DNA of 64,000 nt from Octopus sinensis (lineage: Eukaryota), in assembly GCF_006345805.1 (NCBI RefSeq), contig NC_042997.1, positions 95,542,001 through 95,606,000 on the forward strand, given 5' to 3'. Shown piece by piece: positions 1 through 64,000 of the stretch (position 1 is the stretch's first letter; every line of letters starts with the position of its first letter). Position numbers and translations under genes: made by a program. The notes under the pieces were generated by a model that was not told the origin of the DNA, ran no database searches, and was given only the letters and a program-made list of their open reading frames with translations.

Positions 1-51
1 GCGTATTTATCGTTATGGTAAAATCTGGCGTGTGATTGAGTGGATTTCATC

Positions 52-145
52 CAGATAGTTTTGGCTGACGAAGCTACAAGTGGATTTTTTTGTAAGTAAA
101 ATACATTTAATTCATTAATAGCGAAACAAGTCCCAAAATAATCTG
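52..145 (+). ncRNA. Type I HHR, copy 1 (variant: extra A after core, loop III AA instead of AATT)
   Basis: CAGAT-A-GTTTTGG CTGACGA(A) GCTA..TAGC GAAAC AA GTC CCAAAAT-A-ATCTG; predicted cleavage after 132. The indels may be assembly errors. Confidence 0.7.
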
Positions 146-583
146 TATTTTTGTTGTTTTTTATTTGCCCTGTCCGTGATGAGCTAACAATCGTACTGAC
201 TTTCATGGGAAACATGTATTTTTGTGGTTGAAACCTTTTGGATTAAATGGTGCTAGAGTGGGCCATATAGTGACCACTCTCTTATATTTATTGTAAACAA
301 TATTGTAATATATTATAAAATATTATAATAATCCAGGTTTCTCGGAGCACTAGGCCACTTGGTGTTGAATAGAATATACTATTAAATTAGTATCTAATTC
401 TCTCACCCTTATTAATTAATATATAATTATGCTGCATTTATTTCTAAATGCTGTATTTGTTTTCCGTGAGAGTTGGCGCTGTTAGGGGGGCATTTGAATC
501 ATAACGTCGGAGTTGTAATGCAATGACCCACACGCGTATTTATCGTTTGGTAAAATCTGGCGTGTGATTGAGTGGATTTCATC

Positions 584-675
584 CAGATAGTTTTGGCTGA
601 CGAGCTACAAGTGGATTTTTTTGTAGTAAAATACATTTATTCATTAATAGCGAAACAATTGTCCAAAATAATCTG
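584..675 (+). ncRNA. Type I HHR, copy 2 (one C missing from stem I)
   Basis: Core at 597; GAAAC AATT GTC; predicted cleavage after 663. Confidence 0.75.
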
Positions 676-1119
676 TTTTTGTTTTGTTTTTTATTTGCCC
701 TGTCCGTGTGAGCTAACAATCGTACTGACTTTCATGGGAAACATGTATTGTGGTGGTTGTGAAACCTTTTGGATTAACTGGTGCTAGAGTGAGCCATATA
801 GTGACCACTCTCTTATATTTATTTTGTAAAACTATTGTAATATATTATAAAATATTATAATAATCCAGGTTTCTCGGAGAGTACTAGGCCACTTGGTGTT
901 GAATAGATATACGATTTAATTAGTATCTAATTCTCTCACCCTATATTAATTACTATAATTATGGCTGCATTTATTTCTAAATGCTGTATTTGTTTTCCGG
1001 TGAGAGTTTGGCGCGCTGTTAGTTGGGGCATTTGAATCATAACGTCGGATGTAATCAATTGAACCACACGCATATTTATCGTTATGGTAAAATCTGGCGT
1101 GTGATTGAGGGATTTCATC

Positions 1120-1215
1120 CAGATAGTTTTGGCTGACGAGCTACAAGTGGTATTTTTTGTTGTAAGTAAAATTACATTAATTCATTTAGCGAAACAATTG
1201 TCCCAAAATAATCTG
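1120..1215 (+). ncRNA. Type I HHR, copy 3
   Basis: Core at 1133; intact catalytic nucleotides, indels only in distal stem II; predicted cleavage after 1202. Confidence 0.85.
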
Positions 1216-1654
1216 GTATTTGTTGTTTTTTATTTGCCTGTCCGTGGGAGCTAACAATCGTACTGACTTTCATGGGAAAACTGTATTTTTGTGGACTGAA
1301 ACCTTTTGGATTAACTGGTGCTAGAGTGAGCCATATAGTGACCACTCTCTTATATTTATTTGGTAAAATATTGTAATATATTATAAATTATATAATAATC
1401 CAGGTTTCTCGGGCAGCACTAGGCCACTTGGTGTTGAATAGATTTACTATTAAATTAGTATCTAATTCTCTCACCCTTATTAATTAATTATAATTATGCT
1501 GCATTTATGTCTAAATGCTGTATTTGTTTTTTCGTGGAGAGTTTGGCGCGCTGTTAGTTGGGGCATTTGAATCATAACGTCGGATGTAATCAATTGAACC
1601 ACACGCGTATTTATCGTTACGTAAAATCTGGCGTGTGATTGAGTGGATTTCATC

Positions 1655-1750
1655 CAGATAGTTTTGGCTGACGAGCTACAAGTGGATTTTTTTGTAAGTA
1701 AAATTACATTTAATTCATTAATAGCGAAACAATTGTCCCAAAATAATCTG
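1655..1750 (+). ncRNA. Type I HHR, copy 4 (consensus)
   Basis: CAGATAGTTTTGG CTGACGA GCTA [43 nt] TAGC GAAAC AATT GTC CCAAAATAATCTG; predicted cleavage after 1737. Confidence 0.9.
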
Positions 1751-2189
1751 TATTTTTGTTGTTTTTTATTTGCCCTGTCCGTGTGAGCTAACAATCGTAC
1801 TGACTTTCATGGGAAACATGTATTTTTGTGGTTGAAACCTTTTGGATTAACTGGTGCTAGAGTGGGCCATATAGTGACCACTCTCTTATATTTATTTTGT
1901 AAAAATATTGTAATATATTATAAAATATTATAATAATCCAGGTTTCTCGGAGCACTAGGCCACTTGGTGTTGAATAGATATACTATTAAATTAGTATCTA
2001 ATTCTCTCACCCTTATTAATTAATTATAATTATGCTGCATTTATTTCTAAATGCTGTATTTGTTTTCCGTGAGAGTTTGGCGCGCTGTTAGTTGGGGCAT
2101 TTGAATCATAACGTCGGATGTAATCAATTGAACCACACGCGTATTTATCGTTATGGTAAAATCTGGCGTGTGATTGAGTGGATTTCATC

Positions 2190-2285
2190 CAGATAGTTTT
2201 GGCTGACGAGCTACAAGTGGATTTTTTTGTAAGTAAAATTACATTTAATTCATTAATAGCGAAACAATTGTCCCAAAATAATCTG
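2190..2285 (+). ncRNA. Type I HHR, copy 5 (consensus)
   Basis: Core at 2203; predicted cleavage after 2272. Confidence 0.9.
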
Positions 2286-2722
2286 TATTTTTGTTGTTTT
2301 TTATTTGCCCTGTCCGTGTGAGCTAACAATCGTACTGACTTTCATGGGAAACATGTATTTTTGTGGTTGAAAGCTTTTGGATTAACTGGTGCTAGAGTGA
2401 GCCATATAGTGACCACTCTCTTATTATTTTGTTGTAAAAATATTGTAATATATTATAAAATATTATAATAATCCAGGTTTCTCGGAGCACTAGGCCACTT
2501 GGTGTTGAATAGATATACTATTAAATTAGTATCTAATTCTCTCACCCTTATTAATTAATTATAATTATGCTGCATTTATTTCTAAATGCTGTATTGTTTT
2601 CCGTGAGAGTTTGGCGCGCTGTTAGTTGGGGCATTTGAATCATAACGTCGGATGTAATCAATTGAACCACACGCGTATTATCGTTATGGTAAAATCTGGC
2701 GTGTGATTGAGTGGATTTCATC

Positions 2723-2818
2723 CAGATAGTTTTGGCTGACGAGCTACAAGTGGATTTTTTTGTAAGTAAAATTACATTTAATTCATTAATAGCGAAACAA
2801 TTGTCCCAAAATAATCTG
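2723..2818 (+). ncRNA. Type I HHR, copy 6 (consensus)
   Basis: Core at 2736; predicted cleavage after 2805. Confidence 0.9.
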
Positions 2819-3257
2819 TATTTTTGTTGTTTTTTATTTGCCCTGTCCGTGTGAGCTAACAATCGTACTGACTTTCATGGGAAACATGTATTTTTGTGGT
2901 TGAAAGCTTTTGGATTAACTGGTGCTAGAGTGAGCCATATAGTGACCACTCTCTTATATTTATTTTGTAAAAATATTGTAATATATTATAAAATATTATA
3001 ATAATCCAGGTTTCTCGGAGCACTAGGCCACTTGGTGTTGAATAGATATACTATTAAATTAGTATCTAATTCTCTCACCCTTATTAATTAATTATAATTA
3101 TGCTGCATTTATTTCTAAATGCTGATTTGTTTTCCGTGAGAGTTTGCGCGCGCTGTTAGTTGGGGCATTTGAATCATAACGTCGGATGTAATCAATTGAA
3201 CCACACGCGTATTTATCGTTATGGTAAAATCTGGCGTGTGATTGAGTGGATTTCATC

Positions 3258-3352
3258 CAGATAGTTTTGGCTGACGAGCTACAGTGGATTTTTTTGTAAG
3301 TAAAATTACATTTAATTCATTAATAGCGAAACAATTGTCCCAAAATAATCTG
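3258..3352 (+). ncRNA. Type I HHR, copy 7
   Basis: Core at 3271; predicted cleavage after 3339. Confidence 0.88.
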
Positions 3353-3787
3353 TATTTTTGTTTTTTTTTATTTGCCCTGTCCGTGTGAGCTAACAATCGT
3401 ACTGACTTTCATGGGAAACATGTATTTTTGTGGTTGAAAGTTTTGGATTAACTGGTGCTAGAGTGAGCCATATAGTGACCACTCTCTTATATTTATTTTG
3501 TAAAAATATTGTAATATATTATAAAATATTATAATAATCCAGGTTTCTCGAGCACTAGGCCACTTGGGTTGAATAGATATACTATTAAATTAGTATCTAA
3601 TTCTCTCACCCTTATTAATTAATTATAATTATGCTGCATTTATTTCTAAATGCTGTATTTGTTTTCCGTGAGAGTTTGCGCGCTGCTTAGTTGGGGCATT
3701 TGAATCATAACGTCGGATGTAATCAATTGAACCACACGCGTATTATCGTTATGGTAAAATCTGGCGTGTGATTGAGTGGATTTCATC

Positions 3788-3882
3788 CAGATAGTTTGGC
3801 TGACGAGCTACAAGTGGATTTTTTTGTAAGTAAAATTACATTTAATTCATTAATAGCGAAACAATTGTCCCAAAATAATCTG
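3788..3882 (+). ncRNA. Type I HHR, copy 8 (one T missing from stem I)
   Basis: Core at 3800; predicted cleavage after 3869. Confidence 0.85.
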
Positions 3883-4321
3883 TATTTTTGTTGTTTTTAT
3901 TTGCCCTGTCCGTGTGAGCTAACAATCGTACTGACTTTCATGGGAAACATGTATATTTTGTGGTTGAAACCTTTTGGATTAACTTTAATGTGGCTCTAGA
4001 TATGAGCCCTCTCTATATCTCTTATTTATTTTGTAAAATATGTAATATATTATAAAATATTATAATAATCCAGGTTTCTCGGAGCACTAGGCCACTTGGT
4101 GTTGAATAGATATACTATTAAATTAGTATCTAATTCTCTCACCCTTATTAATTAATTATAATTATGCTGCATTTATTTCTAAATGCTGTATTTGTTTTCC
4201 GTGAGAGTTTGGCGCGCTGTTAGTTGGGGCATTTGAATCATAACGTCGGATGTAATCAATTGAACCACACGCGTATTTATCGTTATGGTAAAATCTGGCG
4301 TGTGATTGAGTGGATTTCATC

Positions 4322-4417
4322 CAGATAGTTTTGGCTGACGAGCTACAAGTGGATTTTTTTGTAAGTAAAATTACATTTAATTCATTAATAGCGAAACAAC
4401 TGTCCCAAAATAATCTG
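4322..4417 (+). ncRNA. Type I HHR, copy 9 (loop III AACT, palindrome broken)
   Basis: Core at 4335; GAAAC AACT GTC; predicted cleavage after 4404. Confidence 0.8.
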
Positions 4418-4854
4418 TATTTTTGTTGTTTTTTATTTGCCCTGTCCGTGTGAGCTAACAATCGTACTGACTTTCATGGGAAACATGTATTTTGTGGTTG
4501 AAACCTTTTGGATTAACTGGTGCTAGAGTGAGCCATATAGTGACCACTCTCTTATATTTATTTTGTAAAAATATTGTAATATATTATAAAATATTATAAT
4601 AATCCAGGTTTCTCGGAGCACTAGGCCACTTGTGTGAATAGATATACTATTTAATTAGTATCTAATTCTCTCACCCTTATAATTAATTATAATTATGCTG
4701 CATTTATTTCTAAATGCTGTGTATTTGTTTTCTGTGAGAGTTTGGCGCGCTGTTAGTTGGGGCATTTGAATCATAACGTCGGATGTAATCAATTGAACCA
4801 CACGCGTATTTATCGTTATGGTAAAATCTGGCGTGTGATTGAGTGGATTTCATC

Positions 4855-4949
4855 CAGATAGTTTTGGCTGACGAGCTACAAGTGGATTTTTTTGTAAGTA
4901 AAATTACATTAATTCATTAATAGCGAAACAATTGTCCCAAAATAATCTG
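4855..4949 (+). ncRNA. Type I HHR, copy 10
   Basis: Core at 4868; predicted cleavage after 4936. Confidence 0.88.
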
Positions 4950-5382
4950 TATTTTTGTTGTTTTTTATTTGCCCTGTCCGTGTGAGCTAACAATCGTACT
5001 GACTTCATGGGAAACATGTATTTTTGTGGTTGAAACCTTTTGGATTAACTGGTGCTAGAGTGAGCCATATAGTGACCACCTCTTATATTTATTTTGTAAA
5101 AATATTGTATATATTATAAAATATTATAATAATCCAGGTTTTCGGAGCACTAGGCCACTTGGTGTTGAATAGATATACTATTAAATTAGTATCTAATTCT
5201 CTCACCCTTATTAATTAATTATAATTATGCTGCATTTATTCTAAATGCTGTATTGTTTTCCGTGAGAGTTTGGCGCGCTGTTAGTTGGGGCATTTGAATC
5301 ATAACGTCGGATGTAATCAATTGAACCACACGCGTATTTATCGTTATGGTAAAATCTGGCGTGTGATTGAGTGGATTTCATC

Positions 5383-5477
5383 CAGATAGTTTTGGCTGAC
5401 GAGCTACAAGTGGATTTTTTGTAAGTAAAATTACATTTAATTCATTAATAGCGAAACAATTGTTCCAAAATAATCTG
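5383..5477 (+). ncRNA. Type I HHR, copy 11 (GUU cleavage triplet)
   Basis: Core at 5396; GAAAC AATT GTT CCAAAA; predicted cleavage after 5464. Confidence 0.8.
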
Positions 5478-5912
5478 TATTTTTGTTGTTTTTTATTTGC
5501 CCTGTCCGTGTGAGCTAACAATCGTACTGACTTTCATGGGAACATGTATTTTGTGGTTGAAAGCTTTTGGATTAACTGGTGCTAGAGTGAGCCATATAGT
5601 GACCACTCTCTTTATTTATTTTGTAAAAATATTGTAATATATTATAAAATATTATAATAATCCAGGTTTCTCGGAGCACTAGGCCACTTGGTGTTGAATA
5701 GATATACTATTAAATTAGTATCTAATTCTCTCACCCTTATTAATTAATTATAATTATGCTGCATTATTTCTAAATGCTGTATTTGTTTTCCGTGAGAGTT
5801 TGGCGCGCTGTTAGTTGGGGCATTTGAATCATAACGTCGGATGTAATCAATTGAACCACACGCGTATTTATCGTTATGGTAAAATCTGGCGTGTGATTGA
5901 GTGGATTTCATC

Positions 5913-6008
5913 CAGATAGTTTTGGCTGACGAGCTACAAGTGGATTTTTTTGTAAGTAAAATTACATTTAATTCATTAATAGCGAAACAATTGTCCCAAA
6001 ATAATCTG
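5913..6008 (+). ncRNA. Type I HHR, copy 12 (consensus)
   Basis: Core at 5926; predicted cleavage after 5995. Confidence 0.9.
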
Positions 6009-6444
6009 TTATTTTTGTTGTTTTTTATTTGCCCTGTCCGTGTGAGCTAACAATCGTACTGACTTTCATGGGAAACATGTATTGTTTGTGGTGAAAGCTT
6101 TTGGATTAACTGGTGCTAGAGTGAGCCATTAGTGACCACTCTCTTATATTTATTTTGTAAAAATATTGTAATATATTAAATATTATAATAATCCAGGTTT
6201 CTCGGAGCACTAGGCCACTTGGTGTTGAATAGATATACTATTAAATTAGTATCTAATTCTCTCACCCTTATTAATTAATTATAATTATGCTGCATTTATT
6301 TCTAAATGCTGTATTTGTTTTCCGTGAGAGTTTGGCGCGCTGTTAGTTGGGGCATTTGAATCATAACGTCGGATGTAATCAATTGAACCACACGCGTATT
6401 TATCGTTATGGTAAAATCTGGCGTGTGATTGAGTGGATTTCATC

Positions 6445-6539
6445 CAGATAGTTTTGGCTGACGAGCTACAAGTGGATTTTTTTGTAAGTAAAATTACATT
6501 AATTCATTAATAGCGAAACAATTGTCCCAAAATAATCTG
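6445..6539 (+). ncRNA. Type I HHR, copy 13
   Basis: Core at 6458; predicted cleavage after 6526. Confidence 0.88.
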
Positions 6540-6810
6540 TTTTTTGTGGTTTTTATTTGCCCTGTCCGTGTGAGCTAACAATCGTACTGACTTTCATGGG
6601 AAACATGTATTTTTTGGGTTGAAACCTTTTGGATTAACTGGTGCTAGAGTGAGCCATATAGTGACCACTCTCTTATATTTATTTTGTAAAAATATTGTAA
6701 TATATTATAAAATATTATTATAATCCAGGTTTCTCGGAGCACTAGGCCACTTGGTGTGAATAGATATACTATTAAATTAGTATCTAATTCTCTCACCCTT
6801 ATTAATTAAT

Positions 6811-6820
6811 TATATATATA

Positions 6821-6863
<43 letters not shown>

Positions 6864-6880
6864 TATATATATATATATAT

Positions 6881-6932
<52 letters not shown>
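6811..6932. repeat. (TA)n microsatellite abutting the end of the array
   Basis: About 120 bp of nearly pure TA dinucleotide. Confidence 0.95.
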
Positions 6933-6936
<4 letters not shown>

Positions 6937-8810
6937 CCTTTTTATTTCCTTTCTTTCAAAGAATACCCCTAGAATCAAGAGAGCTAGCTCCAAGCATTTG
7001 TACAAAAATATTATTTGATAATTATGTCCTTCTGTACATAAATTATTTAGTTTTGTTTTCGTGCAATAAGCAAATCAATGCAAAATTTGAATCATTTAGT
7101 GTTGAAAAATGTGTTTCCGGTGTTTATGGAAATGGTGGCATGATGAATACTATATCGTACATAGGTATAAACATTTTATTTAAATATGTTTTCCTGTAGG
7201 AAAGTTTAGAATTTAACATAGTCTTATAAGCAACATATACGCCTTCCAACTATCTAAACTTGATTACCTTACTGCATATGTATGTGTAAAGAGTAGCAAC
7301 ATCTATAGAAAAAAAGTGACTGATGGCCCAACATGAATGTCTCCCTTGTCGAAGGTACGGATATTTTGTTCTAAGGGACAAAGTGCCGGATTAAGTCGCT
7401 AGTGTTTGGCATCAGTGTCACTGCAAGCGTTGCTTTCAGGATACAGTGAACAAGACCACATATCTCAAATCGAAAAGTATCTCATACGTCTTTCTAACAT
7501 TTTCGCTAGTTTATTGGCCAGGATTAGTTCTATTTTATAAACTCCGATAGGTGAAGAGCAAATTTGACTTGAGCAGGATGTGAGTGCAGAGCGACAATAC
7601 AAGTACGTGAAGTCATTCCACCAAAGGCCCAAACAAGAAATCAGCGCCTTTAGATATATTAAAGAATATCTTACCTGAAGATGAAAGCTGTCTCATATAC
7701 ACAATTATTTATACTTAATTCTTACGGATATACGATGTAACATTCAAGCATTGCATATTTAACTTGCCTTGTATATGTCTTTCTGTTACTTTAATTTGAA
7801 TATGTCCTTTAATTTAAATATATTTTCTCTTTCATATTCAACCTTTGACATTATCATTCTTTAAATTTGAAACAAATGATTTGCACTAAATACTGCTAAT
7901 ATGTCTTCTGAATAAGACTATAATGTTTTCCGCGCCTCTTCGTCGATAATATGCTTCCTCGTGAAAGATAATTCAAAAACTTTTTCCGTTCTGAAAGGTT
8001 TTACAGATTCTTAGAGTCTGCATAGTAGAATCCGGTTGTTCTTAGATGGAATATATCATAACATGATTCGTAGTGAATAGATTTCAATTTCGACGCAAAT
8101 CTCTCAACTTGCTTGATTAAGCTATTACATGATTCCTGAACATAAAAATCCATTACGTTTTCTTTCAGTTTGTTTACCTATCCTGACCTTAGTACGATTT
8201 TGCTAACTTTGGTGTGTAGATATCCTGAAAGAATAACGTATTGGACATTAAGGTTGCACATGCATGCTTCTAATTTCCGTTGTGAATACAGTAGGAGATG
8301 TTAATTTCTATTTATGTGAAAGGGAATTGTATGTATTCCTTCCAAATTCTTTGCATAAATCCCGCAAGAATTTACACTACACAAAAACCTATAATTCTGA
8401 CTCTTTGGAGCAAAACCAAAAGTTATTTACTTCGGCCATAATTCCATTAGATTGAACTTTGCATTGAACAGTCATGGCTTTGAACAATCATGCGTTTCTA
8501 TTTATTTTATTCTATTTTATTTTTCTGAGTCACAAACTCATGCTTTAATCGGAAATCATATTTCTGTTAATGAGGGTTTATTTATACATAGAGTTTCAAT
8601 GAGAATTTGAAACATCAAATATAACTTATTGAATTTTACATATCAAATCTAATAGAAAATTGGAAAGATATCATTCTGCAAATGATAGAAAAGTGTGTCT
8701 AGAAATTAAAGAAAGTGAAATAGAATTATTTAATTTTCTGTCTATATAGAGTATTCCCCAAAGCATAATATACATCTACACATGCTTGTGCACACACACA
8801 CACACGCGCG

Positions 8811-8845
<35 letters not shown>

Positions 8846-9206
8846 ATGTATGTGTGTGCGCGCGTGTATGTGGAGATAGATAGGTAGATATGTTTGATGT
8901 TTATGTATGTTTAGTCATATCGTGTTCTGTACAGTGGTTCAAAACATTCACTTTAAGTTCATAGGTATTCATGTTCATGATCAATGCATATGCTTCTAAT
9001 ATAAAAATCCACTTTACATTAAATAGTTAAGGAACTATAAATACACGTGAGGCGGTTCACTTGAAACTTGATTTGAGAGATGTGCCGGATTATGATAAGA
9101 TATCAGTAATTACTTTTTGAAGAAAAATATAAAACGATTATTTTCAAATTTAATTTCAGTTCCTGTTACAATTCCGCACATAGCTGTTTTTCCATACATA
9201 GACACA

Positions 9207-9262
9207 TACATACATACATACATACATACATACATACATACATACATACATACATACACACA
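9207..9262. repeat. (TACA)n microsatellite
   Basis: Direct reading. Confidence 0.9.
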
Positions 9263-10240
9263 CATACAAGAGTGTGTGCGTGCGCGCGTGCATAATTATG
9301 CATTTTTAAGAGGGTGTATGTATATATATTCTGATACGCACCTATCCCATATTAGAAATTACCGCTTCAAATATAGATAGTTTCTTTATATCATGCACAG
9401 AATTCCACTTTTAGTTTCATTTCGAAATAAACTTGTTTAATAATGTTTAGCAAGGAAATAAATATTAATTCGGATATTAAGAGATATATAAGTGTCAATA
9501 TTCTGAAATAAAAAAGCTAACTATATTTTGGAATGTCATATTCGCAGGAAATTACTTTTCATTTCATGTCACAAATATAATTTTTCCTATAGCTGAAACA
9601 TTTTGACATTTTACCAATTAGCTTAAGGATCATTAATTAATAACTAATTTTCACTAAAAATTATAAAATAATTATTTATATGTCTCAAAGAATATGTGAT
9701 TTTCGTAATATGTAATTGAACAACTTCAGGCAGGTTTCAATCATACTGAGCAACGATTATCCAAAATTATGCTTGCTTATTCAATCGACCAAAGAATTCG
9801 CTTAAACAAAATTAATTGCGAAGTGTTTAGGTCAGTATTAATTTGAAAAATTCAGAAAACACTCTATGCAACATACCATGCACAAAATTATTAGACCGTC
9901 TGAAGCATTGCATAGCGTTATTTGTTACGGAGAACTTACTTCAAAGAGTACATATCTTGTCGAGAGTAACTTTTCTTTTCATACGTCTGACGTTGATAAA
10001 ATAAAATAGTGTACAAGCGAATTACTCACGTTTTTCTAGTCACAAATATTTATTGAACAGAAATAGTGATAGTATAAACTGACTCGCTGCTGCTATACCT
10101 TTATATATTAAATACAAGTTATTTAGTTCCCAAAATATTTATTTCAAAAGTCAAGTAGTGTAAATTGAAGCAAGCAGATGATTGTTTAATCCATTAAATT
10201 TAATTAGTTGAATCTTAGACATGCAGTCTGATATATATAT

Positions 10241-10302
<62 letters not shown>

Positions 10303-10342
10303 CGTGTGTGTGTATGTGTGTGTGTGTGTATGTGTGTATGTA

Positions 10343-10643
10343 GAGGCGCAATGGCCCAGTGGTTAGATCAGTGATCTCGCTGTCGTAGGATCGCGGTTTT
10401 GATTCTCAGACCGCGTGGTTGTGAGTGTTTATTGAGCGAAAACACCTAAAGCTCCACAAGCCTCCAGCAGGGGGGGGGCATCCCTGTTGTACTCTTTCGC
10501 CATAACTTTCTCTCACTCTTTCTTCTGTTGGCCTGCTCACTTATCAAGCGGAGTGGCGCCATGTGAAGGCTAAAAAAATGCGAAGCGCATTGTGACCAGC
10601 GATGTGTAGCAACTAACAACATCTCATAGCTTGGTCGGTCACG

Positions 10644-10647
<4 letters not shown>
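10343..10647 (+). mobile_element. tRNA-derived SINE flanked by microsatellites
   Basis: Head GGCGCAATGGCCCAGTGGTTAG (A box) and GGTTTTGATTCT (B-box-like). The GC-richer body ends in (TA)n. Confidence 0.8.
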
Positions 10648-10731
<84 letters not shown>

Positions 10732-11089
10732 CATACATACAAATATATATAGCGTGAGGGGAAAGAGTGAATGTGTATGCAATTTATAGGAGGTCCTACT
10801 ATTAACTATAGGCTTTCTAAATACATTACCCGCAATATATCTATCTATACGCGTGTGTGTGTGCATGTCTGTACATGTGTGTGTGTGGGGGGTGCGTGTG
10901 AGCGCTTATGCGCCTGCATGTATGTATATACAAGGTCTTGATGAAATGTTCCTGACTTTGGGTAAAAGGAAATCAAGGAGGAGCAGTAAATTGTGATTTT
11001 ATTCAATATACTCCCCTTTCCCCTTTTAGCTTCACACACTTATTGTAGCGATCATTCAGTTTTTCTAAGCCTTGTTTTTTCTAAAGCCT

Positions 11090-11341
11090 TTCGAGATACC
11101 GTTAAAGCCAGGATCTCTTCAACACACCTTCGTGTATCTATACACATATATATATATCACCATGATAGATCGTTAGCCGCTACACATATGTTTTTTTCCT
11201 GCTTGTTTTTTCTGTGACCCTTTCTGTAGAAGAGCGTAGGCTCGAAACGTAAAAGACTTTTTCTATTCCTGAGCGTTATACTAATACATCTGTTTGCTTT
11301 GTACACCACCCGTCATCGTCTTTTGTTTTTTCCTAAACTGT

Positions 11342-11393
<52 letters not shown>

Positions 11394-11440
11394 AGAGTTT
11401 ACGCTCTTCTACAGAAAGGGTCACAGAAAAAACATGTATA
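11090..11440 (+). mobile_element. Short repeat with a minimal HHR-like motif (11220-11255) and a partial inverted copy (11391-11440) across a (TA)n tract; probable Penelope-derived terminus
   Basis: CTTT CTGTAGAA GAGC GTAG GCTC GAAAC GTA AAAG. 11401-11438 is the reverse complement of catgttttttctgtgaccctttctgtagaagagcgt. Confidence 0.55.
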
Positions 11441-11471
<31 letters not shown>

Positions 11472-11513
11472 CATACATATATATTATACTCATGTAGCGA
11501 AAGAAAGAGAGAG

Positions 11514-11551
<38 letters not shown>

Positions 11552-11788
11552 TTAGTTATAGGATCGACTACGATCTAGGAACTTCGACACATAGGTCGTC
11601 AGAAATGTCTTGATACAATAACATAAGGTTCACAGTGATGTAACCATGATATATATATCAGGTGTTCGTTGGATACTCTAGGTATGGAAGTGCCAAATAC
11701 AGTTCATACACTAGACCCAAATCGGCTGATTCTTGATGTGGCGTGCGTGCACACACACACACACACTCACACACACACACACACACAT

Positions 11789-11862
<74 letters not shown>

Positions 11863-11993
11863 ACACTGCATGCATATACACTCACACACATACACACTTT
11901 ATATATACATAAACATGATATAAAGAAATATATATAGGAAATAAATGTACGAAAGTACATCTCATGACTACAACACCTCTATGCTATTTGTAG

Positions 11994-12029
11994 GTTCGTA
12001 CACCTTGTATTGACTATGAAAAAATTAAG
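11994..12029 (+). other. Candidate small exon (VRTPCIDYEKIK)
   Basis: tttgtag|36 nt open|gtaagt. Splice signals only, no homology recognised. Confidence 0.25.
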
Positions 12030-13169
12030 GTAAGTGTTTTGAAATAATATAGTCGTTCGATCTCTTTGCTTTTCACACGCCTTTTAAAACCACTTCTAAT
12101 TTCTCTATAAATTCGAATGTTAATTTCAAGGTAACACTTATCCACCAATCTTAACTGGATCCGTTATGATAAAGGTGTTATCCCATCTTTTCGATATCTG
12201 TTTAAAGTTTTACCTGTATATGGTGGATTATATAATATGATATAATATATGTACACATTGTAATAAAACAGTTGTAAATTTTAAACTCCATTTGTTTTCT
12301 ATTAATATATATGTGTGTATTCTAGAATGGGTAACACTCTTGCCACTGTACATGGAGGTTGTGTATGCATGAATAGCTTTGTCTAAAGTCAATGTTCTTG
12401 TTGAATGCGCCCTTACTGTTCCTTGAAATTGAGAGTAGAGACCTAACCTTTAGGGGAGGGCGTGTTAGAATTAAGGAGAATGTACATGCACTGAAGAAAA
12501 CTCTTGAAGTATATCACAGATTATAAAGTATGAGAGAGAGCTTCCTTACTACACGTTGCAATCGTGATGTTTGAAAGGAACATCATGGTATAAGAAAAGT
12601 GAGATGAATATATATATATATACCTTGCATGTGTAATTATATTGATTTCAACGTATTAGTGACGACAAGAACAAAGAAATTATTTTGTTTAATGCTTCTT
12701 TCCATTGCTTGATATAGGAAATTGGAAAATCCTGACCACAACAGAGAAATTCTAACTTAACAAAATGTATAGAAAGAAAAAGAAATGGTTCTGTTTTCCA
12801 AAACCAAAACATATGTTTTTAGTTGCGGTGTAATTTCATAATTAAAACAAATTTAAAATTTAAATTTGAGAAAATAGAACTTACCACGTTATCTGGTGTA
12901 TAACCGCAGTTCCAATGGGTACACACACTAAAACAAATATGTGTGTGTGTGTAAGTGTGTGGTTAGGTATTTAACAGCCAGGGATCAATTTAAGTTCAAT
13001 TGCAGAAAACTATTCAAAACAGCAATACGCACAATCATATACATACAAACATACCCATATATACGCACATATATAAATACATACCTATCAGCCACTCCCA
13101 AAAGCCAGTTTGATCTAAAATTCGAACCACCATTCTTTATATATTTACACACCAACTCACAGCCACACA

Positions 13170-13206
<37 letters not shown>

Positions 13207-13329
13207 ATTCAGCTTTTCGCTTTTGTTCATTATTTCTCTTAATCATCAGATTTTGTTTTTGTTTTGTGGCTTTCACTTTAGTGACACCAGTTACACATGG
13301 TACCACGAATGTGCTTAGTGTCATCAAAG

Positions 13330-13592
13330 TGGAAAAAATGCTTTTTAAGTTTTTGAAAATTTGAAACGAAAAGACGTGTTTTTTTTAAACTGACTATCGC
13401 TGAGACGTAAAAATTTGGATACTACTCGTTAATTTGAAATTAAACTTACCAAACAAGAGGCTCTTCTAGCGCCTCCTAGTGCCTCAAGTCTCTTAACGGT
13501 TCCTAGTGCTCCTTCCCTGCAAAACGCCCCACTCGTGCACCGAATGCCCCCCCCCCGGGGGGTATATGGTTCCCTTTGTGAACCTTTGTTCT
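13330..13592. mobile_element. Possible hAT-like DNA transposon remnant (one end)
   Basis: Ends GGTTCCCTTTGTGAACCTTTGTTCTA, resembling the reverse complement of hAT/Charlie CAGTGGTTCTCAAA termini. The other end was not found. Confidence 0.25.
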
Positions 13593-15956
13593 AAATCATT
13601 TGGAAACAATATAAATGGTACAACATTTTAAGTTATTAAATCATCTCTTGCTGATAAGCGTACGCGCAACTGAACGTATGAATAAAATGTTAATTGCATA
13701 GCTAGGTTAAAGTAGTCAATTATTACACATTTATGGTATCACTATTTGTGAATATGCGCTAGAAATACAAAAAGTATACACTGTCTTTTTGTTCTTAGGA
13801 AAAGGTTTAACTTTGCGTAGATATATAACCACAATCCCTTGACCAATCCCTCTTGTCCTCTCTTGTGCCTTTATAATTACTATTGCGTTCTGTTATGCGC
13901 CCCAGTTTGATAACGTATACTGTGATTGAAATTAATCTGACAGTTGAGAAAATATAATGAGCGACCACGTAAAACCCCTTTGTTGATTCATATTTACCGA
14001 GGTGCATTTATGTCGATATTTTCTAAAATGTGATTAATTCAATCAATATCCATTTCAGTATTATACCTGAAGCTTTAATTTGTGATACGTATACTGCATG
14101 TATTCGGTAAAGATATTTTGCATTTATTTATGAACACTATGAAATTTCTTCTTTGATAAAGAAAGTACGTATATTCTTTGCATGACAACGCAAATTACCT
14201 CATACGTACACCTGCAGGGATGAAGAAATCCTACAGCAGTATTTGCCACCTAGTAATTTCTGTGCACTAGCAAGATGCAAGATTAATGAATATTCTTCCT
14301 TGTGAATGCTATCATAAATTCTGTTATCTGTTTGAATCCATTATGCTATCGTTCTTTTTCCGGCTTTTCTTACATCACCGGGTTTTTTTTGCGACGTGAC
14401 AGGACATGCTTAAATACGATTTGGAGTCGTTTTGAAGTTGTACGTTATGACTTTTATTTAACACAATGACGGGATTTATTATTCATAATCCAAAGCTGCA
14501 TTTGTAGGTAGGCGTACAAAACTATTCATCGCTAACAATCGATAGAAATATAAAGGAACACCGCTTTCAATTTTACAAGGAATTAAACAAACAACTATCT
14601 AAAATAAAATATTGGAATATAACTGAATTGAGACTTGTGTTTCTGAAGAAAGAATTTTGATAATGTAGTAATTCTAATAGATAACGCAGTATAATGTAGG
14701 TTTTGTTTAAAGAAAGAACGAAAAAGCATGCAATAAATAAAAGACATGTGCTTTTCTGACTCAATATAAGAAAAGATTGATAGATGTAGACGACGAAATT
14801 GTAATAAGTGTATAATGATGACAAAAGGGTATAGAACTTTGAAATCCAGAAATAAATACATTAGATTGCCAAAAAAATCGGAGAATATAAGAATGAAACA
14901 TTTGAATGTTTTAAACCTGACAGTGAGAAGAAATTGGAGTCGATGTACAGTAAACAACACATACTACATGTGTTAGAAACATAAATGGATTGAAAGGAAT
15001 GAGTATGAAGTGATAGTGAAATATAATCCTGAGAACTCTGAACAAAGTACAGCACCTATATAAGAGGTGTGATATTTTCATATTTCTTCTATGCAGGTGG
15101 AATGTGGAAGTAAACAATAAAATATTATAAATGAATGAAAACACTAAAGACATGAGATGGTTTGCTAAATAATAAGGCAAACTGAAGAAAGAAGTAAAAT
15201 GAAAAAAAAAGCAAAATAAAAAATAATCAATAGAAAAGAGAGTGGGAGAAAAGTTAAAATGATAGTAGGCTTTGAAAATATATTCAATATCCATCATGTT
15301 AGAATTTCAGCCGATTGTTAAAAGCTGATATCAACTTCTTTCTTTTATATAAAAACAATAACACATTGTAAGTTTTTTTGTGGGGAGTGCCTTTCTAGAA
15401 AAGTTGTTTTCGTGCGTATATTTCAAGAGAGTATGTATTAAATGAGATTTTTGTTGGCAATTACAAGCGTAAGTCCTCGAAAATATATTCTATGAAATAT
15501 ATTTTACTAAATATGTCAAATTATAAAATGTTCCCAAGTGTAAAATCTAATATCATAATATATCCAGCTAATTTGCATTGGACGCCCAATGTAACTCTGA
15601 ATGAGGAAGTTGTAAAAAACAGCAACAAGGTTTGAATGTGTATTAGGAATTTTAAAGAAAATCAATGCTTACACAGCTATTATATTCAGGCGAAGCACTT
15701 AGTGTCATAAGTATATTGTGACATTGAAATAATAATTTCAATAAAAGCAATTCATGGTAAGATATTTTATCGCCGTACGTTTAGTTCTGCCACTAACATA
15801 AATACAGTTGTTTTGTTTGCTTTTTTGAAATTGTTATGAATAATATTTGCAGATGTCACATGATATAATTTATAAATTTTAGAGCGAAAGGAAATCACAT
15901 TATGAAGTTGTCTTAAATTAGGAAGAATAGCTAACATGATACTATTTATTACCTTC

Positions 15957-15995
15957 TATGTAAAAATAGACTGCGTGCATTAAAATGTGTATAGC

Positions 15996-16026
<31 letters not shown>

Positions 16027-16071
16027 AAGATAGCTATACACATTTTAATGCACGCAGTCTATTTTTACATA
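15957..16071. repeat. Perfect ~42-bp inverted duplication around a (TA)n tract
   Basis: tatgtaaaaatagactgcgtgcattaaaatgtgtatagctat at 15957-15998; its reverse complement at 16030-16071. Confidence 0.95.
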
Positions 16072-17382
16072 TATATATATATATATATATACATTTTCAT
16101 AAACTGACAGGGGAGATAACCGCTCCACAGTGAGCGACATCACTATACTTGTCTAGTCTCGCTTGAAAATTACAAGTTCATCAGCAGGATAGTTTGGCTA
16201 AATCCTGATTGTTAATGTATATATTTACCAAATGAATCTATGTCTGATTCAGGAAAATGCTAAAGTGAGAATTATAAAATATCGAAGGCAATTGAACTAA
16301 TTGTGACTGAGGATTCTGGGTAGCACCTATATTGTTAGAAATAGGACATTAAGTTTTCCACCTCAACAGTTAATAAATTACGAAACCAAAAGCAAAGTTA
16401 CTCAATATGAAAATCGAGGCAAACGAAAAATACACCACCGATAGTTATTGTTGACAAACAATGGCAGTAATTTTATTCAGCTGAATATACGTCATTGATT
16501 GGTTGAAATTACCGAAATGGGTCTACTTTAACGTGAAATTACTTTGTAAATATAAGTTTTTCTCAAAAAGACTAAGATTAAAACATGTTTTATATGACAC
16601 ATTCTAACAGTGTCCGAAATTTGAAAGTGCCTAGTTGCGAAAAAATATTTTAAAAATCTGTACGTCAAAAGGTAAAGATCCTAGCGAAACCAACTATTAC
16701 ACACTTTGGGCATTACGCGCCGCTGTTGCAATAGCTACAACATTAATTGTGATAATTTTTATCTTTCCATTGGACGTAAATGCAATGGGTCTGCTTTCCA
16801 CGGATCTTCACTAAATGGATATGTTTTGGAACCATATAACAATATTCTGAGTATGCATGTTTTATTAATTTCTCTTTTTTTAGTTTTTCCACACTTTCTT
16901 GAAACTTGCAGTATCATTGTCTATCCTTATATTTATATTCTCATTTAAATATGTCACTGTACAATATGAAAATATATCATCTATAACAAGCGTGTATCTA
17001 TCTACCGTGGTCACAGCGGGCGTGCATATTGGGGATGGGATAAGAGTTTTTGTTGTGCAAGTCTCTGGTGAAGATGCGTTTTCTTCTCGGGAAAACTTGT
17101 CTATCTGTGATAGTGCCGCGTCGGCAAACAGCGGAAATCGATCGGTGGATATAGATGCCTTTGTAGATTAAGATGTTATCTTAAACGAAGGACAACGGGA
17201 TGCAGGAACATTGATTTTCTGTGAGCTTTCTCGAGATTCACAAAGAAGATCCAGGCTGTAAGAAATCTGTAAGAGCAACCCGTTCACGTGTTTGATTAAT
17301 ACTTGTGCTAAAGTTCTGATAAAAGTAAAAATACGTAGAGAATAACAATCAACAGAGGTGAAAATATTATGAAAAGTTTAAG

Positions 17383-17570
17383 AAGGAGAACTGGCAAAGT
17401 CGTTAGCAAGCAGGACAAAATGTGGCTTTTCTTCTGACTTTAGATTCTGAGTTCAAATTCTGCTGTGGCTGACTTCGCCTTTCATACTTTGGCTGATAAA
17501 GTAAGCTAGTCAAGTTCAGCGGCCGATGAACTGGAGTACCATCCTACCCCCAAATTCCGGGTCACTTTCC
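17383..17570 (+). mobile_element. Degenerate tRNA-derived SINE (same family as 32560, 48691, 50705)
   Basis: ctggcaaagtcgttagc...ttctgagttcaaatt...gacttcgcctttcat matches the better copies in this window. Confidence 0.65.
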
Positions 17571-20500
17571 TATATTTTACAGAAAATAATTACAAAGTGA
17601 CAAATCATATGTTGTAGTAAGCTTATGTTAAAGCCGCACTCATATAGGAAGATTCAACTATTAAGAATTCTATACAATATCGAGTGCAATATAAATACAT
17701 TGTATTAAAACCCTATAGATATAAATGTTTCAAGATATAAATTTATAGATATAAATTTATAGATATAAATTTTTCAAGTGATGTACATTTTAATTAAATT
17801 ACCAAGTGCAGAAAATAATTAGAAATTGACAAATCATATATTGTAGTAAGCTTATGTTAAGGCCACTTTGATATTATATATTGTGCAAATTTAAAAAAGA
17901 AACCTGTATATAACGTGAAGCAATTATATTAATTTAGCATTCGCTTCAATGATTGTTTCTAATGTAGCTTTGAATTATTCATGTACATGAAGTGTTCAGG
18001 GTTAATGTCTGATAAACAGTTTTCCGTTTCTGCTTGAATTATAGATGATTCTATTGGCATCTGTCAAATAGATTATGGATGAAAGCATGGAAGTTTTTAT
18101 GCTTCTGCTTCAATTTTTCATACATAAAATATTAGTCACATGAAATAATATATAAAATTAACGTGCTTATCATTTTCCGAGTATTCGTCGATAATATATT
18201 GATTTGAAATATGAGATGACAATTATATTTAAGTGACTTGTGTCTTTTCGGTTCATGATTATTTTTCAATAATATTTAAAAATCAAATTTTCAGAAGTTG
18301 AACATATTCCTAATATTTTAACTTTTCAAAATTTGAATGTGAAATTATAGATTTTCGTTTTGCGAACAATAATTTTAGAAGTGTCAACTTATGCGAGAAT
18401 TGGAACGCCTTCATAAGAGTTCAAATGCTTTGTGAAATTTACAAACTTCACTAGCTTAGCTATCAGTGCAGTAGAAAGATACATTGGAAATTAGTTCTAA
18501 CATCCAATTTTCAACTGTTTTAATAATGGTTTTTGAGAGGTGGGTGACTTTGGCAGAAATCCATCTATGTAGTTCTGGTGTTCATAAAGATTAGTTACCA
18601 CAATCACAATGCATATGAAGGAACAGTCAATCCTTTTTATTTTAATTTTATAACTTTTCCTAAGCCATTTTTACTGTCCCTTTTAATATTACTGCATAAA
18701 ATAAGCACAAGACGAAATGTTTTAAGAGGTGGGTACGCTTGATTGGATCGGGTAAATATTGTTTATCATCAGAAGAGAAACTTTTACATGACCAGTTCTT
18801 CTTCTCGTATTAACTATTATGCTTCAAGCCTAACACTGCATTCTTAGAAAAACAAAACACAAATGTAACCCCGGAAATCCCATATCAATAACAAAAAATT
18901 GTTAAATGTTCACATTATGTTAACCGATCTGTCGCTAAATAAAATCTACTAATTGCAAAGACTAATTACAAAGACGTTTGGTTTCTTTTGGGATTTGAAC
19001 TCAAGTGGTAAAATAATTAACATACAAGTGGGCTACACTACTTGAACATAGATTCTGATTCACTTCCTCATAGCCGACCTTTATCCGGTGGTCCACTAAT
19101 TTTGATAGCAACATATTCAAAATTAAATTTCGGCACTTAACTTCAATATCAGGCGTAGTTTTTTTAAATTATTCCATACAGTTACTAGGTTTTTAAAAAT
19201 ATATAATACACTCCAGAGATTCTGTTGCATTGTGATGCAAATCTGACCACTTTATTAGATCTACATGTTATGAAATAACTGAAGTGAAAGATTTATAACT
19301 CATTAAATAATTATTGAAATCTGGCTCCCTATTTTGGAGGTCGGATATTTATTTTGAAGCATGTTGATACAAATAACGTCAGTGAAACGTAGAAAATGGT
19401 TAGAAATATTTCCAATACCTGTTATTTGTTACCATTTTATTTGAAATATATGCTCTATATCCAGTTAAACAAAATAATATCTACCAATATTCGAAATAAA
19501 GGCATCATTCTATAAATAATTTATATCGAATCTTGTGCATAATGTTCATCTTTATATAATATACATTCTTCAGGTTGCAAATCCTATTAACATAATATGT
19601 AAATATAGGTCGGTCAAAACCATTATTTTTCTTCTAGATTCCTGTAATTTGAGCAACATATATATTAACAGAATATTTAGAAATTCACATTAGAAATATG
19701 ATATATTGCTAATATTGTTCGATATCAGCAAAATTCACATAATATTCACAAGTATTTTCAATACAAACAAGAGCAATTCTCTTTGTATACAAGTAATCGA
19801 TTCGTGTAATCAAGATATGTAGTTCTGTATGTCACATAAATGCATCCCTGTATATCAATATACGATAGCAATTTATTGCAATTCCCTATACTTGCATAGA
19901 TTAAAACACATTATAGAAATGCTATGAGTACCTGATTTATGGGTAAAAAATGTATTTACATTTTTATCAAAGAATACTACCGGTTTCCATCACAATAAAG
20001 TTGATTTAATCATGCTAAATAAAAGAGGAAAGTAAATTGAAATATGTTCATCATTCATGATATTAGTTATGGTTGTTTGCCTTTATTCTAACAAATTATA
20101 CATGATGATATTTTGTTTTCTTTTGATTGCTACTGGGCCCTTTTGCATAACCGCTGCAGGAATGGCTGTCAATAGAATCAGCAGGAGGAGTGGCGGTGAG
20201 TGTCAGTTGTGTTAGTAATAATATAGGCTGTTGTAATCATTGTTTTATCAGCCTAACTAGTAGCACTAGTATTTATGGCAACTTCAGCAAAGGTTGCCTT
20301 AGCGTTAACATTAGCGGATCCCTATGTCTACTACAGATATTTAGTGATTACTGGTTTTCTGTCGTGAATATTTGGATAGCTTTTAGCATGGTTTGCCAAG
20401 TACATGGGTAGAATACTCATTGCAAAATTCTCTATATCTCCCACAAAGAAAAGGGGACATTAACAGACGGGCGAATAATTTTGGACGCGCCTGTAGTAAT

Positions 20501-22039
20501 ATAACTTTATAACCTGTGAGCATCGTTGAGAGTCATTTTAGTTCATACAATTACATCTATACTCCTGTTAGATTATTAAATTCAAAGTTCACTTTCGAAG
20601 ATATCAGAGAGTAGCATAAGACCATAAGACCATTTTTCTGTCTTATGTTACTCCTTGATATCTTGGGAAGTGAAAAATGAACGGTGAATTACAAAATCCA
20701 TAATCTGATTGCGCACGTTTCAGACAAGTTAGTTTCACATAGGGCAATGATACATATTTATCGAACTATATTTAATCATCTTAGGTTTGATTTAGGATAC
20801 CCTCGATAGCAACTATTTAAAAAGCATTAAAAACAATACACAAATAAAAACAAAAGAAAGTAAAATAATGATAGTAAAAGTAACAATTTTATTGTAATAA
20901 TATCTCAATAATTATATTAAAGAGAACTAGAACCATCAATTCGGGTATATTTAAAATACACGTTAGGGATACAGGAAATGAAATGACGGCACGCCCTCAT
21001 ATTATCATATATATGACTTTTCTATCATATTCATTCTTTTGCTTCTGTTTGTTTCTTAATTAGAGTCCTTGCTTATAACTTATATACATATTGAATTTAT
21101 CTTATTCTTAACTAACATTTGAAATATTTTTTCCTGAAAATATTGCAGTTCCTTATAGATAGAATAGAATAGAATAGCGTTGCTAATAGTCTTTCCTCAT
21201 TCTAAATTCTAACTAATCTGTCTTCCAAGCAGATGTCTATTTCTGTGAACATCAGTAGTCATTAAGCTGAGTGACGAAAATAATATATATGTATTACATA
21301 TTCACCTTATCTTTTTAGTAATATTTCAACTGCAATAACATAGTTCAATACCAACTCAACTTTATTTACTTTTTCATCTATTATATTTCACTATCCATTG
21401 CTGTATTTGGTAAGCAATTGTAAGTTTACTAATATATACTGATAGTTCCCTATATATATTGAGTAAAATAAATGTGTTGACTGGTAATATCGGGAAAGCG
21501 GGTGTTATCCCCAGTTCCGGTTTACCATTCCGTTTCCTGTTCAGTTCCCTTCTCATATCGTCGTTTATGGTAACAACCTCTTGCTAAAAATACGTATTAG
21601 GAACTATTAATTCGATTAGTAGGTGAATAAAGAATGTCTCCATATACGTTTAACAAACTTATATGCATGAGTAAAATAAATTAAATAAACAGAAAGATTG
21701 AGAAATAATCCGCGTATTGCAGAGAGCGTTGTCGGGTGTCATAGTTTATGGTAGCTGATTTCTAAACATGTGCTACAGTACCACCACTTCCACCACCTAG
21801 GGGGTCCATTATAGATTGTTATTGAAATCCAATTCGGCTATAACTCAGCTAGTTGTTAGGAACAAATAAATGACAAAATCGGATTTAACGTGGAAATTAT
21901 TTCAGTATACCAAATTTGAAATTTTTGACGTAATTTTAAAATCTCCCAGTATGTTAAAGCAGAGAGGAAGACCCTATAAAACACAAATTTATAAACGTAA
22001 ACACAGATAATCATGGCTTTAAAATGCTATATAGTAGAT

Positions 22040-22088
22040 ATATATTTGTATGTATGTATGTATGTATGTATGTATGTATGTATGTATG

Positions 22089-22119
<31 letters not shown>

Positions 22120-22120
22120 G
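22040..22120. repeat. (TATG)n microsatellite
   Basis: Direct reading. Confidence 0.9.
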
Positions 22121-22762
22121 TATTTATGCGTGTATGTATGTATGTACTTACGTATATATACCTATGTATTTGTGTGTCTTTGTGTGAATGTTCCTTTGCG
22201 ATGAAATGCAGAAAAGCCACCTAACCCTCTCCTCTTGAAGCTACGTATTCCTCACACTCAACTTTCTGTATGTGTGTGTATGTGTTGCATCTATGTATTT
22301 ACAAAAGTAGGTATGCAGCGTCGCGTGTATGTGACAGCTGTTCTCGCTTTCACTGATATGTCACCCTCTCTCTGTTACTAACTTACACTTTGTTACTACG
22401 TCAGATTTATACTTTTTCCAACTTTCATCCTACAATTCGTCCAACGCCTCTGGTGTGGGGGCGCTCATTATCGATTTTTATTGAAATCCATTTAGCCTAT
22501 TATTGAACTGGATGTTAGTTTAACATGTATGCAACGTTTCGTGAATATTAGTTCGGTGGTTTAGACACTAAGATGGTAAGAAACAGCCCGGGAAACATAC
22601 ATGTATATATGTACGTATGTACTAATGTATGTATGAATATATGTATATATATGTGTGTATTTATATATATATATATGTGTGTGTATATATATATGTGTAT
22701 GTATATAGCTATGTATATATTTGTATATCTATGTATATGTGTGTGTGCGTGTGCGTGTGTGT

Positions 22763-22884
22763 GATCTACTTGCTCAACGAAACAGTCTCCTCACGAAACA
22801 GTCAGGCACACGGATAGAGCACGCGCCGGGAATCGAACTCACGACTTTGTGTCGGATACTCTAATCACAAAGCTGCGCATTTTC
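22763..22884 (-). mobile_element. tRNA-derived SINE head fragment
   Basis: The minus strand has an A-box-like segment followed by GAGTTCGATTCCCGG (B box). Confidence 0.6.
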
Positions 22885-25800
22885 ACGTATATGTAAGCGT
22901 ATACAGACACACGCACACACACACGCACACAAACACACAGAGACACACAGACACACATATAAATATATGCACGTATATAGAAAGGAAATGGTAGTTAAAA
23001 TAACAGAGAAATATATTTCATATAATTATTTTTCACCTTGTATTCAAAGATGTCCTGACATATTCGGCATCTAATCTAAATCAACACACAGTTTTTAAAA
23101 ATGTGCATTGCACATACAATTTCAAAAGATCAATGAATTGTCACCAAGGAGACGTATGAGTCAGAATTATAAGACGATAATGCTTCGATAATAATAGAGG
23201 ATAAAAATGAAATTGTCTGACATCACCTAGACACATATGCCACCATATATGCGTATAGGTATGAAAGTATCTTCTTTATTTATGTATTAATTTATATATC
23301 TGTCGATTGATCCAACAATTTATGTGTATATAAAGATATATGTATTGTTTCATATACACTGCACATAGAAGCAGTTATACGTAAAACCTCTCTCTCTCTC
23401 TCTCACACGCACACACACACACACATACACACACGCATGTGTGTGTGTTTAAAGCTATATTTACTCAGTTCCGTATCTATGTAACTGAAAAGGTCTGTGA
23501 GAGATTGAACACATTCAAGGTACTGGATAAAAATGAAACATCTTGTGAATTAAATCTTCTGGGATTACTTTTTGACACTTCAAATTCTAATACTCAACTA
23601 GCATTAACCGTTTGTACAATATTGCTAGGGTTGATAAAGTAAAAACAAGCAATGAACCACAGTCGAATTCGTGACGTACGCTTTCCATAAAAATTGACTA
23701 CATGGAAGTTTTCAAATTACAAGTGCAAGTATTGCTGATTAAGCTCATCAATCTAACATGGACAATATATTTTGCAAGACATATTGGTATTCTTTACTGC
23801 TTGCTGCAAATTCTAATGTATAAAACAGACGATCTCATTGTTAAAATAAATTTCATTCATTTATATGGGACCGAGCTCACATTTAAAATAGAAATTACGT
23901 GCAGAAATAGCAACTATTATAATTGTTTTGATGCTGATACAATTCAGCTTTTTCATTTTTAAGATTTACTAGAAATGGTGATTAGGATATTTCTTAATTA
24001 TCTGCTTAATTAGTTGCAATGTGACAGCTAGAAATATACATGTTTTGATATACATTCTAGAAAGCTGTGAAACGAATAAATAGTTTTGGAAGTCACCTTA
24101 TGGTGTGGAGTTTTTATATAATGTGGCTGATGCATCGATTACGTAAAGAAATCAATGATTCCGAGGATCGTTGGACAATATATAACAGAAGGGAAAACAG
24201 ATGGAGATGATACATTTGTGAGCCAGTGGCTGAAGGCTCATTTCTTAGTGACTTCAAACAAAATCATCGAGAGTTTTTCTTTTTCTCGGAATTGTTATAG
24301 AATTCTCCGCTCTCGTAATCAGTATGAGATAAGTATGGAAACCAAACAATTACATGTAACTGCTCAGGTTACGAAGGTAGGCGATTTCAGAAAGAGGTTA
24401 TATTGAGATATATATCATCGAAACAGGAAAACATATGGTCGAATTGTTATTGGTGATTCCATTAATTCCGAAAGTGGTTATAGTAACAGATGTATTTAGA
24501 CGAGTAAAAAAGAAAGACGTAAGACATTGTAATTGAAAACTTTAATTTGCTTATAAGTAATTGAGAGAAATTATAACGATGATAATCTGTAGGAACATGC
24601 GCAAACACATTTCTGAGTGAAGTTTGTTCAATGAAAATAGCCTCGGAAACAAATTTGTGAGATCTGTTGGGCTCGGAGAGTTGTAGGATTTATGATCTAA
24701 CTACGAAACTAAAAGATGTTTGTTGAACCATGACCTCACGATAAACCATTGCCAGGATCCTAAACCGAACTACGCTAAATGACCCTACTTGCTAGGTGGC
24801 AGTGGTAAGGTAGACTGTACCCGTGATAAGGAATATTTTATTTTTATACAGGCATGGTATCACCAGAGGTTATAGCATCAACTTTGTTTTAGAGGTCATA
24901 AATGAATTAATATTTGTGTTCTTTATATTCTATACCACGTAATAACGTACGAAATAAGTAATTCCCATGTTTTCGCCTCCAGAGAATTTAAGCTTTACAA
25001 CGTCGAGGCAATGAGAATACATCTACGTGAGGTTCGCTCTGCTAAAGATAGCAGTCAGACTCCTTAATATCATGAACTGCTGCGTTTCTTTTATAAAAAG
25101 AATAGATTATGCAATGCAGTGCTAAATTGCATGTCAGAATTAAGAACATGTATCTTAATTTCTAAAACGTTTTTGATGATATTTATCTCAACATTTGAGC
25201 TGACTTGGTACAAGCTACAATACAAAATATGTACATTGACTAACACGCGCGCACGCACACGCATACGTCTATACGCTCACACACTTGTATACATACATGA
25301 TGCATACATATGTATGTACATATTTAAGAGTGGATGAAAACATACCTTACAATGGCGCCTGTAACAAAACACGTGTCACTGAAAAATATTACAGCTGAAT
25401 AAAGAAAATACGGACCTCGGAATTCTTTACATTCCATAACACAGTGGCTCACAATTTTTAGCAGTGTTAGTACTCATACCAACATGCGGGCAGCTAGATT
25501 GGACGCTTGATGAGATGTGAGTCATTGATGTGAAAACTGGAAAGATACTAACATGCACACATTTCCTCATCAACAGTGACGTAGACCGACTGTACTTAAA
25601 ATGAAAACAAATGGGGAGGTCCAATCTGTCATTGAATGTCATATCACTTCTACAACATCATTGAACCGCCAAGTGTTGAAGTGCATTCTTTGACCAAGTT
25701 TGCATACATGAGGATGATAACATCAGAAGTCTTGGGAAGCAGCTCCTTGATCAGTATTTCATGTCTGATAACCTTGAATACATGTCGAAAGAGGTCACAC

Positions 25801-26073
25801 GATTACCCCAACGTATCATCAGAAGAATGCATGAGCATATGTGAGCAGAAGACCATGCATGGTTACGTTAGTAGAAATCTACGAGATGATACAAACATTG
25901 ATCATCAAAGCAGTCTATCCTGGGCCAACAACCGGATTACTAACTCCCACTGTGAAGAGTATGTTTTTGAAATTCCAATGAAGGTGACTCGGATCTAGAT
26001 TAGTAACCGGCTCTTTCTCTATTGACAAGAAATCTTGAAATAAAACTGAATAATGACATACATACATATATGT

Positions 26074-26109
<36 letters not shown>

Positions 26110-28353
26110 CGTGCGTGCGTGTGTGTGTGTATGTGTGTGCGTGTGTGTGTAAACAGTCGGAAGGAATCAGCATTCAAGTTCAAACTTCATAGAAACTGGT
26201 TCAATAACGATTTCTTTCGTTGCTTTTCCTGTATGTTCAACTTGTATTATATGAAACTAAATTTGTGATGTAAACCAGTCAGCGATACATTTGATTAAGT
26301 AGAAATCACTTCACAAGCTACGTTATTTCTTACCTACTTTTAATTGAGGTACATATACTGTGTGCTACATTTGTTTATCTTTGGCCTTCATCTAGGTAAG
26401 CTTTAGTCATGTGAAAATGAAAATCATTGCATTGTATGAAGTATTTGTTTTACACTTTCCTGATCACTACGTTCACGAACTCTAATATATTGCAACGTAA
26501 TTATGATATTACTTCAACTTTTACAGTTACATGGCAAGTCATGAAAATAAAACCCTTAACACTCACGACACGGGATGATGTGGCACCTTCTTTCGTTTCA
26601 CACTCTACTAATGATATCCTTCTTTAATTTCATTAAAACACGATTTTAAATTACATTTCTTTTCTTTTACACTACACCGTAGTTTCCGATATATTTCCAA
26701 CCATACATATTCTCGTAAACGGTGATCAATAATTGTTTATTATATATCATGTATTCCTATCATTCTTCAGTAATGATATAACTTTCACGCATTCCTATAC
26801 TATCCTCTTCACAATTTCTCCACATTCTGTGTTCCATGACTATTGTTTCGCATAAACAGAGCCAAAGCAATCTGCTTTACGTGTTTCTCAATAACAATAA
26901 ATCTACCAAAGAACATTAACTAGCCCTATAATTTCCTCTCTCAATCTCTCGGTAACAAGGAAGTCATTGTTTTCGAAAATATTTACAATTTACAGTCTTG
27001 ATCACTTCATGCTGAAGAAGTTTCAACTATATTTCATTCACTCAACCGCTAATTGAATGTGTTCGGGTCTCTTTTCTTACATACAACACAAGGGATATGT
27101 TTTTCTATTGACGGAATAGATCTCGGCACGCACACAAAAAAAAGAACAGTTCTACCTCTACTGCACTATTTGTCAAGAAATATGCTCGAGATTTCGGGTC
27201 TGTTTGATTTTAAAATCATCTCAAACCACAAAATGTAACTTTTCAGGAACTATGATTTTCAGCACATTCGGAGCCGAAGTGACTGCATAAAGAAACCAAT
27301 CTTCAAGAGCGATGCTGCTGTTGCATATACCACATGCAGCCCGACTAGTACGGAATTCTCCTTCGGTTAAACATTTCCAATTTATGACGTACGCTATCGA
27401 AGTATCGCAAATTCCACAGCCAAAAATAAAAGAAACAGGTATCTTGTACAGTTGAAGCACATTTCTCTTCATATACATTTCTACCACCCCATCACCACTG
27501 CCATCGTCACATCACATCTCGTGTATCTTCATTAGATTTATTAGTAATCATTACAAAAAACTATCATCGTTACTCCTCTCTGAATTTCACCTCACATCTA
27601 GCTCTCAGTAAGCTCAGGTTCAATGCCTTTATCTACACTCATTTATTTATTGAATAGCCAGGCCCTTAAATTTCTCAGCACATTATATTTCCTCCATAGC
27701 TGTTCAAACGTTTATTCATCTCGGATGTAAATTCGTTATATTGTCCTCCCTATAACGATGGACTTTTTCCCTACCAATTACCACCACCACCGTCCTACAC
27801 TAAAACGACTCTCGTTTATTTAAATCTTTTCCCCACTTCGATAGACTCGACCAACACCTTACAGAGTTATCATTAGCATGCATTCAGGCCCAGATACTTT
27901 CTAAGTTTACTGAGATTACCTCTAAATAATACAATTGTTATATTAACGATTGGATGGGTGCTATGTCGCTAATATCGGATGAATTGCTTGTCTTATATTG
28001 TTCCTTTAACAGTTCCTACATAAATTTATCCATCCTTCCTACACTACATTCATTTAACGATATCACCGTCACTAGTGGTTACCTTCATATTTTCAGTTTT
28101 GTTTCTTATAAAACTGATGACGTATACACATGCATAGAATTTTCCTCAATTCACAATACTCTCATTACAAGTACCATCTCCGTCGCATACGACGATGCAG
28201 TACTTCCTTTCTCTTCTTATCACTATAATTGAAATTTCTTTACCCTCGTGCATTAGCTGATATGTCCTTTCTCTCTGAAGCGATCCACCCGAAATATTAA
28301 GCTGCTGCCTTCCATACGTTATGAAATGCATTCTCTTTCGAGTATTTATATTA

Positions 28354-29284
28354 CAAGGGTGCGCTGAAATGATCATTGACTGACTACGAAGAACCGACGC
28401 TAGAGCTGTGAAGTCTTGCACGCTTTAATTTCCATGCTTCTTATTAATTATTGTATTGTTTCGTTCCTGGTCAACTGCCATCTGACTACTCAGAGAAGAT
28501 TTTAGAAGTAACTAGTAGCAACTTCTCTTGAAAATGGACAAAACTTGGCTGATCACATAACGGGAAAATCTGACAATCTTTGAGGCAGGTCCATTTACGT
28601 TCCTCGAACGTTTTCTAAGCCAGGATAAGTGTTTGTTTCATCACGTTCAGCTTGAGATTAAGAGACAATCCATGCAACTGAGAAACCCCTACTAACCTTC
28701 TCCAAGGAAGGCCATGGTCTTTTCATCTTCAGTTGTTTGGAATGCAAAAAGAATTGTATTTATTTACTATCTTCATAAGGGCACACTATAAATGGAGAAA
28801 AAATTGCCAACTTGCTCAAGCAGTAACGAAAGGCTATCAAGAGGAAAGCTGTTACGAAAGGCTATCAAGACGAGATTGCCAGGAAAACTGATGAAAGCAG
28901 TCTTGTTTCATCAAGGCAATGCTTTAGCCCACAAGTCTTTGGTTTCAATAGCTGTTGTCCGTGACTGTGTCTTTACTGGTTGATCACCTTTTCTATTCTC
29001 CTGATTGTGCACTTTCTGACTATCATATGTTCCCCAACAAGGTGAAAAAAACCCCACAACAATGGTGTTTGAACCAGTATCGCAGTATTGATGATGTCAT
29101 ACCTGCTGTTGACATTTGTCACTAGCTGGATAAAAGCATATTCACCACAGGGGTACAAGCACTGCAACACTGATTGAAGACGTGTGTAGACTGGAAAGGG
29201 GACTATGTTGAAAAATAAGACACATTTGGTTACATTCAATATGAGTATCTTGGTCAGCTTATGAAATTTTTCAGCCGATCCCTC
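28354..29284 (+). mobile_element. Internally deleted, frameshifted mariner (DD34D) transposon with TIRs and TA target duplication
   Basis: Left end TA|CAAGGGTGCGCTGAAATGATCATTGACTGAC; right end GTCAGCTTATGAAATTTTTCAGCCGATCCCTC|TA. Transposase remnants include LRKAIKTRLPGKLMKAVLFHQGNALAHKS (HQDNAPAH motif) and a decayed C-terminal QALQH-WKxCV-xKGDYVEK. Confidence 0.88.
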
Positions 29285-29867
29285 TATGTTTCGTCTTTAT
29301 TTTTTCTCGGAATCTACAGTATTATTATAATGGTATGGAGAATGTGTTTGGATTTGGATTCTGATGTCCCAAGAAATTACCCTAAGGAACTAGGAGCTTC
29401 TCCATAGATTGTAGAATTTGTGTTTCCAAATGAATATACGCAAATAATAAACCCAAAATGGAAAAGCGATTTTATTTAAATAGAACAAAAATAATATATG
29501 GCATGAAACATTTCAACATTTCAGTATATTCCATTAACAGCTTAAACTGTTTAAACGCGTATAGCTTCACTAAAGAGAAAATAAACTGACAGTGAATGCG
29601 ACAGAAATTAAACGAAGCTAACATATGGTCATAAAACACTTCTAACACATAGTCACTTCGTTGTTTATTGTCACTCCTATACGTCTACAAAACGAATTTT
29701 TAAAAAATTTTTAGAAGCGAGTCATCCTTTTTATTTACGACAGATGTGGTTTTCACACCGAATTCTATTTCTACTAAACCCAAAATAAATATTGAGTGTG
29801 TGTGTGCGTGTGAGAGAGTGTGTGTATGTATGTGTCTATCTAATATCTGTGTCTCTCTCTGTCTGTC

Positions 29868-29932
<65 letters not shown>

Positions 29933-30666
29933 TACATTTAGAAACACAAAATTTATACATACATGATTATATATGCCTGTGTATGACAAATTATTACTTA
30001 GGCTAAAATTATAGTTTCCCTTCATATTTCGTTATTTCTTCTCAGTTAAAATATATTATCTAATTATTGTTTTCTATATATTTCTAGAATTCTGAAGGCA
30101 ACTTACAAAAGAAATCTTAAAACTGAACATTACTGTGTGATGTGATATAGATTCGTATTTCTAGTTTTGTTACGAAGGAAATATAAAGAATTGTATATCT
30201 ATTTCTTCTGTTTATGGTATGCTACTCATCTATTCAATTAATTTCTTTGTCTGTTGCAAATTAGCGAATTATTTGTCACTCGTAAGGCTATACGTTTCCG
30301 CCACTGATAACGGGCATCTGAAGTACTCGCTATATGTTTGAATCTATATAGACTTGGTAAATGAATATTTAAGTCATTTATAATAGTGAAAAGGAATTAG
30401 TAGTGTAAACACACAAACTACTTTTAACTCATTCAGGTGACCATCTCCTTACCGGAGCGATGATCGTAGCTTATATGCTGTATGAGCTTAAACAATTTAA
30501 AATTGTCTGAAACAGATGCAATTAAACGCAAAAAGAAAGTGACTTGGTACCAGCAGAATAATAAAAACAAGTAACTATATTAGAGTTCAAGGTTTATTAA
30601 AAGACATATAATTCGTAGCTTTTCAGATATTCATAGCTTTTCGGAGCCATGAAGTACAACCGAACG

Positions 30667-30982
30667 CATGAACTCTGGTAACTCGAGTCAAGAGATTTGC
30701 CGGCATACTGTATACTGACCTCCTAAAATTCAAATAGCAGTCTAATCACACCACTCCGTCTTAACAAGGAATGATAAATAACACAATATATTCTAAATAT
30801 CTTTAAAGAAAAAATGGTTTGAACATGAACTCTGGTAACTTGAGTCAAGAGATTTGTCGGCATACTGTATACTGACCTCCTAAAATTCAAATAGCAGTCT
30901 AATCACACCACTCCATCTTAACAAGGAATGATAAATAACACAATATATTCTAAATATCTTTAAAGAAAAAACGTTTGAACAT
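30667..30982. repeat. Tandem duplication, 2 x ~157 bp
   Basis: catgaactctggtaact...gtttgaacat repeats at 30667 and 30824 with very few differences. Confidence 0.92.
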
Positions 30983-32559
30983 ATTTTATTTATTTATTTT
31001 TTTCATTTATTCAGTCTTGACACAGTGATTGGTTTGTGTCCAGTCCTACTACACAATACAGTCTGCAAGTATGTTTTCTGCTGTAAGCTTCGAGTTTGCC
31101 AAAGGATTGTGAGTGGTAGACAGAAAAAGGTTCGTAAATTTAAAAGGGGCTTTGACTCATTCTGTTGTTAATCGTAATCCTTCATTTGGTTTCCACTATT
31201 CCCTTTGTCTTTGGATTATTTAGCGGCGTATGTTGCGTCCTAAACTATCATGCCACATGCTCAATGTGAAGATAATGTTATACGCTCTTTCCTATGATAT
31301 GCAGGTACTCCAATAAACATTACAAAATACAAGTAAAGTTATTAGAACTGTACGTGTAATTATCAAACCATAACACATCTAACTAAAAAGGATTTCATAT
31401 CCCTTAGAGAAAGTGAAGTACTTCCATAGATATGCATGATATTAAGAACATAAGTAATCAAGTTCTACTTCGCATGAAAATGAGACATTAATAAACATTT
31501 GGATCATCTCCGCAAAAAGCTAAAAACGATTTCCAGCGTGTATGTTAATCCTAGAAAAGACCTCATAAATATAATGTGTCATTTGGTTTAAAAACATATG
31601 TATTAACGTTCTGTAGAAATAAAAAAGATATTTAAAGTAATTACTGATTCTAAAAGTAGCAAGGTTTATGTTAAGTAATTTTTTTACTAGCCACCATGTC
31701 AAAAATATATAGGGTGAGGAAATGGGTCAGTGTTCTTCAAAATACAGTCAGGAGAAATGATTTTATTTTAAAATTGCGATCATATCGCAGTTTTTATTTC
31801 CTGCATATTAGATTTTATTGAACAGCATACGTTATCTCCCTCAGGTAATTTTACTATTGATACTATATGATCGATTGAGATAATGTTCCACAATAACTTG
31901 ATAGAGCGAATTGTGCGAATAATAAAACAAAAATTATAACTCGCCTCCTAAAAATATACACCTTATCAATTTCCTGGCCGTTTCACTACTGTAGTATTGC
32001 AGTTGAAAGGCTGTCTTTAACACGAGCGTAGATAATACAGTTGAATGGATATAAATTGAGCAAAAAGCAAATCGTATGGTCGTTTAATTGGTGTGCCTCA
32101 GTTCTTCATTGTTAAACAGATCGTTTGAAAACAATACTTTTTTCTTTTGTCTTACATTTTCTGCAACACATTTTCCTGCTTGTTTGCTTTCACTAACTTT
32201 TTGAAATTTCGATAATCAATTGCAGACCTGATTCATATAATCGTTCATGCGCTCAAACAGCTTTTAAAAGAAAACGTATAAATACCAATTTTAATGGACT
32301 CGAAGCAAAGACATTACATAAAATATAGAATTGGAACAATTAATGTTAGCTTAACAAAATAACGGAAAAGGAGTTTTTTCAGTCTCTAAACAGAGATTGT
32401 GAAAAAAATGATCCTTTTGGGGAAAAACTATTATCACAGGTTTCAAGCCATTTGAAGATTAAAATTTAATTATGTTTTTTTTAAAGCTTCTCTGAAATCT
32501 AACACACATAATTGCAAGTTTATTCTTACGAATTATTTCCGGTTAAATTTTCATATACT

Positions 32560-32800
32560 AAATATGTATATATTTCTTTGTTGGACACAAGGGCTAAACA
32601 TAGAGCGTACAAACAAAGAAGGACAAAGGGTTTAAGTCGATTACATCGACCCCAGAGCGTAACAGGTACTTATTTAATCGTTCCGAAAGAATGAATGGCG
32701 AAGTCGACCTCGGCGAAGTTTGAACTCAGAACGTGGCGGCAGACGAAATATCGGTAAGCATTTCGCCTGGTGTGCTAGTGATTCTGCCAGCTCGCCGCCT
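32560..32800 (-). mobile_element. tRNA-derived SINE
   Basis: The minus strand reads aggcggcgagctggcagaatc...ttctgagttcaaacttcgccgaggtcgacttcgcc; same family as 50705. Confidence 0.85.
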
Positions 32801-32819
32801 TTCAGGATATATAATATAC

Positions 32820-32870
<51 letters not shown>

Positions 32871-34239
32871 GTTGGAGCATTAATGACGTTTATAACATCA
32901 CTGTGCATCTATTAGGATTGAGCTTAATTTCTTATTTGAAAAATAACTTCACATGGGAATGATGTTGTCAGAAGCTTCTAGAATCACCAATATCAATGAA
33001 TCTTCCATTGAAAGATAAAACAGCCAAGACAAATACAATATCAAAATTATTACGAGCCACAAGGGAAATACTTTGTTTAAATCTTTTCTCTTTTTCTATC
33101 AACACTCTTCTGTGATTGATTGCGTTTCCCTGTGTTCTGTTTAACCATAATACTAGTAATAAAAGCTACAATATTTGATGTCGTTGTTTTTATTTAAACT
33201 TGTTATTATCGTAGAAAAATCGCGTTATCAGAATATGCAAAGCTTCGGGAAAAGGTCTTATGTTATTGGCATTACAGTATATTGAGAGTATATATAATAA
33301 CAAGATCGACAGTGACGGTCACAAAAAGCGATCATCCTTCTGGAATCAATAAGATAAATACCGGCATCGAGTATTGGATTCTCTTTAATCGACTGTTGTT
33401 TCCCACACCAAATCATTTCTATTGTTTATCATTTATTGAAAAATATTATTCTACGAGAATTTGACAATGTTAGTGTTAATCCATAGAGTACAATGTTTCC
33501 TTGTTTATATTCTAAATGAAGATACAGTTTAGCATGGCGATCTCATAATCAGAATAATACCTAAGAAACAATTATAATGAAATAGTAAACAGTAAATCAA
33601 ACATTCATTTGCAAACATAACGCATCCTTTTGTCCTTAGTGAGAAATATTAATTTTGATTCATTTGAACTGGATGAGGCAAATACTAACTGCAGTTTATG
33701 CTATTTATCAATGTTAACTTTTGCTATAATATTATATCGGAGATTAGTGTGTTGGCTAAATGCCGGAGTGCTATCCACGCGACTATTTACTTCGATATTC
33801 TGTACATCTTAGTTTAATTTAGAATATATGTTTATGATATTTTCCTCTGAGATTTGAGCACCAAATTAGAATGGTATTTGCTGATCCTGTTCCTCAAATC
33901 AGCACAGTGTTCGGTCTAATGTAGATAGTTATTATTTTACTCTTTTACTTAGTATATATTTTAATGATGAATAAGAGTAGCTAAGGAAGATAGCGTTTGT
34001 CGGATGATTTTGAATTATTGCTTTTATGTGTAAATGTGTTTGATTGTTGAGAATAACTGTTACATGGCATTTATAATTAAGGTTCGTAGTATCAGCACAA
34101 TGCAAGTGTAAATTATTTCTGAATATTTGTATATTATTGTCAATTCAATGTAGGTGTCCAGTGTGCTAGAAGTCACTTATAACATAAAAACGGCTTCTAG
34201 TCAATTTTCAGTTTTTGTTGTTAACTAAAACTTTGGTTT

Positions 34240-34350
34240 ACCGACCGTGAAAGGATGAAAGCAAAATGAACCTCGACGACATTGGGAACTTAGATAGCAA
34301 ATAGAAAATGCTGCAAAGCATTTTTTTCCGACATTCTAATAATTCTCTCT
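34240..34350 (-). mobile_element. Degenerate SINE fragment, same family
   Basis: gaaaggatgaaagcaaaatgaacctcg matches the reverse complement of the family core. Confidence 0.55.
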
Positions 34351-34353
34351 GAA

Positions 34354-34393
<40 letters not shown>

Positions 34394-37094
34394 ATATATT
34401 GATTGTTCTCTAATGTTTCTTTGGCATTGACTTAAGTGATGCATGTTAATGCTCTTTGCATGTCTTTATGTAGTGTATTTTTTGTTTTCTGTACTGTATA
34501 AAACTGGAAGTAATATTTAGTCTTTATATCTCTCATGTGTATTATCTTGAGATGTGCTAAATAGTTGGTGTCAATGTTAGTCTGTATATTTGCAGCATGA
34601 TTTTTACAAATTTGATAACTGTTTGGATTTGCCGTGTGCCTTTCTCATAAACTGTTCGATGGGTAGCTTTTGTGTCAGGGAGTTGGATTATATTTCATGT
34701 GATGTAAGAAATCTGAGTAACTTTTAAGAAAAATTTAAGTATGAGAGAGTATTTATAATCTCGGAAAACGTGTAGATTCCTGGTTACTATGAAGCAGAAA
34801 TTTCCCGATAGCTGGACTGTCAAAGTTTTACTGCGTTGAATTGGAAGCAATGGTCAAAATATATTAAAGTATTCTATGTAAATCCCGCTGCGATGGAATT
34901 TGCTTCTCCAATTTTCCTCTGTCGAACAAATATTTGTTATCGACTTTAGAATTACGGGGTCCCATTTAATCCATGATGCCGATGCCTATTTGGTTTCTTA
35001 AGGCAACATAACTACTTTTATGTGCTTTAATGGAAGATGGGAAATGGTAGCCCCATAAACCTTTGTATTTTCATGAGTAGCAGTGTCCAAAATTATATTA
35101 CCGCTGAAATACCATATCATTAACGGATCGTGTGCCTCGCACTTCATTGTCCATTTTATATTTTCCCGTCGGAATGGATTTAATTGTTTACGTTTCTTTT
35201 TAAGGAAATAATATCTATTTTATTCAGGAGCATATATTGGGAGAGTAAGTGAAAGTATTTGCTCAATCCAATGGTCGCTGCGAGGTAAGTGTAGTGGGTT
35301 ATATTTTCAGTTGATGTGAACTTACTTTGCTTGTGTAATGCTTTTCGTTATATGATGACTCAGTGCAACGCCTTGAATATCTGTTACGAAAAACAAGTTC
35401 AAGTTCATTTCAGAATGAAGATAATCTCTAAGTTCATCAGGGTTGAAATAAGGTAGCATCATTTCTAAAAGATTTTGCTTTTGATGTAATTCACATATAT
35501 TTCAAAATTCATATGCTTTCACTTACCTACTTTTGGAGTGGGTTTATTTGAAGAGGGTAGCTTTGGAGTGAGGGGTAGCTTGTATTTGTGAGAGCAATAG
35601 AGACGGTATTAGTAAAACCAATGAGAGAAAGCAATAATAGTTCAAATAGATTCTTTATGCAATTTATATCCTGTATAAAATATTCAGTGATTTATAGGAA
35701 CTCATACTTTGCTATAATTATTTTCCTTTTTTATCAGCGTATTTTTTAAATCTACAATTGCGTTCATTAAATCAATTTTAGAATTTGTCTTGTATACTGT
35801 CAGTAATCTTGCAATTCGATATACTGTAAATGTAAAGACCATATGTTTTTCGAGTTCGTTTATTGCAAAGATACTAAAACTTATTCCCACGTCAAGCAAA
35901 CATTTAGTATGAATATTTATAAATGATGGAAATATTATCTTATTTCTCCAAAGAATATTTATATTATTTTCTACACAAATATATGCTACAACTAACGAGA
36001 TATACCTGCCACTTTTCTTTACTTGCTTCCTTTCCAATATAGTAATAGCGAAAAAAAATCTTGTAATCCACCTCTGAATACATGTGTACTTAGTATGCAA
36101 TAAAATATACTTACATAGTAATTGACGGAATTATTGGTGAAGAATCAGATTCTCTAGATTCGGAATGCTTGAAGCTGTTTGAACCTCTATATTATACTTT
36201 ATACGCCGTTTCCATTTTAACAAATACCTTTTAAAACACGAATCAGATTAATTCCTGTTATAATTTAATTTGAATTATACTACGAAAAGCGTTGTGTAAG
36301 CATTATCAACATTTCATCTTCATACTACAACTTCTGTACACTTTCCAGTTAGGAGAGTGTGTCGAGTCGGTGCCTAGAGCTGTGAGTATTAAGTATCACT
36401 CTTTAAAGTCTCCATTAAATTTGCTCCTCATTCTCAACAGCTGCTCAAGGAGACACTTATCTTTACAGTTGATAATTATTTCAACCCAAACCTACAAAAC
36501 ATCGTCGAAGTAGCTTAGATCATACAAATAATCAGTGCATCAGGTCGTCGAATGAATTGCTTTTACCCTAACAGTAAATGCTTATTTATAAATTTCGATA
36601 CTAAATGTCTCGTGTAAGACTTTTGTTATGAAGAGCACCCCTTACACGAAAATGAAACAAAATACAAAGCGAAATGAAAAGAAAAAAGAAAAACAGAGCA
36701 AAGGAAATTAGATTTTCAATATTTTAATACTAAACAAAACGAAATGAAATCTCACAATAGCATATAAAATATATATGCATTAATTAGCTGCACTGCAAAA
36801 CAAACTCATTAACAAAATAACAAATGCTGACGAATTTCGAACTGTGATTTACTGTGATTTACAGAAGAGGCTTGGAGTGAATAAAAATACGGATGCCTAC
36901 AAAGCACGAACGAAGCAGTCCAATTTGTGTGCGTGTGTGTATTTTGTCTGTGTGTCTATGGGTGTATATGTGTGTGTGTAATTAATCAGATAGCGTCATC
37001 AAAACTAAGATGAAATAAATCAGGTAAAAAGGAAAACACAATGTGCAGTGCATAGTGATGCTCTCACGATAAAAACAAACATTACCTTTCCTCA

Positions 37095-38490
37095 GCTTAT
37101 GAGAGACATGAATTTGCAGGGAAACTCTAGAGATAAAAGCGAAAATGAGCCTCTCGCTTGGCCGATGCTCACTACAAATGCAGACTGACCTTTAAGTGAT
37201 TACCCTAAGGCAGCATTAGTAAATAATAGAGGCAAGTGAATTAAACAGGGTAATCACGCAGTGCTATTTGAAAAGATAATATCAAGAGGGGATTTCTCTA
37301 GAGTGACTCATTGTTCCTCTAAACATTTGTGTTATGTTTAAATCTCGGTTGGATTAATATTAAGAATGGTAAAGACAGAATATCAGTTTAGAGACCGTAA
37401 AGGAAAAAGAAAAGTTAACCATCTGCTCTACATTGATGATGTGAACCTTATTTAAAAAGAGATAGATTCTTTAATACAGACATTAAAAGGCTTCAGAAGG
37501 ATATAGGGATGGAATTTGGCATAAATGAATGCGAAATATTAGTCATGAAAAACGGATAGGTGAAGGCATTAAAATCATTAAAATTAAACATCAAAATCAT
37601 TAAAATCAAACATTAAAATCATCGAAAGGAGAAGGTTATAAGTATCTAAGAAATAAAGAGAAAGTTGCAATGAAGTACATCAGAAGGGTGGGGTAGTTCA
37701 TGAAGTCAAAGCTAAATTTTCGGAATCTAGTGACGGTTGTAAATACTTCAGCAATATCGTTACTTAGATATCCAGCTGATTTTGTAGATATGACAAAATC
37801 TGAATTGAGACGTCTAATGTAGTTAATAATGAGAAAATTTTATTATGAGTTGCTATAGTAACAGTACGAAATTGAGAAACAAAAAAAAAAAAACAAGTGG
37901 AGTTAAAAACCAAAAGAAAGAAGCAGAAGTATCTAACTGAAATGTGTAGGCTTTGCATGGTAAATTTCTAAAGATAGTTGCAGAAAGTAGTAATAGTGAA
38001 AGATGGCCGTGATTGCAGAAAGGAGGACTGAAAAGAGAGACAGAGAGTTTGTTAGTAGCAGGACAATATCAGGCATGGCGACTAAGTGGATAAATGCTAA
38101 GACAGACAAAAATTGGGTAGATTCTGAGTGTAGGTTATTAAATCAAAGGAAGAATGTGCTACTTCTATAGTTATTGAGGGTAGTAAGCTGGCACAGTAGG
38201 AATAGAAGAAAAAATATATCAAACTAGGGAGAATAATCTAATGGGATTTATGTAGAAACCTAGTATGTTACCATATTGATAAGTTGTATGGACATGAACC
38301 TAGTAAATTGCTAGACAGTAAGAAGTATAAGATGTGAGATATTAACATACAAACTGATAAAGTAATAGAATCTACAAGGTGTAGTTTATTAGTAGTACTG
38401 TAGGAGAATATGAAATGTTTAGTACGGCTCAAGAAAACAGTATTATTTGGCATGCCTAGGAGACACAGGAAAATTCTTTGCATCTAATTT
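37095..38490 (+). mobile_element. Decayed non-LTR retrotransposon (RT plus REL endonuclease, R4/Dong-like), 3' portion
   Basis: Remnant RT motifs: an RGIFQGDS-like motif near 37283 and NHLLYIDDV at ~37418-37443. The C-terminus resembles LGTAxILR. A (TAA)n tract follows at 38530-38575. Confidence 0.7.
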
Positions 38491-38534
38491 TACTAGCTGT
38501 AGCCCAATATTAGAAATTGTTTCCAGGTCTAATA

Positions 38535-38576
<42 letters not shown>

Positions 38577-38596
38577 TGATGATGATGATGATGATT

Positions 38597-39400
38597 TCAT
38601 GAAATTGCAAAATGGACAAGGAACACAGGAAAAATTACAATAATTTAGAAAGGCAGATTTGGCAAGACATAACCATGAGTTAGCACTAAAGAAAGCCAGC
38701 AAATGGAAATCTTTTGGCATTGACAAAGTTCCAAATTCTTGGTGGTTTTATTTAATACCTAACCATTATATACTGCTAAAATGTAATAAATATGTTATGC
38801 ACAATCCTGAGAAAACTCCTGATTGTCTTGCTCAAATTATAAGCTATCCTTTTCCAAAATCAACTGAAACCAATTTTCAAAGAGATTAGCATCCCATCAC
38901 CTGATTCTCTCCACAATATAAAAATATCACCTCAATTTTGACTGAGGAACTGCCGTAATAACCACAGATATTGAGTGATTGAATTAATTATTTAAACAAA
39001 AAGCATTTGACTGTGTTACCCACTCGGGACTGAAAAGTTAGAATGTCCTGAAAAATTCACCAGTTATATCAAAATTCCTAAAATATAACATCTCTAAAGA
39101 ATACAAATATAACATTATCAAATAATTTCACTAAATTATTTCGTTTTATTATAATTCCAGTATCATTAGTATTAACGGAGGTATTTTTCAGCATGATTCG
39201 TTTACCCCTCACATTTGGCATTGCACTCACTCCAGAGGTTAACAAAACGAAATATAACTAGGAAATAGATAGTGAAACCGTACGTTATCTGTTGCATGTG
39301 GACGACGTGAAAGGACTATCGAGAATACTTAATATTCAGTAGCGACATAGGAATGGAGTTTAGACTGGGAAGCAACATTAAAGAAATGTAGAATGCCAAG
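38597..39400 (+). mobile_element. Second decayed R4/Dong-like RT fragment
   Basis: ALKKASKWKSFGIDKVPN (KSPGxD motif), INGGIFQHDS and LHVDDVK remnants. Confidence 0.65.
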
Positions 39401-39994
39401 CACAGATACATGTGCTTCAGTTTCTCTACACGATAACTGTTCTCTGCAAAGAATACCTTTTTTAAAGCACAACAATGCCGGTGATAAGTCAATATTCCTC
39501 TTAAAACATTATGACAAGGCGAGTTGTCTTCCTTCGCTTGATAGATAGATTTTCCAATTCTGAAGTAAAAAATTCAGAAAATGTTAACAAATCCCCACGG
39601 CTATATATGGGTACAGACATACATACAGACAGGGAGGCATATATGGAGATAATTGTTTTAATTACATTTCACACATAATTTACATAATGCATTGACAACA
39701 GTTTATGTTGTGTATGGAAATCTGTTTATAAGGGATTTGCTACTTTAAAATATAATCTTCTTAATAAATAGATGCAAGATGCATTGAATAGATATAAAAC
39801 TTTTTCTCCACATTTCGTTTACTAGTGTAGGCGGATTCTCAAAATATCGGAATGGAACTATGAAAAAATATATGTAGGAATATCGCTCCGGACACATGTA
39901 TCTTTTAAATTTAAACAAAATCTATGAAGTTTTAAGCATTCTTTATATGTCGTGACCGATAAACTACTTATTCGAGTGTATGTGTGTCTATCTT

Positions 39995-40000
39995 GGTATC

Positions 40001-40074
<74 letters not shown>

Positions 40075-40135
40075 CATATACAGTTGGATATATATGTGTT
40101 TATGTGTATATATGTATATATATATATATATAATT
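39995..40135. repeat. (TA)n-rich microsatellite
   Basis: Direct reading. Confidence 0.9.
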
Positions 40136-43100
40136 TTTTGTTTATGCATGTGCGTATATTTATGTGCATATATATGTATACGTATGCTCAATAAAATACG
40201 TACGAGTAACTATGTATTGTCCCTACGCCCAAATGGATTATTCTAAAATACGCTCTTAGACATGAATTTGCATATCCTTATGAATAACGGTTTTACTAGA
40301 TACACATTATAACGGTTAATTTTCAAACTTTCATCTATCCTCGATTCCTCCATACCTTTCCACAACTGTATATATTACCAAACTAGTAAGAAAAATGTAT
40401 AGGTCATTATTATTTATTTTATTATATTTTGTAATTTTATTTTTTATTTGTTTATATTTTATATTTTTGATTTGAATTTTTATGCATATTTTATTTATTT
40501 GTTTTCTGATATATGGTATATTCATGAATATATGCAACCCATCACCTAGATACACTTACTATATATAGATTTTAACTTCTTAAACTCACTAATACTCTGT
40601 ATGCATCCTTCAAAAGAAAAATAACCTAAGTTCCACAAGCTCATAATTAACCCCGAAGAAATCTTACCCCATTTAGTTAGAATATGGTATCTTTCTTAGA
40701 ACTTAACCAAATGCTTAGAACATCTGATCAACTAGGTGATAGGACTGAAACATATATGTAGGTTCCATTATTCTATTTTCCGAGCTTTACAACTTGTAAT
40801 CAATTTATTTGTAATATTATGTTTTTTAAAAAGAAATTTTCAACATTTCATAACATACTGTGGCCACTCTCACGTAAATTAATTGTGCAAAATACTTAAT
40901 AAAGTGTTTCATTGATTGGTGATTTAAAGGTACATTAATTCAATTATATGAAATTTGAAACATAAATAGAATGGAGATTTTGCGCCACTAAAACTCTTTC
41001 TCCAAACTGCTGCTCCTTTCTCTTAATGTAGAGTACTAATCTTTATAAGGAACATAATGATATATAAGAAGTAGGAACTTAAAGCTTGAAATAGTTTAAT
41101 GTATATGAATTACAATAAAATTACATGCATATCCCCACTCACCGAATTCAAATTTTTAGATCAGATTTCACAATATGTTCACATGGATTATATGCAGTAT
41201 ATGTCGTTTGATTTTGCTGTTTAGTTACAAGACGTCTCTGAATGATCAGTGTTATGACAAAACACATCTTAGTTGTGAATATCTTGACTCCTTTCAAATA
41301 TAGCCTATACTTGCCAATTTTGTGTGATGTTCTGTTGCTTCAGAAGGTAGAATATGATGAGAAAGACTAGGCTAATACTTTATGCGTTTTTGACCGACGG
41401 TATACACGATTTTACAATGGCCCTTACACGTAAGGAAATATCGACCTGAGGGATTATTATGTTTATTCGTTACTTTTTTTCTGTTCGTACGTAAAAGTAT
41501 TATGAAAGTGCGCAAATGAATGTTCGTTGTAGGATTGAAATCGCTCATCAGGTTTCAAATAGCAGAACATTAAGTGACACTGCAATTTCTAAACGTATAA
41601 TATTGATTTCTTTCGAAGACACGCAATGAAAATCATAATACGTGAGTGCTGTATTTTAATGAAACACTCTGAGTACGTAATTGCCATATTTGATCGACTA
41701 CACAGATCTGAAAGTCAAAGATCATCCGACAAGATAAGACAGTCTACTGAGACTAGTCAATACCAAATTAGGCAATTAATCGGAAATAGTTGAAAATTTA
41801 ATGAAGAGCAGAGAAAATTGATTGCATTAAGATTACAAAGGGTTAACCAGGCTATGTATTTTGGATCAATATATTGTTCTGAATATTCGTTTACTTTTCA
41901 GATCTGTTGTTGGCGTCAAGTAAATTGTACCATATTGCACTGACGTGCTTTTCTTTTGCGATATACTTCCCTCTTTGTTTCTGATTATGTACACTGCCTT
42001 TGAATATTCTGTGTTTCAGAAGTCTGCATGACTATCTGCATCTCTATGTTTGTGTCTGTGTAGATATTTTAAAGATACTATAAAAGATGTGTCCGTCCCT
42101 AAATCATACATAACCAAAATGAGCAATCTGTATATATATTTGTGTATGGTTGTCTGTTTTCTTATGATTTTAACTATTTAAATTCTTCCTCTGAGGAAGA
42201 AATCATTTTCTAACTAAGGTACAGTGCTCCACCATTGGAATGTAAATAACAAAAACAATATGGACCTTTACACTTCAGAATGATCTTCCACTTTTACCGA
42301 TCCATTTACAGGTTTTATTTGTAATGTGTGAGTTAAGTGGATTATTTCTTTTTCTGAAAACCCTGGCTTATCCAGATTGTCCCTTAAGCATTTACTCACA
42401 AAGCCAAATGCATCACCTTTATTGGTATATATGTGAATTTATAATCTAGATATAAAAGCTGAAGGTTTCGAAGCAGTTGGTCATAGTTACCTCTTTCCTC
42501 TTTGCTTTTCAAATAGTTATTTACATCAGCAGGACAGCTGACATCAATGACGACACATAATATATCGTGTTTGTTCCAAACAACAATGTCTGGCCTGTTG
42601 TGTTTAAGCTTGACAGTTGTTTTGATGGGAGTTTACCACCAGCATTCCTTGTGTTGATGTTTCTGTATATATTCAAAATTATATGTATTCACTATATTTA
42701 TTCCAGGACACATATATGTGCGAGCGTTAGTTATATATGCACATGCACACACACACACACACATACATACACACGCGCGCGCGCGTGTACGTAGTAACAT
42801 TGTTTTTGTGTATGGAAGAGGACGTGGTAAAATCTGTCTTCTATTTTAAAGCGTATGTTCTAGTGCTGAAGCCCAATATTTCATTCCATTGCAGTGGGTT
42901 CTGTTATACCCACGTTAGTATTTCTCTTTCAAAGAGAAATATCCAAATCTATATGATTTTGCCTCAAACGTTGAGCAGACAAAGACAATAAATGAATCAT
43001 CTGTATCATTCATTTCAAAGTCTGTGTGTTTCTAGGCGTTGTTGCAGAATCCCTTATAATCATGCACATACCCCGAGTATTAAACGCAGAATTGCAGTCG

Positions 43101-44096
43101 TGAAACACAAACTCTACCTGAACTATATGTGTATCAAGCAAAGGTGATAGATTTGTTTCATACAGACTTAATTGTACACTCGCACAAAAAAGCGCACGTA
43201 TGTGACACCGCCAAAGATAGAGACATTGGAATGGATACGAAAAGAAAACGGTAACTCAATATCTTTATCAAAAGTCCGCATCATAATATGGCACAAGCAA
43301 GATTTACAACTCAAACTAGAATTCCTTCAGCTCAGATTTTCTGCATAGTTCAACGGAATAACCACTTCAATCCGTCGAGCTAAACTAAATGACAAATAGA
43401 TTATAGCGTCGGTATGTTGTATTTTCCTTAAAAGATATCTGCATTCGAGAAGTCTTATGTAGAAGAACAACGTTAGTAAGTTAGATTATTCAGTCAAATA
43501 ATGTGAAAATAATGTGAAAGCATACTTATATGTCTACATAGTGCATTTTATAATTTGCAGTCTATGTATAGTAGATCTCAGCATTGGTGACAACCTTTGC
43601 CTAATTATAAGATAATGGTTACAGTCACCACAACACGAATGTAAGGATAAAACTCGATCTTTTCTCTAGAAAATTTCATGTCTAGTACTACACTCGATGG
43701 TGGATTAAAAGAAAGCAGTACGAATGCTTGGTGACCTCTCCGCAATATGCTAGTCTCTGAAAGTAAACGATTAATCATTTTGATTAAAACAGACGGAGTC
43801 AGTTGTGCGTCCTATTTATCGACAAAAAAGAAAAAGATGAATGAAAAGCATTTTTTAATATTTGCTATTATATCAAAACGATTTCAAAACATACTTTCCT
43901 AATGTGTATTGTACTATTCCACAATGATAAAAGAGTAACTTATAATAGTTTGCGATACACGTATCGATGTATGATGTCTTTATGTCAGTATTATGCTATT
44001 ACATATGTTTATATATATAGGGATTAACGAGTGGAATACCTTGGATTATATATTCCCTAATGAGGATATAACTTCCTCTAATCACCTGTATATATG

Positions 44097-44171
<75 letters not shown>

Positions 44172-44297
44172 ATGTATGTATGTTTGTATGTATGTATGTA
44201 TATATACCGGAGGGGAACTTTAAGAAACATACTATAATTCTATTACCCAGTTTATATTATTATATATATTTCTATGTGTATACACGTACACACACAG

Positions 44298-44380
<83 letters not shown>

Positions 44381-45375
44381 AATAGAAGATATAACAATAA
44401 ATTGAAATATTACGATGTATTAAATACATTATAATATAGGAGGCTATAGGAATTAAAAACAAAAAAGGTGCAATACATAAATAAGGGTGCAAATAACACC
44501 TACAATTGCTAGAACAGAGACTAAAAATATAACTCAAGTAGCCACTTAATATCACAAACCTCATGAGATGTTCAAGGGTCTGCGAGTGGTAAGCCACAAC
44601 ATCTACATCTAGCGAGATAAAACTCATAGAATGAAGTAATCTGATAAGACCATATCACATGACTTAACCAATAAGGTTTCGTTTCTTTTCAGAGGAATGA
44701 CGAACGAAGAGATTCTTTCAGTTTCCGTTTACCAAAGTCACTCTCAACGCATTGGTCGGCCGCATATTTGAGTATTTCCAAATATTATGCTAATGTGTTT
44801 TCATGCAGAACTACATTTCATGAAAAAATTATCGCCAAAATTGAATGTTTGAAAGAAAAGGGGAGACAGTATTCTAAGAAAAAAAGAAGGAAATAGGACA
44901 AACAGAGGGAAGAAAGAAAGCAAACAGATGACCACAGCGCACCTGGTTTTTTTTTATTTTTGAAGAGGTCCCCTTCATTTAACCCATTCCAATACAATGG
45001 TAAATGACTAAATAAATAAATGAATGGTGAATAGGAAGAAGGATCTTCCTTCATTTTCTCTCCCTCCCTCTACCTGTCTATCAATCTGTCTGACTATCTA
45101 TCTATCTGTCTATACCTACTTACCTACCTACCTACCTATATTTCTATCCATCTGTCTATCTCCATTGTCATGGAACTTCACCCCCAAAAGTAAAAACAAT
45201 GTTCTCTTCTTCTAACCCCCCACCCCCCAAAAACCATGTGTTTTATATAAATGAACAAACTATTTCTACATTCACAAAATTTTAAGTGACAAACTCGAGA
45301 AACGAAGAAAGCGCTAATAATAATAATGAAGAAATATAATTATTTTTTTCAAAAATTCTGACGACATTTTTCTCA

Positions 45376-45452
<77 letters not shown>

Positions 45453-45524
45453 AAGGGTGAAAAGGAACACACGAGTTGATATATATGAAAAAACAAGTAA
45501 AAAATAGAAAATGCTAAGTGAACA

Positions 45525-45568
45525 TTGCAGTACCGGTTTCGGTCATTTTGAGAACTTTTCAACTGTAA
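45525..45568 (-). ncRNA. Minimal Type I HHR, U3-A8 variant, sense to the Penelope ORF (one stem II mismatch)
   Basis: Minus strand: TTACAG TTGAAAA GTTC TCAAAAT GACC GAAAC CG GTA CTGCAA. Confidence 0.65.
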
Positions 45569-45914
45569 CGATTAAATAATTAAATTGAGAAAAATTAGAA
45601 GAAAAGTTTTTTTAAAAGAATATTTCTATAGTAGTGTTCAGATTTAAGTGGCATTCTGCCTTTCTCTGACTCCCTTGTTTGCACTTGTGTGTTCGAGGTA
45701 GTTGTGAGTTCTTGGTAGGGTAGTAGAGGGAAGGCTGGTGAGGAAAGGGGGGTGGGAGAATCTGGGAGTGCCCTGATGGTCGTATTTTGAATGGTCAGTG
45801 GCGGCTGGCAGTCTCAGTTGAATTCAGGAGAATATTTATATTGACAGGCTTGTTTATAGAATTAGCGTAGGTGTTATACTAAAAAATATTAGTGACAAAC
45901 TTAAGGGGTAGGGG

Positions 45915-46150
45915 GTGGAGAAGAAGAAGAAGAAGAAGAAGAAGAAGAAGGAGAAGGAGAAGGAGAAGATGACGATGATGGTGATGGTGGTGATGATTAT
46001 GACGACGATGATGATGATAACGATGATGATGAAGAAGAAGAAGAAGAAGAAGAAGAAGGAGGAGAAGGAGAAGATGGTGGTGATGATGGTGGCGATGATG
46101 ATGATGCCGATGATGATGAAGAAGAGGAAGAAGAAGAAGAAGAAGAAAAA
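45915..46150. repeat. Compound (GAA)n/(GAT)n/(GGT)n microsatellite inside the Penelope 3' region
   Basis: Direct reading. Confidence 0.9.
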
Positions 46151-46337
46151 ACAGAGAAGGGAGAATATGAATGGGTGTAAATATAGCTATGAAGGGGCTG
46201 ATTAGTAATGGATTCTATGGAGTGTAGTATTTGTGTGTATATATATTTTTTTCTTTTATTCTAAAGTTGAGGTATATTAATTGTTTGTCGTAGACCCGTT
46301 AAGAAGTGGCTTGTATTTTGTAATAAAGAGATTTTCT

Positions 46338-47237
46338 TTACTTATTCGTTGTCTCGAGGTTGTATCGTCCTAAATTGGTAGAGGGGGAAAATTCTGAAGT
46401 TGGTGTTTTTTTGTTGGCGCAAGTATCTATGTGTTGGCTAAAAGCTATTTTTCTGTTTTGGGGAATTTTTATCTGGGATCTGTGCAGGGCCATTCGTTTA
46501 CGCAAACCATTTTTTGTTTGGCCTATGTACTGCTCTTGACACCCGGAGCAGGTTAGTGAGTATATTAGGTTCTCCGAAGCACATGTGAAGTTGCTTTTCA
46601 CTGTAAAACGTTGTCCCTGTTTGAAGGAGAACTCAGAACCCTCGATTAGATAGTCGCATATCCCGCAATTGGGTCTTCCACATTTTTTTACTGTCGGCTT
46701 CTGTGTTGAAGAGTGAATTCGGGCTTGTGTAAGGAGACTTTTCATGGATCTAGGCTGTCTTTTGCTTTTTATGATCGTGTGTGTTTGGAGGATTGTGTTC
46801 ATTCTGTGGTCTTTTTTTAGGAGGGGTATGTTGTGGAGGATGGTGTCGAAGGCTTCGTTATTGAGAGGGTTGTGTGTGGAGATGTATGGTAAGGCTTTTG
46901 GTTGTAAGTTTTTCTTTGATTTGGGATGTCTCAGTTCCTTGATGTTAAGTTGAAGGGCACGTTGAATGCATTTGTCAATAAGTGAAGGTGGATAGTTCCT
47001 GGTGATTAGGGTATCTTTTAGTTCTTGTAGTCGTGTGTCTCTGGTGTTTGCGTTAGAGACTATAGTGCATATCCTTTTTGCTAGATTGAAGGGGATATTC
47101 ACCCTGGTGTGTCTGGGGTGGCATGAATTGAATGGAAGATATTGCTTAGAGTCTGTAGGCTTATAGTATATGTCTGTTTCTATTATATTATTAGCTTTCT
47201 TAATGAGGATATCGAGGAACTGACCGCCACTGACCAT
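46338..47237 (-). CDS. Penelope pol fragment: RT C-terminus/thumb and GIY-YIG endonuclease (truncated, probably non-functional)
   Basis: FLDILI..TDIYYKPTDSKQYLPFNSCHP (PLE RT end); CGRPNCGICD..NLIYSLTCSGCQEQYIGQT..LRKRMALH (GIY-YIG with Cys motifs). The true RT frame starts at the inversion junction near 47220. Confidence 0.85.
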   Translation of the reverse strand: MVSGGQFLDILIKKANNIIETDIYYKPTDSKQYLPFNSCHPRHTRVNIPFNLAKRICTIVSNANTRDTRLQELKDTLITRNYPPSLIDKCIQRALQLNIKELRHPKSKKNLQPKALPYISTHNPLNNEAFDTILHNIPLLKKDHRMNTILQTHTIIKSKRQPRSMKSLLTQARIHSSTQKPTVKKCGRPNCGICDYLIEGSEFSFKQGQRFTVKSNFTCASENLIYSLTCSGCQEQYIGQTKNGLRKRMALHRSQIKIPQNRKIAFSQHIDTCANKKTPTSEFSPSTNLGRYNLETTNK

Positions 47238-47458
47238 TCAAAATACGACCATCAGGGCACTCCCAGATTCTCCCACCCCCTTTCCTCACCAGCCTTCCCT
47301 CTACTACCCTACCAAGAACTCACAATTACCTCGAACACACAAGTGCAAACAAGGGAGTCAGAGAAAGGCAGAATGCCACTTAAATCTGAACACTACTATA
47401 GAAATATTCTTTTAAAAAAACTTTTCTTCTAATTTTTCTAAATTTAATTATTTAATCG

Positions 47459-47502
47459 TTACAGTTGAAAAGGTCTCAAAATGACCGAAACCGGTACTGC
47501 AA
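47459..47502 (+). ncRNA. Minimal Type I HHR, U3-A8 variant, in the inverted terminal copy
   Basis: TTACAG TTGAAAA GGTC TCAAAAT GACC GAAAC CG GTA CTGCAA; palindromic stem III ACCGGT; predicted cleavage after 47496. Confidence 0.78.
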
Positions 47503-47548
47503 TGTTCACTATAAAATTATTTTAGCATTTTCTATTTTTTACTTGTTT

Positions 47549-47581
<33 letters not shown>

Positions 47582-47586
<5 letters not shown>

Positions 47587-47700
47587 TTATAGGAGGAGCT
47601 TCTACAGGACTAGAACTGTTTCATGAAATCATCAGGCTTCCTGATGATTTCATTTGAATGAAACAGTTCTAGTCCTGTAGAAGCTCCTTCTATAAGATAA
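47582..47700. repeat. ~120-bp near-perfect palindrome containing an HHR-like core in both orientations
   Basis: ttataggaggagcttctacaggactagaactgtttcat..gaaatcatcagg ctt cctgatgatttc..atgaaacagttctagtcctgtagaagctccttctataa. Confidence 0.9.
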
Positions 47701-48690
47701 ATTAATTTACTCTGCTATGTATTGAGTACCTTATTTACTGTGGTTAACCCCGACTCAACCCGGGACATATATATATATATATATGTATATGTGTATGTGT
47801 GTGTGTGTATGTATGTATGTATGTATGTATGTATGTATGAATACACATATATATATATGGTGAATGTATAGATATATATTTGTGTACATTCCTGTATGTG
47901 TATGTATGTGTATAACACCGTAGATTGGTACGGGTGTTCAACACGTATCTCGCCAATACCAATGTCAACTAAATTGATTTCCATCATCAAAATCCCGAAA
48001 TATATTTCAGATTTTAATATAAAATTATACATTATATGTCATTTCCTCTCTGAACTTCGTCTTCACCTTATCAATATACGAGCCAACCTTCAACTCTACT
48101 AATCATAAACCAAACCCATTTCACTCAGTAACTGTTCACCTCCTGTCGTATCAGGATGAGGTCTTTGATTGTTCAGTAAATTTTCAGATAACTAAGCAGC
48201 GAATTGTTATCATACGCAAAGCTTATTACTGTATACAGCAATACTTTCCAGTCACCTCTGACCGACACATTTTCGTCTGTGCAATTTCTCGTACTATACG
48301 TGCTTCATTTCAAACCTTGCCCCCTTGCCAATCTACTTTACCAATTTTATTGAATTATTCAGCCAATTCCGCCTAAAGATTCTCTTTGTGTTTATCTGAA
48401 CTTCGGCCAAATTTGTATTAAATCATACAGTAGCATTAGCGGTATAGTAACGTTCATTAGAATCGCCATCAGTGTATTTCGTCGTTTATTTGATACAATC
48501 AACAGTTAATTTTAAAGTTTACATATATTCTAGACTTAGTTATACCGTAAATGAAAAACAAAATATCTATGACTGGTTTGAACGTGATCATATGTCAGAT
48601 CATTAACTTATCACCCGGGGTTAAAATCATCGACATATATATTCACCTCATTTTTAATATTCATTATTGCAATATTTAGTGCCATTCATA

Positions 48691-49160
48691 AGGCTGTGAC
48701 CTGTGCAGAATCGATAGCACGCCGGGTAAAGTTTAGTCTCATTTCGTTCGTCTATACGTTCTGAGTTCCAGTTTCATCCAGTTCGACTTTGGTTTTTACC
48801 CTTTATGGGCCGATAAAATATGTACTAGTTAATTTTTTTTTTAGACATTCTCCAGTCACGGCGACTCCTAAGAGCTGGTTTCCCGGGATTCATGGCGTAT
48901 AAATTCTCCACTTGGACAGGACAACAGTCCGTCGCAGGATTACTTTTTTTTTTGTTAGGTGAGTAGACTGGAACAACGTAAAATATTTTGCTTAAGATCA
49001 CAACGCGTCGTCCGGTCCAGGAATGGAAGCTACAATCTTAGGATGATGAGTCCAATAACCACTAAGCCAAACACCTTTTGAGTACTGGGGTCGTTTAAAA
49101 CGACTTATTCCCTTTTCAACGAAATTGTTGGCCTTGTGCCAAAATTGGAAACCAATATTT
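48691..49160 (+). mobile_element. tRNA-derived SINE split by a nested SINE
   Basis: 5' half 48691-48830 (gcagaatcgatagcacgccggg..ttctgagttcc); 3' half resumes at ~49078 (tgagtactggggtcg). Confidence 0.7.
48843..49075 (-). mobile_element. Nested tRNA-derived SINE of a different family
   Basis: Minus-strand head GGTGTTTGGCTTAGTGG (A box) with a degenerate B box; T-run (minus-strand A tail) at 48833-48842. Confidence 0.65.
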
Positions 49161-50504
49161 ATTGCTACTTGTTAATATCTACTAATTTGATATCTTATTC
49201 TTCCAAAGATTTTACAATTGTTAAACTACTAATTCATTGTGCTTTTTACAACTCTAGTGGAGGTAGGGCATCTATGATCCCTACTATTCCACTCCGATAC
49301 ATAAATGTTTCGACTTTTATTTATATCATAATTGCGCTGTATAGCATACACTTTATATTTAAACCACTTTGTTGAAGCATGAGTCTACGCGTATGTGAAT
49401 CAGCAATAAATACAGTTACTCTTGCTCGAAGTCTCTTTTCCTCATTTCCCTAAACTGAGCTCCAGTCTCTTCACTTCCATGAAAAACCTGCAGCCAAGTA
49501 CAGTAATTCGTTTTATCTCGAACTCCGGCGACGAATCCTATCTAATAGTAACCATACCTGAAGATATTACCTCAGGTGATACAGTAGTGCAGTCAAGGTG
49601 GTAAATCTCAGCGCGTGTCCATCTCAGAATGGGTGTAATATAGTGGACTCAGGCAACAGGCCATATATTTGTGGCAGTCATAAGGCTACTTACATTTAAT
49701 TTGGCCTTCTAGAGATGTTTGAGTCATTTCAAATATGCAGCGGTGACCTTGCTTTTCATTTCTTTGTGCAATGTATTGTCCAGCTCCTAGATCACAAGAT
49801 ATATGTTCTCACCGTCAACCAGGTTTCCCATTCGCTCTTGTTTGGCAATCCTATGCCCTTGCAAGCAACATTCTTTGCCGGTTACAAAGTGAGCAGTACT
49901 GACTCCGAGATCCCGAATTCCATTCTTATTCCCTGCCTACACAGGGCAGAGGTGCCATCAGTTCTCTGAATTGTTCATGTGCGCAGCCAGATAAAGATTT
50001 ACATTATCCGTTGTGCCCTTTCTTTTAGATGTTAGGAGCGATTAGAGAGAGAATTAACTGATTTTTCTATCATGCAGCGTGAGTTCTCATGCAATACATT
50101 GTTAACATGTAATCTCCTTCGCTCGATAATTCAGGATGCAAAAAAAAAAATAATTAATTGAAATCACTACCATTACTACGAATATTATCACTAGTATTGC
50201 CACTATTATTATGGTTACTTTTCTCCTGGTGGCTACCTTCTGTAGCCACGGTAACAGTGTTGTTCATCGTTGTTTTTGTTGTTACTTTATGAATTGTTGG
50301 TTCTGTTTTTGTCTCGGGATAGTCTGCGTTCTGTAGCGACAGACAGAAAAGGAGCGTTTGGCAGATTGTATTTATCATCGTTACTATTGTTACTTCTTGT
50401 ATTGTTCATTTTGTTGTTGCGCTTGTTTTTGTCTGCCTGAAATATTTTCTGTAGCCATAGTAAGGGATTAGCAATTACTGAATTTGCTGCAGCTACCACA
50501 ATGT

Positions 50505-50546
<42 letters not shown>

Positions 50547-50704
50547 TGGAAGGTGATTTTCTCTATAGAAACTAGCAATTTGAGCTGTTTTTGAATAGTT
50601 CAAAGGCAAAGTATATGGAAAATATATGTGACCTCTGCAGTAACTGTCTGGCCTCTTACGGAAACTGATGATGACAATGTATGTTATTATTGTTATTACC
50701 ATTC

Positions 50705-50915
50705 AGACGGCGAACTAGCAGAATCGTTAGCATGATGGACGAAATGCTTAGCGGTATTTCGCCCGTCGCTACGTTCTGAGTTCATATTCAACCGAGGTCG
50801 ACTTTGCCTTTCATCTTTCGGGGTCGATAAAATGAGCATCAGTGAAACACTGGGCCGATATAATCGACTAACCCGCCTCCGCCAAAGCTTCAGGCCTTGT
50901 GACTATAATAGAAAT
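50705..50915 (+). mobile_element. tRNA-derived SINE
   Basis: gacggcgaactagcagaatcgttagc..ttctgagttcatattcaaccgaggtcgactttgcctttcat; same family as 32560. Confidence 0.85.
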
Positions 50916-51124
50916 GATTATTGTTATTATCATTATCACTACCATTATCATTATCACATTTAAAGAAATGTTCGTATTTACATACGTGGTATTAGGCACA
51001 AGTAATTTCAATCATTATTTCCATGAGATAATCATGTGTCGGGTGAATGAATTTTGTGAGTACATTTAGAGATTCCGTTCCCTAGTACATATCAGTTTGG
51101 TTTTCGTTTTGCTTTCTGATTAAG

Positions 51125-51425
51125 TTTTCCTATTTTGTGGAGCTACGGCATCTATCATCTATTGTTATTTTGCGAAGGTAAGAACAATGGATCATACTAC
51201 TCTAAATATAGACCTATGACTTCGAGAACAGAAATGAGAGAGGGTATCTGCCCTTGATATTTCAGGAATATCTTAGACGTTTGTGTTCCTCGAATATCCT
51301 TAGACGTCCACCTGTGTCAGAAGGACAACAGGACCCTCATCCCAGTCTTTTTTCTTTCCTTTTACTGTTGTATATACTATGTATGCATCCTTTTGTTTTA
51401 TAGTATACTGTAAATACATTTAGAT

Positions 51426-51487
<62 letters not shown>

Positions 51488-51897
51488 ATATTTCGTATTT
51501 GTATTTGGTTTGCAAGATTCTAGATGTGAATTCGCGTTTTGAAAGAAATACCATTGAACCTTGGGTGGGGCATTATGCCAGAAATAATAAACACACGCAC
51601 TGGTTCGGTTATTTATTGTCATTGTTAGTTAATGGGTTAGTTACTGCATTAACCAATTTATCGATTAACCGTTATTTTACTACTTTTTTTTCAAACTCAT
51701 ATGTTAAACACTTTGGTCAAACCATAAATCGTTCAAATGTTCAGTGATTGATAGTGTTCTTATATCATTTATTTTCTTGACAAATTATTTTCATTGCATT
51801 GTTGCAATCTCTTCTGTAACACATCTCTCTACTTGTATTTCTTTTCAGCCTATGTTCTCGGGTTGGGATACATCCAAGATCTGTCCGAGACGTGTAT
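51125..51897 (+). other. Two candidate phase-compatible exons (51125-51177, 51849-51897): FSYFVELRHLSSIVILRSLCSRVGIHPRSVRDVY
   Basis: ..ctgattaag|53 nt|gtaaga and ..tttcttttcag|49 nt|gtgagt. No homology recognised. Confidence 0.22.
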
Positions 51898-52509
51898 GTG
51901 AGTGTTTGTATATCTGAAAGTATGTGTGTTTATACATAAATGTGCACATCCGTATGTGAGTGTTTTAGATACTATGTTATTTTTTCATACACATGAGATA
52001 GCATTTATGGTTTTCTCTGTTTTCTTCGCCAACGCACATGTTCATCCATATAGCGTTTCTCTCAAAGATAGTTAAACCGCCTTCTTCGTTTCATAAACCT
52101 CTCTCTATACAAAGCTGAAGTTGTCTGTGTATGGCAGGTTTGGTAACCTTCAACTAACACTATCTCCTCCGAGACCCTGCGGCGCAAGTTGACCAAAATT
52201 GAGAGTACGATAGAAGAAGGCTTGCTCTTCCTTCCCTAGAAGAAAAAATTCAAATCGAACCATGTTAAGAACAAAAATTATTTACATCAAAAAGGTCCTT
52301 TTTTTTTCTATGAAAATCCTTATTTTTTACTGCTGTGTCGCCATTTTTCGGTGTATTTCAATCAGGAAAATGTTCACTTAAAGAGAATAACAAGCTACAT
52401 AATGCAAAATTTTACTTTTCAAAAATTCCAATTCTAAAGGTTCGAAACAAACCCGAGCAACGCCGGGCGATACTGCTAGTATTGAATAAATTGATATCTA
52501 TCTTTGCGG

Positions 52510-52875
52510 GAGCATGAGCATGCGTACGCGTGCGCGTGTTCACGTATGTATGGGAAGGCATGTGTGTACAAGCGTGCATATCTGTGTTTGTGTGTACATG
52601 TGTGTGTGTGCGTGTGTGTTTGTGTCTCAGTGTGTTTTTATGTATGTGCGTGTTTGTATGTATGTATTTGTATTCATATGCGTGCGAGCTCCTCTGTGTT
52701 TGTGTGTGCGTGTGTACTATTGTATGCGTGTTTCCGTGTTTGTGCGTATGTGAGCATGTGCGTGTCCGTGTGGTCGTGAGGGCATGTCTGTTTCCTTGTT
52801 TGTCTTTGCATGTGCATGTGTGTGTGCGTGTGTCCGTTCTTGTGTGTGCGTATGTGTGCATGTGTGTGTGCATCC
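52510..52875. repeat. Degenerate (GT)-rich low-complexity tract
   Basis: Direct reading. Confidence 0.85.
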
Positions 52876-52899
52876 ATGAATCTTTGTAAGGTCTCTGCT

Positions 52900-55110
52900 T
52901 AATGAGAGTATTTACTATTCAAAGCCGGTCGTGTCTCGTCTATCCAGACTGACTCTTGCTATCTGTCGTAGCGATTCGTCGTCCGGGAGTCTAGACAGGA
53001 ATTGTATGCTAATTCGGTTCAGCACACCAACATGTTTTTTTTTTGGCATTCTTGTACAGTATTGAGGTTAGTCTTTGATTCCTATATTCCTTCCAACGTA
53101 CATTTATACTCTCGGCCTAATTTGTCGCCATTTTTACCTATGTATGCAGTCTTCCGGATTTTACAATCATCATTCATGCAGGTTATTCGTTAAACCACAT
53201 TTCTGGTTTTGCAGTTGACATCGGGGATATATTTGCACACTACACAGTCCTCCTCTACACGCGTGAGTTTTCTGAAGGGTTATGTTTTACATATTATTAA
53301 CATGATGGATCACCCTGCTTTTTCCATGAGTTTTATGTTCAACTTGTTATCCTTCAGGATTTTTCTAAATCTGCGTGCTAGTTCCTCGTGTGATGTGGCT
53401 TCTACAAACACCACCCCTTGGAACTTGTTAGCATTGCACCACGTGTTCTTTTTTATTTGTTTTATCATAAGTTTTCCGTATTTTATTCCACTGCTTACTA
53501 CGGTAATTAGGTTGTGCTCCATCGGCATCCTTATTCACAATCTCTTTCAACTTCTTGCAAGACCCCTGTACACTTGGATTCTATCTTTCTGATTGTATCC
53601 CGAAAATTGCATGCGATGCATGAAGTCTTGTGTGTGTTTCTGTTTCTCCCAAGGTTTGCACAGGGGGGATATATTTTTCATTATTGTAAGTCGGCTATTG
53701 ACATACTAACTTTCACATAGTGTGATAGAGCCGAACTCCTATGTATCACATATTTCGAGGACACAGGTTTCATATAGTGTGAATGGAGAAGTTTGACCTT
53801 GTTATTAATAGTCTCTAGCCAAAGCTCTATGTCAAGGACCGGGAGTTTCTTGTTTGGGTGCCTTGTTGGGTAACTTATTGTTACCCTGATGCTTTGGTGT
53901 ACGGATTTAGCGATGCGCTGGGTGCTTTCCATCATGATCCACTCGTTAACTTCAGTTTGACTGTTTGATGGTATCCTGACTATGATACCGATGTCAACCA
54001 CATATCTCCTGTAAGTCCGATTGCTACCGAGTGTTCCTTAAGAGCTTCTTTCAGTTTCGTGTCCTACCAGGTAATGAAGAGGGCCGTCACGTATCCAGTT
54101 ACACTGACATCGATGGCTGCCCCCTGGACTTGCATATATATAGCTTCTCATTGAATTTAACTATGTGGATCTGTTGGGCGGTTTTTAGACTTGTGTCCGC
54201 TGCACTTGCAATCCTTTTCCGTTTCTGGACGTTATCAACGAGTCGTGGGTACGTGCATTCCATCCACATCAGCGCTTCTTGGTGTTTTTCGTAGCTGCTG
54301 ATGTGATTGTTGGTGGCCTAACTTGTTCCGACCTGGTGGGGCAAAATCTACTAAGGTAGTGGTAATCTAATTATTCACTGTCGTAAACGAGTTCAGGAAG
54401 AGGCCCAGTTCCCTCGTGTTCACCTCACGGAAAACTACTTCGTTTTCGGAGATAATTTCCACACATCTTTCTGCGCCAAATTCAATGTCGATAGATGGGT
54501 AAAGTGATACCACATCCATGCTACCTACCATACAATTTCACAGGTCGTGGGAGCGGTTACATTCATTAAGCCTGCTAAGGTGGTGCTCTGTGCTTTCACA
54601 AACATCAGGAGACAACTCAGTGAGTGATCTTAACACTTGCGAGAGGATGCATGATAGCCTATAATTGCTGGCAATATTGGCGAACAATAAGGGTCTGCGA
54701 TAGGTTTATGGTCTTTTGTAAACCCATAGAGTGTAGGAAAGTTATAGCTTGATGTTATGAAGTTCTGTGCTGTGCGCTTCTTAGGTTGGAGTAAGTTACA
54801 CCACATTCCCATGTGTGTGTTCAGAACTTTATTCTTTCATATTCCTGCGGTGTAACTTCTCTCATGTTTTCGATGTGCTGTTGCACCGAATGGACCAAGT
54901 TTTGCAGGCTGTCTACCGACACTCTGCCGGATTTGTCTGTGGGTAAGCATACTATTTCGTTGTTCCAAACTCTATATTTTAGTTTTTCTGTGCCCATCGC
55001 AGCCACTTTACAGAGTTGATGGGTCTCAACCTCGTTCTGTTTTGGGATAGTCCTACCTTGTTTCTGTGTTATAGTTTTCATGAGTCTGCTTCTAGCCAAA
55101 GAGATCTTGG
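52900..55110 (-). mobile_element. Decayed Penelope-like element (RT + C-terminal GIY-YIG), Naiad-like
   Basis: Across frames: CLPTDKSG; PTLYGFTKDHK; GSMDVVSLYPSI; QGAAI; YVVDIG; YPTRHPNKKLPVLDIELW..HYMKPVSS; VVFVEAT..IKLMEKAG; CVVC..NCKTRNVV*RITC..C..AYIG. Many stops and frameshifts. Confidence 0.8.
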
Positions 55111-55586
55111 CTTCTGTCTTATCTTCTGTGTAAGGTGAGATGCTCGGTCTTTTGTTGAACGGTAAATCTGTTGGATTTCATGTCATAGAATTTGTCGATC
55201 GGGTTATAAAAGAGATTTTCTAAGTTGTTGTTGTTGGCAGTGTTGTCGTTGTTGATGATGCTGTAGTTGTTGTTGGTGGTGTTGTTATTGTTTTTGATTT
55301 TTGTTGTTGTTGTTGCAGCTGCTGCAAAAATGCGATGCAATAATTATTTGACAAAAACAAAACAAAAAAGAAATGACAGCAGTAACAATACTGAACATTT
55401 GAACGATTAACTGTTTTACCAAAGTGTTTAAAATATGAGTTTGAAAAACCAGTAAAATAACGGCTAATAGATAAATTGGTTAATGCAGTATCTAACCCAT
55501 TAACTAACAATGACAATAAAAGACCAAACCAGTTCGTGTGTTTATTTTTGCTGGCATAATGCCCCTCCCAAGGTTCAATAGTATAA

Positions 55587-55626
<40 letters not shown>

Positions 55627-55819
55627 ATGTGTGTGTATGTATGTATGTATATATGTATGTATGTGTATATAAATTAGAGTAGAACCATCTTTTATCAATT
55701 CAACAATGAAATAACAATGATATGATAAAATTATACCATATAGAAAAAAGTTATATATACGATAAAAACATATACCAATAATTAAGTAAAGTACAAAATA
55801 ATAAATAAAAAGTATATAA

Positions 55820-56030
55820 TTTGATGCGTTGGGAACAGAAAGCAGAGATCTAGACAAATGACTTAAGGAGATTGGAAGAGAATACCCTGTAGAGCTCCTA
55901 CAGCCACTTTGTCTATTAGGGGCTGCAAGGATTATCATGTGGGTTCTAAGCACTCGAAAGACTACTCAAAACGTGTCGATACCTAAGGTTACCGGTATTA
56001 ACCTGCTACCCACATCAATCCTACCAGGAA
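55820..56030 (+). mobile_element. 3' end fragment of an R4/Dong-like LINE
   Basis: DALGTESRDLDK*LKEIGREYPVELLQPLCLLGAARII matches the REL-domain C-terminus type seen at 57241-57300. Confidence 0.65.
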
Positions 56031-56389
56031 TAAGACCGAAACTGAATCAAACAAAATAATAAGAATTTGCCACCAGGGCGAAGTATGAAGGGCAGCCAAT
56101 ACAAATGCAGAGAGCGGGGGTTTGCATATAATGAAATGGAAGTAACAGAAAATGTGTGTATGTGAATACACTCACACACACATACATGTCTTGGGCTTCT
56201 TCTGTTAGGCTCTCTACTTCGTTTCTTTTTAAATTGCACTTTTTATTTTAACCAAGCTTAGAATTTTGTTCCACTTCCATTCTTAGTGGATTTCCAATAT
56301 TTGTCAAGTAAAGGCTTCTTTTAATTTGTTTAAGATACCATCTTTGAATTTAATTTTTGTCCTTTTCTCTTGTTAAGCGCTTATTATTA

Positions 56390-56952
56390 TGGAGTGAGAG
56401 AGCAGCGCATGCCATCAAATTGATACTGGGCTACAATTATACGATGCCCAATATACCTATCATGACTACCCTTCTGATAAGGTTATACCAGGCATATGCA
56501 TCACAATGACATGTGCGTGACATGGTGACATTATATCAAGATAAACAGCGCATGACCTTGTAGGTGGGGCTCAATTAGAATTTTCTTCAGGTTGAGTAGC
56601 CCATGCCGCTCAAATGGACCCTGAACAAGGTGATGTTTAAGGATGTTGAATGAAACAACCATGTTTCCAGAGGTGTATTATTCAAACCCCAAGGAGTTCC
56701 TCTCAACCCATGGGTATGATGCTCTCCCGCTATTTCTGATCGTGATCAGAGATACACATATCGTCAGCTACCAAGGGACATGCTCAACTGGTTAAGGTCT
56801 AACAAGTGACAAGCAAATCTCTGGTATTGACTAGAATTTTTACTGTAGCCCATCTTTTATACCAAGACAAAGCAACGTACATGATAACACTTTCAGTCGA
56901 TTAAAATTAAAAGCCATGCGAGCCGCCACTGCCTGGTATTATATCAGGGCAT
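56390..56952. repeat. Probable interspersed repeat (unclassified)
   Basis: A GC-richer ~560-bp block ending at an (ATT)n tract. It resembles an abundant octopus repeat from recall only; there is a single copy in this window. Confidence 0.3.
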
Positions 56953-56997
56953 TTATTATTATCATTATCATTATTATTGTTATCATTATTATTATTA

Positions 56998-57057
<60 letters not shown>

Positions 57058-57058
<1 letters not shown>

Positions 57059-58035
57059 TAGTTTTATTTTTATAGCGTGCTTTCACTTCACTACCGAGCG
57101 CAGCGCTGTTTGCCTTAGGTATATGTGCTGTGATTTGTTGTGATGCTCTGATGGTTCTTGTGTTCTGCGTAGGATGTGTGCAGTGCCTAGTAGTGCAATT
57201 TTCTGTATGTTATATGTGTTTGTAATTCCTGGTGTTTTTGTTATGTATTTGTCTGAATATTTTTTATCATGCCTAATGCACCTACTATGATAGGAATCGT
57301 TTCTGTTTTTAGATTACACATTCTGGTTACCTCTATTTCCAGGTCTTTGTATTTTGAAAGTTTCTCCATTTCTTTTAGAGACACGTTGTCATCTGCCGGT
57401 ATTGATAATTGTCCATCTCCACATATTCTGCAGTTACTTGTTATATTTCTTTTCATTACATGTTTTTGGTAATTTCTGGTGGGGAGGCTTTGGTCTTGTG
57501 CTGCAATTAAAAATCCCTCTGTCTCTGCTTTGAGTCCTGAGCTTCTCAACCATTGCTGGGATCTTTCTTTGTCTATTTCTTTTGCGTTTAGTTTAGTCCA
57601 GTATTTACCATGAAGGGGCTTTTCTTGCCATCGTTTTATCATGGTTCGTTGCTGTTCTATTTTTAGTTTGGATTTCATTTGTTTTATAGCTTTTGTTGTT
57701 TCTTCTTCTTCTTCTTCTTCTTCTTCTTCTTCTTCTTCTTCTTCTTCTTCTTCTTCTTCTTCTTCTTCTTCTTCTTCTTCTTCTTCTTCTTCTTCTTCAT
57801 CATATTTGTTAGGTGGTATGATTTCTTGTTTGTATTTGTCAGATTCCTTAAATACTGAGAAAAAGATTTTGTTTTGCTCTTGTTTTGCCGCTATTTGTAT
57901 CAGTTTCCCTTGCTTCTGAAGTAGGTATTTTTGCAGTCCTATGGTGGTTATTTTATAATAGTTTTCCAGCTTTATAAGGCCTCTACCACCCTATATACGT
58001 TGTATGTATAGCCTTTCTATGTCAAATTTTGGGTG
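57058..58035 (-). mobile_element. 5'-truncated, internally deleted R4/Dong-like LINE between two (TAA)n tracts
   Basis: ORF 57241-57678: WQEKPLHGKY..WLRSSGLKAETEGFLIAAQDQSLPTRNY..CRICG|SIPADDNV..EKLSKYKDLEIE..IPIIVGALG. (ATT)n at ~56960-57057 and ~58035-58165; (TTC)n inside at 57700-57800. Confidence 0.85.
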
Positions 58036-58052
58036 ATGCATCCTAGATCCTG

Positions 58053-58092
<40 letters not shown>

Positions 58093-58097
58093 TATTA

Positions 58098-58148
<51 letters not shown>

Positions 58149-58869
58149 CATCATCATCATATTATTGCATACGTAGGGATTCTTGTCTCATTTTATTTAA
58201 CACACACACACAAACTCACACACTCACATATTTAGATAGATAGACATGTATGTACGTATGCATACAGGCAGGCAGGCAGGCAGCCACGTATATAACGATT
58301 AGATAGATACTTGTTCGTTGTGCTATAAGTTTTACAAAAGTTCACTGAAAATAAATGCAATGCTTCACAGCAACAGGAAACAAGAAAAACTAATTCGTTT
58401 TTTTTTTTTGCTTATTCTTTGAAGGCCAATAGTGTTGCAACGGAAAAAGTGACAATGCTGAAAAATATCTGGATATAATGATGGCAATTTCTGCAATTTC
58501 TGGGAATGGAACATTGCTAATTTTGATATTTAATTGTTAAAAATAGAAAAGTGTTTTCCAAAATACAAACATTTAGATCTATGATATTTTCACCTCACCT
58601 ATTCTAAGTATTGATGAAAGCAATGTTGATTTGTTACTTTCAGCGATAGTTCAGCAGACCCATCAAACGTGTAATTGCATGCGATTAGCAGATGCAGAAA
58701 ACATGTCCTCAAGATACAATACATACCATCATTCGAAGAACTTTTATGTTTACTGATTTCCCCCTCCCATACGAAATTAGCGTTATAAGAAATGGAAACG
58801 TTAAGGTAGTTTATTTTCATTCCGTCAATGCTGACACCGCCAAAGTTAATGCTGTTTCTACGTCTCCTT

Positions 58870-58914
58870 TTGCTACTGCTGCTGCTCCCTCCTCCTCCTC
58901 CCTCTCCTCCTACA

Positions 58915-58946
<32 letters not shown>

Positions 58947-59030
58947 TGCTGCTGCTGCTGCTACTACTAATACTACTATTACTGCTGCTGCTACTACTAC
59001 TACTACTACTACTTTCGGTAAAATGTGGAT
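58870..59030. repeat. Compound (CTG)/(CTC)/(CTA) trinucleotide repeats
   Basis: Direct reading. Confidence 0.9.
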
Positions 59031-60982
59031 TACCACAAACTATCTTTATATATATTATATATGCTTTTACACACTCACACACACATACACACACAAACAC
59101 ACATTCATACACACACAGACAAACACAGACACACACACACACACACCCGTACAGACACATGTACAGACAAGTCTATAAGTGTGTGCCAGCGCATTTCGAT
59201 TCTGTCCACGTCTATCCCCATTATTATTAACTGCTAATTTACTAATTTTACTATTAACTGTACTTTGATTTTCAGTTCCAAATTAAAGGAAAATCGGAGA
59301 TTCGTCTTGGAGTTTGTGTCATGAATTTTTCTTATATTTTGTCTTATATTGTCACCCTCTCTCTCTCTGTCTCCCTGCCTATCTCTCTGTCTTCCTGCTT
59401 CTCTCTTTCTCTCTCACAGACATAATTATATGTATGTAGATACGTATATGTATGCATGTGTGCAATGTTTTGCCTATGTACCCTGCATACAAACCTAAAA
59501 CCCTATGTACTTTTTAATATTTACTAATTGTAGTTTACATAACGATTACTAAAATTATTTTTTAAGCATTTTCCGAAATTACAAACAATAAATCTATAGA
59601 ATATTTTCTACCAAAGGAAAACAAATAAAAATTAAAATAAATCAAAATATACTATAGAAAGGTGTAGGAACGCAAACCGATAGAAATATTTATGAAATAA
59701 AACGTATCTAGCATTTTGTAACAAAACTCAATAAAACAACAACAAAAAAAGCTGAAGAACACGACCTTCATGGTTGTCTAGGTAAGAAGCTAGCATTGTA
59801 ACCATGTGTTCAGGATCCTATTTAGCGACTTCTTAAGTATGTCACTTCTACTATAGCCCCGGGCAGATCAATACCTGATCTAACATGCTCTAATGATATT
59901 AGCAGTGAAACAATCAAATTTAGCAGTCATGATACTGCCTGCAATCTGACTATTCTAACGACATTACCAGAATATGTAGCAACGCTAGCCGTCGTTGTAG
60001 CACGATGAAATCAGCGATAGCTTTGCCAGCTTATACTTTGACTCTGTTAATGGTGAAACACTTCTGATAACATCCACAACGAATCTAAATGATACTATGA
60101 ATATAAATGATGTGTATGTCACTATTAATAATCGTGCTAACTGTATGAAATACCATCATTATAATGGCAGTAACATTTCTAATAATAACCATCCTGAACA
60201 CTCTTAGGAAAGCCCGCCGAATACGAGTAATTCTGTTGGGTCTAACTATAAAAGCATCAAGCTGCATTCTTCGAACAACACTGAAAGTATTTATGTCCAT
60301 AAATCTCTTAAATTATCTAACTGTAAACTACAAATTCCTATGTCCCCTCAATAATTTATGCCTTAATAGATATATTATCTTCAGATATAACAACTATTCT
60401 AACCACATTTACCTCCATCGGTTCAAGTTCTTCCGAATTTTAGCAATCGTTCTTTCAGTTTTAATAAACATAATAAGAGTAAGGTTACATCACACGCAGA
60501 AAAAATGTTAATTAAAAGACAAATAGACTAGATTTCTAATTACCTGAAGCCTTATAAAATATGTATTACCCTACTCATACAATATGTATTACCAAATACA
60601 TATGATATGTAGGGTTGTATGGGAAATACTTAAATGTTCAAGTAATATCCTTTAAAAATCTAGGGAACGTGTACTGCGCTTGGAACCCATTTTCATACTT
60701 TCTGGTTATCTTTAACTTCATAGCTCCTATGAAGCCATATTTTTAACGTGTTCACAACTACTTGTCTCATATAAATATTATTTAAAGCAGTATGTCACAT
60801 TTTCTCATTATTTTATATAAGGGTATGTATGTGTGTGAGTGTATGTGTATCTCTGTATCTGTGTATATATATGTTTGTATTTATGAATATATATGAACTT
60901 ATGTATATATGTGTGTATGTGTGTGTGTGTATGCTTATATATTTATCTACATCTATATTTATCCATCTATCTACTTATCCAT

Positions 60983-61021
<39 letters not shown>

Positions 61022-62052
61022 GTGTATATGTTCACAGGTATAGACATATATCTATGCATAGGTGGATCTGTAACAGTATTTGGAATGCGTTTACTTGTGT
61101 GTGCAGATATGCATGTCCATCATGTACATATATTCGTATGTATATATGTGCGTGCGTGTGTATGTGTGTTTGTGTGTATGAGTTTGAGTGTGAATAAGTG
61201 TGTGTCTATTGTACTTGTGTTGGACAGAAAGAGACGAAAAATTGATGACACTTTTATGGCTTCTGCTGCTTTGAAGTTCGTCGCCATTTATCTCTCGTAA
61301 CTGATACAATATCTGCTTGGTTTGATGACCTTTAATGTAAACTCGAGGCTATAGCATGTCTGTGATTCTTGTATGTTCTCAGTGCAAATATCAGCTATAG
61401 AATAATTTAGATAAGTGAATCTCAATAATATAGTCGTTTGATGTCTCTGCTTCTCACATGCATGTTCAAAACGTACCTTCCGATTTTCTTATAAATTTGA
61501 AAGTTATTTTTAAAGAGCCACTAATCTAACGTCATATTTTTAACATCTTTCCTATTTAAAGTTTTACCTGAATACGGTGAATTATATGTCATGATGTAAT
61601 CTATGAATAAATCAATAAAATTCATCTGAAACAGCTGTCATAAATTTCAATCAGCATTTGTAGTGCTATTCATATCTACGCTATACCTGGAACCAACGAT
61701 AGAGTCGAATCTACGATTTAACTTGTATTTAATACTTACATATCTACACAATCTTACCAACGCTTGACACCTTCATTGTTGTTTACCTCACGGTGAACTC
61801 TATTTTATCGGACCTATTTCTGGCACCCCAAATGTTTACGTACCTAGGTTCTACTGAATCCTTATAGGTAGTGAAAATATTTATGTGTGTATGTTTGTGT
61901 ATGTCTTTGTGTGCATGGATATATGGTGAAACATTGAAACCTGCAGTTTAAATTAATTTTCTGTATATACATTACCGAATCGCTAAATCATCCATTAATT
62001 TGGATGTCGAAAACACATGTAATGCTAGAGAAGCCAGCTGAAGAAAGCCAAG

Positions 62053-62118
62053 ATCGAGCGGGCTTAACTGATGAGGCATCAATTGCCGAAACTGACGTCA
62101 GTATTAAGAATTCTTGAT
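62053..62118 (+). ncRNA. Solitary canonical Type I hammerhead ribozyme
   Basis: ATCGAG CGGG CTTAA CTGATGA GGCA TCAAT TGCC GAA ACTG ACGT CAGT A TTAAG AATT CTTGAT. All core nucleotides are present; stem I 5+6 bp, stem II 4 bp, stem III 4 bp; predicted cleavage after A62103. Confidence 0.9.
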
Positions 62119-62311
62119 GGGCATTTTTCGGAGGATTCAGCTCCTTGTTAGTGTATATGTTTTCATTCATTTGCATTAATTACAGCATTGAACACATTAG
62201 CTTGTATTTCTAGAAATGTAGTTGTTTCTGAACACCCTAGTCATAGTTAGTGAGAGTTATATATCTCGTATTTGGTGAAACAGTGCAAACTGCTGTTTAT
62301 GTTATATATAT

Positions 62312-62381
<70 letters not shown>

Positions 62382-62491
62382 TTATTTATTTATAATAAGA
62401 GTAGATCGTATACGAGTGGGTATATATTTGTAAAAAAGAAGTTTGGAAAACGCCACTATATTAGATAAATTTTAATTTTCTTATGAATTAT

Positions 62492-62535
<44 letters not shown>

Positions 62536-62536
<1 letters not shown>

Positions 62537-62970
62537 GCGCAGGAGGACTTTGTGTAAGAAGCTTGCTTCCCAACCACATGGATCTTGGTTCAGTCCCACT
62601 CTGTGGCACCTTGGCCAAGTGTCTTTTGCTATAGCCTCTGGCCGACCACAGTTTGTCAGTCTATTTGGTAGACGGAAACTGAAAGAAGCCCCTTCGTATA
62701 TATGCAGATGTATATATATATAATATTATATATATATATATAATATATATATAATATATATATATGCTTTTTATATCTGTGTTTGTGTCCACCATCGCAT
62801 GACAACAGATGTTGGTGTGTTTACGTCCCCACAACTCAGTGGTTCGGAAAAACAGACCGATAGAAGTAGTACTGGGATTACAAAGAATAAGTCCTGGGTG
62901 GATTTGTTCGAAATAAGGCGGTGCTGTATCATAGCCGAGGTTAAATGACTGAAATAAAAAGAAACAAGAA
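62536..62970 (+). mobile_element. tRNA-derived SINE interrupted by a (TA)n tract
   Basis: Head with ..gcttcccaaccacatggatcttggttcagtccca (B-box-like GGTTCAGTCCC); the body resumes after the TA tract at ~62765. Confidence 0.65.
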
Positions 62971-62982
62971 TACATATGTGTG

Positions 62983-63017
<35 letters not shown>

Positions 63018-64000
63018 TGTGTGTGTGTGTGTGTGTGTACCAATTTTCTTTTTTTTTTCATTTCAACCGAGATATAAACAGACAAATCTCAGCTTAGCAA
63101 ATGCAGACACATATTTCACCACGGCTTTAAAATGAATCTTAAATCCAAAGACGAAAGGAAATAAACGACTCGTTACGTGCACTTTCTTAGTTCTATTAGT
63201 ACAGAATCCTGCTAAATGGCAAAAAAAAAACAAAATAAACTTATCTAGGTGAGAAACGGGTCACATTATATTTATAGCCTAACCATGCACACAGAGTGCT
63301 AATGGCCTCTCTCTTACCTCTTTATCTTTCTATCTGTCTCCTTTTTGTCCTCGTCTTCCTTGTATCAATCTAACCCTATTGTTAACTCGCAATCAACAAT
63401 ACCCCTGGATCAATGAAGGCTGTTACAGAACTCAATAGTCTCGCAATATACCTACTACCACCTTACTTACACATATTAAGGTATTGGACGCATTTATACA
63501 CATGAAGTCTCATTGTCTATGATATAGATTATCACCACATTTCCCTATGTCATAGGTGCACCATCCTACCAGATTGCAATTGAATATATCATCATAGGTG
63601 CATTTAGCAGAATGCACAAACATTCGGACTAAGTTCCAGCAGAATCTTCCCGTCAAATTTATACTTACGTTGCCTGATCAATATATATCCGGACTGTTGC
63701 TATAATAACGAAACTAAAGCTCGGAGAGAAAAGTCGCCTGTCATAGACTCCCCCTGAACACTCTTGTGCATGTCCACTAAGTTGTTTACAGCAGTGCTTG
63801 GAGGAAACGTGTGAAGCGTGTTATCACCGCATTGACCATGACAGTAAGTTGAGCAGAGAATCTGCATAAAATTTTACCAAAAGCTTAGCGATACCTGCTC
63901 AGTGGGCTACGCAAAGTTTTAAAAAAATCTCATCGTTCTCGACACAATCAAAGTGATCTTATGCAACTGAAACCTGAGTGTCTGTTTGGTCAGCCGAAAG

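What the first reader, a model, noticed from the sequence alone, without database searches (positions are those of the whole stretch)
1..6814. The 'satellite' is a hammerhead-ribozyme array: a large-monomer non-LTR retrozyme, probably in an octopus
Seen: 13 consecutive ~535-bp units. Each carries stem I CAGAU-A-GUUUUGG / CCAAAAU-A-AUCUG, core CUGACGA, stem II GCUA/UAGC, GAAA, stem III AC-AAUU-GU and a GUC cleavage triplet, all on the + strand, with no real ORF. Established: tandem non-coding repeats with one Type I HHR per unit define non-LTR retrozymes (newt/axolotl satellite 2, schistosome SM-alpha, coral and mussel retrozymes). Their multimeric transcripts self-cleave to monomers that circularise and are copied by borrowed reverse transcriptase. 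Inference: a + strand transcript would be cut into ~535-nt monomers starting CCAAAAUAAUCUG and ending GAAACAAUUGUC. That is larger than the ~170-400 nt I recall for described animal retrozymes. I know of no characterised cephalopod family, but I cannot search to confirm novelty.
Basis: partly seen in the sequence, partly recalled or inferred. Interest (0 to 1): 0.95.

Follow-up and report, generated by a model that had tools for sequence, protein, structure and literature searches.

The report
Hammerhead-ribozyme tandem repeat in a cephalopod
The first 6.8 kb of the window is a tandem array of about 535-bp non-coding units, each carrying a complete type I hammerhead self-cleaving RNA motif on the + strand; this is an ordinary animal "non-LTR retrozyme" by architecture, found here in an octopus-like genome where I could find none described.

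Summary
Window 1-6810 holds 13 hammerhead (HHR) motifs spaced 528-540 bp apart (consensus unit 535 nt, units 95-99.8% like the consensus). The array is cut by the window's left edge and ends in a (TA)n microsatellite. All motifs are on the + strand.

Eleven of 13 pass a strict type I descriptor, and the catalytic core is intact in 12 of 13. Only 3 of 20,000 shuffled units gave any hit. Rfam Hammerhead_1 aligns over its full length at 30.0 bits (gathering score 34), with a 39-nt insertion in loop 2, and only when a short stretch is searched.

The unit has 33% G+C and no ORF with homologues. Its + strand RNA folds far better than shuffles (z -6 to -7) and better than the - strand. The same window holds a truncated Penelope-like element and a second, PLE-style HHR. 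Interspersed repeats shared with Octopus vulgaris support a cephalopod host.

Best reading: a non-LTR retrozyme array. Self-cleavage, circular RNA and mobilisation are inferred, not shown.

The 535-nt size is not exceptional: a 2026 preprint reports retrozyme consensus lengths of 51-972 bp. The unusual detail is a stem-loop inserted in loop 2. This is a new member of a known kind, of moderate interest.

The parts
1..6810 (+). Tandem array of about 12.7 units (consensus 535 nt, 33% G+C), cut by the window's left edge; 13 HHR motifs
   Evidence: periods of 528-540 nt; units carry 1-20 substitutions against the consensus; G+C 0.33
2723..2818 (+). Representative type I hammerhead, identical to the consensus. 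Helix I is 13 bp with an A.A mismatch; the core is CUGACGA; helix II is GCUA/UAGC plus an extension of 8 bp and a 5-bp hairpin; then GAAA; helix III is AC[AAUU]GU; C17 is at 2805. The other 12 motifs lie at 52-145, 584-675, 1120-1215, 1655-1750, 2190-2285, 3258-3352, 3788-3882, 4322-4417, 4855-4949, 5383-5477, 5913-6008 and 6445-6539.
   Evidence: descriptor and per-unit differences; fold, z -5.1; Rfam RF00163 at 2730-2811, 30.0 bits, model 1-45/45
2805..2806 (+). Predicted self-cleavage site (GUC|CC). The equivalent sites lie just before 133, 663, 1203, 1738, 2273, 3340, 3870, 4405, 4937, 5465, 5996 and 6527.
   Evidence: Position of C17 under the hammerhead numbering applied. This is an inference; cleavage was not shown.
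2273..2805 (+). One full predicted monomer RNA (533 nt), from 5' CCAAAAUAAUCUG to GAAACAAUUGUC 3'
   Evidence: + strand MFE -152 kcal/mol, z -6.1.: - strand -105.7 kcal/mol, z -3.6; circular consensus -149.9 kcal/mol, z -6.8, 68% paired.
6811..6934 (.). (TA)n microsatellite abutting the array's 3' end. The last unit stops at consensus position ~300, inside the unit's own UUAAUUAAUUAUA stretch.
   Evidence: TRF; junction sequence
46298..47234 (-). 5'-truncated Penelope-like element (RT C-terminal part, CX4CX2C linker, GIY-YIG endonuclease). It shows that the candidate helper family is present in this genome; this copy is not itself a functional helper.
   Evidence: GIY-YIG, E 0.0016; 77 homologues carrying RVT_1/GIY-YIG/HTH_animal domains; tblastn covers only the last ~300 aa
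62064..62110 (+). Second, unrelated compact type I HHR of the PLE style (helix III is the 12-nt palindrome ACUGACGUCAGU), about 190 bp upstream of a (TA)n tract
   Evidence: descriptor; 0.01 expected by chance; sequence; only a weak RAGATH-1-hammerhead match, 15.7 bits

Best explanation
The array is a non-LTR retrozyme: a non-autonomous, non-coding retroelement organised as head-to-tail units, each with one type I hammerhead ribozyme on the + strand.

Shown by the sequence:
- The tandem organisation.
- A complete hammerhead core and three helices in type I order.
- A 2-bp helix III with a palindromic tetraloop.
- A 13-bp helix I.
- A helix II of 4 bp whose loop carries an inserted stem-loop of about 39 nt.
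- A strongly and strand-specifically self-paired unit.
- A PLE fragment and a PLE-style HHR in the same window.
- An array end inside a (TA)n tract.

Inferred from the published retrozyme model (PMC7229834, PMC7761336):
1. A multimeric + strand transcript is made.
2. Each hammerhead cuts after GUC. It may act alone, or two copies may pair through the palindrome ACAAUUGU to give an 8-bp helix III.
3. This releases ~535-nt monomers with 5'-OH and 2',3'-cyclic phosphate ends.
4. Helix I holds the two ends of a monomer together, and a host tRNA ligase (RtcB type) closes the circle.
5. A Penelope-like reverse transcriptase/endonuclease copies the circle round and round, priming at a nicked (TA)n target, which yields a multimeric insertion.
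For: Motif present and far beyond chance.

Rfam Hammerhead_1 is the top match over its full length. E is 4e-6 in a 116-nt search, which scales to about 2e-3 for the whole window.

The architecture equals the 'canonical metazoan type I HHR' of PMC4209133: helix II of 4 bp, helix III of 1-2 bp with a 2-4 nt palindromic loop, in tandem repeats. PMC7229834 describes a 2-bp stem plus tetraloop as 'similar to invertebrate HHRs'.

Retrozyme traits listed in PMC7229834 are met:
- Tandem repeats.
- G+C below 45% (0.33).
- No LTR and no coding capacity.
- A highly self-paired RNA.
- Co-existence with PLEs.

Strand asymmetry of folding (-152 against -105.7 kcal/mol; z -6.1 against -3.6) points to structure selected in the + strand RNA.

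The helix III hairpin is predicted unstable (0 kcal/mol), while the palindromic duplex is -7.8 kcal/mol.

The array ends in (TA)n. The window's PLE has the CX2-5CxxC linker that PMC8557442 links to microsatellite insertion bias.
Against: - There is no evidence of transcription, cleavage or circles.
- The Rfam score is 4 bits below the gathering score, and the match is lost in window-scale searches.
- The usual loop 1 / loop 2 tertiary contact cannot be recognised. Loop 2 is interrupted by a ~39-nt stem-loop, and loop 1 is only an A.A mismatch, so activity at physiological Mg2+ is uncertain.
- The units are nearly identical, so there is no covariation support.
- No second locus of the family could be retrieved, so mobility is not shown.
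- The left end, and therefore any target-site duplication, lies outside the window.
- The PLE in the window is truncated and shares no sequence with the unit.
Confidence: 0.7

Rival explanations
1. Retrozyme-derived but dead: a satellite that began as a hammerhead repeat (or a PLE terminal repeat). It now grows and homogenises only by unequal crossing-over at the DNA level, with a ribozyme that no longer works or is not transcribed.
For: - Units are 95-99.8% alike and contiguous, as in any satellite.
- Loop 2 is disrupted by an insertion.
- The two left-most motifs are damaged.
- No other copy lies in the remaining 57 kb.
Against: - 12 of 13 cores are intact, and 4 motifs are identical to the consensus.
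- Folding is strong and favours the + strand, which DNA-level amplification alone does not explain.
- The inserted segment itself forms a regular helix rather than random sequence.
Confidence: 0.2
2. Part of an autonomous Penelope-like element: the units are tandemly reiterated pseudo-LTRs of a PLE rather than a separate non-autonomous element.
For: - PLE pseudo-LTRs carry type I HHRs and PLEs insert in partial tandems (PMC4209133, PMC8557442).
- A 2026 preprint finds retrozymes related to PLE pseudo-LTRs.
- PLE remains are in the window.
Against: - There is no RT/EN coding sequence anywhere in 6.8 kb of array.
- The unit has no similarity to the window's PLE fragment or to three PLE loci fetched, including O. 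vulgaris.
- The HHR is of the canonical kind (a helix III hairpin is present), not the minimal PLE kind.
Confidence: 0.07
3. Chance resemblance: an ordinary AT-rich satellite whose unit happens to match the hammerhead pattern.
For:
- Rfam does not report it at its gathering score.
Against: - 3 of 20,000 shuffled units give any hit, and 1 of 20,000 gives helices as good as observed.
- The Rfam match is full length, with E 4e-6 locally.
- The motif sits in exactly the genomic setting where such ribozymes are known (PMC7229834).
Confidence: 0.03

Closest known systems
Invertebrate non-LTR retrozymes (Mytilus galloprovincialis and Acropora millepora repeats; Cervera & de la Pena 2020, PMC7229834)
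   Same: - Head-to-tail non-coding units with one + strand type I HHR each.
- Low G+C.
- A highly self-paired monomer.
- Helix III of 2 bp plus a tetraloop.
- PLEs in the same genome.
- Like the mussel HHRs, the archetypal loop 1 / loop 2 contact is not recognisable.
   Different: - The unit is 535 nt, against 220-240 nt (coral) and 350-390 nt (mussel).
- Loop 2 carries an inserted stem-loop of ~39 nt.
- Helix I is a long 13-bp duplex with only an A.A mismatch.
- There are no expression or activity data here.
Amphibian satellite 2 / axolotl retrozymes Rtz_331 and Rtz_353, and Schistosoma Sm-alpha repeats
   Same: A tandem satellite with a type I HHR. Helix III is weak and palindromic, which permits a double-hammerhead (dimeric) active form.
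   Different: The amphibian motifs keep a short hairpin loop 2 with the conserved tertiary contacts. Their units are about 330-350 bp. HHR_Amex1 has a 1-bp helix III.
Vertebrate non-LTR retrozyme families of Li, Clavereau & Pollet 2026 (bioRxiv 10.64898/2026.07.22.740005)
   Same: Their consensus lengths span 51-972 bp (Actinopterygii mean 650 bp), so 535 nt is within the range. Arrays are mostly intergenic, and the families co-occur with PLEs.
   Different: No mollusc or cephalopod was sampled in that survey. About 75% of their families have at most 7 units per array, whereas this array has at least 13.
Minimal / palindromic-helix-III HHRs of Penelope-like elements (Cervera & de la Pena 2014, PMC4209133)
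   Same: Type I topology, a palindromic helix III and an association with PLE-bearing genomes. The second HHR, at 62064-62110, is of this style.
   Different: The array's HHR has a hairpin helix III and a 4-bp helix II (PLE min-HHRs have 6-8 bp and no helix III loop). It is not flanked by an RT/EN ORF.

Membership tests
Hammerhead ribozyme, type I | Conserved core: C3 U4 G5 A6 N7 G8 A9, G12 A13 A14, the A15.1-U16.1 pair, and position 17 not G | tested here: met
   The consensus reads CUGACGA ... GAAA C..GU C. The core is intact in 12 of 13 units; one unit has C17U, which is allowed; unit 1 has an extra A beside A9.
Hammerhead ribozyme, type I | Three helices around the core in type I order (helix I open; helices II and III closed), with a G10.1-C11.1 base pair | tested here: met
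   Helix I is 13 bp with an A.A mismatch, helix II is GCUA/UAGC, and helix III is AC/GU. Eleven of 13 units pass the descriptor. Helices I and II appear in the unconstrained fold.
Hammerhead ribozyme, type I | Score at or above the gathering score of Rfam RF00163 | tested here: inconclusive
   30.0 bits against 34. The whole model (1-45 of 45) is aligned, with E 4e-6 in a 116-nt search and a 39-nt insertion in loop 2. The match is not reported in searches of 7.2 kb or 64 kb.
Hammerhead ribozyme, type I | Loop 1 / loop 2 tertiary contact needed for fast cleavage at physiological Mg2+ | tested here: inconclusive
   Loop 2 is replaced by a CA/AA internal loop that opens into a further helix of 8 bp and a 5-bp hairpin. 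Loop 1 is only a G.U pair plus an A.A mismatch, 7-8 bp from the core. No canonical contact is recognisable, as is also reported for the mussel HHRs.
Hammerhead ribozyme, type I | Site-specific self-cleavage | not testable with these tools
   This needs in vitro transcription or RNA end mapping.
Non-LTR retrozyme (PMC7229834) | Short tandem repeats, from dimers to large multimers, with one type I HHR per unit | tested here: met
   13 motifs at spacings of 528-540 bp.
Non-LTR retrozyme (PMC7229834) | Low G+C (<45-50%); no LTR, PBS or PPT; no coding capacity | tested here: met
   G+C is 0.33. The only ORFs are up to 104 aa and have no homologue. There are no terminal repeats other than the units themselves.
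Non-LTR retrozyme (PMC7229834) | Monomer RNA highly self-paired | tested here: met
   z is -6.6 (linear consensus), -6.8 (circular) and -6.1 (genomic unit); 68% of bases are paired.
Non-LTR retrozyme (PMC7229834) | Monomer size within the described range | tested here: met
   535 nt is above the 170-400 nt of PMC7229834. It is inside the 51-972 bp range of the 2026 preprint.
Non-LTR retrozyme (PMC7229834) | Co-occurrence with Penelope-like elements in the genome | tested here: met
   A truncated PLE lies at 46298-47234 and a PLE-style HHR at 62064-62110.
Non-LTR retrozyme (PMC7229834) | Expression as linear and circular monomer RNAs | not testable with these tools
   No transcriptome of the host can be reached with these tools.
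Non-LTR retrozyme (PMC7229834) | Dispersed copies at independent sites, with target-site duplications when present | not testable with these tools
   The left end lies outside the window. No other copy is in the window. No cephalopod genome collection could be searched, and pattern scans of metagenome, viral and prokaryote collections found nothing.
Penelope-like element (autonomous) | RT plus GIY-YIG ORF between HHR-bearing pseudo-LTRs | tested here: not met
   There is no such ORF in 1-6810, and the unit has no similarity to the window's PLE fragment.

The most novel reading that the evidence does not exclude
This is the first retrozyme family characterised in cephalopods. Its hammerhead is active even though a ~39-nt stem-loop is inserted in loop 2. 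Helix I and helix II would then be docked by an internal-loop-to-internal-loop contact (CA/AA with the G.U/A.A site of helix I), or by the dimeric form, rather than by the classical hairpin-loop contact. The ~535-nt RNA circles would be abundant in octopus tissues.
Probability: 0.2. Interest if true: 0.6.

Novelty: new member of a known kind. Interest (0 to 1): 0.4.

Why it matters
Hammerhead-bearing tandem repeats are the source of very abundant small circular RNAs in corals, mussels and salamanders, and their link to Penelope-like elements is under active study.

A cephalopod family would extend the known host range to a lineage noted for unusual RNA biology and repeat-rich genomes.

It would also offer a natural ribozyme variant, with loop 2 interrupted by a helix, for testing how much of the tertiary contact a hammerhead needs.

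The junction with (TA)n, beside a PLE that carries the microsatellite-associated zinc-finger linker, gives a concrete and testable hint about how such arrays are inserted.

None of this changes the concept. It is a further example with one structural peculiarity.

Tried and rejected
1. Rfam at its gathering score on the whole window, and at E<=10 on 1-7200, found no hammerhead. I first read this as evidence against the motif. The same searches also missed the compact HHR at 62064-62110, and a search of a 116-nt stretch recovered Hammerhead_1 at 30 bits. The earlier misses were therefore filter losses.

2. TRF did not report the array because its longest period is 500. I used the repeat finder and my own anchors instead.

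3. Relatives through a spurious ORF: the 103-aa - strand ORF across the HHR found no protein.

4. Exact and gapped DNA patterns of the HHR gave 0 matches in metagenome contigs (two scans), viral contigs and prokaryote genomes. None of these collections is expected to hold cephalopod DNA, so this says little.

5. An exact look-up of the window's PLE ORF, meant to name the source record, found nothing on record.

6. I looked for the 535-nt unit and for HHRs in three PLE loci, including O. vulgaris OX597819.1, and found none. No link between the unit and a PLE pseudo-LTR could be shown.

7. BLAST of the unit against the other 57 kb of the window gave only AT-rich low-complexity matches.

8. Within-array conservation as a test of selection was rejected. 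The units are too alike (1-20 substitutions), and the flank upstream of the HHR is as invariant as the core.

9. Species identification through the LINE fragment at 57241-57678 found no close named hit.

Full report
**1. What is there**

Window 1 to about 6810 is a head-to-tail repeat. Direct-repeat families have start-to-start spacings of 527-538 bp. The string CCAGATAG that opens the motif occurs 13 times at that spacing.

Cutting at the predicted cleavage site gives 12 full monomers of 528-540 nt, a partial unit at 1-132, and a last partial unit from 6527. The consensus is 535 nt. Individual units differ from it by 1-20 substitutions and 0-15 indel columns.

The window begins mid-unit, so the array is probably longer than what is seen. 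It stops at consensus position ~300, inside the unit's own UUAAUUAAUUAUA stretch, where a (TA)n tract of 124 bp begins. G+C is 0.33.

**2. The hammerhead**

In the consensus the order on the + strand is:
- CAGAUAGUUUUGG, the 5' strand of helix I
- CUGACGA, core positions C3-A9
- GCUA ... UAGC, helix II, with G10.1-C11.1 at its base
- GAA (G12-A14)
- A15.1 C15.2 [AAUU] G16.2 U16.1, helix III
- C17, followed by the predicted cleavage site
- CCAAAAUAAUCUG, the 3' strand of helix I

Every conserved position of the hammerhead is correct, and the topology is type I.

My descriptor required the core, helix I of at least 4 bp, helix II of at least 3 bp, and helix III of at least 2 bp including A15.1-U16.1. 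It finds 11 of the 13 motifs on the + strand and none on the - strand. It finds only one other hit in the whole window. Dinucleotide shuffles give 3 hits in 20,000 shuffled units, and 0.01 hits per shuffled 57 kb.

Per-unit state:
- Four motifs are identical to the consensus.
- Six carry a single difference. Four of these are single-base indels in helix II or its extension, one is a U lost from helix I, and one is a U-to-C change in loop 3.
- One has a helix II extension indel together with C17U.
- One has several indels confined to helix II and its extension.
- The two left-most are damaged. One has an extra A beside A9 and has lost 2 nt of helix III. The other has lost a C at the cleavage site.

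**3. Rfam**

Searches of the whole window at the gathering score, and of 1-7200 at E<=10, reported no hammerhead. A search of only 2715-2830 gave RF00163 Hammerhead_1 as by far the best match: 30.0 bits (gathering score 34), E 4e-6, all 45 model positions aligned, and a 39-nt insertion in loop 2.

Scaled to the 64-kb window, that E-value is about 2e-3. So the covariance model agrees with the descriptor. The score falls short because of the insertion, and the speed filters lose the match in larger searches.

**4. Architecture compared with known animal hammerheads**

PMC4209133 describes canonical metazoan type I HHRs as follows: helix I of 6 bp, helix II of 4 bp, and helix III of 1-2 bp capped by a 2-4 nt palindromic loop. 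They are often active only as dimers in tandem repeats. [quoted passage not shown]

Here helix II is 4 bp and helix III is 2 bp plus AAUU. The eight bases ACAAUUGU form a perfect palindrome. The hairpin is predicted to be unstable (0 kcal/mol), whereas the duplex between two copies is -7.8 kcal/mol. A double-hammerhead mode is therefore available.

What is not canonical is loop 2. After GCUA/UAGC comes a CA/AA internal loop, then a further 8-bp helix, then a 5-bp hairpin (z -5.1 for the 104-nt domain). In place of loop 1, helix I has only a G.U pair and an A.A mismatch, 7-8 bp from the core. Whether these dock is unknown.

**5. The rest of the unit**

The monomer RNA is strongly self-paired:

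| RNA folded | MFE (kcal/mol) | z-score |
|---|---|---|
| Linear consensus, + strand | -153.1 | -6.6 |
| Circular consensus, + strand | -149.9 | -6.8 |
| Genomic unit 2273-2805, + strand | -152 | -6.1 |
| Genomic unit 2273-2805, - strand | -105.7 | -3.6 |

In the circular consensus fold 68% of bases are paired. The asymmetry between strands, which depends on G.U pairs, fits structure selected in the + strand RNA.

In the monomer fold, helix I closes the molecule by pairing its 5' end with the segment just upstream of the core. This brings the two cleavage ends together, as circularisation requires.

The only ORFs are up to 104 aa and have no homologue.

**6. Surroundings and host**

At 46298-47234 (- strand) lies the C-terminal ~300 aa of a Penelope-like element. 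It has a GIY-YIG domain and a CX4CX2C linker, and 77 homologues carry RVT_1/GIY-YIG/HTH_animal domains. Only the last part of those proteins aligns, so the copy is 5'-truncated.

PMC8557442 relates the CX2-5CxxC linker of Neptune PLEs to insertion into microsatellites, and reports a (TA)n bias for Naiad PLEs. The array ends in (TA)n.

A second, unrelated compact HHR with a 12-nt palindromic helix III lies at 62064-62110, about 190 bp upstream of another (TA)n tract.

The best named PLE hits are from Octopus vulgaris and O. bimaculoides. A 20-kb O. vulgaris locus (L001) shares several interspersed repeats with the window at 73-96% identity. An octopod or a close relative is therefore the likely source. 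The species is not determined.

**7. Mechanism**

Shown: the items in sections 1-6.

Inferred from the published model (PMC7229834, PMC7761336):
1. The + strand is transcribed as a multimer.
2. Each hammerhead cleaves after GUC, as a monomer or a dimer.
3. A tRNA ligase circularises the ~535-nt monomer.
4. A PLE enzyme reverse-transcribes the circle round and round. Priming from a nicked (TA)n target onto the unit's UA-rich segment would explain both the tandem structure and the position of the right-hand junction.

That last step is my own inference from one junction.

**8. Comparison and novelty**

All sequence-level traits of non-LTR retrozymes are met (see the membership table). Expression, activity and dispersal could not be tested.

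The monomer is longer than the 170-400 nt of PMC7229834 but within the 51-972 bp of a 2026 preprint.

Full-text searches found no paper describing a hammerhead repeat or retrozyme in a cephalopod. The main text and the single supplementary file held for PMC7229834 do not mention one either. Dfam and Repbase could not be consulted.

I rate this a new member of a known kind. Its one unusual structural feature is the interrupted loop 2.

**9. Limits**

- There is no independent copy and hence no covariation.
- There are no RNA data.
- The left boundary is unseen.
- The ribozyme's activity with its altered loop 2 is an open question.
- A dead, DNA-amplified satellite of retrozyme origin remains a serious rival, at about 0.2.

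Noticed in passing
window 62064-62110 (+): A second, unrelated compact type I hammerhead: CUUAA-CUGAUGA-GGCA[UCAAU]UGCC-GAAAC-UGACGUCA-GUA|UUAAG. Helix III is a 12-nt palindrome, as in PLE-associated variants. It lies about 190 bp upstream of a (TA)n tract at 62303-62394. Shuffles predict 0.01 such hits per 57 kb. Rfam gives only a weak RAGATH-1-hammerhead match (15.7 bits).
   Followed up: partly
window 46298-47234 (-): A 5'-truncated Penelope-like element (RT C-terminal part, CX4CX2C linker, GIY-YIG). No hammerhead lies downstream of it. It is followed by (TCT/TCA)n at 45919-46147 and (AT)n at 45376-45453. Its DNA is about 70% identical to an O. vulgaris PLE copy.
   Followed up: partly
window 62537-62957; also 17380-17490, 32567-32802, 48672-48831, 50705-50872: SINE-like interspersed repeats that match several places in a 20-kb Octopus vulgaris locus (L001) at 73-84% identity. 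A further 75-bp stretch (62421-62495) matches at 96%. I used these only as evidence for a cephalopod host.
   Followed up: partly
window 57241-57678 (-): A 145-aa ORF that resembles the C-terminal zinc-binding region of non-LTR (LINE) reverse transcriptases; some homologues carry PF13966. It is a fragment with no close named relative.
   Followed up: partly
window 1-7200 and 61000-63500 (Rfam behaviour): Rfam's speed filters drop the Hammerhead_1 match when 7 kb or more is searched, but report it at 30 bits when about 100 nt is given. Window-scale Rfam scans can therefore miss hammerheads with long insertions.
   Followed up: yes
window 30667-30982: Two copies of a 157-bp unit in tandem (96% matches). 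They are unrelated to the 535-bp unit.
   Followed up: no
window 7000-64000: The window is very rich in di-, tri- and tetranucleotide microsatellites ((TA)n, (CA)n, (TGTA)n, (TTC)n and others), and no host exon was recognised. This looks like an intergenic, repeat-rich region.
   Followed up: no
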